From Planctomycetota bacterium (GTDB lineage Bacteria; Planctomycetota; UBA1135; UBA2386), in the NCBI GenBank assembly GCA_947501605.1, contig CANMWZ010000031.1:1-49907 (forward strand): a stretch of DNA of 49,907 bases, given 5' to 3'. Made by a program: the position numbers and the translations under genes. The notes under the pieces were generated by a model. That model saw nothing but the letters and a program-made list of their open reading frames with translations, did not search any database and was not told where the DNA came from. Of the stretch, positions 1 through 49,907 are shown piece by piece; position 1 is the first letter of the stretch; each line of letters starts with the position of its first letter.

Positions 1-2159
1 CCGCGCTCGACGCGCGTCTCGGCGACGATCTGGTGGAACGTCGGGCTCGTCGGGTCGATGTCGATGAAGCTGACCGTCGCGCTCGAGAAGTTCGACACCG
101 CGAGGTGGGTCATGTTCGGCGCCATCGCCATGCTGATCGGATCCGTCAGACGGATCGTGTCGAGCACCGTGAACCGGTTGCTGTTGACGACCAGGACCTG
201 GCGGTTGTCGCGATCGAGCACATAGAGGAAGTGGCCGATCTGCTGGCGCGAGGTGTACGGGCAGAACGGCGGCGGCGGCGGCGGCGACAGCGGCGGGCGC
301 TGCGGGCCGTAGAACGTGCCCATGAACACCGAACCGAAGAGCCCGAACTGACCGCTCGTGGTGTTGAACGGGTTGCCGGCGACCAGGCGATTCAGCGGCG
401 AGTTGGCGCAACCTGCCGCGACGCCACCCGTGAGGATGTTGCCGGGAGGACCCGAGCTCGAGTTGACCGTGGGCTCTTCACCGAAGATCGCGCGGCCTGG
501 GTTCGGCGGCGGGTAGCGGAGGCGCGGGGGATTCGGGTGCGGCGGCTGCGTGATCGTGTTGCCCGGCATCTGCTGGCCGAGCTGCGGGTTCATCTGGTTG
601 GCGCGCGTCGCGTTGACGTTGATGTTCTCGTTGTTGAACACCAGGTCGAGCGGCGCACCGACGTGGATATCGCCGACCGTGCCGACCAGCGGTTCGCGCA
701 GCAGCAGCGTGTCGAGGTTGGTATCGCGCACCAGGGACAGGGCCCCCGCGCCACCGGCATCGAGCGACGTGCGGCCTTCCGAGAGGGCCGGATCGACGCC
801 GTTGGTGCCGATGTTGGGCTGGATGCCCTGCTTGAACAGCGAGGTCACGAGATCGCCCGTGCCCTGACCGACACCGTTGAGGTCGATCACCGCGACGCCC
901 GGGGTCGAACCGCCGACGCCGACGTAGATCGCCTCGGGGGCGACCGGCGCGTTGACGATGCCCGGCCCTTGCCCGGTGCTGAACTGCGAGTTGACCGCGA
1001 GCCCGATCAGGTCGCCGGTCAGACCGCGGATCGCGGTGTTCTGCACGTTGACGTCCACCACCGACTCACCGGGCAGGTTGTAGGCCGGGGTCACGATGTA
1101 GTTGCAGAGGTCGCCGTAGTTGAACGGATCGGCGTGGTAGATGATCTGGAACGTCGCCGCGGCGGCGGTCACCGAGAGCACCAAGCCACCGGACGGCGGC
1201 GTCAGTTGCTGCGGGTTGAAGAACGAGCCGACGTCGCCCGGCTGCACCGGCTTGTTGAACCGGACCGTGACCGTCGTGGTCGGATCGATGCCCGTCTGGT
1301 TGTTGCCCGGGTTGATCGACGGCAAGGAGGTGAAGCCGAGCACCTGCGGCGGATTCGGATCGGCGCCCACCGTCGTGGCACTGCAGATCTCCTGTTCGAG
1401 CAGGTGGCCTTCGGTGTCGAGCACCGAGGCGGTGACGACGATGCGAATCAGCCGGTTCGAAGGGAAGGTCTCGAACGTCGCCAGGTTGTTGTCGAGGTCC
1501 GGGATGAACACGAACGACTTTTTGCTGATGAGGTCGGCAGCGCCCGGGAAGTTGGGGAAGCCCGCGGCCCGACTGTCGAGCACCACGATGCCGTCGTTGT
1601 TCGAATCCGGCCCGATGGCCTGGGTCTTCACCAACTGGCCCGACTGGTTGAAGAAGGTGATGCCGTTCACGAAGCCGCGGCCCGTGACCATGTTGCCGGT
1701 CTCGGTCGCCGGGTCGTAGGCGATCACGTTCAGCGAACCGGTCAGGCCCGAGTTGCTCTGGTTGGCGAGCAGGTCGCTGAGGATCGAGTCGACGTCCAGC
1801 TTGTGGCTGAAGGTGAAGTGGATGAACTGATTGCCGGGGTCGCCATTCGGCAAGGTCAGCGTCGTGTCGAACGTCGCGACCGGCAGCACGCCGTTGTTGC
1901 CCGAGACGTTCTGCTTCATCGTGGTCTCGTCCTCGATGTTCAGCACGGTCGTCGTCGGGTTGCCGAACGAGTCGGCGGCGCGAATGCGGTACGGATAGAT
2001 CGTGCCGCGACCGGTACTGATCGACGTCACCTTGAAGTCACCGCGATTGTCGCGGTCCCCAGGTGAGCCGCCGGAGCAGCCAGCGAGAACTGCGAGAACG
2101 GCCAGCGAGCCGCATGCGAACGCAGTCCGCGAGTACAGATGAGGAAGGGGGTTCATCAT
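1..2159 (-). CDS. Large surface lipoprotein with Ig-like (Big_5-type) domain and beta-propeller; runs off the left edge
   Basis: Absent from the ORF track because no stop lies in the window. Manual translation from ATG 2159: MMNPLPHLYSRTAFACGSLAVLAVLAGC (lipobox LAGC), PGNNQTGIDPTTTVTVRFNKPV (Big_5-like), a Pro-rich stretch, then propeller-like blades HFLYVLDRDNRQVLVVNS...HLAVSNFSSATVSFIDID. Strong G/C third-position bias. Confidence 0.85.
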   Translation of the reverse strand, partial: MMNPLPHLYSRTAFACGSLAVLAVLAGCSGGSPGDRDNRGDFKVTSISTGRGTIYPYRIRAADSFGNPTTTVLNIEDETTMKQNVSGNNGVLPVATFDTTLTLPNGDPGNQFIHFTFSHKLDVDSILSDLLANQSNSGLTGSLNVIAYDPATETGNMVTGRGFVNGITFFNQSGQLVKTQAIGPDSNNDGIVVLDSRAAGFPNFPGAADLISKKSFVFIPDLDNNLATFETFPSNRLIRIVVTASVLDTEGHLLEQEICSATTVGADPNPPQVLGFTSLPSINPGNNQTGIDPTTTVTVRFNKPVQPGDVGSFFNPQQLTPPSGGLVLSVTAAAATFQIIYHADPFNYGDLCNYIVTPAYNLPGESVVDVNVQNTAIRGLTGDLIGLAVNSQFSTGQGPGIVNAPVAPEAIYVGVGGSTPGVAVIDLNGVGQGTGDLVTSLFKQGIQPNIGTNGVDPALSEGRTSLDAGGAGALSLVRDTNLDTLLLREPLVGTVGDIHVGAPLDLVFNNENINVNATRANQMNPQLGQQMPGNTITQPPHPNPPRLRYPPPNPGRAIFGEEPTVNSSSGPPGNILTGGVAAGCANSPLNRLVAGNPFNTTSGQFGLFGSVFMGTFYGPQRPPLSPPPPPPFCPYTSRQQIGHFLYVLDRDNRQVLVVNSNRFTVLDTIRLTDPISMAMAPNMTHLAVSNFSSATVSFIDIDPTSPTFHQIVAETRVER

Positions 2160-2321
2160 GTTCAAAAACGCCCGTGCGGTGGGCATCGAGTTGGAACGAG
2201 GGTCGCTCCAGACGTCCGAGGGGCCGTAGAAAGCTACTGTAGGCGAAGTTCCGTTCAAGCAACTGCGACCACATTGCGCCGGCCCGAGGACACCTGGAGA
2301 TCTGCCGATGGCACCGAGTTG

Positions 2322-2336
2322 GCAACAACAGTGCCC
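2322..2336 (-). promoter_or_regulatory. Possible sigma-54 (-24/-12) promoter for the large lipoprotein gene
   Basis: Minus strand reads GGGCAC-TGTTG-TTGC, one mismatch from TGGCAC-N5-TTGC; intergenic, correctly oriented, about 160 nt upstream of ATG 2159. Confidence 0.4.
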
Positions 2337-2533
2337 GACGTCTGGGCTCGCGCGAAGGCAGTAGCCAACGGCTCGGCCGCCACCCGAAGCTACTCGCGGG
2401 ACGCCGCAAACCCCCGTGTTGCGGGGCAAGTAACCACATCGCCCCCCGCCGCCCGCCACCCGGAGCGACCCTCGTGCGGGCCCGCACACGTGCGCCATCG
2501 CGCAGCGATCCCGCTCGCCGAATGCAGCAGCCG

Positions 2534-2920
2534 TCAGCCTGGACGGTTCTGCAGGAAAGTTGCGATGTCCCCCAGGAACTTCTCGAGGTAGGTGCACAGT
2601 TCGGGTGCCAGCCCGACTTCGTCCATCGCCGCCCGCATCAACAGGACCCAGCGATCCCGCGCGGCGGTGTCGATCGCGAACGGCGCATGCCGCATGCGCA
2701 AGCGCGGGTGGCCTCGCTGGTGCAGATACTCGGGCGGGCCACCGAGGCGGTAGACCAAGAAGCTGCGCAACCTCGCCTCGGCGCCTGGCAGGTCGTCCGG
2801 CGGATACATGGGCCCGAGGATCGGGTCCAGCGGGACTCGGCGGTAGAACGCGGCCACCATTGCGGCGATCGCGGCGCCGCCCGCCAGGTCGTAGACCGGC
2901 AATTCCTCGGATTCACTCAC
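2534..2920 (-). CDS. glbO: Group II truncated hemoglobin
   Basis: YDLAGG..AAFYRRV..DPILGPMYP..LGGPPEY..RGHPRLRMRHAPFAI..RDRW motifs. Start GTG 2920 (alternative ATG 2932). Confidence 0.9.
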   Translation of the reverse strand: MSESEELPVYDLAGGAAIAAMVAAFYRRVPLDPILGPMYPPDDLPGAEARLRSFLVYRLGGPPEYLHQRGHPRLRMRHAPFAIDTAARDRWVLLMRAAMDEVGLAPELCTYLEKFLGDIATFLQNRPG

Positions 2921-2974
2921 GGCGCGGAGCATGATGGACCGCAGGAAGAAGGCAACTACGATCCGCGGCCCAGA

Positions 2975-4000
2975 ATGATCTTCCACGACCCAAACGTTGC
3001 CCAGGAGGCAGAGTTCGACCGGAGCCTGCGGCCGGCGACGTTTCAGGAGTTCGTCGGCCAGGAGCAAGTGCGCGAGAACCTCGGCGTCGCGATCGCCGCG
3101 GCGCGCGAGCGCAGCGAACCGCTGGACCACGTCCTGCTCTGCGGACCACCCGGCCTTGGCAAGACCACGCTTGCCCACCTCGTCGCCCACGGCATGCAGA
3201 CGGAGCTGGTCATCACCTCGGGCCCAGCGCTCGCCGCGCCACGCGATCTCGCCGGCATGCTGACGCGCCTGCAACGCAACCAAGTGTTGTTCATCGACGA
3301 GATCCACCGCCTGCCCCGAGTGCTGGAGGAGTACCTCTACTCGGCGATGGAGGACCACGCGATCGACGTCGTGCTCGACAGTGGGCCCGGCGGTCGCAGC
3401 GTTCGTCTCGGGGTGCAACCTTTCACCTTGGTCGGCGCGACCACGCGCGAAGGGCTGCTGACCGCGGCGTTCCGCTCGCGGTTTGGCATCGTCGAGCGCC
3501 TCGAGCCGTATCCGCCGGAGCATCTCCAGGAGATCCTGCGGCGCGCTGCGATCCGCCTGTCGGTAGCGCTCGACGCCGGGGCCGCGCGCTGGCTCGCGGA
3601 ACGCAGTCGCGGCACGCCGCGCATGTCGCTCCGCATCCTGCGACGCGTCCGCGACCTTGCTCAAGTACAGCAACGGGCGGCGATCGACATCGACGTGGCG
3701 ACGCAGGCCCTTGACCGCCTGCGCATCGACGGCCTCGGCCTCGAAGAAGTCGATCGTCGCGTCTTGCGCGCCCTCGCGGATCGTGGTGAACCGATTGGGC
3801 TGAAGACGCTCGCGGCCATGGTGGACGAGGCCGAGGACACGATCGAGGAAGTGCTCGAACCGCACCTGCTGCGCTGCGGGCTGATCGCACGAACCCAGCG
3901 CGGCCGAATCGTCACAGCGCGCGGCCTCGAGCACCTCGGTCGACCCGCCGCTCGGGCGAGCGGCAGCGATGCCGGCGGCGAGTTGCCATTTCCGCAGTGA
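2975..4000 (+). CDS. ruvB: Holliday junction branch migration helicase RuvB
   Basis: SLRPATFQEFVGQ, Walker A GPPGLGKTT, Walker B LFIDEIHRL, FTLVGATTR, SRGTPR, RTQRGR. Start trimmed to ATG 2975. Confidence 0.97.
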   Translation: MIFHDPNVAQEAEFDRSLRPATFQEFVGQEQVRENLGVAIAAARERSEPLDHVLLCGPPGLGKTTLAHLVAHGMQTELVITSGPALAAPRDLAGMLTRLQRNQVLFIDEIHRLPRVLEEYLYSAMEDHAIDVVLDSGPGGRSVRLGVQPFTLVGATTREGLLTAAFRSRFGIVERLEPYPPEHLQEILRRAAIRLSVALDAGAARWLAERSRGTPRMSLRILRRVRDLAQVQQRAAIDIDVATQALDRLRIDGLGLEEVDRRVLRALADRGEPIGLKTLAAMVDEAEDTIEEVLEPHLLRCGLIARTQRGRIVTARGLEHLGRPAARASGSDAGGELPFPQ

Positions 4001-4061
4001 GTTCTTCCGCCCCAAGAAGCGCCGTGTCCGACCCCAGTCCATCGCTGTCAAAGAGGCTCCC

Positions 4062-5144
4062 GTGACCGGATTCCGCTTCGAGTTGTTGGCGCAGACGGGA
4101 GCGCTTCGGCGCGGTCGCTGCCACACGGCGCACGGGACGTTCGAGACACCCTGCTTTGCTCCGGTCGGGACCTACGCAACATTGAAGGGCCTGACGCCCG
4201 AACAGGTGAAGGCCACTGGTGCCGAGCTGGTCCTCGCCAACAGCTATCACCTACACGTCCGCCCCGGCGCCGAGCGCATCGAACGCCTCGGTGGCCTGCA
4301 TGCGTTCATGGGCTGGGATGGCCCGATCCTGACGGACAGCGGCGGCTACCAAGTGTTCTCCCTTGGCGGCAAGGTGCAAATCGATCAGGACGGCGTCACG
4401 TTCCAATCGGTGATCGACGGCAGTTCGCACCGTTGTACGCCGGAGTCGGTACTGACCTTTCAGAAGCAGCTCGGTCCCGACATCGCGATGGTGCTCGACC
4501 ACTGCCCCGCCGGGGATGCGCCTCCGGAGTACCAACGCGCCGCGCATGAACGCACGCTTCTCTGGGCTCGCCGCGCCCGCGATCTGCACGCGAGCTGGGG
4601 CGGCAGCGCGCGTGGGCAGGCCGTCTTTGGCATCGTGCAAGGCGGCACGGATCCAGCGCTTCGGGCCGAGAGCGCGCAGGCGCTCGCGGCCATGGACTTC
4701 GACGGCTACGCCATCGGCGGGCTGTCGGTCGGCGAGACCAAGCAGCAGATGGCAACGGCCCTCGATGCCGCCGTGCACGAACTGCCGGCGCAGAAGGTCC
4801 GCTACATGATGGGCGTCGGCATGCCTGAAGACCTGCTCGCGGCAACCGCGGGCGGCGTCGACATGTTCGACTGCGTGGTGCCGACACGGCACGGTCGCAA
4901 TCATCAGGCCTTCGCGCCGGATGGCGGCGTGCTCAAGCTGCGCAACGCGCAGTACGCCGACGACCCGCGTCCTCTGGTCGAAGGCTGCCCGTGCTACTGC
5001 TGTCGCAAGTACTGCCGCGCCTACCTGCGCCACCTCGCCGTCGCCAACGAGATGCTGGCTGGCATCCTGCTTTCGATCCACAACATCCACTTCCTCCAAG
5101 ACCTGATGCGCTCGATCCGCGCACGCGCCGAAGGCAACGCATGA
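4062..5144 (+). CDS. tgt: tRNA-guanine transglycosylase
   Basis: ETPCFAPVGT, NSYHL, LTDSGGYQVFSL, GIVQGG, GGLSVGE, DMFDCVVPTR, Zn motif CPCYCC...H. GTG start preceded by AAGAGG. Confidence 0.96.
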   Translation: MTGFRFELLAQTGALRRGRCHTAHGTFETPCFAPVGTYATLKGLTPEQVKATGAELVLANSYHLHVRPGAERIERLGGLHAFMGWDGPILTDSGGYQVFSLGGKVQIDQDGVTFQSVIDGSSHRCTPESVLTFQKQLGPDIAMVLDHCPAGDAPPEYQRAAHERTLLWARRARDLHASWGGSARGQAVFGIVQGGTDPALRAESAQALAAMDFDGYAIGGLSVGETKQQMATALDAAVHELPAQKVRYMMGVGMPEDLLAATAGGVDMFDCVVPTRHGRNHQAFAPDGGVLKLRNAQYADDPRPLVEGCPCYCCRKYCRAYLRHLAVANEMLAGILLSIHNIHFLQDLMRSIRARAEGNA

Positions 5145-6349
5145 ACATGCTCCTCCGCCTCTCTCCATTGCTCCTCTGTGCGCTGCTCGCGGCCCAAGGG
5201 CAAAATTCACTGCGCATCGGCAGCTGGAACCTCGAGCACTTCGGCAGCTCACCGGCGCTGCGCGCGGTGACCGATCCAGGTCAACCACGGCGCGAGCTGC
5301 CGGGCCGCGACGACGGCGACCTCAAGAAGATCGGCGCCTTCATCACCGAACTCGGCGTTTCGGTGCTCGCGGTTCAGGAGATCAATGGCGAAGCGCCGCT
5401 GCGCCAGTTGTGCCCCCACATCGGCCCGTCGTGGGACTGCTTCCTCGGGACCAGCGGCGGCTGGACCGACGGCAAGTCATCGCAGGCAATCGGCTTTCTG
5501 TACGACACGGCGCGCGTTCGACTGCTGTGGGCTGAGGAACTCAACGACTTCCCGCGCGAACAGGACGGCTTGCCGATCTACCATCGGGTGCCGGTGACCG
5601 CGTGCTTCCAGGACACGCGCACTGGCATCGATTTTCGCGCCGTCTGCGTGCACTTGAAGGCCGGGCGCGACAAGTCGGATGTGCAGAAGCGCAAACTCGA
5701 AGCAACCGGGTTGCGCGACTGGCTCGTGCTGCTGCAATCGAACAAGGGCGAGGACCAGGACATCGTCGTGATGGGCGACTTCAACAGCACCTACGGCGAT
5801 GACCCCCAGACGGTGTTCGAGGAGGCCGGTGTCGCGCGCTACCTGCCGCAGCCGAAGCCCGAACCGACGATCCTGCACTTCCCCGAACCGATCGACCAGA
5901 TCGCAGCGTCGCCGCGGTTCCTCGAGATCGTGCCCCACACGTTTGACGCGCATGGCGAAGCCTCCACCAAGGACCGCGACGCCTGGCGGAAGACCTACAG
6001 CGACCACTTCCCGGTCACCGTCGACCTAGTGGCCGCGGGCGACGACGATCCGCAGGCGACCTTCAGCCACGGCAAGAACCTCCACGTGTTGCCAGTCAGT
6101 CTGCGCCCGCAACCGGATCCGGCAACCAAGTCCGACGCAGCCGCAGAACCCTCGGCCGCACGACCCCAACGAGCCGACCCCTTTCCCATCGGCACCGCGG
6201 TCTACGTGTTCACGACGAACGGCGACAAGATCGGCGGCACGCTGCTGGCACCGCTGGGCGAGTGGGTCGTGCTGCGCGACGTTCCCAACTACGTGATCCG
6301 AGCCTTCCCAGCGGCGCAGGTCCGCGAAGTGCAGAAGCAGAAGCAGTAG
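5141..6349 (+). CDS. Secreted endonuclease/exonuclease/phosphatase (EEP) family protein
   Basis: Signal peptide; SWNLEHF, AVQEI, VHLKAG, MGDFN, IDQI, SDHFPV motifs; ATGA overlap with the tgt stop. Confidence 0.9.
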   Translation: MNMLLRLSPLLLCALLAAQGQNSLRIGSWNLEHFGSSPALRAVTDPGQPRRELPGRDDGDLKKIGAFITELGVSVLAVQEINGEAPLRQLCPHIGPSWDCFLGTSGGWTDGKSSQAIGFLYDTARVRLLWAEELNDFPREQDGLPIYHRVPVTACFQDTRTGIDFRAVCVHLKAGRDKSDVQKRKLEATGLRDWLVLLQSNKGEDQDIVVMGDFNSTYGDDPQTVFEEAGVARYLPQPKPEPTILHFPEPIDQIAASPRFLEIVPHTFDAHGEASTKDRDAWRKTYSDHFPVTVDLVAAGDDDPQATFSHGKNLHVLPVSLRPQPDPATKSDAAAEPSAARPQRADPFPIGTAVYVFTTNGDKIGGTLLAPLGEWVVLRDVPNYVIRAFPAAQVREVQKQKQ

Positions 6350-6713
6350 CAGAGGCTGCCCAGCGCGCAACGGGTGACGGGAACCCAGAACAACGGGGAA
6401 CCCACGTCGACTGCAGACAGGCGAGAGCCGGCGCCGGGCGGCCGCGCGAAGACTCACGGCGACCGGCGCGCAACCGCGAACATGGGACACTGCCGTACAT
6501 GAGGAGAGGCCCCCCACCTTCGCCCCCGGAAACGCAGACACCGTGTCGTAGCTTCCTATGGTGGAGGGCCTCGTGACCGCGCCGCGAATCACTTCAGCGA
6601 TGCGGACAGTGCGGACTAATCCGCACACCCGTCGCGGTTGCAGGTCCGTTACAAGATTTTGCAAACCTCATCGCGATAGCGGTGCCGCGCCCGATCGGGC
6701 ACGATCCCCGACG

Positions 6714-7784
6714 ATGCGTCGACTCGCCGCGCTCTGCTTCCTGTTCCTGTCGCTGGCGACGATGGTGCGAGCGCAGAATGCGGACGACGCCGGCGACTTG
6801 CTGCGTCGGTTCGACGCCCTCCCAGAAGCCACGCGCCTCGCCTTGGTCGCCGACATCGAGGTCCGGTTATCGCAGCTTGCCGACGACGGCCTACAGCGTA
6901 TTGCCGCCGCCGCGACCACGGCCACTTCGCCAAGACCCCTGCGAGCGCGGACCTTCCACGACCCCAAGGTCTTCGCGCCGGTAGCGCCGGCCCGCACCTG
7001 GATCCGCGAGAGCGATGTGCGCCACCACAGCGTGAAGAGCGACTTCCCCCCAGTTCGTGTACTTCGCGACCTGCGGCCGACCGTCGTCTACGACTGGCTC
7101 GCCGGCGAGGCGGCGCTGGCGCCCGAGGCCCCCACCGCGCGCGAGCGGTTCGCCAACTTGTGCGCCGGCTACCCGCCGCTTGCCGATGCCGCGATCGCCG
7201 CCGTACTCGCGCAGCTCGACCGCGACGGCGATCAGCGCTTGATCGCGCAATGGTGCGAGCAGCTCTACGCCGACCGCGACGGCCGCGTCTTCGAAGGGAT
7301 CACGTTGTACGCCGCGTGGTACTCGGGCCGCGTGGTCGAAGTGCCCGATGTCGACGCCATTGCCTTCGCCCGCGCCATCGTGCGGACCGACGCCTACCAG
7401 AGCCCCATCCCTGAGGGTCGCCGCCGCGATCGGCTCTATTCGCAAATCCGTGCGGCGATCAAGAAGCACCGTGAGTACCGCACACTGTGCGAGACCGCGG
7501 CTGCCGCGTTCGTGACCGCGTCCCCCGAGCTCGACCCTACCTACCAGCCGCTGGTGGATCGCATGCACTTCCTTTGGGGCGAGTGCGGACAAGACGTCGC
7601 GCGTTTCGCCAGCAAGCTCACCGAGAGCGACCGCAGTGAACTCCTGACCGAACTCGATGCGCGGATCACCAAGTCGCCCGAGGCATACTCACTCGCCATC
7701 GAGAGCAAGAACGAAAGGAAGGCGCTGGCCCAATTGGTGCGGCAAGCCTGCCGCGAAGCGCTGCTGACTGCAGAGAGCAAGTAG
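6714..7784 (+). CDS. Secreted hypothetical protein
   Basis: Signal peptide MRRLAALCFLFLSLATMVRA-Q; protein-like helical composition; no recognised family. Confidence 0.75.
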   Translation: MRRLAALCFLFLSLATMVRAQNADDAGDLLRRFDALPEATRLALVADIEVRLSQLADDGLQRIAAAATTATSPRPLRARTFHDPKVFAPVAPARTWIRESDVRHHSVKSDFPPVRVLRDLRPTVVYDWLAGEAALAPEAPTARERFANLCAGYPPLADAAIAAVLAQLDRDGDQRLIAQWCEQLYADRDGRVFEGITLYAAWYSGRVVEVPDVDAIAFARAIVRTDAYQSPIPEGRRRDRLYSQIRAAIKKHREYRTLCETAAAAFVTASPELDPTYQPLVDRMHFLWGECGQDVARFASKLTESDRSELLTELDARITKSPEAYSLAIESKNERKALAQLVRQACREALLTAESK

Positions 7785-7814
7785 CGCCTCCGGGGATTCT
7801 GCGAGCCGTCGGCG

Positions 7815-9446
7815 TCAGCGCTTCCAGCTCGCCATCGCCTTGATCCACGCCTTGCGCAGCGCCACCAGATCCACGGTGCCAAAGGTCGCCTCGTACGCCG
7901 CCTTCTGCAGTTCATCCTGGAGCGGCAACAGCCACTTCTTGTCCTTCTCGTCGATCTTCAACTGCTCGCGCTTCTTGCGCGTCGCCTCGCGCAAGTTCTT
8001 CAGATAGACGTCCGGCAGTGCGCCCCAGTCCTTGTTGCCCTTCGCATCCTTGCGCTGCTCTTCGAGGAAGTAGCACAAGGCCCAGCCAAACGCATAATTG
8101 CGCATGACCCCCTCGCCATAGAACTGCGACTGCGTCATCCGCAGCAACTTCTCCAGGTCGGGCCAGCTATCGTCCTTCTGCGCCAACTTGATGACGGCGA
8201 GTCGGAAGCGGTTCTTGTCGATCTTGCGGATCTCGTTCTTGCGCCGGTCCGGCACAGCACCGGCAAAGACCTCGCCAAAGCCCTCGTTGAACCACGAGGC
8301 CGGCGCGAGATTGCCGTTGGCATAGAAGAAGTACTGGTGCATCGCCTCGTGGTAGAGGATGTCGAGCACCTGGATGTGCTTCAGCTCGGGGTTCCGCCGG
8401 TAGGCCTTCTCGTCGAGCGTCTGCATGTCGACGAGGACAAGTTCTTCGTCGACGAAGTTCCAGTAGCCACCGGTGCCGGGCGGCCCACCGTAGGCTTGGT
8501 AGTCGTCATAGGTCGAGCAGAAGCGAACCGCCGAGATGACTTGATCGAGATCGACTCCCGCCACCGGCGGGAAGCGCTCGATGTAGTTGAGCCGCATCAG
8601 CTCGAGGTCGACCATGATCTGCTGGATCAAGCCTGAGTCCTTGGTGTTGGTGACGAACACGAAGTGCTCGGTGTCGAAAGCGCGCCAGCCCTTCACGAGC
8701 TTCTTGCGCACAGCGTCGCGAAACTCCTGGTTGCCGAACTTCGAATCCGAGCTCTCGACATCGTCGGCGCCGAGTTCCGTCCGCTGCAGACTCTTCGCCA
8801 TGTCCTCGACGAGGTCCTTCCATGGGTCGAGCCACGGTCCCTGCGCCACGAGCCCGAAGTACTCGGCGTCGTCTTCGAGCATGTAGGTGCGGATCACCGC
8901 GACCTGGTTCTCCTCGCGCTTGCGAAAATCGAAGACCTTGCCGATCACCTTCCGCGCCACGAAGGGCACGCCGTCCTTCGATTTCAGCGGTTTCTCGCCG
9001 TCCACCGCCTCGAGATCGCTGGGCAGTCCGCGCCGCTTCAAGAACTCGTCGACCGTCGTGCCACCGTTGCGCGCAGCGATGACCTCGTCACGCACGGTAG
9101 CATCGGCTTCGTCGTCCTGGTCGCGCGGCTCGCCGCCGCCTTCGGCTGGCGCACCCCCTGCTGCAACGCCAGTTGCTGGCCCTTTGGACTTGCGGATGCG
9201 GACCAACAACACCGTGCAATCGGCTGTGCCGCGGTAGAGCTTGTCCTTGAACTCGATGGCACCGCTCCACTTGGCCAATGCCTGTTGCTCGTTGGGCTCA
9301 GTGGGGACGGGCTTGACCGACTTCGCGACGAAAATACGGTAGCCCTCCGCCAAGTCCTGAAACCGGTCGCGCTGCGCCGCGAGCGGGACCAACAGCATCG
9401 CGAGCGCGAACAGCGACCGCAGGAAAACGAGGCAAGGTGCGTTCAT
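7815..9446 (-). CDS. Secreted DUF1570-like / gluzincin-type HEXXH protein
   Basis: Signal peptide; TEHFVFVTN, GGYW, LYHEAMHQY (HEXXH), WFNEGFGEVF, YAFGWALCYFL. Confidence 0.8.
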   Translation of the reverse strand: MNAPCLVFLRSLFALAMLLVPLAAQRDRFQDLAEGYRIFVAKSVKPVPTEPNEQQALAKWSGAIEFKDKLYRGTADCTVLLVRIRKSKGPATGVAAGGAPAEGGGEPRDQDDEADATVRDEVIAARNGGTTVDEFLKRRGLPSDLEAVDGEKPLKSKDGVPFVARKVIGKVFDFRKREENQVAVIRTYMLEDDAEYFGLVAQGPWLDPWKDLVEDMAKSLQRTELGADDVESSDSKFGNQEFRDAVRKKLVKGWRAFDTEHFVFVTNTKDSGLIQQIMVDLELMRLNYIERFPPVAGVDLDQVISAVRFCSTYDDYQAYGGPPGTGGYWNFVDEELVLVDMQTLDEKAYRRNPELKHIQVLDILYHEAMHQYFFYANGNLAPASWFNEGFGEVFAGAVPDRRKNEIRKIDKNRFRLAVIKLAQKDDSWPDLEKLLRMTQSQFYGEGVMRNYAFGWALCYFLEEQRKDAKGNKDWGALPDVYLKNLREATRKKREQLKIDEKDKKWLLPLQDELQKAAYEATFGTVDLVALRKAWIKAMASWKR

Positions 9447-9552
9447 GAGCAGCGGGCGTAGGGCGGCCAGCCTAGCCGTGCCCCCTGTTGGCGTCGGCCC
9501 CGGGAGCCGAAAACTCCGCAGAACCGCGGGACTCGCGCGCGATCATGGCGGC

Positions 9553-9999
9553 ATGAGCTACACGCGCTGCAAGCGGGCCGCATCCCTCGCCACTGCATTA
9601 CTTGCCGGGTGCCATGCTCCGCCCATCGAGCGCGCCACGGCCACCGCGGTGCTCGACGCGCAAGTCGCGCGCTGGAACCAAGGCGACCTGGAGGGTTTCG
9701 TCGCCACCTATTGGAACGGCCCGGAACTGACGTTTTACGGCAAAGGCGGCCTCACCCGCGGCCGCAAGGACCTGCTCGCGACCTACCAACGGAGCTACCC
9801 CACGGCGAAGGAGCGCGGCCTGCTGTCGTTCGAGGTCGTCGAGTTCGCACCCCTGGGGACCGCGCATGCTCTCGTGCTCGGGCGGTATCGCATCGTCGGC
9901 GAGGCGCCGTCCGAGGGCGTGTTCTCGCTGGTGCTCGGGGTGCAGAACGGGGCCGTCGTCATCCTCCACGACCACACCACCGGCACCGCTCTGAAGTAA
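9553..9999 (+). CDS. NTF2-like (DUF4440/YybH) lipoprotein
   Basis: Lipobox LAGC; QVARWNQGDLEGFVATYW, YQRSYP, GLLSF, GVFSLV, ILHDHT. Confidence 0.85.
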   Translation: MSYTRCKRAASLATALLAGCHAPPIERATATAVLDAQVARWNQGDLEGFVATYWNGPELTFYGKGGLTRGRKDLLATYQRSYPTAKERGLLSFEVVEFAPLGTAHALVLGRYRIVGEAPSEGVFSLVLGVQNGAVVILHDHTTGTALK

Positions 10000-10062
10000 C
10001 CCGCTGTCGGCGGCAGCTCGCACCGCTAGACTGCGCGCCTCCGCTGTCCCTGAGGCTGTCGC

Positions 10063-10710
10063 ATGACCGAGGATCGATCAACCGGCTCCGCGTTCTCGCG
10101 CCGAGCCTTCTTGAAGGGTGCATCGGCCGCCGCCGTCACCGGGGCGGCAGCAACGGCTGCCACGCACGCCCGCGGCCCCGTGGAACTCGAGACCTTTGCC
10201 CCCGGCACGCACGCCATCGCGCTGCAAGTGAACGGCAAGGAGCAGAAGCTCGCAGTCGAGTCGCGCACCACTCTGCTCGATGCCCTGCGCGACCGCCTCG
10301 ACCTCACAGGCGCCAAGAAGGGCTGTGACCGCGGCGCCTGCGGTGGCTGCACCGTCATCGTCGACGGCGTCACGGTCAACTCGTGCCTGATGCTCGCGAT
10401 CGATGCCATCGGCAAACCGATCACGACGGTCGAAGGCTTGGCCCAAGGTGGAGTCGACCACCCGCTGGTACAGAACTTCGCGCACTGCGATGCAATGCAG
10501 TGCGGCTTCTGCACTCCGGGCATGGTGATGAGTTCGCTGCAGTGCTTGAACCAGAACCAACAGCCCGACCGCCAGACGATCCAGCGGGCGATCGCCGGCA
10601 ACATCTGCCGCTGCGGCACCTACGGCCGCATCTGCGAAGCCGTCGAGCGCACCGCCGCCGGCAGGGGTGACCAAGCCCTCCGCGCGCCGGCGCATGGAGG
10701 TAGCAAGTGA
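10063..10710 (+). CDS. [2Fe-2S] subunit of a xanthine dehydrogenase-family aldehyde oxidoreductase (PaoA/YagT-like), Tat signal
   Basis: Tat motif SRRAFLK; GCDRGACGGCTV..NSC and QCGFCTPG..NICRCG cluster motifs. Confidence 0.93.
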   Translation: MTEDRSTGSAFSRRAFLKGASAAAVTGAAATAATHARGPVELETFAPGTHAIALQVNGKEQKLAVESRTTLLDALRDRLDLTGAKKGCDRGACGGCTVIVDGVTVNSCLMLAIDAIGKPITTVEGLAQGGVDHPLVQNFAHCDAMQCGFCTPGMVMSSLQCLNQNQQPDRQTIQRAIAGNICRCGTYGRICEAVERTAAGRGDQALRAPAHGGSK

Positions 10711-12986
10711 CCGCGCCCAAGAACGACTCCCTGCCGCCGGAGAGGGAACTCAAGGTCGGCATCGGCGCGCTGGTCGAAACGCGAACGTTCGACGTTCCGG
10801 ACGGCGACGCACCGCCGTGGGACGCCACCACGAAGTTTGCCGTCGTCGGTGCTGACGTCGATCGGCAAGACGGCATCGCCAAGGCATCGGGGCGGGCAAA
10901 GTACGCCTACGACATCACCTTCCCCGGCCTGCTTCAGGCGGTGATCCTGCGCTCGAAAATCGCGCGCGGCAAGGTCGCAACGATCGACCTCGAACCGGCG
11001 CGCGGGATGCCCGGTGTGGCAGCCGTCATCGGCCTCAAGGACGCCGGCAAGAAGGTCCGCTTTGTCGGCGACGAAATCGCCGCAGTCTGCGCGCCAACGA
11101 TCGATCAGTGCCGCGACGCTCTCGAACGCATCGTCGTGACCTACGAACAGGAGCCGCACACGGTCGACTTCCTGCAGAGCAGCGATGCGCCCGTGGTCGA
11201 CGACAGCGGCGAACTCGTCGATCCCTGGAGCGAAGACGGCGACCTCGACAAAGCGCTCGCGGCGGCGACGGTCGCGCACACGGGAACCTACCGCACGGAA
11301 GTGCAGACCCATGGCTCGATGGAGACGCACGGTGCCGTCGCGAAGTGGAGCGGCGACGACCTCGACCTGTGGATGAGCACGCAAGCGACCTTCGGCGTGC
11401 GTGGCGAGATTGCGCAGGCGATGCGCGCCGCCGATGTGAAGTGCACGGGCGTCACGATCCATGCCGAGTTCGTCGGCGGTGGCTTCGGCAGCAAGTTCAC
11501 GGCCGGCGCCGAAGGCCGTGCCGTGGCGCTGCTCGCGCGCGCGGCGAACGCGCCGGTCAAGCTCATGCTCGACCGCTACGAAGACCACACCTGCGCCGGC
11601 AACCGGCCCGCTGCCTTGATGCAGTTCCGCGCCGGCCTCGACCAAGACGGTGTCATCACGGCGTGGGACCAGCGCACCTTTGGCGGCTGCGGCCACAACG
11701 GCCAGGGCGGCGGCGTCGCCATCCCCGACCACTTCTTGCGCAAGGCCGCGCGGCGCAAAGATCGCATGCACAAAGACCTCGCGACCGATGCCGATCCCGG
11801 TCGGCCGATGCGCGCGCCAGGTCACCCGCAAGGATTCTTCGGCGCCGAGCTGTTCCTCGACGAACTGGCAGCGGCAGCCGGCCTCGACCCGCTCGTGCTG
11901 CGACAGAAGAACGACCCGCAGGCGATCCGCCAGCAGCAGTACACACTCGGAGCCGAGCGCTTTGGCTACGCCAAGGCTCGTGCTGACGCGGCCGCCAACA
12001 ACGCCCAGAAGGGTGTGCGCATCCTGCGCGGCGTCGGCGTCGCCAGTGCGCGTTGGGGCAACCTCGGCAACGACGGTCGCGGTCGCGACGGCAGCGGTGG
12101 TCACAGTGCCTTGTGCCGCATCCACCAGGACGGCAGCGTCGAGGCGCGCAGCGGCGCCCAGGACATCGGCACGGGTTTGAAGACTGTGCTCGCAATCTTG
12201 ACCGCTGAAGAACTCGGCATCCGCGCCGAGCAAGTCCGCGCCACTGCGGGTCACACCAGCGACCCGTCGGGTCCGGCCGCGGGCGGCAGCACGACGACTC
12301 CAAGCCTCGCCCCCGCGATTCGTCACGCTGCGTTCCTCTGCCGGCAGCAGCTCGCAAGCAAGGTCGCGGACCATCTCGGAGTGGCGGCGACCGAAGTGGT
12401 CTTCGCGGATGGCAAGATCGGCACCGCGGCGAAGTCGCTGACGTTTGCCGATGCGTGCAAGCTGATCGGTCCAAATCCTCTCGAGGCCCGCGGCGAGCGC
12501 TTCCCCAACTACAAGGGTGACCCGTTCGAACGCGGCGTTTGCGGGCTGCAGTTCGCCGAGGTCGAGGTCGACTCGTGGACCGGCCTCGTTCGCGTGGTGC
12601 GCATGCTCGCCATCCAGGACTGCGGCATCGTGCTGGCCAAGAAGCCAGCCGAGAGCCAGGTGCTCGGCGCGATGATCCAGGGCATCGGCTTCGCGTTGCA
12701 CGAGCAACGGATCATGGACCGCCAGTCGGGCCGCATGCTGAACGGCGACTTCCTGCGCTACAAGGTGCCGGGCGCCGTGGACATCCCACCGATGGACGTG
12801 ATCATGCAGTCGGTCGCCAACGGCCACACCAACTGCAGTGCGGCGGGCCTTGGGGAAGCGCCGTCGTGCGCCGCCGCTGCATCGATCGCCAACGCAGTGT
12901 TTCACGCGGCCTCGGTGCCGCTGCGACACCTGCCGATCACCCCGGACAAGGTCTTGAAGGCGCTCTCGCAGCGCAAGGCAAAGTGA
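10707..12986 (+). CDS. Molybdopterin-binding subunit of a xanthine dehydrogenase-family enzyme (PaoC/YagR-like)
   Basis: KASGRAKY, HGSMETHG, VGGGFGSK, MRAPGHPQ, QDIGTG, AGGSTT, FAEVEVD..TG, MIQGIG, GLGE; GTGA overlap with the upstream gene. Confidence 0.95.
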   Translation: MTAPKNDSLPPERELKVGIGALVETRTFDVPDGDAPPWDATTKFAVVGADVDRQDGIAKASGRAKYAYDITFPGLLQAVILRSKIARGKVATIDLEPARGMPGVAAVIGLKDAGKKVRFVGDEIAAVCAPTIDQCRDALERIVVTYEQEPHTVDFLQSSDAPVVDDSGELVDPWSEDGDLDKALAAATVAHTGTYRTEVQTHGSMETHGAVAKWSGDDLDLWMSTQATFGVRGEIAQAMRAADVKCTGVTIHAEFVGGGFGSKFTAGAEGRAVALLARAANAPVKLMLDRYEDHTCAGNRPAALMQFRAGLDQDGVITAWDQRTFGGCGHNGQGGGVAIPDHFLRKAARRKDRMHKDLATDADPGRPMRAPGHPQGFFGAELFLDELAAAAGLDPLVLRQKNDPQAIRQQQYTLGAERFGYAKARADAAANNAQKGVRILRGVGVASARWGNLGNDGRGRDGSGGHSALCRIHQDGSVEARSGAQDIGTGLKTVLAILTAEELGIRAEQVRATAGHTSDPSGPAAGGSTTTPSLAPAIRHAAFLCRQQLASKVADHLGVAATEVVFADGKIGTAAKSLTFADACKLIGPNPLEARGERFPNYKGDPFERGVCGLQFAEVEVDSWTGLVRVVRMLAIQDCGIVLAKKPAESQVLGAMIQGIGFALHEQRIMDRQSGRMLNGDFLRYKVPGAVDIPPMDVIMQSVANGHTNCSAAGLGEAPSCAAAASIANAVFHAASVPLRHLPITPDKVLKALSQRKAK

Positions 12987-12999
12987 GGAGGCAGACGCG

Positions 13000-13983
13000 A
13001 TGAAAGAGTTCACCTACGTGCTGCCGCGCTCACTGCCAGAAGCGGAAGCCGCGGCCAAGAAGCCTGGCGCAACGTTGAAGGCCGCCGGTATCGACCTCGT
13101 CGATCGGATGAAGGAGCGCCAGTTCCAACCTACAGAAGTTGTCAACTTGTTGCTGCTGCAGCCGGACCTCGGCGGCATCACTGCCGACGCCGATGGCTCG
13201 ATGCGCATCGGCGCACTCGCGACTCTGGCGCAGATCGCAGCGAGCAAGGACTTCGCCGCCGAAGGCTACGCGGCGCTGCGCGAAGCTGCCGGCGAAGCGG
13301 CGACACCCCAAGTGCGCAACCGGGCGACAGCCGCTGGCAACGTGCTGCAGCAAGCCCGTTGTTGGTACCTGCGCAGTTCTGAACTGCATTGCCTGCACGG
13401 CAAAGATGGCCCGTCGTGCCTCGCACAAGTCGGCGACAATCGCTACCACTCGGTCCTCGGCTACCACGACTGCGTGCGCGTGCATCCGAGCAACTTGGCG
13501 CCGGCGTTGCTGGCACTCGACTGCGAGTACACGACGCAGCTCGCTGGCAAACAGCAACGCCGTCGGGTCGCAGACCTGTTCCCCTTGGAGCCAAAAGCCC
13601 AACTCGAGGAGCACACGTTGTTGCCCGGCGAGATCGTGATCGCCTTCCACGTGAAAGCGCAGCCAAAGAGCGCCCGCTCGGCGTACCGCGAGAGTCGCGA
13701 GAAACTCAGTTTCGACTGGGCGACCACGGCGGCAGCCGCACGTGTCGTGATGGACGGCGGCGTGATCCAAGAGGCATCCCTGGTGCTCGCAGCCGTGGCC
13801 CCGGTGCCGCTGCCGCGGCCGGACGCGGCGAAGCTCTTGATCGGACAGAAGCCCAGTGACGAGTTGTTCCATCGCGTGGCGCTGCGCGCATTCGCCGACG
13901 CGCGGCCGTTGAGCCACAACGCCTACAAGGTTCAGGTCGGCCAAGCGATCGTGCGCGAAGTGCTGCACGCAACCACGAGGTGA
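13000..13983 (+). CDS. FAD-binding subunit (PaoB/YagS-like) with a four-Cys [4Fe-4S]-type insert
   Basis: AAGIDL, IGALATL, ATPQVRNRATAAGN, RCWY..C..C..C..HPSN, AVAPVP, PLSHNAYKV; RBS GAGGAGG. Confidence 0.93.
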   Translation: MKEFTYVLPRSLPEAEAAAKKPGATLKAAGIDLVDRMKERQFQPTEVVNLLLLQPDLGGITADADGSMRIGALATLAQIAASKDFAAEGYAALREAAGEAATPQVRNRATAAGNVLQQARCWYLRSSELHCLHGKDGPSCLAQVGDNRYHSVLGYHDCVRVHPSNLAPALLALDCEYTTQLAGKQQRRRVADLFPLEPKAQLEEHTLLPGEIVIAFHVKAQPKSARSAYRESREKLSFDWATTAAAARVVMDGGVIQEASLVLAAVAPVPLPRPDAAKLLIGQKPSDELFHRVALRAFADARPLSHNAYKVQVGQAIVREVLHATTR

Positions 13984-13987
13984 TGCC

Positions 13988-14236
13988 ATGGACGAGAACA
14001 AGCCAGTCACCCACCGCGACCTCACGCCGAAGCACTTGTGCCCGGCGATGATCATGAAGCCGCTGTTGACGCACGGGATGGACGATGTCGTCCACGACGG
14101 GCGGCAGTGGCCCGGCGACGGTCACTATTGGTGCGCGAAGACGTGCACCTGTGTCGGGCCGGACGACGAGCACGTGCACCCGAAGGACTGTGGGCCGCTG
14201 CGGTCGTGCTACGACGGGCCGCGGCCGCAGAGCTGA
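13988..14236 (+). CDS. Small Cys/His-rich hypothetical protein, fourth gene of the molybdoenzyme operon
   Basis: Starts 4 nt after the upstream stop, RBS GAGGTG; 82 aa with 6 Cys (LCP, YWCAKTCTCVGPD, DCGPLRSCY). Confidence 0.75.
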   Translation: MDENKPVTHRDLTPKHLCPAMIMKPLLTHGMDDVVHDGRQWPGDGHYWCAKTCTCVGPDDEHVHPKDCGPLRSCYDGPRPQS

Positions 14237-14286
14237 AGCGACGAAGTTTCCTGTCACGAGACGGCGCCTCGAACCTCTCTGGTCGC

Positions 14287-17199
14287 GTGCGCCGAACCAC
14301 TCCGATCCGTGACCTGCTGCGCGACGAGGCGGACTTCGTCCATCGCCTCGCTCGCGCGCTGCTCCGCGACCCCGACCTCGCGGCCGACGTGGCGCAGGAC
14401 ACGCTGGTCGCGGCGTGCGAGCATCCGCCCGCAGCCGCGAGTCGCCCGCAGTTTCGAGCTTGGCTCCGCGCGGTCGCGAAGCGCTTCGCCTTCGCAGCCC
14501 TGCGCCGACGAGACGAACAGGCCAAGAGAGAACGTGTCGCGGCGAAGCCCGAGTCGAGCGACTCCGAGGCCGAAGCGCGTCGCCACCTCGATCTGCACCG
14601 TCGCCTGTTCGAGTCCGTCGAGACGCTGCCCGAACCCTACCGCACCGTCGTCGTGCTGCGATTCGCTCGCGACCTGTCTCCTCGCGCGATCGCCGCCGAG
14701 TGCGGGACTTCAGCGGAGGTCGTGCGGCAGCGACTCCATCGCGGGCTCTGCATGCTGCGCGAACGCCTCGACCGCAGTCCCGGCGGGCGGCCGGAATGGA
14801 CGGCGGCGTTCGCCGCTGCCGGCATCTCGCTCGCACCTCACGCTGCACTGGTCACTGCACTCATGACGAAGAAGCTCCTCGCCGTTGCCGCGGTCCTGTT
14901 CGTTGCCGTCGGTGCGTGGATGGCCGTGCCGTCGACGTCGGACGACGCGAACTCAGGACCTCGCGAGCCGATCGCGAACGCAATCGCAAGTGCAGCACGC
15001 GCCCCCGAGGCGGACCGTGGGCCCGAGGATGCATCGGGTTCTGCGTCGGTCCGCGCGAGCGCGAGCTTCCGGGTCCACGTGCGCGACGAGAACGGTCGCC
15101 CCGTGCCCGCGGCCACGGTACACGACTGTCGCTCGGACGAGCCGCCACTCGAGATCCCGTGCAACGGCGACGGGGACGCGAGTCTGCCACGCGAACCGCG
15201 AGCCCGCGAGATCGTCGTGCGTTCGCCCGAACACTTGTCCGCGTGGGCGAGCGTTCCTGCGGATGCCGCGGAGTCCACCGTCACGCTCGCAACCGGCACC
15301 GTCCTCGAAGGCCTGGTTCTCGTCGACGGCGTGGCAGCGGCCGAGGGATTCGAGCTCTCGCTGCTGCTCGAGCCGGTGGAAGCCCCCGCTCGCGACGTGC
15401 GGAACGAGCACGCCGCGCGACTCCTCGCCGACGACGAAGCGCGAACCGTGCGTGTGCGCAGTGGCGGCGGCTTCGCGTTCGCGAACCTGCCGCTCGACTG
15501 GCACGGGACCCTCGTCGTGCCGAACACGCACTGGATCCTCGGCGAGCGCGGCGAACCCGGCCCGATGCCGCGCGCGCTCGACCTCGCCGCGAGTCCTTCA
15601 GCACAGACCATCCGCACGACGAGGATCCCCGCGCTGCTCGGGCGCGTGCTGTACGACGACGGTGCCCCCGCCGGCGGAGCGAGGGTCTTCGCCCAGGGAG
15701 CCTTCGACGACCATACGCCGACCGAAGTGGCGCACGCCATTGCCGATTCCGACGGCCGCTTCGAGCTCGGTCTCGTCCCGCAGTGGATCCAGCACCGCGC
15801 GAAGTTCGCCGATCCGGCGCAACGCCCCGCCATCCTCCTCGCGACCTTCACCGCCGGAGCCCAAGACACACGGCTGACGAGCGTGGAGTGGACCGCCCCG
15901 GTCGATCGGAATGCCGGCGCGGCGCACTCGGTCGAGTTGCGCATCACGCGCTTGCCGACGGTGCATTTCCTCGTCGTCGACGAGCAGTCGCGACCGCTCG
16001 CCGGCGCCCGCATGCTCACCGACCACCTGAGCCAGCCCACTGACGAACGTGGTCGTGGCATCGCCCACGGCACGCCGCTCGGCGTCGCCGCCCGGGACCA
16101 TCGCGTGGCGCCCGCGCAGGCTGCGTTGCGCGGGAACGGCACGATCGACGACCCCCTGGTGTTCGCCCTGCAGCCGAGCCGGATGGTACTTCGGATGCGC
16201 GCGCCGAACGGCTCCCCGCTGCGCGGATGCAGCCTCGAGGCGCGCTACGAAGCCGAGTTGCTGCCCGGGCTACAGGAACTCGACGCGCTGTACTCCACGG
16301 CCTTCGAGGTCCACTTCCAACCCCGCCGCAGCGACGACCGCAGTTGGCTATTGCGCTTGTCGCTCGACGGCGAAGCCACGGCACGCGCACCGGGACTCCC
16401 CGAAGGATCTCGATGCACGGTGACCGTCCGCGACTGCATGGGCACCGTGCTCGGCGACTACGACGTGGCGCAGACTCCGCGGTCGAAGGAACCCGTCGAC
16501 GTGGTTGTCCACGAACCCACGGCCGAACTGCGCGGGCGCGTGCACACGGCCGGAGTCCCCCCGCGCCGTGCGACGGTCACCGTGCGCGTCGCAGCAGAGG
16601 AAGGCTGGGCCCATCGCAAGCCAGTGAACCCCGACGGTTCGTTCGCGATTCTGTGCCTGAGTTCCCGGACGCCGTGGGAAGTTCTCGTCGAGGCCAAGGG
16701 ATTCGCGCCGCTACGGGTCGCAGCATCGGCGGGCACGTTCCTCGACCTCGAACTGAAGAAGGGCCGCAGCATCGAGGTCGCAGTGCTCGATGCCGAAGGG
16801 AGGGCCGTCCCCGTTCGCGATCTCGCGGCGGTCGTACTGCGCGACACGCAGCTTCGCCCCCAGGAAGTCGGCGTCGGGCGATTCCGCTTCGACGACCTAC
16901 CCCTCGAACCCGTGACGTTCCGCTGCCACCTCGGTGGACGCACGTTCGAAGTGGCCGTCGAGGACGGCGCCACGACGGCAACGCTTCGGCTCCCCAACCT
17001 CGCCACGCTGCGCATCGGCGGAGCAACGGCAACCGAGGGCGTGCAGGCCCAGTGCCTCGAACCGAATGCCGAGCCGTTCCGCGCCTTCCCACGCGATGGA
17101 TCCTGCCTCTTGCCACCGGGCCGCTACCGCTTCGAGAACGCGACGCCGGTCGAACTCGACCTGCGCGCTGGCGAGACCGCGGAGATCGCGCTTCACTGA
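14287..17199 (+). CDS. ECF sigma factor with transmembrane helix and long carboxypeptidase-regulatory-like beta-sandwich extension
   Basis: Region 2 (AADVAQDT..FRAWLRAVA), region 4 (LPEPYRTVVVLRF..SPRAIA..VRQRLHRGL..LR), hydrophobic LLAVAAVLFVAVGAWM, then repeated 'VxDxxGxPVxxA' / 'GRVxxxDG' modules. Start approximate. Confidence 0.85.
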   Translation: MRRTTPIRDLLRDEADFVHRLARALLRDPDLAADVAQDTLVAACEHPPAAASRPQFRAWLRAVAKRFAFAALRRRDEQAKRERVAAKPESSDSEAEARRHLDLHRRLFESVETLPEPYRTVVVLRFARDLSPRAIAAECGTSAEVVRQRLHRGLCMLRERLDRSPGGRPEWTAAFAAAGISLAPHAALVTALMTKKLLAVAAVLFVAVGAWMAVPSTSDDANSGPREPIANAIASAARAPEADRGPEDASGSASVRASASFRVHVRDENGRPVPAATVHDCRSDEPPLEIPCNGDGDASLPREPRAREIVVRSPEHLSAWASVPADAAESTVTLATGTVLEGLVLVDGVAAAEGFELSLLLEPVEAPARDVRNEHAARLLADDEARTVRVRSGGGFAFANLPLDWHGTLVVPNTHWILGERGEPGPMPRALDLAASPSAQTIRTTRIPALLGRVLYDDGAPAGGARVFAQGAFDDHTPTEVAHAIADSDGRFELGLVPQWIQHRAKFADPAQRPAILLATFTAGAQDTRLTSVEWTAPVDRNAGAAHSVELRITRLPTVHFLVVDEQSRPLAGARMLTDHLSQPTDERGRGIAHGTPLGVAARDHRVAPAQAALRGNGTIDDPLVFALQPSRMVLRMRAPNGSPLRGCSLEARYEAELLPGLQELDALYSTAFEVHFQPRRSDDRSWLLRLSLDGEATARAPGLPEGSRCTVTVRDCMGTVLGDYDVAQTPRSKEPVDVVVHEPTAELRGRVHTAGVPPRRATVTVRVAAEEGWAHRKPVNPDGSFAILCLSSRTPWEVLVEAKGFAPLRVAASAGTFLDLELKKGRSIEVAVLDAEGRAVPVRDLAAVVLRDTQLRPQEVGVGRFRFDDLPLEPVTFRCHLGGRTFEVAVEDGATTATLRLPNLATLRIGGATATEGVQAQCLEPNAEPFRAFPRDGSCLLPPGRYRFENATPVELDLRAGETAEIALH

Positions 17200-17203
17200 C
17201 GGC

Positions 17204-17653
17204 GTGCTCGGCCTCCGTACGCAGCTCCTTTTCCCCCTGCTCCTCGCCGCCTGCAGTTCCTCGCCCGTGCGCGTGCGCGGCGAGGACGTCGACTGGCGAC
17301 CCGCCGCTCCGCGCGCGCGCATCGTCGCGACCGATCGCGCCACGTCCCCCAACGTGCTCTCGCGGTTCGAACCCGGCACCATCATCGACCTGCAAGAAGA
17401 GCCCCGCGCGGCCTCCGGCATCCCCATCCCCGGCGGCGGATTCCTACCGAGCCTCAACGGCGTGATCCACAGCAGCCGCATCGACCGCCCGCAGGCACTC
17501 GGCCTCTTGCCGCGCGTCGTCGCCGTGGTCGTCGACGAGTCGGGCTTCGAATGGTACCAGCACGCCGACGGCTCGATGACCTCGTCGCGCTACGCCTGGA
17601 AGCCCGCAGTCGGTCGTTGGGAAGCCGTCACGATGCACGCGATCCCCGAGTGA
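17204..17653 (+). CDS. Hypothetical lipoprotein
   Basis: GTG 4 nt after the sigma-factor stop; LLFPLLLAAC lipobox. Confidence 0.65.
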   Translation: MLGLRTQLLFPLLLAACSSSPVRVRGEDVDWRPAAPRARIVATDRATSPNVLSRFEPGTIIDLQEEPRAASGIPIPGGGFLPSLNGVIHSSRIDRPQALGLLPRVVAVVVDESGFEWYQHADGSMTSSRYAWKPAVGRWEAVTMHAIPE

Positions 17654-17666
17654 TCGCTGATCGTGC

Positions 17667-19913
17667 TCACTCGGGCTTCCAGTCCTTGTCGAGCAGCTTC
17701 ATCAGCGCGCGCCACTGGAAGTCGCGAACGTGGCCCGCGACCTGCGGGTTCGGACCGTGTTGGCTGCGCGGATAGATCATCAACTCGAAGTTCTGCTTGC
17801 CCGCCTTCTGCAGTTCCCAGAGCAGCTGCATCGTGTTCTGCAGGTGGACATTGTCGTCCATCGAGCCGTGCTGCAGCACAAGGTGGCCCTTCAGGTTCTT
17901 GGCCGCCTTGATCACCGAGGTCGCGTCGTAGCCCGAACTGTTGGTGTCGGGCATCGCCATGTAGCGTTCGGTGTAGATCGTGTCGTAGAGGCGCCAGTCG
18001 TAGACGCCGGCGCCGGCGAGGCCGAGCGCGAACTTGTCGCTGTGCGTCAGCGCGTAGGCCGCCATGAAGCCGCCGTAGCTCCAGCCTTCGATCGCGACGC
18101 GCGCAGCGTCGCCTTGGTGCTCTTTGCAGACGAAGGCGACCGCGTCCTCGAGGTCCTTCAGTTCTTGCACGCCGAGTTGCTTGTAGCAGGTGCTGATGTC
18201 CTTGTGCCCGCGGCCGCTCGCCGAGCGCACGTTGACCTGCAGCACGAGGAACCCCTGCTGGGCCATGAAGATCTGGTAGGCGCTCGGCGACCACGCGTCG
18301 CGAACGGTCGGCGCGTCGGGGCCGCTGTAGGTCGGCAGGTGGATCGGGTAGACAGCGCCCGGCTTGCGATCGGGCGGCAGCATGAGACTCGCGTCGAGCA
18401 GATACCCATCGCGCGCTGCGATCGACAGCCGCAACTTGTCGGCGAACGCATACTCCTTGGCACCGGTGAGCTCGGCGCGACCGAGTTCCTTCAGCACGCT
18501 GCCGTCCTTGCCGTCGAGCACGCGCACGGAAGGCGGCTGGTCCATCGCCGACCAGCGATCGACGAGGAACGAACCGTCCTCGCTGAGTTCGGCTTGGTGC
18601 GTGCCGATGCCCGGCGTGAGGCAGACGAGCCCCGTGCCGTCGAGGCCGATGCGGTAGAGGTGACGACCCGTGGCGCCGTCCTTCGTGCCCTCGAACCAGA
18701 GCTGCCCGCTCGTCTCGTCGATGCGTTCGATCGAACGCACCTGCCAGTCGCCGCTGGTGACGGCCCCCAGCAACTCGCCGCCCTTCTGGTAGCGATAGAC
18801 GTGGTTGTAGCCCGTGCGTTCGCTGAGCCAGAGATACGTGCCGTCGGCGAGGAAGCGCGGCATCTCCGGCCGGTTGACCCAACTGGTCGACTCTTCGCGA
18901 ACGAGGCGCGTGAGCACGCCGGTCTTGGGATCGACCGCGCACAGATCGGCCCAGGTCTGGATGCGATCTTGCAGGATCACCAACATCGACTTCTGGTCCT
19001 CGGTCCAACCGACGCGCACGACCAACACGTCCGACGGATAGCCCGCGAGATCGACGACGGTGCGCGCCTTGGTGCTGGTGTCGACGATCGACAGCGACGC
19101 CGTCGGGTTCGGATCGCCGACCTTGGGATAGTTCGTGACCTCGGTCGTCACCGAGCGCTCCGTATCGAGGAAGCCCGCCGGCACGTGGTTCACGATCGTG
19201 AACTCGCGCACTTTGGACTCGTCGAGGGACAGCAGGGCCACGAGATCCCCCTTCGGACTCCACCAGTGACCTTGGAAGTCGCCGCGGCCATAGATCTCCT
19301 CCTGGTACACCCAGTCGAGGACACCGTGCAGCATCTCCTCGCTGCCGTCGGATGTGACCTGCCAGACTTCCTTGGTCGCCGCCTCGACGACAAAGAGGTT
19401 GCCGCCCATCACGTACGAAGCGCGCGTACCGGTCGCGTTGCAATGGGCCTCACTCTTGCGCGGAGCATCCGTGCCGTCTTTCGTGATCTGAATGGTCTCG
19501 CTGTCGCCGCCGCTCGTTGCATTGCTCCCTCGACGACCGCGCCGCCCGCCGCCCGCATCGGCCGCAGTTGAGCGCTTGTTCAGGTAGACGTCGTTGTCTT
19601 GCAGGCGCGCCACGTAGCCAGCGTTCGCTTCCGGGGCCGCGGCGCTCGCGTCGGGCTGCAGGGGCTCACTGTCGGTGCGAGTAGCCGGGTCAAACCACTT
19701 CCCCCCACTCGCATCGCGATACTCGACATGCTTGCCATCCCACGCGATCCGTGCCGTTGGGGCAGCGCTCGTCCACCCGACTGGCTTATTCGTGTCTTCG
19801 TAAGTGAGCCGCTTCTGCCGCTGCTCCGGAGTCGGGCTGAGATCCTGCCCGCGCACCAGAACGGCGGGCACAGCGAAGCACAAGACGAACAGCAAGAGCA
19901 GGGGTCGATTCAT
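17667..19913 (-). CDS. Secreted S9B dipeptidyl peptidase IV family protein
   Basis: Signal peptide; DWVYQEE, YPKVGDPNP, nucleophile GWSYGG, DDNVH, catalytic His in SQHG. Confidence 0.95.
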   Translation of the reverse strand: MNRPLLLLFVLCFAVPAVLVRGQDLSPTPEQRQKRLTYEDTNKPVGWTSAAPTARIAWDGKHVEYRDASGGKWFDPATRTDSEPLQPDASAAAPEANAGYVARLQDNDVYLNKRSTAADAGGGRRGRRGSNATSGGDSETIQITKDGTDAPRKSEAHCNATGTRASYVMGGNLFVVEAATKEVWQVTSDGSEEMLHGVLDWVYQEEIYGRGDFQGHWWSPKGDLVALLSLDESKVREFTIVNHVPAGFLDTERSVTTEVTNYPKVGDPNPTASLSIVDTSTKARTVVDLAGYPSDVLVVRVGWTEDQKSMLVILQDRIQTWADLCAVDPKTGVLTRLVREESTSWVNRPEMPRFLADGTYLWLSERTGYNHVYRYQKGGELLGAVTSGDWQVRSIERIDETSGQLWFEGTKDGATGRHLYRIGLDGTGLVCLTPGIGTHQAELSEDGSFLVDRWSAMDQPPSVRVLDGKDGSVLKELGRAELTGAKEYAFADKLRLSIAARDGYLLDASLMLPPDRKPGAVYPIHLPTYSGPDAPTVRDAWSPSAYQIFMAQQGFLVLQVNVRSASGRGHKDISTCYKQLGVQELKDLEDAVAFVCKEHQGDAARVAIEGWSYGGFMAAYALTHSDKFALGLAGAGVYDWRLYDTIYTERYMAMPDTNSSGYDATSVIKAAKNLKGHLVLQHGSMDDNVHLQNTMQLLWELQKAGKQNFELMIYPRSQHGPNPQVAGHVRDFQWRALMKLLDKDWKPE

Positions 19914-20007
19914 GACGGCGTTTTCCTACGTGGCATCAGCAGCGAGTGCGAGAGCGGGAGCGCAGTTCTGCTGCGGGCGGCGACGCGCGGCGGAGAACAG
20001 CAGAAGC

Positions 20008-21000
20008 TCAGAAACGGAACTCCGGGGGCTCCGGCGCGACGACGCGCAGAGGCTGACCACTCGCGGGATGTGGCAGGGTCAGTTCGGCGGCGTGCAGCAA
20101 AAAGGCGTCGAGCCGCTTGGCGGTCGAGCCGTAGCGAACGTCGCCAACGATCGGATGGCCCAAGTGGGCCAGATGGGCCCGGATCTGATGCATGCGGCCG
20201 GTGTGCAAGACGAGCCGCAACAGGGCGCGTTCGCCGCGAATCGCCAGCACTTCGTAGTCGGTGCGCGCAGTCTGTCCGCGGCGATCGACGCGGACCTTCT
20301 GGGCATCGCGCCGCACAGCGTCGACGACAAGCAACGGCGCATCGATCGTCCCGGTCCGCGGCGAGGGAATGCCATGCACAACCGCTAGGTAGACCTTGCG
20401 CGCGGTGCCGTCGCGAAACGCGGCGGCGAGCCCACGCAACCCGTTCGGCGTCAGCCCGATCGCGACCACACCCGAGGTGCCGCGGTCGATTCGATGCGCG
20501 GGCGCGGGCGCAAAGGTCGCCGTGCGAAGCTCCCTCGCATTGCGGTCGAGCCAAGAACAGAGGTCCGCGTCGTCCTGCCCCGTCCCTGGCTGCGAAGCCA
20601 TGCCCGCGGGCTTGTCGACAACCATCACTTCGGCATCGCGATACAACACCGTGGGCGCCCGCGCCCGTCCGCTTGCGGACCTGCGATCTGCGCCCCGACG
20701 CTCGACCTCACCCTTGCCGGCACGAACCACGTCGCGCGTTGCCCCTGACCCTCCGGGCGGGTGTGGTCGGCGCTCGGCGGCGGCACGCACCAAGTCGAGG
20801 TCGCGCTCGGGCAAGCGAAAGCTGAGCCTCATGCCCGCTTCGATTCGAAGATCCGGTTCCGCCTTCTTGCCATCGACGCGGATGCTGCCGCTACGCAGCG
20901 ACTTGAAGATGACGGCCAATGGCATCGTCTTCAGCAGCTTGCGCAGGTAGCGGTCGAGTCGCTGGCCGGCATCGGGGCTTGCTACAGGCAGCTCCAACAT
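20008..21000 (-). CDS. RluA-family (RluC/D-like) pseudouridine synthase with S4 domain
   Basis: GQRLDRYL S4 domain, VDKPAG, HRIDRGTSG (catalytic Asp), KVYLAVV, TGRMHQIRAH, PIVGDVRYG, LHA. Confidence 0.95.
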   Translation of the reverse strand: MLELPVASPDAGQRLDRYLRKLLKTMPLAVIFKSLRSGSIRVDGKKAEPDLRIEAGMRLSFRLPERDLDLVRAAAERRPHPPGGSGATRDVVRAGKGEVERRGADRRSASGRARAPTVLYRDAEVMVVDKPAGMASQPGTGQDDADLCSWLDRNARELRTATFAPAPAHRIDRGTSGVVAIGLTPNGLRGLAAAFRDGTARKVYLAVVHGIPSPRTGTIDAPLLVVDAVRRDAQKVRVDRRGQTARTDYEVLAIRGERALLRLVLHTGRMHQIRAHLAHLGHPIVGDVRYGSTAKRLDAFLLHAAELTLPHPASGQPLRVVAPEPPEFRF

Positions 21001-21051
21001 GAAACCGATCATCACCGCGCGGCGAACGCACGCAACGTGGAGCAAAAGAAC

Positions 21052-21276
21052 ATGGATATCACAATCCTTCACTGCACAGCTTGAGGCTACCGGCCTCGCG
21101 CGGCGGGTCTCGCCGCGCAAATCGAATCGGAGCTCGGTCTCAAAGCCACCCTGGTCGCAGGCAACGCCGGACAATTCGACGTCCTGTGCGACGGCGCGGT
21201 CATCGCCAGCAAGAAGGGCCGCGACTGGCCCGACCCGAGGAAGGTGATGGATGCGATCAGCCTGCTGTCGAAGTAG
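21052..21276 (+). CDS. SelW/SelT/SelH (Rdx) family selenoprotein; TGA 21082-21084 read as selenocysteine
   Basis: MDITILHCTA-U-GYRPRAAGLAAQIESELGLKATLVAGNAGQFDVLCDGAVIASKKGRDWPDPRKVMDAISLLSK*: CxxU plus Rdx hallmarks GYxPRA, GxFDV, DG..SK, WPD. SECIS-like hairpin follows the TGA. Confidence 0.92.
21098..21118 (+). promoter_or_regulatory. Bacterial SECIS element
   Basis: Perfect 8-bp stem GCGCGGCG/CGCCGCGC closing GGTCT, beginning 13 nt after the in-frame TGA. Confidence 0.8.
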
Positions 21277-22033
21277 TCGACGGGCCGCGCTGCGAAGTGC
21301 CCGGCGGCCCGATCCGCGTCACCGCATGGCTGCCCAAGGAGCCGATCTCGAAGACCAGCTGGTGCTGCGCCGCAAACGCCACGGCCTTTGCTTGCACCAA
21401 GCGACCGCCGGTCAAGAGCAACTCCGCGTAGTCGGAGAAGGCGACGCGGCCAGCCGCTGGCCCGTCGGCTGGATCGGCTTGGAACAGTCCATCGACGTCC
21501 TTCACCAACCGACAATGAGCCGCCAACCGCTGCGCCAGGAACAGCGCGGTCAGGTCCGATCCACCGCGTCCGAGCAGCACCGCGTTGCCCGATCCGTCGA
21601 CGGCGACGAAGCCGGGCACGACGGCGACGCCACTGCGGCCCAAAGCCGCGAGGCAGCGAGGCAACGACACGCCGACCGGATCGGCATCGAGCGGGTCACC
21701 TTCGGCCAGTAGCTGCAGCGCGGCAGGATCGAGCACCGCGGCGTCGAGACCTTCGACCGAAAGCGCCTCCGCGAGCATGGCGGCGCATTCGCGTTCGCCC
21801 GACGCCACGCGCGCCGCCACTGCCAGCGGGGACAGCGGCGGGCTCACGTGCGCGCACTCAGCCAGCAGTGCGTCGGTCCGTCCTTGCAGGGCTGAGACTA
21901 CGGCGAGGACCGCACGCCCCGTTCGGCGAAAGCGCGCCACCTCGGTCGCGACGCCCGCGAGCGCACTCCGATTGCACAGCACCGAGCCGCCGAACTTCAG
22001 CACCGAGATCGAAGCACCGTCCACCGGGTGCAT
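21257..22033 (-). CDS. Aspartate kinase-like protein, catalytic domain only
   Basis: VLKFGGSVL, AVVSALQGRTD, VASGE, VVPGF, LLGRGGSDLTA, KDVDGLFQADP; ends without ACT domains. Confidence 0.85.
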   Translation of the reverse strand: MHPVDGASISVLKFGGSVLCNRSALAGVATEVARFRRTGRAVLAVVSALQGRTDALLAECAHVSPPLSPLAVAARVASGERECAAMLAEALSVEGLDAAVLDPAALQLLAEGDPLDADPVGVSLPRCLAALGRSGVAVVPGFVAVDGSGNAVLLGRGGSDLTALFLAQRLAAHCRLVKDVDGLFQADPADGPAAGRVAFSDYAELLLTGGRLVQAKAVAFAAQHQLVFEIGSLGSHAVTRIGPPGTSQRGPSTTSTAG

Positions 22034-22065
22034 TCTCACCCGCGGCCCGCAGTTGGCAAGCAGCC

Positions 22066-24552
22066 TCAGCGGGCAAGGCGATCGACTGCGAGGAAGGCCA
22101 CGGCGTAGATGGCTGCCGCGCACAGCAGCACTGCGTTGAAACCGAAGTTCATCGACACGATCACCGTGGCGACCGAGCCGACGACCGTTGCCGAGCCGTT
22201 GACCGCCCAGGCCCACGGCACGAAGTGCGGGTTGGTCTTCGATAGCAATCGAACACCGTGGGCGAAGGGCACGCCGAGCAACAACGCCACGGGCGCGATC
22301 AAGACCCCGGCCACCACCGATCGAACAGCGATGGAGGTCCCGATGAACATGTCGACGATCGGCGTTCCGAGCGCCACCCACGCAACCAACATCAACAGGA
22401 TCCCCAGCGGGATCGCGCGCACGCGCGAGCGACCGCCGTCGAGCCACTTGCCCGACAGCGAACTGCCGAGGCCGGTGAAGATGAGGATCGAGAACAGCGT
22501 CACGACGATCGAGTAGAGCGGCTGCCCGAGCAACAGCGTCAACTTCTGGATCAGGGCGATCTCGATGAAGATGAAGCCCGCGCCGATGCCGGCGAAGTAG
22601 ATCAGGAACCGTCCTGAGTGCGCGCCCTTCTGCTGGGAGCGGCGGAACAGCAGCGGCACCACGATCAGCAACACCGCGATGACACTGGAGAACACCAGCT
22701 GGCCCCAGATGAACAGGGGGTTGCCCTGCGACATCGAAGTCAGCTCGTTGAGGTACTGCTTGGCTTCCGCCGGTGGCGTATCCCACCGGGTGAAGTTGAA
22801 GAAGTACGGCAGGTCGTCGGTCGTCGGCGAGATCGCGCGCGGGAAGTCGGCGATGAACTTCGCCTTGTCCTCGGTGCGCACGAAGTCCTGCACGACGCCG
22901 GCGATCTCGCGTTGCGGCAAGTAGCTGAGCTGGTGCTCGTTCTTGGTCGCGAACGACTCGATGTGCGCGACTTCCTCGGCGGTGAACTTGCCCTTCTTGA
23001 TCATCACTGCAGCGAGCTTGTCCCACGACGACGACGACGTGACGATGGCCACCGAGTCCTGGAAGTCGGCAACGCCAAGCCGGCGGAAGGCCTCGTAGAT
23101 GTTCGACAACAACCGGAGCTTCTCCATGTTGTCGCCCATGCGCGTGACCTGGATCACGCCGCCATCCGCGAGGTGCGAGTACATCTGCATCATCGCTTCG
23201 ACGGTGTACAGGTAGTTCTCAGCGAGCACGTAGGCGCCCGAAGTCAGCGCTGTCCACGTGTCGATGCCCGTCATCTGGACGATGTCGTAGCTGCCGTCAT
23301 CGCGCATCAGGGCCGAGCGCCCTTCGTCGTTGACCAGTTCGATGTTCGGGTCCTCGAGGATCCCCTTGCTGAACTCCTTGCCGACCGTGCGATGCACGTC
23401 GAGCACGCCGTAGTTGAGTTCGATGCCGCGGATCTTGCTGGCACCCGCGAGCTTGTTGGCCCAGATGTCGTTGCCGCCACCGACGCCGATGACGAACACG
23501 CGCGAGCCCTTGTCCTGCTTCATCGAGGCGGTGAGCGAGTAGAGCGAACGCGACAGCAGCCCGCGCGCCCCGGCCTTCTCGTCCGACAGGTTCGTCAAGA
23601 ACGTGCCGGCGTCGCCGTCCTGCATGATGTACTTCTGCTCGCCGAACGCCTCGCGCAGCGCCTTGGCAGCAGCAACGGGGTCGGCCGCGTGCTGGCCCTT
23701 GATCACATCCATCGCCCGCATGTCCGGCCCGGCCATCGCCAGCATGAGCCAGAGCACTTCGTCGCTCTTGCCGACGTCAATGCGGCTGTTGGTCGACCAG
23801 CGCGAGTAGATGTGCGGGACCCCGTTCGGGTTGTAGTTCGCGTTCTGCGTGAGGCGCAGAAAGCTCTTGCCCGGGATCGGCACGCTCTTGTCGAACGACG
23901 GAATCAACACGGCGCAGGTGATGCCGAGCGCCACCGCCGCAAGCCCGGAACCGCGCCGCAAACGCGCCGGCGCGACCGCCCACAGTGCTAGGAGACCGAG
24001 CACCGCGACGACCAGCAAGCAGCCGCCGGCGCCGAACGGCCACAATAGCATCGGGCAGAGGAGGCAGCCGAAGCCGGCGCCGAGCAGATCGCTGGCGTAG
24101 ACCGCGTGAATGCGGTGCGCGTAGGCCGACAAGATCAACCCGACCGCACCGCCGCCGAAAAAGAACGGGACCGCGAGCCCGAGGTTGTAGACCGCGAACT
24201 GGATGAAGTCCGAGCGCTCCTGATCGGACCACCCGAAGTTCAGTTGCTCGGGCACTGGCATCGCAATGGCGAACCACCAGGTAGCCCCGAGGGAGAGCAA
24301 GAACAGCAGCACCGAACCCCAGATCCAAACGATGGGGTTCTTGCGCCACTTCTCCTCGAGAATGGTCAGCACCGTGCCGCTCGCCCCGATCCCCAGCAGG
24401 CTGTTGCTGATGATCAGGAAGCTGAAGTGGAAGTGCAGTCGCAGCGCGCAGACTCGCGTCAGCAGCACCTGGAAGGTCAGCAACGCCGCCGAGAGGACGG
24501 CGATGCCGATGTAGACACCCAGGGGCACCTTGCGATCGGGAGAATCTTGCAT
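22066..24552 (-). CDS. Polytopic membrane protein with a central spermidine-synthase-like SAM-binding domain
   Basis: N-terminal TM bundle (YASDLLGAG), VIGVGGGNDI, GIELN, DEGRS, YDIVQ, LYTVEA, PTTDDLPYF, C-terminal TM bundle (WAWAVNG). Confidence 0.85.
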   Translation of the reverse strand: MQDSPDRKVPLGVYIGIAVLSAALLTFQVLLTRVCALRLHFHFSFLIISNSLLGIGASGTVLTILEEKWRKNPIVWIWGSVLLFLLSLGATWWFAIAMPVPEQLNFGWSDQERSDFIQFAVYNLGLAVPFFFGGGAVGLILSAYAHRIHAVYASDLLGAGFGCLLCPMLLWPFGAGGCLLVVAVLGLLALWAVAPARLRRGSGLAAVALGITCAVLIPSFDKSVPIPGKSFLRLTQNANYNPNGVPHIYSRWSTNSRIDVGKSDEVLWLMLAMAGPDMRAMDVIKGQHAADPVAAAKALREAFGEQKYIMQDGDAGTFLTNLSDEKAGARGLLSRSLYSLTASMKQDKGSRVFVIGVGGGNDIWANKLAGASKIRGIELNYGVLDVHRTVGKEFSKGILEDPNIELVNDEGRSALMRDDGSYDIVQMTGIDTWTALTSGAYVLAENYLYTVEAMMQMYSHLADGGVIQVTRMGDNMEKLRLLSNIYEAFRRLGVADFQDSVAIVTSSSSWDKLAAVMIKKGKFTAEEVAHIESFATKNEHQLSYLPQREIAGVVQDFVRTEDKAKFIADFPRAISPTTDDLPYFFNFTRWDTPPAEAKQYLNELTSMSQGNPLFIWGQLVFSSVIAVLLIVVPLLFRRSQQKGAHSGRFLIYFAGIGAGFIFIEIALIQKLTLLLGQPLYSIVVTLFSILIFTGLGSSLSGKWLDGGRSRVRAIPLGILLMLVAWVALGTPIVDMFIGTSIAVRSVVAGVLIAPVALLLGVPFAHGVRLLSKTNPHFVPWAWAVNGSATVVGSVATVIVSMNFGFNAVLLCAAAIYAVAFLAVDRLAR

Positions 24553-24828
24553 GAACAGTGCAGCAACGAGGAAACGAGCGGGCGAACGATAGCCAGCCCC
24601 TGATCGGGAGGAACGGAAATGAACTCGGGCCTGCGTCCGAGCCATGCCACGCGTCAGAGACCGGTCCGCGCGCCTTCGTTGGTCGACGCTTTCTCCCACG
24701 ACACCGAAGTCGGCGTGACGGCTAGGGCGACACCGGGGTCGCGAGTATCCGCATCGACCGATGGCGACGAGTTCTTGGCGAAGACCCCGCAGTCCGCTAG
24801 CGTTCTCGCCGCATCGAATGCCTCGCAC

Positions 24829-24915
24829 GCGAGAGTGGCGGAATTGGCAGACGCACAGGTTTTAGGTACCTGCGGGCGCAAGCCCTTCAGGGTTCAAGTC
24901 CCTGCTCTCGCACCA
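24829..24915 (+). tRNA. tRNA-Leu(TAG)
   Basis: Acceptor stem GCGAGAG/CTCTCGC + A + CCA; D-arm GGAATTGGCAGAC; anticodon arm CAGGT-TT-TAG-GT-ACCTG; long variable arm; T-loop GTTCAAGTC. Confidence 0.97.
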
Positions 24916-24932
24916 TGGACTCGAAGTCGGCA

Positions 24933-24959
24933 GCGACCGGCGCAGGCTGCGCCGGTCGC
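24933..24959 (+). terminator. GC-rich hairpin after the tRNA (terminator or processing stem)
   Basis: 12-bp perfect inverted repeat GCGACCGGCGCA-GGC-TGCGCCGGTCGC; U-tract weak. Confidence 0.5.
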
Positions 24960-25156
24960 CTGTCTTGCGCGCGGGCTCGTCTGGTTGGTGGCCTGGGAAC
25001 CCTGACAGTCGCTGTCAAGGTCCCACGACCCAGTCGACACGAGGCCCGACGATGGACACGAATCCGATCCAGCCCGGCGAGCAGTTCACCGGCGCACGCG
25101 AGCGGCAAACGAGCGGCCGCCGCTCGTCATCGCTCGCTGCAGTTCCGTCCAGCGGT

Positions 25157-25492
25157 ATGAACCGCAGCGAGAGCAACACGAAGAAGCCGCGCCTTCCCAA
25201 GATGGGGTGCCACAGCAGCGGCCAGGCCCGCGTCACTCCGAACGGCACGGTGCATTACCTCGGCGCCTTCGGCAGCCCGGAAGCCCACCAACGCTACGCA
25301 GAACTCATTCAGAAGTGGCTGAGCGGCGGAGGCCGACCGCCCGCAGAACTCCCCCACGCGAGCCAGGTAGTCCTGAACGTCCGCGACCTGTTCGCGCGCT
25401 ACCGCGAGTGAGTCGTCGCCACGGGGCGCCACCTCAAGAACGGCGCACCACGGCAAGAGCATCCGCTACCCGATCCCGCCGGCGGCAGTTGA
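25157..25492 (+). pseudogene. N-terminal fragment of a tyrosine recombinase/integrase
   Basis: PKMGCHSSGQARVTPNGTVHYLGAFGSPEAHQRYAELIQKWL resembles the N-terminus of planctomycete tRNA-associated integrases; internal TGA at 25409; no catalytic domain follows. Confidence 0.75.
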
Positions 25493-25516
25493 ACGACCGG
25501 GTGCATCCGTGGATGA

Positions 25517-27058
25517 GTGGCGCAAGTGCTGCGAATTGACAGCCCGGACTCACGCCATGAAGATGGGACCAGTTGGCGCCTGCGGGACGGCGCCGACGCG
25601 CGGACGGCGCTCAATGCGGACCCGGATGCCATGATGATGGACAGTCGCTCGAAATGCCCGTGGGTCGCCCCCCTGCCGCAGGACGTCGCCCGTGTTCCGG
25701 GCATGTTGAGTGACGAAGAGAAGCGTTACCTGTATTGGGTGGCGCGCCACGCATTCGAAGGCTGGGGGGCCATCGTCGACCTGGGGCCGTGGGTGGGATG
25801 CAGTAGTGCAGCGCTGGCAGCGGGTCTTCGGGACCGCGGTGCCGAGACCAAGGTGCACAGTTTCGATCGGTTCGAATGGAACCGCGGTTACATGGAGTGC
25901 CACCTCGCCGCAAACCTGCCAGAAGGTGCCGACTTCATGCCGATCTTCCTGCGCCAGACGGCGCCGGTGAAGGCTTGGATCGAGCCGCAGAAGATGGACC
26001 TCATGCGCGGCTCTTGGACAGGCGGTCCGATCGAGATCCTGTTTGTCGACGCGGCGAAGAGCTGGGAACTCAACAACGCCATCCTGCAGGCCTTTGGTCC
26101 GCATCTCGTTCCCGGCAAGTCGCGGGTCATCCAGCAGGATTTCCGTCACTTCCCCACCGTATGGTTTCCGCTGGTGTTCGACTCACGCCCCGACGTCTGG
26201 CGTCAGGTCGAGGCTGTTGAGTCGGGTTGGACCGTGACCTTCATGCCCCAGCGCCCCTTGTACGGCGAGGGAGGATTGGCGCCCGAGTATCGGGCCGCGG
26301 ATTTCACGTTCGAGGATGTCTGCCGGATCTTCCGGCGGCGCGTCGATGATGAGGTCGGTGCGGAAGCGCGGGTTCACTTCCTCACCGGCTGGCTCTGCGC
26401 GTCGCTGCTCCACGGGGACAAGGCAATCGAAGCGCTGCTACGACAGGAGATCGAGGGCTTGCGCTCGCGCACCAGGGCGGCGGAACACCTGCCGGAGGCG
26501 GAGAGGTGCACTGGGTTCGAACTCATGAATGTCGGCAAATTGCAGGCGGCGGAAGATGTTGGCCGACGATTGATGCAGCAGGATCCGGGATCGGCCGCCT
26601 TTGCCGCCTTGGCTGGTATCGCGGCGATCCGGCTTGGTCACCATGCGGTTGCATCGGAGTGCTTCGAGCGTGTCACAGCGCTCGATCCAGGCGACGTCAA
26701 CGCAGGGCTTCACTTGGCCGAGGTGCATGTCGAGCAGGGTCATCGCGAGTCAGCAATGCAGCGCATCACCGCTGCATTGCGGAGCCTGTCCAAGGATGAC
26801 TACAAGGATCTGCTGAGCTTGGCGTTCGGGGTCTACGAACGGTGGTGCTGGAAGTTCGGCACATGGCCTCTGGCTGAGCTGAAGGCTCTGTCTGCACGTT
26901 TCGATTCGGTGCCGGACTACCACGTCTTGATGGCAATCTCCCTGGCTATGACCGGGAACCGCCCGCTTGCCTGGGAAGCTCTGCGGCGGGCCCTGACGAT
27001 CGATCCCGTTCATGCTCGTGCCCGTGAGATCGAGACGCGCTACGGCGCGGAACGATGA
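25517..27058 (+). CDS. Class I SAM-dependent methyltransferase (Methyltransf_24-like) with C-terminal TPRs
   Basis: PGMLSDEEKRYLY, IVDLGPWVGCSS, VHSFDRF, IEILFVDAAKSW; TPR-like ends (ALDPGD, ALTIDP). Start may be ATG 25631. Confidence 0.85.
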   Translation: MAQVLRIDSPDSRHEDGTSWRLRDGADARTALNADPDAMMMDSRSKCPWVAPLPQDVARVPGMLSDEEKRYLYWVARHAFEGWGAIVDLGPWVGCSSAALAAGLRDRGAETKVHSFDRFEWNRGYMECHLAANLPEGADFMPIFLRQTAPVKAWIEPQKMDLMRGSWTGGPIEILFVDAAKSWELNNAILQAFGPHLVPGKSRVIQQDFRHFPTVWFPLVFDSRPDVWRQVEAVESGWTVTFMPQRPLYGEGGLAPEYRAADFTFEDVCRIFRRRVDDEVGAEARVHFLTGWLCASLLHGDKAIEALLRQEIEGLRSRTRAAEHLPEAERCTGFELMNVGKLQAAEDVGRRLMQQDPGSAAFAALAGIAAIRLGHHAVASECFERVTALDPGDVNAGLHLAEVHVEQGHRESAMQRITAALRSLSKDDYKDLLSLAFGVYERWCWKFGTWPLAELKALSARFDSVPDYHVLMAISLAMTGNRPLAWEALRRALTIDPVHARAREIETRYGAER

Positions 27059-27085
27059 GCAAGGGCGGGCCGCTTTGGCTCGAGC

Positions 27086-27104
27086 GCATAGGGAGTGCAA
27101 GCAG
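27086..27104 (-). mobile_element. oriIS-like end of an IS91/ISCR-type element
   Basis: Minus strand TTGCACTCCCTATGC matches the recalled ISCR oriIS TTGAACTTCCTATAC at 12/15; lies about 215 nt downstream of the transposase remnant in the expected orientation. Confidence 0.55.
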
Positions 27105-27318
27105 CGGTCCCGGACCAACCGGAACCCAGCCGCGCCATCCTGCCGGCACCTGCGCGCCCTCGGCCACCCGCTCACTCGCGCCCGATCGTTCTCATTTCGC
27201 ACCCCTTCGCAGCCGACTTCGCGCCCACCAGGCACACCGCTCTCCCGCCGCGACCGCCGTGAGGTCACCGCACCCGCTCTCTGATCACTCCGCGACACCC
27301 TCGTCGCCGCCCGCACCA

Positions 27319-27560
27319 TCAGCCGCCAACTGGCGGCGCGCTGCACGCCGCCAGCTCCGGCACCTCCGCAGACAGCCCCAGCGCACCGAGTCCGGGTCGT
27401 GGATCGCCGCAAGCACGCGACGCGTCCTCGCGCAGTGGGGGCAGAGCAAGACGTCGACACCGAACACCCGCATCCGCAGTGCGGCCCACGGATAGCGCCG
27501 CCGGCCACCGCATCGCTTGCCACCGCCACGTTGTGGATCGACAGAACTCTGTGGCCGCGC
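27319..27560 (-). pseudogene. C-terminal remnant of an IS91-family transposase, frameshifted
   Basis: RRYPWAALRMRVFGVDVLLCPHCARTRRVLAAIHDPDSV, then a frame change near 27384 to ALGLSAEVPELAACSAPP; matches the 'WAxLLxRVFxxDVLxCPxC...I.DP...LGL...PP' tail of IS91-like transposases. Confidence 0.8.
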
Positions 27561-27634
27561 CGGAAGCGGTTGAGGTCCTCGTGCGCATCGACATCTGTCT
27601 GCCCGTGGGCTGCGTCCAGGACCGCGGCACTCGA

Positions 27635-29926
27635 TCACTGCGCGTAGTACTCGGGCAGGCAGTAGTGCCACTTGTCCCAGCGACGCGACCCAAGAGCACC
27701 GCTGCGCAGCAGCGTTCCGTAGTTGAGCGACTTGGTCCGCACCGTGCCGTTGCCCGTATGGTCGGCCAGCAGAAACAGCCCAGTCGTCAAGAACGTGTGG
27801 GCGCCGCCGAGCGGGCCATCCCCGAAGCGAATGCCATACTGCGAGTCCCAGAAGTTGGCCGGGACCGGCGTGCTGTTGTAGGTCGTCGCCACGTAGTAGC
27901 GCAGGCCATTGCTCACGAACCCAAAGGTCGTGTCCTGGTAGTTGCGCACCCACGAGTAGTCAACCGTGGTCGCGACGTCCTCGCAGATCTGCAGCAGCAG
28001 TGGATCGGCAAAGTGACGGTACGCGCCCAGATACCCGAACAGCACGGCGCCGTGCTGCCACGGCATGAAGAACTCATGCGGCATCGGCCAGTTGGTGCCA
28101 GGGTAGTTGCTCTGGAAGCCCATCGCCTTGCTGGGATGGTTCTTCTTGCGCTGCAGCTCGACGACGTTGCGAACGCGATTCATCGCGTAGTCCTTCAGCG
28201 CCTGGTCGCCAGTCGCGAGGTAGCACTGCGTGAATCCCTGCATGACCCAGCCCTCGGCGCGAACCGCCTGGACGAAACGGGTGTTGTAGGTCGCGATCCG
28301 CATCAGCGACTTCAGGCTCTGGCCGAGCTGGCGCAGCTCCTCCTGGGCCCAACAGTCGCCGCTGATCGTCCAGTAGTCGAACAGCAGATCCGTGGACCAG
28401 TGCTCGTGATCAAAATGCTCCCAACCATGGCCACGAGCCGAACCACCCTGCACGCGCGTACGGCAGGCAGTGAAGGGATCCGCGGCATAGAGACCGCGAC
28501 GACCGAGCGACTCGTTCGACAGATCGCGCGACCCGGGGTAGATCGGCACTCCATCCCACAAGAACAGCGGCTGCGTGTCTCCGACCTGAAGACCATAAAG
28601 GTGGTACGGACGAGCTGCCTGGATCCAGGCCCTCTGTTCGAGTGCCGTGATGAGTCGATGATGACCAGCCTGAACGGCATGAGCGAGTTCAGGACTGAGA
28701 GGATGGTTGCGCGGCGTACCCGTGGTGCCTGTCACAACCGCATCGCCACGCGAACCCCACGTGCCAAACCAGCCACCATTCAGGAATGACTGGTACTCAC
28801 CTTCCGCACGCGCCCAGGAGTCGCTCGGACCAGCAAGCGGGCCACCAATCAGGCCAAGACTCGCGGTCGTGTAGCAGCTCGGCTGCGTCGGCAGCGGAAA
28901 GTACGGGTTGCTGGTCATCGCCTGCGTGACGGCTGTCCAACGACTCGCGTCGGTCGGGGCCGCCGCCGGATGAATGACCGGCAGGACGAATCGATAGCGG
29001 CGCGTTTGCGCGTCACCCATCCAGTCGTTGGTCATGACGCGGTAGGCACTGAGCCCGCCGCCAGCGCCAACAGGACCACTGATCCCGTTCTCGCCAGCGC
29101 GGTACGGATAGCACAGCAGACCCGTGCCACCGACGAGGAAGCTCGCTTCGTTGACGTCGACGCCACCGAGAACGTAGAGGTTGCGATTGGAGGAGCCTGC
29201 GGGGTTGTCGCTACCGAGGTAGTCGTTACCGAGCACCCAGTCGACCTGCAGGACGGGCACATCGCGGTACTCCGTGACGTAGAACGTCGACGTCAGGTAG
29301 TCCCGATTGATGCCTGCACCGGTCGCCAGATGATAGGCACGATGACGACGCACGCGGACCAGCGGCGTCTCCGCGAGCACTTCGCCGCTGCCGGTGGCAA
29401 AGCCCCGATAGCTGCGCTGGAAGGTGTCCTTGACCTCGGCACCGAACTGGAACGTCGACTCGAGGCTCGAGACCCACGAGTTCGGCTGGAACGCGCCGGT
29501 GAGCGGTTGCATGCCACCCACGATCTCGTAGGTGCGAACCGTGTTGGCCGGGATCGTCGCCGTGAACTGCGCCTGCGCGATCCGGATCGAGTTGTCGGGC
29601 CAGCGCTGCAGCACGCGCCACGCGGTCTGGAACCCGCTGACTCCCAGCGCGGCCGTGCTCTGATGATGACCGTAGGGCAGCGGCACCGAGGCGAGGACGG
29701 TCTCCGTCCGCTCCACTTGGCTGTCGTTGTTGACCGTGAACTGCGGCGCCCAACCGAGCGGTACGCCAGGGCCGCCAGGGCCAGAACCACCGCCGCCACC
29801 ACCCGGATTGCCACCGGTGTTGCCCGCGGCCGCGCCGCCAGCGCCGCAACTGGAAGCGGCTACACAAGCGGCCAGGAGCGTCCACTTGGACGCGCGACCC
29901 GCAGAAGAAGGACAAAGACCGGTCAT
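27635..29926 (-). CDS. Large secreted protein or lipoprotein, YetA/exo-rhamnogalacturonan lyase-like
   Basis: Signal with Cys (VAASSC), Gly linker, VPLPYG..VLQRWPDNSIR N-domain, HFDHEHW..DYWTISGD, RAEGW, FMPWQHG typical of alpha/alpha toroids. Function uncertain. Confidence 0.7.
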   Translation of the reverse strand: MTGLCPSSAGRASKWTLLAACVAASSCGAGGAAAGNTGGNPGGGGGGSGPGGPGVPLGWAPQFTVNNDSQVERTETVLASVPLPYGHHQSTAALGVSGFQTAWRVLQRWPDNSIRIAQAQFTATIPANTVRTYEIVGGMQPLTGAFQPNSWVSSLESTFQFGAEVKDTFQRSYRGFATGSGEVLAETPLVRVRRHRAYHLATGAGINRDYLTSTFYVTEYRDVPVLQVDWVLGNDYLGSDNPAGSSNRNLYVLGGVDVNEASFLVGGTGLLCYPYRAGENGISGPVGAGGGLSAYRVMTNDWMGDAQTRRYRFVLPVIHPAAAPTDASRWTAVTQAMTSNPYFPLPTQPSCYTTASLGLIGGPLAGPSDSWARAEGEYQSFLNGGWFGTWGSRGDAVVTGTTGTPRNHPLSPELAHAVQAGHHRLITALEQRAWIQAARPYHLYGLQVGDTQPLFLWDGVPIYPGSRDLSNESLGRRGLYAADPFTACRTRVQGGSARGHGWEHFDHEHWSTDLLFDYWTISGDCWAQEELRQLGQSLKSLMRIATYNTRFVQAVRAEGWVMQGFTQCYLATGDQALKDYAMNRVRNVVELQRKKNHPSKAMGFQSNYPGTNWPMPHEFFMPWQHGAVLFGYLGAYRHFADPLLLQICEDVATTVDYSWVRNYQDTTFGFVSNGLRYYVATTYNSTPVPANFWDSQYGIRFGDGPLGGAHTFLTTGLFLLADHTGNGTVRTKSLNYGTLLRSGALGSRRWDKWHYCLPEYYAQ

Positions 29927-30134
29927 CGAGACTCTCCCGCCCCGACAACGCCGGTGGCTGTCGCGAAGATCGACACCCGCTGTTGCGGCCTGCAGCAGTC
30001 AGGTGGATCGGGATCCCGATCTGGGTCGACGCCGGCAGCAGGGGCCGATGCGAGCGCCCGTTCCGACAGCTCCTTGCTCCAAGATCGCGCGACCTCTACA
30101 ACGTCGCGCCCCTCAACTCGCCGCGAGATCGCCC

Positions 30135-30380
30135 ATGACGCACGTCATCGCCCAACCCTGCATCAACGTGAAGGACAAGGCCTGCGTGGACGTATGTCCC
30201 GTGGACTGCATCCATGGCAAGGACAGCGACCCGCAGCTCTACATCAATCCGAACGACTGCATCGACTGCACCCTGTGCGTCGACGCATGTCCGGTCAGCG
30301 CGATCTTCGCCGAGGAGGACCTTCCTGCTGAGTGGAAGGCCTCCGCCGAAGAGAACGCCAAGTACTACAAGAAGGGCTGA
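30135..30380 (+). CDS. fdxA: 7Fe dicluster ferredoxin
   Basis: MTHVIAQPCINVKDKACVDVCPVDCIH..YINPNDCIDCTLCVDACPVSAIFAEEDLP. Confidence 0.95.
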   Translation: MTHVIAQPCINVKDKACVDVCPVDCIHGKDSDPQLYINPNDCIDCTLCVDACPVSAIFAEEDLPAEWKASAEENAKYYKKG

Positions 30381-30437
30381 GGCAACTCGGCGTGCCGCCT
30401 TCGCGCGGTCGCTGAGGTCACCTACTGTCTGGTCCCC

Positions 30438-31481
30438 ATGTGGGATCCTGATGCCGTGAGCACCGCCCGCTACTCTCGTCAGCAGCGCGTTGCCGGTATC
30501 GGACCTGACGGCCAGGCGGCGATCTCTCGCGCCACCGTGCTGATCGTCGGCATCGGTGCGCTCGGAACACATACGGCCGCGTCGCTGTGTCGAGCCGGGG
30601 TCGGGACACTCTGGCTCTGCGACCGCGATCTCGTCGACCTTGGCAACCTGCAGCGCCAGGTTCTGTTCGACGAGCGCGACGCCCAGGAAGGCACCCCCAA
30701 GGCGATAGCGGCCGCGCGGGCGCTGCGCGCCGCGAACTCTGCCGTAGCAATCGAACCGTTCGTCGCCCACTGCGGTCCGGACTTTCTCGCCGCGTTGCCG
30801 CGCCTACCCGATCTCGTGCTCGACGGCACCGACAACTTCGCCACGCGCTACGTATTGAACGACTGGAGCAAGCAGCAGCGCGTGCCGTGGATCTACGCCG
30901 GCGCCGTGGGCAGCGAAGGCGCCTCGATGGTCGTGCGACCCGACGGGCCATGCCTACGCTGCCTGTGGCCCGACCCGCCGCAGGGCCACGACGTCGGCAC
31001 CTGCGAGACCGTCGGCGTACTCGAACCGGCGATCGCCGCCGTTACGGCATTTCAGGCAGCTGAGGCCCTCAAGATTCTCGCGGGCCGAACGGCAGACACG
31101 ACCCGCGGCATCTTCACCTGCGACGTCTGGCGCGGCAGTTACAGCGTGCTGGGTGCGATGAGCGAACAGGATCCACAGTGTCCCGTATGCCGTCGCGAGA
31201 GGTTTCCGGCGCTGCTGGCAGGTGAGCCCACCGCGGCGGTGCTGTGCGGCCGCGATGCCGTGCAGATCGACCCGCCACGCCGCGGGACGATCGATCTCGA
31301 AGCGCTGCGAGGGCGACTCGCTGCGGTGGTCGTGGATCTCGAGCGAACGCCGCACTATCTGGCGTTCACAGCCGACGGCATCCAACTGCGGGTCTTCGCC
31401 TCCGGCCGCGCGTTGTTGTTTGGCGTGCACGATCTGCTGCGTGCGCGCGCCGTCTACGATCGGTGGATCGGAGCCCATTGA
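30438..31481 (+). CDS. ThiF/MoeB family adenylyltransferase
   Basis: RYSRQ, GIGALG, DRDLVDLGNLQRQ, DGTDNF, PCLRC, TCETVG, CPVC, C-terminal LCGRDAVQI domain. Start 30438 or GTG 30456. Confidence 0.92.
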   Translation: MWDPDAVSTARYSRQQRVAGIGPDGQAAISRATVLIVGIGALGTHTAASLCRAGVGTLWLCDRDLVDLGNLQRQVLFDERDAQEGTPKAIAAARALRAANSAVAIEPFVAHCGPDFLAALPRLPDLVLDGTDNFATRYVLNDWSKQQRVPWIYAGAVGSEGASMVVRPDGPCLRCLWPDPPQGHDVGTCETVGVLEPAIAAVTAFQAAEALKILAGRTADTTRGIFTCDVWRGSYSVLGAMSEQDPQCPVCRRERFPALLAGEPTAAVLCGRDAVQIDPPRRGTIDLEALRGRLAAVVVDLERTPHYLAFTADGIQLRVFASGRALLFGVHDLLRARAVYDRWIGAH

Positions 31482-32593
31482 TGCTCTACCTCGACCACGC
31501 TGCAACGAGTTACCCAAAGCCCGAGTCGGTGCTCGCGGCCATGACCCACTGGTACCGCGACCTGGGCGTTTCGAGTTCACGCGGCAGCTCGCACCGCTGT
31601 ACCGAGGTTGCCCAGCTCGTGCAGCGCGCGCGCCGCGGACTCGCAACGATGTGCGGCGTCGCCGCCAGTCGCGTCGCGTTCACTTCGGGCGCTACCGAGT
31701 CGATCAACCTGTTCCTGCGCGCCTTTTTGCGGCCCGGCGATGCGGTGCTGACCACGGCCTTCGAACACAGCTCCGTCGCGCGGCCGCTCGTCGCCTTGCA
31801 GCGCGAACGCGCCTTGAGCCTCACTGTGCTTCCCCCCGATGCCGACGGTGGCATTGCCCCTGCTTCGGTACAGCGCGCCCTGCTCCACGCACGACCGCGG
31901 CTGTTCGTGTTCACGCACGCGAGCAACGTGACCGGCGCCCTGTTCGACGCCGCTGCATTCGGCGAACTTGCACGCGCGCATGGGGCCACGACCCTGCTCG
32001 ACGCGAGCCAGACTGCGGGTCAGGTGCCGATCGGGGGTTTCACGGACGCCATTGCACTGAGTGCCCACAAAGCCCTGCTCGGGCCGCCGGGCCTCGGCGC
32101 ACTGTGCGTGCGCGAGGGCCTCGAACTCGAGCCGCAGAAGCAGGGCGGCACCGGCACGAGCCAGGCGCTCGAAATGCACCCGGTGGAATGGCCACTGGCA
32201 TTCGAGGCGGGGACCCCAAACACACCGGCGGTCTGCGGCCTCGACGCGGCTCTAGGGTTGCTCACGCCCGCGCACCAACGAGAGCGCTACACCGCGGCTC
32301 TTCTGGCCACGCTCGCCTTCGAATCCGAACTGCGCGAAAACCCGCGCGTCCGCATCATCACGCCCACTTCGGTGCGCATCCCCGTGCTCTCGTTCGTGCA
32401 TGCGGACCTCGATGCCGCCGACGTTGGCGCCATTCTCGATGCACTCGATATCCACGTGCGCACCGGCCATCACTGCGCGCCGTGGCTACATCGTCACCTC
32501 GGGACGACGGCGGCCGGAACCGTGAGAGTGAGCCCAGGTCCGTTCGTCACCGCAGACGACATTCGCCGGGTATCGGCAGCGTTGGCGTCCTGA
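31481..32593 (+). CDS. Cysteine desulfurase / selenocysteine lyase family (class V aminotransferase)
   Basis: YLDHAATSYPKP, FTSGATES, EHSSV, HASNVTG, DASQTAG, SAHK (PLP Lys), EAGTPN, RTGHHCAP; TGATG coupling to the ThiF gene. Confidence 0.93.
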   Translation: MLYLDHAATSYPKPESVLAAMTHWYRDLGVSSSRGSSHRCTEVAQLVQRARRGLATMCGVAASRVAFTSGATESINLFLRAFLRPGDAVLTTAFEHSSVARPLVALQRERALSLTVLPPDADGGIAPASVQRALLHARPRLFVFTHASNVTGALFDAAAFGELARAHGATTLLDASQTAGQVPIGGFTDAIALSAHKALLGPPGLGALCVREGLELEPQKQGGTGTSQALEMHPVEWPLAFEAGTPNTPAVCGLDAALGLLTPAHQRERYTAALLATLAFESELRENPRVRIITPTSVRIPVLSFVHADLDAADVGAILDALDIHVRTGHHCAPWLHRHLGTTAAGTVRVSPGPFVTADDIRRVSAALAS

Positions 32594-34085
32594 GGAACTC
32601 GAAGACCTCGACGGCGAGGCCGAAGAAGTCATTCTCGTTGCCAAGCCCCGCGGGCAGGTAGCGCAAGTGGTCGGGCAAGCCCACCTGGTAGCGATTGCCC
32701 GGCAGGCTGCCCGAGAGCATCAGGTCGCGTAGCAAGTCTTGCTGTGCGGCTTGCAGCCCGAGGCCCGGGTGGCTGCCCCACCGCCACAACGCGTCCTCGA
32801 AAATGGCTCGCGCACCTTCGCGCGGCATCCTGCCGTCCAACATCAACACGAAGGCCTGCTGCAAGGTGGCGTCCTCGACCGTCGCCCCAGGCTGCACGTC
32901 AGCGCCAGTCGCCCACCGCACGAATGCCCACTCCGGAAGATCCGCGAGGGTCGAACGGACCGGGGACGGCGACGGCTCCGAACACGCTCGCATCGCCAAG
33001 GCAATCGCGACGTGGCGTCGAACCTCAGGGATCGCGCCCCAGACGGCGCGGTCGGCCACTACCGCGTCGACGCTGCGCGAGAGGACGTACGCAACTGCCA
33101 AGCGCGCCCAAGCCGGTTCGTCCAGTGGCTGCGGCACAGCCGGCAACCAAGCCCGAATCGACGTCGCCGCCCGCGGGTCCGAGGCGTAGAGCTGCAGGAG
33201 TCGCCACTCCGGTCGCGGTTGCCCTTCGGTGCGCACGGCATCTGCTGCCGCCAACAGCAAAGCTGCGGCTTCGCGCAGCGTTGCGTTCTGTTCGCTCGGC
33301 GCCTGCACAAGTTCTCTGGCTCGCTCGACCAGAACCGCTTGGACCGGCTCCACAGGCCGGCGCAAGAAGCCGGCAAGCAACAGGGCGCGCTGCACCAGGC
33401 TGCTGTGGGCCGGAGGCCGCGGCCGCAAGTACGGCTGCACCAGGACGTCTGGGATCGGTGCCCCGGCGTAGATCGCTGCTGCGGTGATGCCGGGGTTCTC
33501 TTGCCGCAAGAGGGCCGGTGGACAGGCAGCACCAGCTTCCGGGAAGCGCGAACTTGCGAGCAGCGCGAGCACGAGCAGCAGGGGTTCTGGTTCCTGCCGA
33601 TTCCGCCCGATCACGCGATTCCAAAACTCCGGCTGAGGCCGCGACCGCATCGGTCCGAGAGCGAGGCAGAGACTGCAAACGAGTCGGTCCTGCAGTGGCG
33701 ATTTCTCGTCAAGAAACGCCATGACCCGATCGTCGCCGATCGGCCCCTCGGCGAGACAGGCGGTGGCCAACACGGCCATGCGACGACGCATGTTGGATTT
33801 TTCACCAGCGACGAGGTTCCAAAGCACGGGCGCGACCGGCGTGCCGATGCCGCGTGCCAACTGAAACCCCTCGCGCACGTCGCGAGTCGGCGCCGAGACC
33901 AGCAGCTCGGTGAACCGTTCGCGGAACCGGGCATCGTCACCTGGCAGCACACCCACTCGAAACTCAGGTTCCTGCGTGAGCGCGCTTTGAGCCAGACCTA
34001 GGCCGGTGCCGATAACCAAGAGCCCTGCGGCAGTCGCACGGCAGTTACGCAACCACGCACCCGATCTGGATAGCCGTTTCGACAT
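32547..34085 (-). CDS. Secreted alpha-helical hypothetical protein
   Basis: Long ORF with signal-like N-terminus and Leu/Ala-rich HEAT-like helices. Start uncertain (ATG 34085 or TTG 34052); 47-nt convergent overlap with the desulfurase gene. Confidence 0.7.
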   Translation of the reverse strand: MSKRLSRSGAWLRNCRATAAGLLVIGTGLGLAQSALTQEPEFRVGVLPGDDARFRERFTELLVSAPTRDVREGFQLARGIGTPVAPVLWNLVAGEKSNMRRRMAVLATACLAEGPIGDDRVMAFLDEKSPLQDRLVCSLCLALGPMRSRPQPEFWNRVIGRNRQEPEPLLLVLALLASSRFPEAGAACPPALLRQENPGITAAAIYAGAPIPDVLVQPYLRPRPPAHSSLVQRALLLAGFLRRPVEPVQAVLVERARELVQAPSEQNATLREAAALLLAAADAVRTEGQPRPEWRLLQLYASDPRAATSIRAWLPAVPQPLDEPAWARLAVAYVLSRSVDAVVADRAVWGAIPEVRRHVAIALAMRACSEPSPSPVRSTLADLPEWAFVRWATGADVQPGATVEDATLQQAFVLMLDGRMPREGARAIFEDALWRWGSHPGLGLQAAQQDLLRDLMLSGSLPGNRYQVGLPDHLRYLPAGLGNENDFFGLAVEVFEFLRTPTLPIPGECRLR

Positions 34086-37000
34086 GAGCAAGGGAGAGGA
34101 GATCCTGAACAGCGAGGAAGTCGACTTCCTCCTGGGAGTATCCGGCGGCACGCCGCAGAAGGAGACCGTCTCGGTCCAATCTGCGCAACAGGCCGTGACG
34201 ATGCGCGGGGATCTCGACCAGATGCCGCTCACCGACGTCTTCCAGACGCTCGGCATGAACAAGATGGAGGGCGTGCTGCGACTGTGCAACCCCGTCGAAC
34301 AGCGCATCCTCTTCTTCCAGAACGGTTATCTGCGCCTCGTCGTCCCGTCGCGCATCCTGTTGCGCCGCCTGGGCCAGCGCCTCGTGCAGGCCGAAGTGAT
34401 CGATCCAGAACAGCTGCGCTCGGCGCTACTGGAACAACGCAAGTCCCATCAGTCCCTCGACGAGTTGCTGGTCAGCGGCGGCTTCGTGAGCCAGGAGCAG
34501 ATCGACCAGATCCTGGCGCTGCAGATCAACGAAGAGCTGTTCGGGCTCTTCACGTGGACGCACGGGACGTTCGAGTTCTTCAAGGGCCCGCCGCAAGATC
34601 CGGCGCTGCAGCAGCGGCTCGAGAAGTGCCAGCAGTTCGACGTCAACAGCCTCCTGCTCGAAGTCGCGCGCCGTTCCGACGAATGGGAAGGCATCTTTGC
34701 ATCGTTGAGTACCCTCGACGAAGTGCCGGTGCGAACCGATGCCCCCATGCCCGAAGCGCTCGGGCCATCGCAGCAGGCTGTGCTCGACGCCGTTGACGGG
34801 CGCCACACCTACCGCGAAATCGCTGAGCAAACGGTCCTATCGCTGTTCGACGGGGCGCGCGCGGCGCGCGACCTGGTACGCGTCGGGCTGATTGCAACCG
34901 CGACGGACGAGCAGATGCTCGACCTCGCCCGCCATCACCTCGAGCAGGGGCACGGCAAGCTCGCGCTCGTTGTCGCGCACTCGCTGTGTGATCGCCGAAC
35001 CGAACGCCCGATCGAGTTGGTCCGCGCGTTGGCCGCGGTCCTTCGCGGCGCCGAAGAACCTCGCCTTGCGTCCGCAGTCTTGCTCGAAGCTGCGCAACTA
35101 CAGGCTGACGGGCAGCAGGCCTTGCAGCTCGCCCAAGAAGCCAGGGCACTCAATCCGCGCGACCTCGGGACGCTGAGCTTCTTGCGCACGACGATGATGG
35201 CGCATCTGCGCAAGGACGCGCCCGAGATCCGCCAGATCACCCTCGATCTGCTCGACGGACTCATCGCCGACAACGATCTCGAGCGCCTCTTCATGGTCGT
35301 GGAGGAGACCCGTCAGATCGGGCACTACACACCGGCTGTGATGGTGCGCGAGAGCCGCGGCTACGCCAAGAAGCGCGACCGCGAGTCAGCAATCCGACTG
35401 ATGCTCCAGGCCGCAGAGGGCTATGCCGCGCTCGACGACAAGCGCCAGCAGCTTGAATTGCTCGAGCTCGCCGCGCGGCTCGATCGCAATCGCAAGGACA
35501 TCCAGAAGCTGATCCAGCAGCTGCGATCGACGCCGAAGAAGCGTGCAATACGACTTGCTTCGTCGATCGCCGCGGCAGCCCTCGTCCTGGCGAGCGCCGT
35601 CGTGTGGTTCACAAGCCACCTCCAAAGCAATCAGATCGCCAAGGCGGAGGCGAGCATCCAATCGCTTCTCGACGAAGGGAAACTCGACGAAGCAACCAAG
35701 GAGTTCGAGGTCATCGACCAAGCGATTGGCGAGAACCCTGACCTTGACGGCCTGCGACACATCGTATTGGCAGCGCAAGCGGAAGCTGCCCAGCGCTCGC
35801 ACAAGGCAGCGCAACGCGAAGTCGCGGCCCAGATGCAGCAGGCAGGCCTGTTGGTGGCAGAAGGCGATCTGACGCGAGCGTTCTTGATCTACTCGGCACT
35901 GAGAGCGGACCCTGACCTTCGTAGCGACGTCGATTCGGCAGCCTCAACGCGGGTCGATTCTCTCGAAAGAGGGTTCGCCGACGCTGCTGTCAAACTGCCC
36001 GATCTGTTGCCGACGCCCCCGAGCGATCTCATGGACCGGCAGCGAATCGAGGATGCTCTGAAGATCCTCCGGAGTGCCGCGCCGCCGGCCCTGCGGACGG
36101 CCGCTCTGGCCGTAGTCACCCTGAGCGAACGCGGCACCTTGCCGGAGCAGATCCCCGAGGGGAAGCGCAAGTCTCTCCTCGATGCCGCGACGAGGGCGAA
36201 GGTCCTGCTCGACCGCGCGGCCGACTTGGTGATTGCCTACGAGAGCGCCTCGCAGCGAAGCAGCGAACAACGCCGCCTCGATCCGCTGTTCAAGCAGGCG
36301 CTGGACGCCGAGCGCAACCTCGACTTTGTGCTGGCCCTCACCAACTATCAGAAGCTGTCCGAATCGAAGGCCAACACCGAAGAGCTAGCACGCCACTTCC
36401 GGCAGAAGGTGCAGCAACTCGAGAGCATCCTCAGTGAGTGCACCGCAATCCGCGCGGCCACTGCTGCTGGCGACTTCAAGACCGCGAACCGCGCGTATCT
36501 GGCCCTTCAACGCAAGTTCCCAGAGGTCCCGTTCCAGAAGTTACTGAGCCTTCCCGTGACGGTGCGCACCTCCATTCCGGGGGCAGGTCTCCGCTGGAAC
36601 GGCAAAGACCTCGGCCTGACACCGAGGCTGGCGACTTACCCACCCAACTCGACCAACGATCTCGAGATCCAACTCCCCCGCTTCGAGCCCGTACGGATGC
36701 CGCTGCCACAGCACGAAGGCACGGTCGATGTTCTGTTGCGACTGGAGTCAGATGCCTCGACGGAACTGCGCGCCGCTATCGATCAGCCGATGGCGCTCTC
36801 GGCCACGCGGGCGTTCGCAGTGGATCGCGCTGGCAGTGTGTACGCCTTCGACATGAAGACGGGAGCCGAGCTCTGGAGCGCAAAGACAGACGATACGACG
36901 GGCTACCTGAGCCCACCGCAACTCGTCCAAGGGATGGTGGTGACGACATCGCTCGACAGTCCAGTGCGTGCGTTGGACCAAGGCACGGGCGAGGTGCGCT

Positions 37001-37698
37001 GGTCGCGAAAGGACCTCGCAACCGAGCTCGCGCCCGTGATCTTCGATGGTCGGATCGCGATGAGTCGCGGCGACTCGGTCTTGGTGCTGCTCGACCCCAA
37101 GGACGGCAGCGAGCTTTCGCGCTTGCAGCTACCAGGCTCGGTACACGCAGAAATGGCGTCGGACGAACGGCGGCTGCTCATTCCGCTCGAGGATGGCCGC
37201 ATCTGCGCTGTCGATGTCAAAGAGCTCGAGGTGCTGTGGACGACCACTGTGCGCACCTTCGGCTCCACCCTGGTCATGAGTTCGGCTGGCGTGCTGGCGC
37301 TCAACGACGACGGCACCTTGACCCTGCTCGAACTGGCTACCGGGGCACCGCGCTGGAGTCTCGATCTCCGCGGGACGCCGGCGGGTCGCCCGTCGGTCGA
37401 ACAGAGCCTCGCCGTGGTCACTCTCGATGATCGACTCGCGATCGTTGCTCTCGCCGATGGCAAGGAACAGAACTCCATCCAGGTCGGGGCGAAGAAGTGG
37501 TCCGCAGCGGCGCGATGGATGGGTGACTACATCGCTGCTCCGACCCGCAACGGCGAGCTGCTCGTGTTCACCGCCACTGCCAGCACGGCGCTGTTTGCGA
37601 TGCCCTGCGAGCGCAATCTATCGGTTGCGGGAGACCGACGTTCGACGGTAGTCCTGGCCAGCGGCAAGCGCCTCAGCATCTACCGCAACCTGCCGTAG
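34084..37698 (+). CDS. DUF4388 (PatA_N) - helical/TPR - TM - PEGA-like - PQQ-like beta-propeller protein
   Basis: MRGDLDQMPLTDVFQTL..EGVLRL..LFFQNG..LFTWTHGTFEF..LLLEVARRSDEW; TM IAAAALVLASAVVWF; VRTSIPGA..NGKDLGLTP; repeated TGxxxW blades. Confidence 0.88.
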   Translation: MSKGEEILNSEEVDFLLGVSGGTPQKETVSVQSAQQAVTMRGDLDQMPLTDVFQTLGMNKMEGVLRLCNPVEQRILFFQNGYLRLVVPSRILLRRLGQRLVQAEVIDPEQLRSALLEQRKSHQSLDELLVSGGFVSQEQIDQILALQINEELFGLFTWTHGTFEFFKGPPQDPALQQRLEKCQQFDVNSLLLEVARRSDEWEGIFASLSTLDEVPVRTDAPMPEALGPSQQAVLDAVDGRHTYREIAEQTVLSLFDGARAARDLVRVGLIATATDEQMLDLARHHLEQGHGKLALVVAHSLCDRRTERPIELVRALAAVLRGAEEPRLASAVLLEAAQLQADGQQALQLAQEARALNPRDLGTLSFLRTTMMAHLRKDAPEIRQITLDLLDGLIADNDLERLFMVVEETRQIGHYTPAVMVRESRGYAKKRDRESAIRLMLQAAEGYAALDDKRQQLELLELAARLDRNRKDIQKLIQQLRSTPKKRAIRLASSIAAAALVLASAVVWFTSHLQSNQIAKAEASIQSLLDEGKLDEATKEFEVIDQAIGENPDLDGLRHIVLAAQAEAAQRSHKAAQREVAAQMQQAGLLVAEGDLTRAFLIYSALRADPDLRSDVDSAASTRVDSLERGFADAAVKLPDLLPTPPSDLMDRQRIEDALKILRSAAPPALRTAALAVVTLSERGTLPEQIPEGKRKSLLDAATRAKVLLDRAADLVIAYESASQRSSEQRRLDPLFKQALDAERNLDFVLALTNYQKLSESKANTEELARHFRQKVQQLESILSECTAIRAATAAGDFKTANRAYLALQRKFPEVPFQKLLSLPVTVRTSIPGAGLRWNGKDLGLTPRLATYPPNSTNDLEIQLPRFEPVRMPLPQHEGTVDVLLRLESDASTELRAAIDQPMALSATRAFAVDRAGSVYAFDMKTGAELWSAKTDDTTGYLSPPQLVQGMVVTTSLDSPVRALDQGTGEVRWSRKDLATELAPVIFDGRIAMSRGDSVLVLLDPKDGSELSRLQLPGSVHAEMASDERRLLIPLEDGRICAVDVKELEVLWTTTVRTFGSTLVMSSAGVLALNDDGTLTLLELATGAPRWSLDLRGTPAGRPSVEQSLAVVTLDDRLAIVALADGKEQNSIQVGAKKWSAAARWMGDYIAAPTRNGELLVFTATASTALFAMPCERNLSVAGDRRSTVVLASGKRLSIYRNLP

Positions 37699-38035
37699 AC
37701 GCCCATCCGGACGAATGCGGTGCGCCGACGTCTTACCGGCGCGACGCCGTCCGAAACCCGCCACAGTGGAAACCCTGCTACGAACCAGTAGTAGAGGAGG
37801 CGCTAACAGCTGGATATCACCAATGCGATGGCATTTTGGGGGTAGGACACCTCACCGTCCTGTCCCGGGCTCCGTCGCAAGAGACAGACGGGCAGCAAAC
37901 TGCGCCGCAACGCTCTCGCATCGGTGATCTGACGAATCGGAAATCGCGCTCACCTCGCGAGTCGCCGATGCGACGGGCCGCATCCCACTTCGACGCATCT
38001 CACCTGCGCCAAAGCGAGGCGCACGCCGAAACAGC

Positions 38036-38051
38036 TGGCACATGCGTTGCT
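38036..38051 (+). promoter_or_regulatory. Sigma-54 (-24/-12) promoter
   Basis: TGGCAC-ATGCG-TTGCT, exact consensus, 30 nt upstream of the PEP-CTERM gene start at the end of a 383-nt intergenic region. Confidence 0.8.
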
Positions 38052-38081
38052 CTAAAGCTCGCAACCAATCCGCGAGACTCT

Positions 38082-38486
38082 ATGCGCCTCAATCTCTTGA
38101 CTGCATCACTGATCCTGTCGCTGGGCCTCACCGCCTGTGCGGATCACGCTGGTCGCTTTGCCGCGATCGATCCATCTCCCCAGCCGCCCATCGGACCTTC
38201 TGACGGCAACACCGTTGGCGGCGGCGGCGGCTCTTCCGGTGGCAACACTGGTGGCTCCCTGCCAGGTGGCGATGGCTCGACCGGCCCGGTCGGCGGCGGC
38301 TCCTCGGTCGACGGCGGCAAGGAAGGCGGCAATGGCCCAGGCGGCAATGGCCCGGGTGGCAATGGCCCCGGCGGCGCGCCCGTTCCGGAACCCGGCACGA
38401 TGCTGCTGGTCGGCACTGGGCTCGCTGGTGCGGCGCTGATGCGTCGTCGCCGCAAGAATGGCGAGACGACCGAACCGACGAACTGA
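38082..38486 (+). CDS. PEP-CTERM sorting domain protein with N-terminal lipobox and Gly/Pro-rich body
   Basis: MRLNLLTASLILSLGLTAC; G/S/P/N low-complexity middle; VPEPGTMLLVGTGLAGAALMRRRRK. Confidence 0.92.
   Translation: MRLNLLTASLILSLGLTACADHAGRFAAIDPSPQPPIGPSDGNTVGGGGGSSGGNTGGSLPGGDGSTGPVGGGSSVDGGKEGGNGPGGNGPGGNGPGGAPVPEPGTMLLVGTGLAGAALMRRRRKNGETTEPTN
38325..38369 (+). repeat. 15-nt coding tandem repeat x3 (GGNGP)
   Basis: GGCGGCAATGGCCCA GGCGGCAATGGCCCG GGTGGCAATGGCCCC. Confidence 0.9.
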
Positions 38487-38542
38487 GCCTTGGCCCTGAC
38501 TGCGGCGCGCTCTCACCGGCGGCGCCACAGTAGGATGATCGC

Positions 38543-39250
38543 GTGCTCCGTTCCTGTTCGATCCCGTTGCTCGCGTTGCTCCTTGTCGGATGCGGAACGA
38601 CAGCATCGACCGACGCCAATGATGCGCGTGCATCGACGGAGTGGCAGGTCGATGCTTGCCGTCAACTCGTGCTCGCCGAACCTGCACGCTGGCCAGCGAC
38701 GATGAACAACGTTCTCGAACTCGGCCCGGAGGCTTCCTCGACACTGGCAGCACTACTTCGTGAACACGAAGAGGCTCCCGGTGCAGAAGCGGCGACGGCC
38801 GTGCTTGGACGCCTTGGTGGAGCTGCGGCGCGCACCCTCCTTTGCGAGCTCATCGGCGACCGCTCCACCCTGTCAGGGACGGCAGCACTCGCGCTCTCCG
38901 ACTGCGGCACCGAGGATGAGCACCCGCTATTGATGGCGACCGCGGCCGATCGCCTCGCAGACCCGACGCTGCGCGCGGCCTGCGCCGCAACTCTATTGCG
39001 CCTGGGAGTCCGCAGGGAACTGAGGGCTCTGGTGCGCGGCATCTTGCTCGCAGGCACGCCGGCCGGTCGCGCCCTGGAACAACAACTCGGTCTGCCGCAC
39101 CGTCCGCGATGGGCCTACGAGCGCTACTTGCTGCAACTCGCGCTGCGCGATGCTGTCGGCAGTGACTTTGGCCTCGACACCGATGCGCCGTGGGCGGAAC
39201 TGGAACGGGTCGCCAACGCCATCGACGCCTACCTGGAGAACCCACAGTGA
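38543..39250 (+). CDS. HEAT-repeat-like lipoprotein
   Basis: LLALLLVGC lipobox; AATAVLGRLG, AALALSDCG, RAACAATLLRLG helical repeats. Confidence 0.75.
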   Translation: MLRSCSIPLLALLLVGCGTTASTDANDARASTEWQVDACRQLVLAEPARWPATMNNVLELGPEASSTLAALLREHEEAPGAEAATAVLGRLGGAAARTLLCELIGDRSTLSGTAALALSDCGTEDEHPLLMATAADRLADPTLRAACAATLLRLGVRRELRALVRGILLAGTPAGRALEQQLGLPHRPRWAYERYLLQLALRDAVGSDFGLDTDAPWAELERVANAIDAYLENPQ

Positions 39251-40200
39251 CGCGGACAACCACTCGCAAACTGACCGTTGTGCCCTGGATCGCGCTGTCG
39301 CTCACTCTCGCCGTGGCAACGGCCTCGGTGCAAGCCCAGGAGGACGCCGACGAACTGGCAAAGATCAACGCCGAGACCGCGTGCGCCCGGGCGTTCGTCG
39401 ACCTCGTGCAGCAACTCGACCGCCCGCCGCTTCTGCCGATCGCACAGCGCATGAAGCTGCTGCTCGACTTCCTGACGCTCTACGAGGCCTCCGAGCGGAG
39501 TCCCGAGCTGCTGCGCGCACGACTGCGCCTTGGCTCGATCTCGCTGCAGCGGCTGGATGCCAAGACAGCGGAATTGGCATTCGCTCGGATTGCCGAACTG
39601 GCCAAGGACGCCGATCCTGACTTGCGCGCCAAGGCACTGTTCGGCCTTCACCAAGCCTACGTCCTGGCGGGCGACCGGGATCGCGCGCGCGAAGCCCTGA
39701 CTACGATCGTGCGCGAACGCGACGGCGAGCCGGCGGCCAAGACGGCCGAGGTCGCGATGGCGCACCTCGACGGCCACACCAAGGTGGAACTGGGCAAGCC
39801 ACTTCCGGAACTCGGCTACGGCCGCGACCTTGCCGACCGATTGGTCACAAGCGAGAGCTTTGCACCTGGTCCACGCCTCCTGGTGTTTTGGTCGCTCGCT
39901 CACGCTCCGTCGCAGAACCGCCTCGAGGCCTTCGCGCGAGCTTGGCGCACGCTCGGGATGCCGCCCCAGAACCTCGTTGCCTACGCCGTCGATGATGACA
40001 TCGCCACCTTGCGCCGCGTTGCAACCGAGAAGGCTTGGTTGTTTCCGGTGGTGCCAGCGCTCGGCGAAGGGTTTCTCCACGCCGACTGGTTGAAGCTCTC
40101 GATCACAGCGGTGCCCACGGCACTCCTGGTCGATGTCGACGGGCGGTTGCTCGCCAACGACCTGCCGCCGGATCGCCTAGCTCGCATGTTCGGCAACTGA
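39247..40200 (+). CDS. Secreted TPR + TlpA/thioredoxin-fold protein lacking CxxC
   Basis: Signal peptide, TPR-like helices, ELGKPLPEL..RDL, LLVFWSLAHAPS, VAYAVD, ITAVPTALLVDVDGRL; GTGA overlap with the upstream gene. Confidence 0.8.
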   Translation: MTRTTTRKLTVVPWIALSLTLAVATASVQAQEDADELAKINAETACARAFVDLVQQLDRPPLLPIAQRMKLLLDFLTLYEASERSPELLRARLRLGSISLQRLDAKTAELAFARIAELAKDADPDLRAKALFGLHQAYVLAGDRDRAREALTTIVRERDGEPAAKTAEVAMAHLDGHTKVELGKPLPELGYGRDLADRLVTSESFAPGPRLLVFWSLAHAPSQNRLEAFARAWRTLGMPPQNLVAYAVDDDIATLRRVATEKAWLFPVVPALGEGFLHADWLKLSITAVPTALLVDVDGRLLANDLPPDRLARMFGN

Positions 40201-40250
40201 GGCTGGCACCCGGCTCGCGCGCGGCATCCGCGGCGAGTGCACGCCCAATA

Positions 40251-40310
40251 GAAGGCGAGCCAGAGCAAGGCAACCCAGCGGAAGGCGACCCAGGGCAACG
40301 CGACTCAGGG
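40251..40310. repeat. Imperfect 15-nt tandem repeat x4
   Basis: GAAGGCGAGCCAGAG CAAGGCAACCCAGCG GAAGGCGACCCAGGG CAACGCGACTCAGGG; the last unit contains the stop of the adjacent minus-strand gene. Confidence 0.6.
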
Positions 40311-40865
40311 AAATGACGTCGCGGCACTCTGCATCGCCACGTCACGCACGGCGCCGTTTCGGACCAGCACGCGGCCCTTGTACGGCATGTGTCGCCGTTC
40401 GCACTCGACTTGAACTTCCACATCGCCGTCGAGCAGCATCTCGTGCAGCTCGGTCAGCATGCGGAGGTTGCCGTAGCCCAGTTGCAGCAGGCGGGCTTCG
40501 ACCAGCGCGCGGATGCGATCGGCAGCCGTTGGCTGCGGCGGCGAACTGGCCCCCTCGGCCGGAACCTGGGTCGGAGGCTGTGGGATCCGCACAATCGCTT
40601 CGCCAAGGCTCTCACCGACTCGCTCCGAGGTCTCGCGCAAGTCCTCGATCGCATCACGAAGGCCCTGCAGGTGCGCCTCGATGCGCGCCAAACGCTCCTT
40701 GTCAGCAGCCGGCAACAGTGACGGCAGCACAGCGATCCGTTCGTCGATCGAACGCAGCACAGCAAGTCCCCGCAGGTGTTCCTCGAACCGCACGATGCGC
40801 AGGTGGATCAGTACGTAGCCCACAAGCAGGGCGGCGAAGAAGAGACTGAACTGCCAAGTTTCCAT
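40305..40865 (-). CDS. Membrane-anchored hypothetical protein with coiled coil
   Basis: N-terminal TM (FSLFFAALLVGYVLI), coiled-coil segment, Pro linker, small C-terminal alpha/beta domain. Confidence 0.75.
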   Translation of the reverse strand: METWQFSLFFAALLVGYVLIHLRIVRFEEHLRGLAVLRSIDERIAVLPSLLPAADKERLARIEAHLQGLRDAIEDLRETSERVGESLGEAIVRIPQPPTQVPAEGASSPPQPTAADRIRALVEARLLQLGYGNLRMLTELHEMLLDGDVEVQVECERRHMPYKGRVLVRNGAVRDVAMQSAATSFP

Positions 40866-40937
40866 GGGCGCGAGGCTGGGGAGTGTAGCCGAGACCCGAG
40901 CGCGAGGACAGCCGCGCGCATTCGCAGCCCTGTCGGC

Positions 40938-42344
40938 TCAGGTCATGACGCGTTTGCGGTGGACGATCAGATACCACGGCACGCCGGCGGCGATGATCGC
41001 CAGACCCTTCAGTGCATTCTTCTGGCCGGCTTCGTCCCGCAGCATCGCAACCACGAAGACCATCGACACGACGATGAACAGCATCGGCAGCACCGGGTAG
41101 CCCGTGCAGCGGTAGGGCCGATGGGCATCCGGCCGCGACCGGCGCAGGCGATAGACCGCCGCCACAGTCATCGCATAGAACAGGAACGACGCGAACACGA
41201 CGAAGTCCGTGACGTCGCCGAACACGCGCAAGGTCAGCACCAGGGCGATCCCGACCACCGCCTGCGTCCAGATCGCGACCGTCGGGGTGCCCCACCGCTT
41301 GCTCACGCGCGTCAGTGCCACCGGCACCAGCCCGTCGTGGCCCATGGCGTAGAACGCGCGCGGCGACGACAGCAGGTTTGGGTTGGCGGCGCCGAAGATC
41401 GAAATCGCGATCAGCAGCGTCAAGTAGCCGGCGAGCTTCGGCGAGAACACGCGTTCGACCGTGAGGCTCGCGACGATGGTCTCTGGCGTGCCCTCGGGCA
41501 TCGCGATCAACTCGGCAAACGGCACCACGCGCAGGTAGATGACGTTGACCAACAGGTAGAGCCCGATCAGGATCACCATGCCGCCAATCAGGCCGAGTGG
41601 CAGGTTGCGTTCGGGCCGCTTCAATTCGGCGGCGTTGAACGGCATCTGGTACCACCCCTCGTAGGCCCAGAAGATGCCGGTGAAGGCGACCACAAGGCCC
41701 GCCAACGAGAGCGTCCGCTCGCTCGTCGGCGCCAGCAGTGGCTCAACGGCGACGGGAGCTTGCGAGAACAACAGGCCGCCAAGCACGATCAAGCCGAGCG
41801 AGCCCACCTTGGCAAAGGTCGACAGGTTCTGCACCAACGCGCCGATCCCGACGCCAAAGTGGTTCACCACCGCCAGCACCAAGATCATCGTGCATGCGAC
41901 CCACAGGGAGTGGAACGGCGCCTCGCTCTCCGCCGCCATGTCCACCCCGAACAGCGGTAGCAGGTTCTTGGCAAAACCGAGTGCCAGGGCGGCGACGGTG
42001 CCGGCGTTGATGACCCAGAAGAAGGTCCAACCGTAGAGAAAGGCGGTGAAGCGCCCCCAGCCTTCGCGCAAGAACGCGTACTGGCCGCCAGCCTCAGGGA
42101 ACATGGCGCCGAGTTCCGCATACGCGAAGGCGCCGAACAGACAGATCACCCCGAGCCCGATCCACATCGCGTGGATCCAGGTCTCGGACGGCAACGCTTG
42201 CGCCACCGCGAGTGGCTTCAGAAAGATGCCAGAGCCGATGACCGCGCCGACGGTGATCGAGATGGCGCTCGTGAGACCTAGGCGGCGCTGCAGTTGCCCC
42301 TGTTGGGCAGCCGCAGCGGCGATCGTGTCGTTGCCCTTCGACAT
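40938..42344 (-). CDS. APC-family amino acid permease
   Basis: LQRRLGL..VGAVIGSGIF, YAELGAMFPEAGGQYAFL, FWAYEGW, ERNLP, PRAFYAM..DG, RPYRCTGYP. Confidence 0.95.
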   Translation of the reverse strand: MSKGNDTIAAAAAQQGQLQRRLGLTSAISITVGAVIGSGIFLKPLAVAQALPSETWIHAMWIGLGVICLFGAFAYAELGAMFPEAGGQYAFLREGWGRFTAFLYGWTFFWVINAGTVAALALGFAKNLLPLFGVDMAAESEAPFHSLWVACTMILVLAVVNHFGVGIGALVQNLSTFAKVGSLGLIVLGGLLFSQAPVAVEPLLAPTSERTLSLAGLVVAFTGIFWAYEGWYQMPFNAAELKRPERNLPLGLIGGMVILIGLYLLVNVIYLRVVPFAELIAMPEGTPETIVASLTVERVFSPKLAGYLTLLIAISIFGAANPNLLSSPRAFYAMGHDGLVPVALTRVSKRWGTPTVAIWTQAVVGIALVLTLRVFGDVTDFVVFASFLFYAMTVAAVYRLRRSRPDAHRPYRCTGYPVLPMLFIVVSMVFVVAMLRDEAGQKNALKGLAIIAAGVPWYLIVHRKRVMT

Positions 42345-42354
42345 CACGACCGGC

Positions 42355-43662
42355 TCAGTGGAACTTTGTGATGCCGGGAATCGCAACGGTCGCCGTGGGC
42401 GGCTCCATGTCCATCGTCACGATGTCGGGCATCAGCTGCTCCTGCGACTCCCACGCTTCCTTCCAACTGACGTCTTTTCCGGTGTAAGCCGCCATGCGGC
42501 CCATGATCGCCATCATCGTGCTGTTGATCATGTAGTCACTATTGTCGATGCGACGACCTTGGCGGATCGCGGCAAACATCTCGTCGTGCTCGGCCTGGTA
42601 CATGTCGCGGATGGCGCCGTCGAACTTCCACGGCGTCTTGCCGGCGATCGCGTGTTGGAAGATGCGAGCCGTACCGTTGGTGCCGATGACGTACTCGTCC
42701 ACATCGCGGAAGCAGCCGTTCTGTTGTCGGCAGTAGCTGAAGCCACGCGCGCCGTCTTGCCATTCGTAGACCGTCGCCAGGTGGTCGAAGACATTGCCGT
42801 AGTCGGCTTCGACCCGCTTCTGACGACCGCCCAGGGAATAGGCACGCGTTGGATAGACGTCGCCCTTGATCCACGCCATCACATCGAGCGAGTGGATGTG
42901 CTGCTCGGCGATCAAGTCGCCGGACAGCCATGGGTAGTAGAGCCAGTTATGCAACTGGTTCTCCATGTCGCTCCAACCCGGCTGCCGCTGGTGCAGCCAC
43001 AGTTCGCCAGTGATGTAGTTGCCCTGGATCGCCAGGATGTCGCCGATCGCGCCTTCCTGCAGGCGCTTCACGATGGCGCGGCGACCATCGTGGTAGCGGT
43101 AGCACAGACCGGAAACGACGCTGAGACTCTTCTTGCGTGCCTCGGCGCAGGCAGCGCGAACGCGGCGAAGACCTGGGGCATCGGTCGCAACCGGCTTCTC
43201 GGCGAAGATGTGCACGCCCTTCTGCACGGCCTTCTCGATCTGCATCGGCCGAAAGCCGGGCGGCGATGCGAGCAGGATCACGTCGACGCCGCTGTCGAGC
43301 ACGCGATCGATGCAGTCGAGCCCGGCGAAGCGACGCTCCTTGGGCACCTGTAGCTGGGCGGTGCGGCCTGATCCCTCCATCGCTTCGTCAAGAGCCGCGA
43401 CGCTGTCGTCAACACGGCTCATGAAAGCGTCGCCCACAGCCCACAGGATGTTGCTGTTGTCTGCATCGAGCGCTTGGCGCGCGGCCCCACTGCCGCGACC
43501 GCCGCAACCAACGAGGCCGATCTTCAGCGGCTCACCACCGCCAGAGTGCACCAAGCCCGCAGCGTGCAGCGCGGCGACCGAGCCCGGGACGGAGATGGCT
43601 GCGGCAGATGCAGCCGCGGACTTCAGGAACGAACGCCGAGACGAGTTCAGGTTGTCGCGCAT
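42355..43662 (-). CDS. Tat-exported Gfo/Idh/MocA oxidoreductase
   Basis: SRRSFLK; IGLVGCGGRGSGA; ASPPGFRP; FAEKPVA; EQHIHSLD. Confidence 0.95.
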   Translation of the reverse strand: MRDNLNSSRRSFLKSAAASAAAISVPGSVAALHAAGLVHSGGGEPLKIGLVGCGGRGSGAARQALDADNSNILWAVGDAFMSRVDDSVAALDEAMEGSGRTAQLQVPKERRFAGLDCIDRVLDSGVDVILLASPPGFRPMQIEKAVQKGVHIFAEKPVATDAPGLRRVRAACAEARKKSLSVVSGLCYRYHDGRRAIVKRLQEGAIGDILAIQGNYITGELWLHQRQPGWSDMENQLHNWLYYPWLSGDLIAEQHIHSLDVMAWIKGDVYPTRAYSLGGRQKRVEADYGNVFDHLATVYEWQDGARGFSYCRQQNGCFRDVDEYVIGTNGTARIFQHAIAGKTPWKFDGAIRDMYQAEHDEMFAAIRQGRRIDNSDYMINSTMMAIMGRMAAYTGKDVSWKEAWESQEQLMPDIVTMDMEPPTATVAIPGITKFH

Positions 43663-43730
43663 GAGGATCGGGTTGACACCGAGGGCCAAGCAGAGCCTAT
43701 CGTGTCGCTGTCCGCAGCCCAGCTTCGATC

Positions 43731-44639
43731 ATGGAACAACTGACCCGAAGATCGCTCCTCACCGCGGCGGCCGCTGCCGCTGCGATCGGCACCGCCGCGC
43801 CCCGCGCCCTCGCAATCGCCGCCCCGAGTGCGCGCCAAGAGGTGGATCGCAGCCCGCGCCGCAAGCCGCGCAAAGCACTGAAGTGGTACATGATTGCCGA
43901 TGGCACGACGGTCGCGGACAAGTTCGCCATCGCACGCGACTGTGGCTTCGACGGCGTCGAGCTCGACAGCCCCAGCGAACTGGACCTCGAGGCCGTACTA
44001 GCTGCCAAGCAGCAGACCGGGATCGAAACTCCAGGCGTCGTCGATTCGGTGCACTGGCAGAAACCGCTGTCCGCCGCGGATGCAGCGGAACGGGCCGAGG
44101 GCGTAGCCGCGCTGGAGCGCGCCTTGCGCGATGCCAGAGCCTATGGCGCCACGTCGGTGCTGCTGGTGCCGGCCGTGGTGCAGAAGGACGTGATGTACGG
44201 CGACGCCTGGACGCGGTCGCAAGCCGAGATTCGCAAGGTCCTCCCGCTTGCCGCCGAGCTCGCCATCGACCTCTTGATCGAAAACGTCTGGAACGGCTTC
44301 CTGCTCGGCCCGACGGAACTCGCCCGCTACGTCGATGAACTCGAGCACCCGAACACCGGCGTGCACTTCGATGCCGGCAACCTCGTGCGCTTTGGCTTCC
44401 CCCACCACTGGGTCCCCATTCTTGGCGCCCGCATCAAGAAGGTCGACGTGAAGGACTTCGTGCGCAGCAAGAACTCCTTCGACGTCTTGCTGAACGACGG
44501 CGACACCGACTGGCCGCTGGTCATGCGCGAACTCCGCGCCATCCACTACGACGGCTGGTTCACGGCTGAGATGAAGGCTGGCAACCGCGCCTACCTGACC
44601 GACCTCGGTAAGCGCATGGACGGCTTCCTCGCCGGCTGA
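43731..44639 (+). CDS. Tat-exported sugar phosphate isomerase/epimerase (xylose isomerase-like TIM barrel)
   Basis: TRRSLL; GFDGVEL, IENVWN, HFDAGN, DVKD, GDTDW, YDGWFTAE. Confidence 0.92.
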   Translation: MEQLTRRSLLTAAAAAAAIGTAAPRALAIAAPSARQEVDRSPRRKPRKALKWYMIADGTTVADKFAIARDCGFDGVELDSPSELDLEAVLAAKQQTGIETPGVVDSVHWQKPLSAADAAERAEGVAALERALRDARAYGATSVLLVPAVVQKDVMYGDAWTRSQAEIRKVLPLAAELAIDLLIENVWNGFLLGPTELARYVDELEHPNTGVHFDAGNLVRFGFPHHWVPILGARIKKVDVKDFVRSKNSFDVLLNDGDTDWPLVMRELRAIHYDGWFTAEMKAGNRAYLTDLGKRMDGFLAG

Positions 44640-44709
44640 TCCTGGCAGGCAACGAACGCAGGACTCGCGGGTCCGCACTCACGGGCAATCAAGGGTAGCA
44701 TCCGCGCCC

Positions 44710-45882
44710 ATGTCGCTCGCCACCTCGCTCGCCCTCGTCGCCCTGCTGGCCCAAGCAGGAGAGCGCGACCAAGGCCCGACATCGGGGCCCCCGAGTCGCA
44801 CGACCACCGATGCAGCCGCACCCGGCGACGGTTCGCGCCTCGAATTGGCGGCCGAGGCCTTGAAGCGTTGCAGCGATGCCGCTGCGCGTGGACTCACTTG
44901 GCTGGCGGCAAAGCAAACCGACAGCGGCGCCTTCACCGGCGTCGTCGGTCACAAGATCCAGAACGACTACGTGGAGTTGACCAATGCGCTGTCGGTCGGC
45001 GAACAGCGCGCTCAGGGTCACGGTCATCTCGGAGTCAGCGCGCTGTGCGGCATGGCCTTCTTGGCCGCCGGCCAACTCCCCGATCGCGGCCAACACGGCC
45101 GCGCGGTGCAACGGACCATCAGCTACGTCATCGCGCACGCAGAGGAGAATGGCTTCCTGACCGACGCCGGAACGCGAATGTACAGCCATGCGTTCGCGAC
45201 CCTGTTCCTCGCCGAGGTGTATGGCATGGCCGGCGGCGCTCAGTGCAAACTCGCACTCGAGCGCGCGGTCAACCTGATCGTCGACAGCCAGAACCAGCAG
45301 GGCGGGTGGCGCTACAACCCGTTTGACCGCGAAACCGATCTGTCCGTCACCGTGTGCCAATTGCAGGCGCTGCGCGCTGCCCGCAACATCGGCATCAAGG
45401 TGCCCGAGGACACGGTCGAGCGCGCCGTTGCCTACGTCCAGAAGAGCCAGGTCCGCGGCCGGCGACGGGGCGGCGGTCAGTTCTACTACAAGATCCAAGG
45501 CCGCGGCGCCTACGACAAGCCCGACGAGTACGCAATCAACGCCGCGGCCTTGACCGCCCTCGCCTCGGCCGGCGTCTATGACAAGGCCCTGCACGAGCCG
45601 ACACTCGACTTTCTCGAGCGCGAGTATGGCGACGTCGCCGACTACTACGGGCGCCACTACTTCTTCTGGTACGGCAACTACTACGCCTGCCAAGCCTTCT
45701 TCCAGACCGGTGGTTCGCGGTTCCGCCGCTACTACGAGCGCCTGTATCCCGATCTGTTGGCGATGCAGCGGCCGGATGGAAGTTGGGCCAACACCACTGG
45801 CCCTGGTGATGAGTTCTCCACCGCCATTGCGTGCCTCCTGCTCCAACTCCCGCAGCAGTATCTACCGATCTTCCAACGGTGA
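44710..45882 (+). CDS. Secreted prenyltransferase/squalene oxidase repeat protein
   Basis: GLTWLAAKQ, MYSHAFATLFLAEVYGM, SQNQQGGWRY, DLSVT, LRAARNIG, YGNYYACQA, QRPDGSW. Confidence 0.9.
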   Translation: MSLATSLALVALLAQAGERDQGPTSGPPSRTTTDAAAPGDGSRLELAAEALKRCSDAAARGLTWLAAKQTDSGAFTGVVGHKIQNDYVELTNALSVGEQRAQGHGHLGVSALCGMAFLAAGQLPDRGQHGRAVQRTISYVIAHAEENGFLTDAGTRMYSHAFATLFLAEVYGMAGGAQCKLALERAVNLIVDSQNQQGGWRYNPFDRETDLSVTVCQLQALRAARNIGIKVPEDTVERAVAYVQKSQVRGRRRGGGQFYYKIQGRGAYDKPDEYAINAAALTALASAGVYDKALHEPTLDFLEREYGDVADYYGRHYFFWYGNYYACQAFFQTGGSRFRRYYERLYPDLLAMQRPDGSWANTTGPGDEFSTAIACLLLQLPQQYLPIFQR

Positions 45883-46068
45883 ACGACGGCTCGCCTTCCG
45901 TTCCCCATCGACGCTAGACGCCGTCGCCGCAGAACTTTCCACAGGGTGTCCAACGGCGCCAAGCGGAGCGGCGCGCGACCGAGCGACACGCCCCGGCGCA
46001 CAGGCCCTTGATTCCCCAACCTGCGCCGCCAGGATGTCCCATCGGTCTCAACCGGTCAGACAGGGAGC

Positions 46069-47139
46069 ATGCCTACCACCCATTACCGCATTCTGTTCGC
46101 GGCCAGCCTCAACGTCGCTCTCGCGGCGCAGGCTCCCGCTCATTCCCAAGTGCCGCAGACGGAACTCGCCACCGCGCTCGCCGGCGGCGGCAGCGCCCGT
46201 GTCGGAGACGGCGGCTCTAGCAGCGATCCCGCCGGCTGGCGCACCCTGCGCAATCTGCCGCAGCCCCAGGGCCCCGACTACTCGCTGAACGCCTTGTTCC
46301 AACAGGACCACGGCGACTTCATGCTGAAGCGCGACCGCATGGACGCGCAGATCGAACTCCGCGGCGGTTCGCTGTTCAGCGGCGAGGTCGGCAAGGAAGT
46401 CGGCGACTTCGATCTGCTGCGCGGCAGCGCGGATCTCGACTTTCGCCTGCTGGTTTCCCCCGATGCGTACTTCTCGCTCGGCGCCTTCTATGACACGCGT
46501 GTCTACAACACGAAGGCGATGCCGAACTTCCAGGACGAGACCCTGACGGCAACCGGCCTCAACATTGGGTTTGGTTGGTTCGTCGCGGAGGACATCCTGT
46601 TGGAAGCGAAGGCGAAGCCCGGCTACTGGTCGGACCTCGACTCGACGCTGAAGCGCGAGGACTTTGACTGCTGGGCCAGCGTGCTCGCCACGGTGCGCTA
46701 CAGCCAGGAGTTCTTCTTCAAGCTCGGCGCCCGCTACAACGAGATCTACGAGGATGCCAACACGCTCCCGTACATCGGCTTGACGTGGGCCGGTGAATCC
46801 GTCCGCGTCGACATTCTGTTGCCGGAGTCGCTGGAGATCTCGCTCTGGCCGTCCCAGGATTTCGCCTTCCTGTTCGGCGCCGAAGTCAACGGTGGTCAGT
46901 ACCGAGTCCGCAGCAGCCCGGCCACCGGTCGCCAGCAAGGAACTTCGAGCGTGCAAGAAGTGCTGGCCTACACCGGCATCCACTGGCAGCTCAGCGACGA
47001 CTTCGCGATCGAAGCGCGCGGCGGCGCCGCACTCGCCGGCAACTACAAGCTCGACGACGGCAACCCGAGCACGCCCGTGGTCGATGGCTCGCTGGGTCAG
47101 GCGTTCTTCTTCGACATCACGCTCGGCATCTTCTTCTGA
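46069..47139 (+). CDS. Outer-membrane beta-barrel protein (DUF6268-like)
   Basis: Signal peptide, alternating amphipathic strands, KPGYWSDLD, LPYIGLTW, DILLPE, terminal Phe; RBS GGGAG. Confidence 0.8.
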   Translation: MPTTHYRILFAASLNVALAAQAPAHSQVPQTELATALAGGGSARVGDGGSSSDPAGWRTLRNLPQPQGPDYSLNALFQQDHGDFMLKRDRMDAQIELRGGSLFSGEVGKEVGDFDLLRGSADLDFRLLVSPDAYFSLGAFYDTRVYNTKAMPNFQDETLTATGLNIGFGWFVAEDILLEAKAKPGYWSDLDSTLKREDFDCWASVLATVRYSQEFFFKLGARYNEIYEDANTLPYIGLTWAGESVRVDILLPESLEISLWPSQDFAFLFGAEVNGGQYRVRSSPATGRQQGTSSVQEVLAYTGIHWQLSDDFAIEARGGAALAGNYKLDDGNPSTPVVDGSLGQAFFFDITLGIFF

Positions 47140-47156
47140 TTTAGAAGGCTCTCTCG

Positions 47157-47194
47157 GGCCGCTGTTCTGGCCGCTGTTCTGGCCGCTGTTCTGG
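47157..47194. repeat. 12-nt perfect tandem repeat x3
   Basis: (GGCCGCTGTTCT)3 GG between convergent genes. Confidence 0.9.
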
Positions 47195-47246
47195 GGCGGC
47201 TGAGCCCAGTCCTCAGGATGCGAGCCTTGCGGCCCGTTCGCGGCGA

Positions 47247-48359
47247 TCAACGCTGCGGACGGGCCGCGCGCATGTAGAGCGCAAGGTAGCGCGCCATGCA
47301 GGTGTCGAGCTCGTAGTTGTCGGCGACGTGGGTGCGGTTCCTGGCCCCTTCTTGACCGCGACGCTGCGCATCGACTGCCAACGCATCGAGGGCCTCGGCA
47401 AGCCCGCGACTATCACCCGCGGCTACGAGGGCACCCCGACACGACATCGGCAACATCGCGCGCACGTCGCCGACGTCGGTGCTCGCGACCGGTAGTCCCG
47501 AGGCCATCGCTTCGAGCATCGAGACTGGCATCTGCTCTGTACGCGACGACAGTACGAACACATCCATCTTGCGATACCACGGCGCCGTGTCGCTCGCGTT
47601 GCCCGCGAACTGCACGCGGTCATGGATGCCGAGCTGCTTGGCCATAGCCTCCAGGCGCGGCCGTTCCGGACCGTCGCCGACCAACAGCAGCTTGGCCTTG
47701 ACCCGCATGGTCGCAAACGCCGCTAGCAGCGTCGCATGGTCCTTCTCGGCGCGCAGGCCACCCACCGCACCGAGGATGCACGAGGCGGCTTCGGGAACGC
47801 GCGGTTCACCGGCGTGAAAGCGCGCGAGATCGACGCCGTTTGGCAGATAGTGCAGCCGCTCTGCCGCGACGCGCCATTCGGCACGGGCGATGTCGAGCAA
47901 GCCGCTCGAGACCACCACGACCCCGTGAGCTCGTGCGAGCCACAGTCGCCGCATCCAGTTGCGCCGCGGATGCCGACGCGTCAGTTCGCCGGGCCCAAAG
48001 CCCTCTTCGTGATGAACGTGATGCCGGATGTTGGCGATGCGGGCCGCCGCGCAGGCTTCGATCGAGCCCCAGTTGTAGGTCAACAAGAGGTCCGGACGCC
48101 GCTCGCGCACCAGACCAACGAACGCACGCGTGCTCGCCAAAAACGAGCGACCGCCAGGAGGACCGAGAAGATCGCCAAGGCGCGCCCGGTCGACATGTTC
48201 GGCGGCTGCGAAGTTGCCGTCCATCGCGACGATGTCGTGACGGACCTCCGGGCCCATGCGTTGGATCAGGTGCGCCTGCCGCATCTGCGGACCGCCGATG
48301 CCAAAGGTCGCAAAGACATGGAGCACACGCCGCAGGGGCAAACCAGCGGGCTCACTCAT
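47247..48359 (-). CDS. Glycosyltransferase family 4
   Basis: RVLHVF..GGPQ, LPNGVD, VGGLRAEKDH, VGDGPER, FVLSSRTEQMPVSMLEAMASGLPVASTDVG. Confidence 0.95.
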   Translation of the reverse strand: MSEPAGLPLRRVLHVFATFGIGGPQMRQAHLIQRMGPEVRHDIVAMDGNFAAAEHVDRARLGDLLGPPGGRSFLASTRAFVGLVRERRPDLLLTYNWGSIEACAAARIANIRHHVHHEEGFGPGELTRRHPRRNWMRRLWLARAHGVVVVSSGLLDIARAEWRVAAERLHYLPNGVDLARFHAGEPRVPEAASCILGAVGGLRAEKDHATLLAAFATMRVKAKLLLVGDGPERPRLEAMAKQLGIHDRVQFAGNASDTAPWYRKMDVFVLSSRTEQMPVSMLEAMASGLPVASTDVGDVRAMLPMSCRGALVAAGDSRGLAEALDALAVDAQRRGQEGARNRTHVADNYELDTCMARYLALYMRAARPQR

Positions 48360-49907
48360 CGGGCCAGGGTCGCATCGACGACCGGCGTGGGAGCTGGCAC
48401 ACGATCGTCAACGACTCCTGGTACGAAGAGCCGCTGCAAGAAGCGCAGACGATCACGTTCGGGCTGGAACCCGAGATCGCGCTCGGCATCGCTGCAATCG
48501 AGCGGTGACTGGAAGCTGCGCGAGCGCAGGTCGCGCAGCGACGGAAACTCGCGAGGCTTGCGCGCCAGCACCTTGACCACCCACTTGCCGATCTCCTGCG
48601 TCCACATCCATAGAATCGGCGAGCTGTGGAAACAGAAGTCGCGGCCGGTGCGGACCCGCACTTCTTGCACGAACTCACGCGCCGTCATCCGCACTGGCCC
48701 GGCAAGGTTGTAGCTCTTATTCTTCGCCGACTCGGCAAACAGGGCCGCGACTAGACCGCGAGCGCAATCGTCCCCCAGGACGAGCGGCAACGGCACTCGA
48801 CCGCGGCCCCAACCGACGCAGTGATTGTCGCGCACCCACAGCCCGAGGCCGGAGTGCTCGAAGCCCCCGGGACCACCGAGCACGATTGCTGGACGCACGA
48901 TCACGACATCGAGGCCACGTTCGCGTTCGCGAACCAGAGCTGCTTCCGCCGCGATCTTGCCGCGACTGTAGGCACCGCGCTGCGCCGGCTGCGGATCGGT
49001 TCCGCAGTGGCCCAGGACGGGCGCAGCATCGCCCAGCCACAGAGCTGCAGTGCTGCTCGCATAGACGAAGCGTTTTACCGCAGCGGCCCGAGCCGCCGCC
49101 GCCGCAACGGCAACGCTTTCGGCCATCGCCGCCTCGACGCGCGCCGGATCATCCCCCGCAACCGTCGCGAGGTGCAGCACGTACTGAGCGCCCGCGAACG
49201 CCGCCGCGAGTACGCTTGCGTCGCCAGCATCGCCGACGAAGACGCGGATGCGTTCGTCGCGCAGCAATGGAGCGAGCAACGACGGCCGTCGCACGACGAT
49301 CGTCACCGACTGGTTGGCAGCAAGTAGCTGCTGGACGCAGTGCTTGCCGAGGAAACCCGCACCGCCGAGCACAACCACTTCGCCGACCCGCGCAGGAACC
49401 GGCTTTCGCAGCGGTGGCGGCGCCGGCAGCGGCAACACGCTGGCACCCGCCGCATCTGCTGCCATGAAGCACATCTGCAAGACTTCGCGCGCAGCAGCTG
49501 GCGAGTTTGGTGGGGTCTTGCGCTGCTGCACGGCGCGGTGGAACTCGCGCACGCTCGTCTGCATGCCGCGCAAGAACGGATCCTCCGGCGCGCGCAGCTT
49601 GAACAGCGCCAGGGCATAGCCAAGCACCGCGACCGTAGCTCGACGCATCAGATGCAGGCCACCAGCCGCGAGATTGCGGCCGGTATCGAGGAAGTCGAGC
49701 CAACGCGTCTTGCGGCGAAGTAGGCAGGCGTTGCGCGACAGGTCCGCGAACACCGAGCCGTCGCTGCCAATGGCGTGCACAGTCGACTCCGGCATGCTGC
49801 GGCCGAGCGCCATGCGGACCGAAGCAGTGCCGCGTTCGCAGACGAGCTGCATTTGCCAATCGTCGAAGAAGCGCGCGCCGTTCTGCAACAACATGGGCGC
49901 GCCAGTC
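48356..49907 (-). CDS. Gfo/Idh/MocA C-terminal region fused to NAD-dependent epimerase/dehydratase; 5' end outside the window
   Basis: Frame open to the window edge; VLGGAGFLG, VLHLA, YASS, YSRGK (YxxxK), VRPAIVLG; ATGA overlap with the GT4 gene. Confidence 0.85.
   Translation of the reverse strand, partial: TGAPMLLQNGARFFDDWQMQLVCERGTASVRMALGRSMPESTVHAIGSDGSVFADLSRNACLLRRKTRWLDFLDTGRNLAAGGLHLMRRATVAVLGYALALFKLRAPEDPFLRGMQTSVREFHRAVQQRKTPPNSPAAAREVLQMCFMAADAAGASVLPLPAPPPLRKPVPARVGEVVVLGGAGFLGKHCVQQLLAANQSVTIVVRRPSLLAPLLRDERIRVFVGDAGDASVLAAAFAGAQYVLHLATVAGDDPARVEAAMAESVAVAAAAARAAAVKRFVYASSTAALWLGDAAPVLGHCGTDPQPAQRGAYSRGKIAAEAALVRERERGLDVVIVRPAIVLGGPGGFEHSGLGLWVRDNHCVGWGRGRVPLPLVLGDDCARGLVAALFAESAKNKSYNLAGPVRMTAREFVQEVRVRTGRDFCFHSSPILWMWTQEIGKWVVKVLARKPREFPSLRDLRSRSFQSPLDCSDAERDLGFQPERDRLRFLQRLFVPGVVDDRVPAPTPVVDATLAR

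Follow-up and report, generated by a model that had tools for sequence, protein, structure and literature searches.

We analysed a window of 49,907 nucleotides, spanning positions 1 to 49,907 of contig CANMWZ010000031.1 from a Planctomycetota bacterium. On its plus strand, frame, profiles and a structural model together mark positions 21052..21276 as the coding sequence of a predicted SelW-like/Rdx-family selenoprotein of 74 amino acids with a CxxU motif (C8-T-A-U11). The frame opens with an ATG at 21052-21054, runs through ten codons to C-T-A, meets an in-frame TGA at 21082-21084 (the putative Sec codon, U11) and continues for 63 open codons to a TAG at 21274-21276, in agreement with the initial annotation; when TGA is translated as U, the product reads MDITILHCTAUGYRPRAAGL...SK. 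That annotation had also pointed out that the TGA breaks the ORF track and would hide the gene from standard annotation. Indeed, no table-11 open reading frame of at least 60 amino acids is listed in this frame 3' of the TGA, thus ordinary gene callers would miss it.

A possible but weak Shine-Dalgarno word, GGAG, lies 9 nt 5' of the ATG (21039..21042, plus strand), and an SD-like word occurs in only two of the five genes of the genus. No sigma-70-type promoter was found within 20900-21450, and, on the minus strand, a weak hairpin resembling a terminator (21231-21216) falls inside the gene (2 sites versus 0.5 +/- 0.8 expected). The end of one RNA contig, X12, coincides exactly with 21052, though this comes from a single study and contigs show neither starts nor strand. 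Separately, a TAnnnT word 6-9 nt 5' of the start was seen in seven of 31 Rdx genes (L021, L036, L039, L040, L041, L051 and L052), where it would fit leaderless transcripts; it is absent at this distance upstream of the window's gene and of its congeners' copies.

The two flanking genes both lie on the minus strand. The first, at 20008..21000, is a divergent RluA-family pseudouridine synthase (Pfam PseudoU_synth_2), and its divergence was found again in 4/4 congeners. The 51-nt gap originally given between this gene and the Rdx gene is less settled: it follows from an ATG at 21000, and an in-frame ATG at 21012, kept in 5/5 genomes of the genus examined, would leave 39 nt. Outside the genus, the arrangement recurs in one other genus. 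Among the 31 aligned genes only 6 loci show it, and a functional link of Rdx to RluA or to the aspartate pathway was dropped in favour of local synteny. The second neighbour, at 21257..22033, is a convergent, stand-alone amino-acid-kinase ORF (aspartokinase-like; Pfam AA_kinase) with an inferred ATG start at 22033. Its end overlaps the Rdx 3' end by 20 nt, as first described, and three independent DNA contigs span the junction, which argues against a misassembly. The overlap is nevertheless particular to this species and incidental rather than conserved: in 4/4 congeners an asd-family gene (PF02774) sits between Rdx and the kinase. In the host genome (G000), the best PF02774 match lies on another contig (G000:C4:142328-142894). 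The asd-family gene was probably lost or relocated in the window's species, the kinase ORF now stopping inside the Rdx 3' end. The neighbouring genes offer no clue to the function of the Rdx gene. Farther along the window, two long minus-strand ORFs had no Pfam match at E<=0.001, one of 920 amino acids resembling a membrane protein (22066-24828) and one of 763 amino acids (27635-29926). A tRNA-Leu gene (24829-24915, plus strand) is followed by an ORF resembling, by eye, an integrase N-terminal fragment (24965-25411, plus strand), possibly an island boundary.

Membership of the Rdx family was assessed with profiles, all scores being computed with C standing in for U. The product scored 43.7 bits against Pfam Rdx (PF10262; cut-off 22.6, E=3.2e-11), with a match that spans the TGA, and 35.8 against TIGR02174 CXXU_selWTH, a margin of just 1.6 bits over the cut-off of 34.2. 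The equivalog model NF041051 SelTWH_Campy was not reached (55.2 for a cut-off of 88 bits), and we do not place the product there. In sequence alignments, U11 stands opposite the second Cys of the CxxC motif of 3dex, 2oka and 2fa8, the position initially proposed for it. An AlphaFold model built from a 31-sequence alignment (mean pLDDT 92.4) has the order beta-alpha-beta-beta-beta-alpha, with C8 and U11 between strand E3-7 and helix H14-28. When this model was compared with 48,161 chains, the best match was 2fa8 (Z 12.5, rmsd 1.8, 74 residues aligned), followed by MIEN1 (Z 9.4) and mouse SelW (Z 8.9), and then by thioredoxin-fold and other chains with Z <=8.2. Both cut-offs and these SelW-type matches bear out the suggestion of a complete 74-residue Rdx-fold protein. 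The predicted protein thus shares its fold, over all 74 residues, with Agrobacterium Atu0228 (2fa8), human MIEN1 (2ljk) and mouse SelW (2npb), at a structural identity to solved homologs of 22-27%; in contrast to it, the bacterial homologs 2fa8, SAV_2001 (3dex), 2oka and 2obk use Cys and are 103-108 amino acids long. C8, U11 and P60 are invariant in 31/31 aligned Rdx genes. G40 is also invariant, and F42 and V44 are at least 90% conserved; these three residues match the G-x-F-x-V stretch that we take to be a SelW/Rdx family motif. P60 presumably occupies the position of the substrate-side proline of thioredoxin-fold proteins. Residues of the C8/U11/P60 type on a thioredoxin-like fold are typical of dithiol-type catalysts.

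The TGA itself proved to be a constant feature of these genes. A protein query returned 57 matches in 40/61 genomes, every one of which contains TGA (a single TGA in 56 matches, two in the remaining one), and the Pfam Rdx profile returned 57 matches in 41/61 genomes, in each of which TGA occurs exactly once. These matches belong to several families and reach down to about 31% identity. In alignment A1, made of the 30 loci returned by the protein-query search plus the second copy of the host genome, the TGA occupies the same column in 31/31 genes. Moreover, 3' of the TGA, differences from the four congeners fall mostly at third codon positions (26-31, versus 10-15 at positions 1 and 2), the mark of a downstream frame under purifying selection. 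Contigs from 4/4 DNA runs, of four studies, cover the TGA at 21082 with no difference at the codon, which argues that it is not an assembly error. Two of the four RNA runs also have contigs reaching the TGA, both without a difference there, and these contigs, which show neither strand nor level, could come from the convergent neighbour. Public catalogues contain many CxxC homologs (among the 150 best representatives, 89 carry CxxC, 42 CxxW, 12 no motif and 7 another form), and one might see in the TGA a nonsense mutation or a sequencing error that turned a CxxC Rdx gene into a pseudogene; we give this reading practically no credence and regard it as disproved by the presence of TGA in 57/57 matches and 41 genomes, besides the selected downstream frame, the identical codon in independent runs and a conserved hairpin behind it.

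This hairpin, which the initial annotation did not mention, is a predicted bacterial SECIS at 21098..21118 on the plus strand, with an 8-bp stem (21098-21105/21111-21118) and a GGUCU apical loop (21106-21110), recognised by folding, covariation and RNAalifold. It begins 14 nt after the UGA, and the 59-nt stretch folds with a z of -2.5. Across the 31 genes, 87.9% of stem cells can pair, versus 71.0% in shuffled alignments and 31-51% in slid registers, and RNAalifold recovered the same stem unaided. The covariation score was 0.373 (shuffled 0.108 +/- 0.022; slid registers at most 0.086), a value inflated by kinship in that the exchange of G-C and C-G pairs between columns 24 and 30 mostly follows a split into two paralog clades; at columns 21/33, four types of pair occur. 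The hairpin shows most clearly in the restriction of the loop codon, which is GGT in 20 genes and AGT in 11. Genome-wide in the host, GGT makes up 17.4% of Gly codons and AGT 8.5% of Ser codons, and elsewhere in the same Rdx genes GGT accounts for 32/262 Gly codons. G26 and T27 of the alignment, within the loop, are invariant. Such a hairpin stands behind only 157/89,587 TGA triplets of the host genome (0.18%). Synonymous differences were counted in 15/66 stem-loop codons, 133/374 downstream codons and 15/68 codons at positions 2-10; the stem-loop rate is below the downstream one but no lower than that of codons 2-10, so this test does not single out the hairpin. An Rfam search of 20800-21500, hairpin included, gave no match at E<=1. 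Taken as predicted, the SECIS lends independent support to the Sec reading.

Decoding UGA as Sec had been said to require SelA, SelB, SelC and SelD, and the search of the host genome (4.65 Mb, 66% GC, 91% complete) found the whole set. selA lies on contig C4 (391 bits), directly followed by selD (348 bits), which has one in-frame TGA of its own (G-S-G-U); selB is on contig C2 (335 bits, 578/581 profile positions) and tRNA-SeC, with anticodon tca (UCA), is on contig C1. A genome-wide reading of TGA as Trp or Gly (code 4 or 25) would instead yield a CxxW or CxxG protein, and CxxW versions are plentiful in the catalogues (the 42 of the best 150 given above, and 47/120 listed homologs). However, tRNA-SeC is the only one of 46 tRNAs with a UCA anticodon and prfB (RF2) is above its profile cut-off, therefore TGA is a normal stop elsewhere in this genome. 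Furthermore, the Rdx gene of 4/4 congeners stops with TGA at the very codon where the window's gene has TAG. A catalogue entry 72% identical to the product, P0153, shows W both at position 11 and as its last residue, where the congeners have their TGA stop; this pattern suggests that the gene caller applied code 4. RF2 and the TGA/TAG stop alignment refute the reassigned-code reading, whose probability we consider negligible. The share of TGA among long-ORF stops (83%) is circular as a test of the code, since the ORFs were cut under table 11.

With the TGA conserved, the machinery complete and a SECIS-like hairpin in place, the recoding of UGA as Sec that had been put forward for this gene is supported; of the two outcomes named at the outset as speaking against it, a genome without Sec machinery and close orthologs with TGC/TGT, neither was seen. 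We conclude that the gene is intact and that its UGA very likely encodes selenocysteine. Sec insertion at codon 11, taken on its own, we hold to be close to certain. Our overall reading, in which the UGA is decoded as Sec through the SECIS and the SelW/Rdx protein is a predicted thiol/selenol oxidoreductase of the cytoplasm, we consider highly probable, and the oxidoreductase role itself, suggested by the modelled fold, seems a good bet once Sec insertion is granted.

In bacterial Sec decoding, SelB carrying Sec-tRNA binds the hairpin loop and inserts Sec in competition with RF2. The analysis itself establishes the reading frame, its family assignment, the conservation of both TGA and hairpin, and the presence of selA/selB/selC/selD. 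By analogy to established bacterial Sec biology, SelD would make selenophosphate, SelA would turn Ser-tRNA(Sec) into Sec-tRNA(Sec), and SelB would bind the hairpin loop and bring Sec to codon 11; under selenium shortage, RF2 would instead end Rdx translation after 10 residues. As the family and the modelled fold suggest, U11, placed where helix 1 begins, would then attack an oxidised cysteine or a disulfide of a partner, C8 would resolve the adduct to give a Se-S bond, and this bond may be re-reduced by a cellular thiol or a thioredoxin-type system. In the model, the product begins directly with strand 1, thus lacks a signal peptide, and is probably cytoplasmic.

The Rdx proteins themselves fall into two groups. 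In a tree of 31 sequences, with a midpoint root only, two clades of 19 and 12 members were separated with support 99/97. The larger clade holds the window's gene and shows U-G-Y/F in 18/19 members; the smaller is characterised by U-N-Y/F and, as tree and alignment show, holds the second Rdx paralog of the host (L021; G000:C7:58713-58913, minus strand), with C-T-V-U and the same SECIS hairpin. Against PF10262, the window's gene scores 43.7 versus 65.4 bits for this other copy. An insert of 8 residues before a W-P motif, mostly amphipathic and mostly of the L-x-K-L-L-G-G type, is present in 14/14 sampled clade members outside the genus (L028-L039, L041 and L042) and missing from all five genes of the window's genus. 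The catalogues also contain Cys forms that carry a comparable insert (P0014, P0017). These features raise a further alternative, in which Sec is inserted but the protein serves as a redox-switched adaptor or as a selenium or metal sensor that binds a partner according to its CxxU state, rather than as a turnover oxidoreductase. The function of SelW-like proteins is called unclear in a survey (PMC1088965), the genomes hold two well-supported paralog clades, and the insert suggests a distinct partner or membrane surface. This adaptor or sensor role seems unlikely to us, though it is the strongest of the alternatives: the thioredoxin-like fold carries an invariant C8, U11 and P60, and no gene of the window's genus has the insert. 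We retain the oxidoreductase as the preferred prediction.

SelW-like proteins have long been known in bacteria. They were reported as the most abundant selenoprotein family in Sargasso Sea data, with 48 genes (PMC1088965, 2005), and a second study lists 10 cases from sequenced bacteria (PMC1794560, 2006). The window's gene resembles these proteins (PMC1088965, PMC1794560) in its N-terminal CxxU and its length of about 75 amino acids. The bacterial SECIS has been described as immediately 3' of the UGA, with a small apical loop containing G (PMC1088965), and the predicted hairpin of the window follows the same plan. Unlike the known cases, the gene belongs to a diverged clade (C-x-x-U-G-Y/F and W-P-D versus C-x-x-U-N-Y and F-P), and its host is from an uncultured Planctomycetota lineage. 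Sec machinery and putative selenoproteins were reported in Planctomycetes in 2016 (PMC4807772), as here, but in strains from red-alga blades, a different lineage; the main text of that paper does not contain the term SelW, and its supplementary Table S9 could list one. In a literature collection with few subscription journals, no paper was found joining selenoproteins, Planctomycetes and Rdx, nor one on the Rdx family among prokaryotic selenoproteins. The gene is thus a well-supported member of a family known in bacteria since 2005, and what it exposes is an annotation gap, not new biology.

This gap is apparent in the catalogues. In a set of 5.8 billion proteins, a single-sequence search gave 0 matches at E<=0.001 and an alignment search gave 144, hence the first result is a matter of sensitivity, not novelty. 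Among 120 listed homologs, 56 have no N-terminal Cys motif, 13 have CxxC and 4 another form, the others being the CxxW entries already counted. Two entries named 'Rdx family protein [Planctomycetota bacterium]', P0202 and P0229, are both truncated before the CxxU. The catalogues therefore hide the family, as the CxxU position is missing or given as Trp in many of the listed homologs.

Sec use extends well beyond this genome. selB was found in 58/61 genomes searched, the three misses being in genomes 65, 81 and 92% complete. The runs that carry this DNA come from lake water and freshwater sediment. Throughout this freshwater lineage of Planctomycetota, Sec is used consistently and the SECIS elements share an N-G-U loop. 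A bolder proposal is that the gene marks a whole uncultured Planctomycetota order with near-universal Sec use, as the selB count would suggest, and an overlooked selenoproteome including undescribed families, its clade being a functionally separate second Rdx; we offer this tentatively, at somewhat less than an even chance. If the second-Rdx part were true, the 8-residue insert, lost in the window's genus, would target another partner.

For other selenoproteins of the host, a loose genome-wide screen for TGA readthrough let through 100 TAG sites beside its 62 TGA sites, and it is best used as a list of leads with many false positives rather than as a count of the selenoproteome. One lead, on contig C10, was rejected: it looks like a tyrosine-autokinase gene followed by an in-frame second ORF. 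The N-G-U loop SECIS served as a cheap filter for further selenoproteins, and two candidates without a family model were found with it. The first (G000:C5, TGA +35864; L064:1044-2381, plus strand) is an FG-GAP-repeat protein of 446 amino acids with an N-W-U-C motif and a signal-peptide-like start, which is probably secreted. It has one TGA in 27/27 matches, in 20/41 genomes, and the hairpin after the TGA is nearly invariant at the DNA level in the 12 loci read. It gave no NCBIfam match at E<=0.01, and a search of the same literature collection for bacterial FG-GAP selenoproteins gave only mammalian papers, irrelevant by title and abstract. The second (G000:C7, TGA -106263; L067:942-1658, minus strand) is a helical protein of about 238 amino acids with P-S-Q-U-E-G-C near its C terminus and no Pfam or NCBIfam match. 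Its TGA is present in 17/19 matches, in 19/41 genomes; the one stop-free match read, in G040, has Cys at the U position, and a GGUC-loop hairpin was seen in most of 11 of 12 loci read. Neither protein has a selenoprotein model in Pfam or NCBIfam 20.0, and they are possibly undescribed selenoprotein families. N-G-U loop hairpins also accompany three thioredoxin-fold ORFs with U-x-x-C (G000:C1 -343603, C32 -8515 and C19 -54980) and an ORF at G000:C1 +23047 whose match to the zinc-ribbon (seleno)protein DG model stayed under the cut-off.
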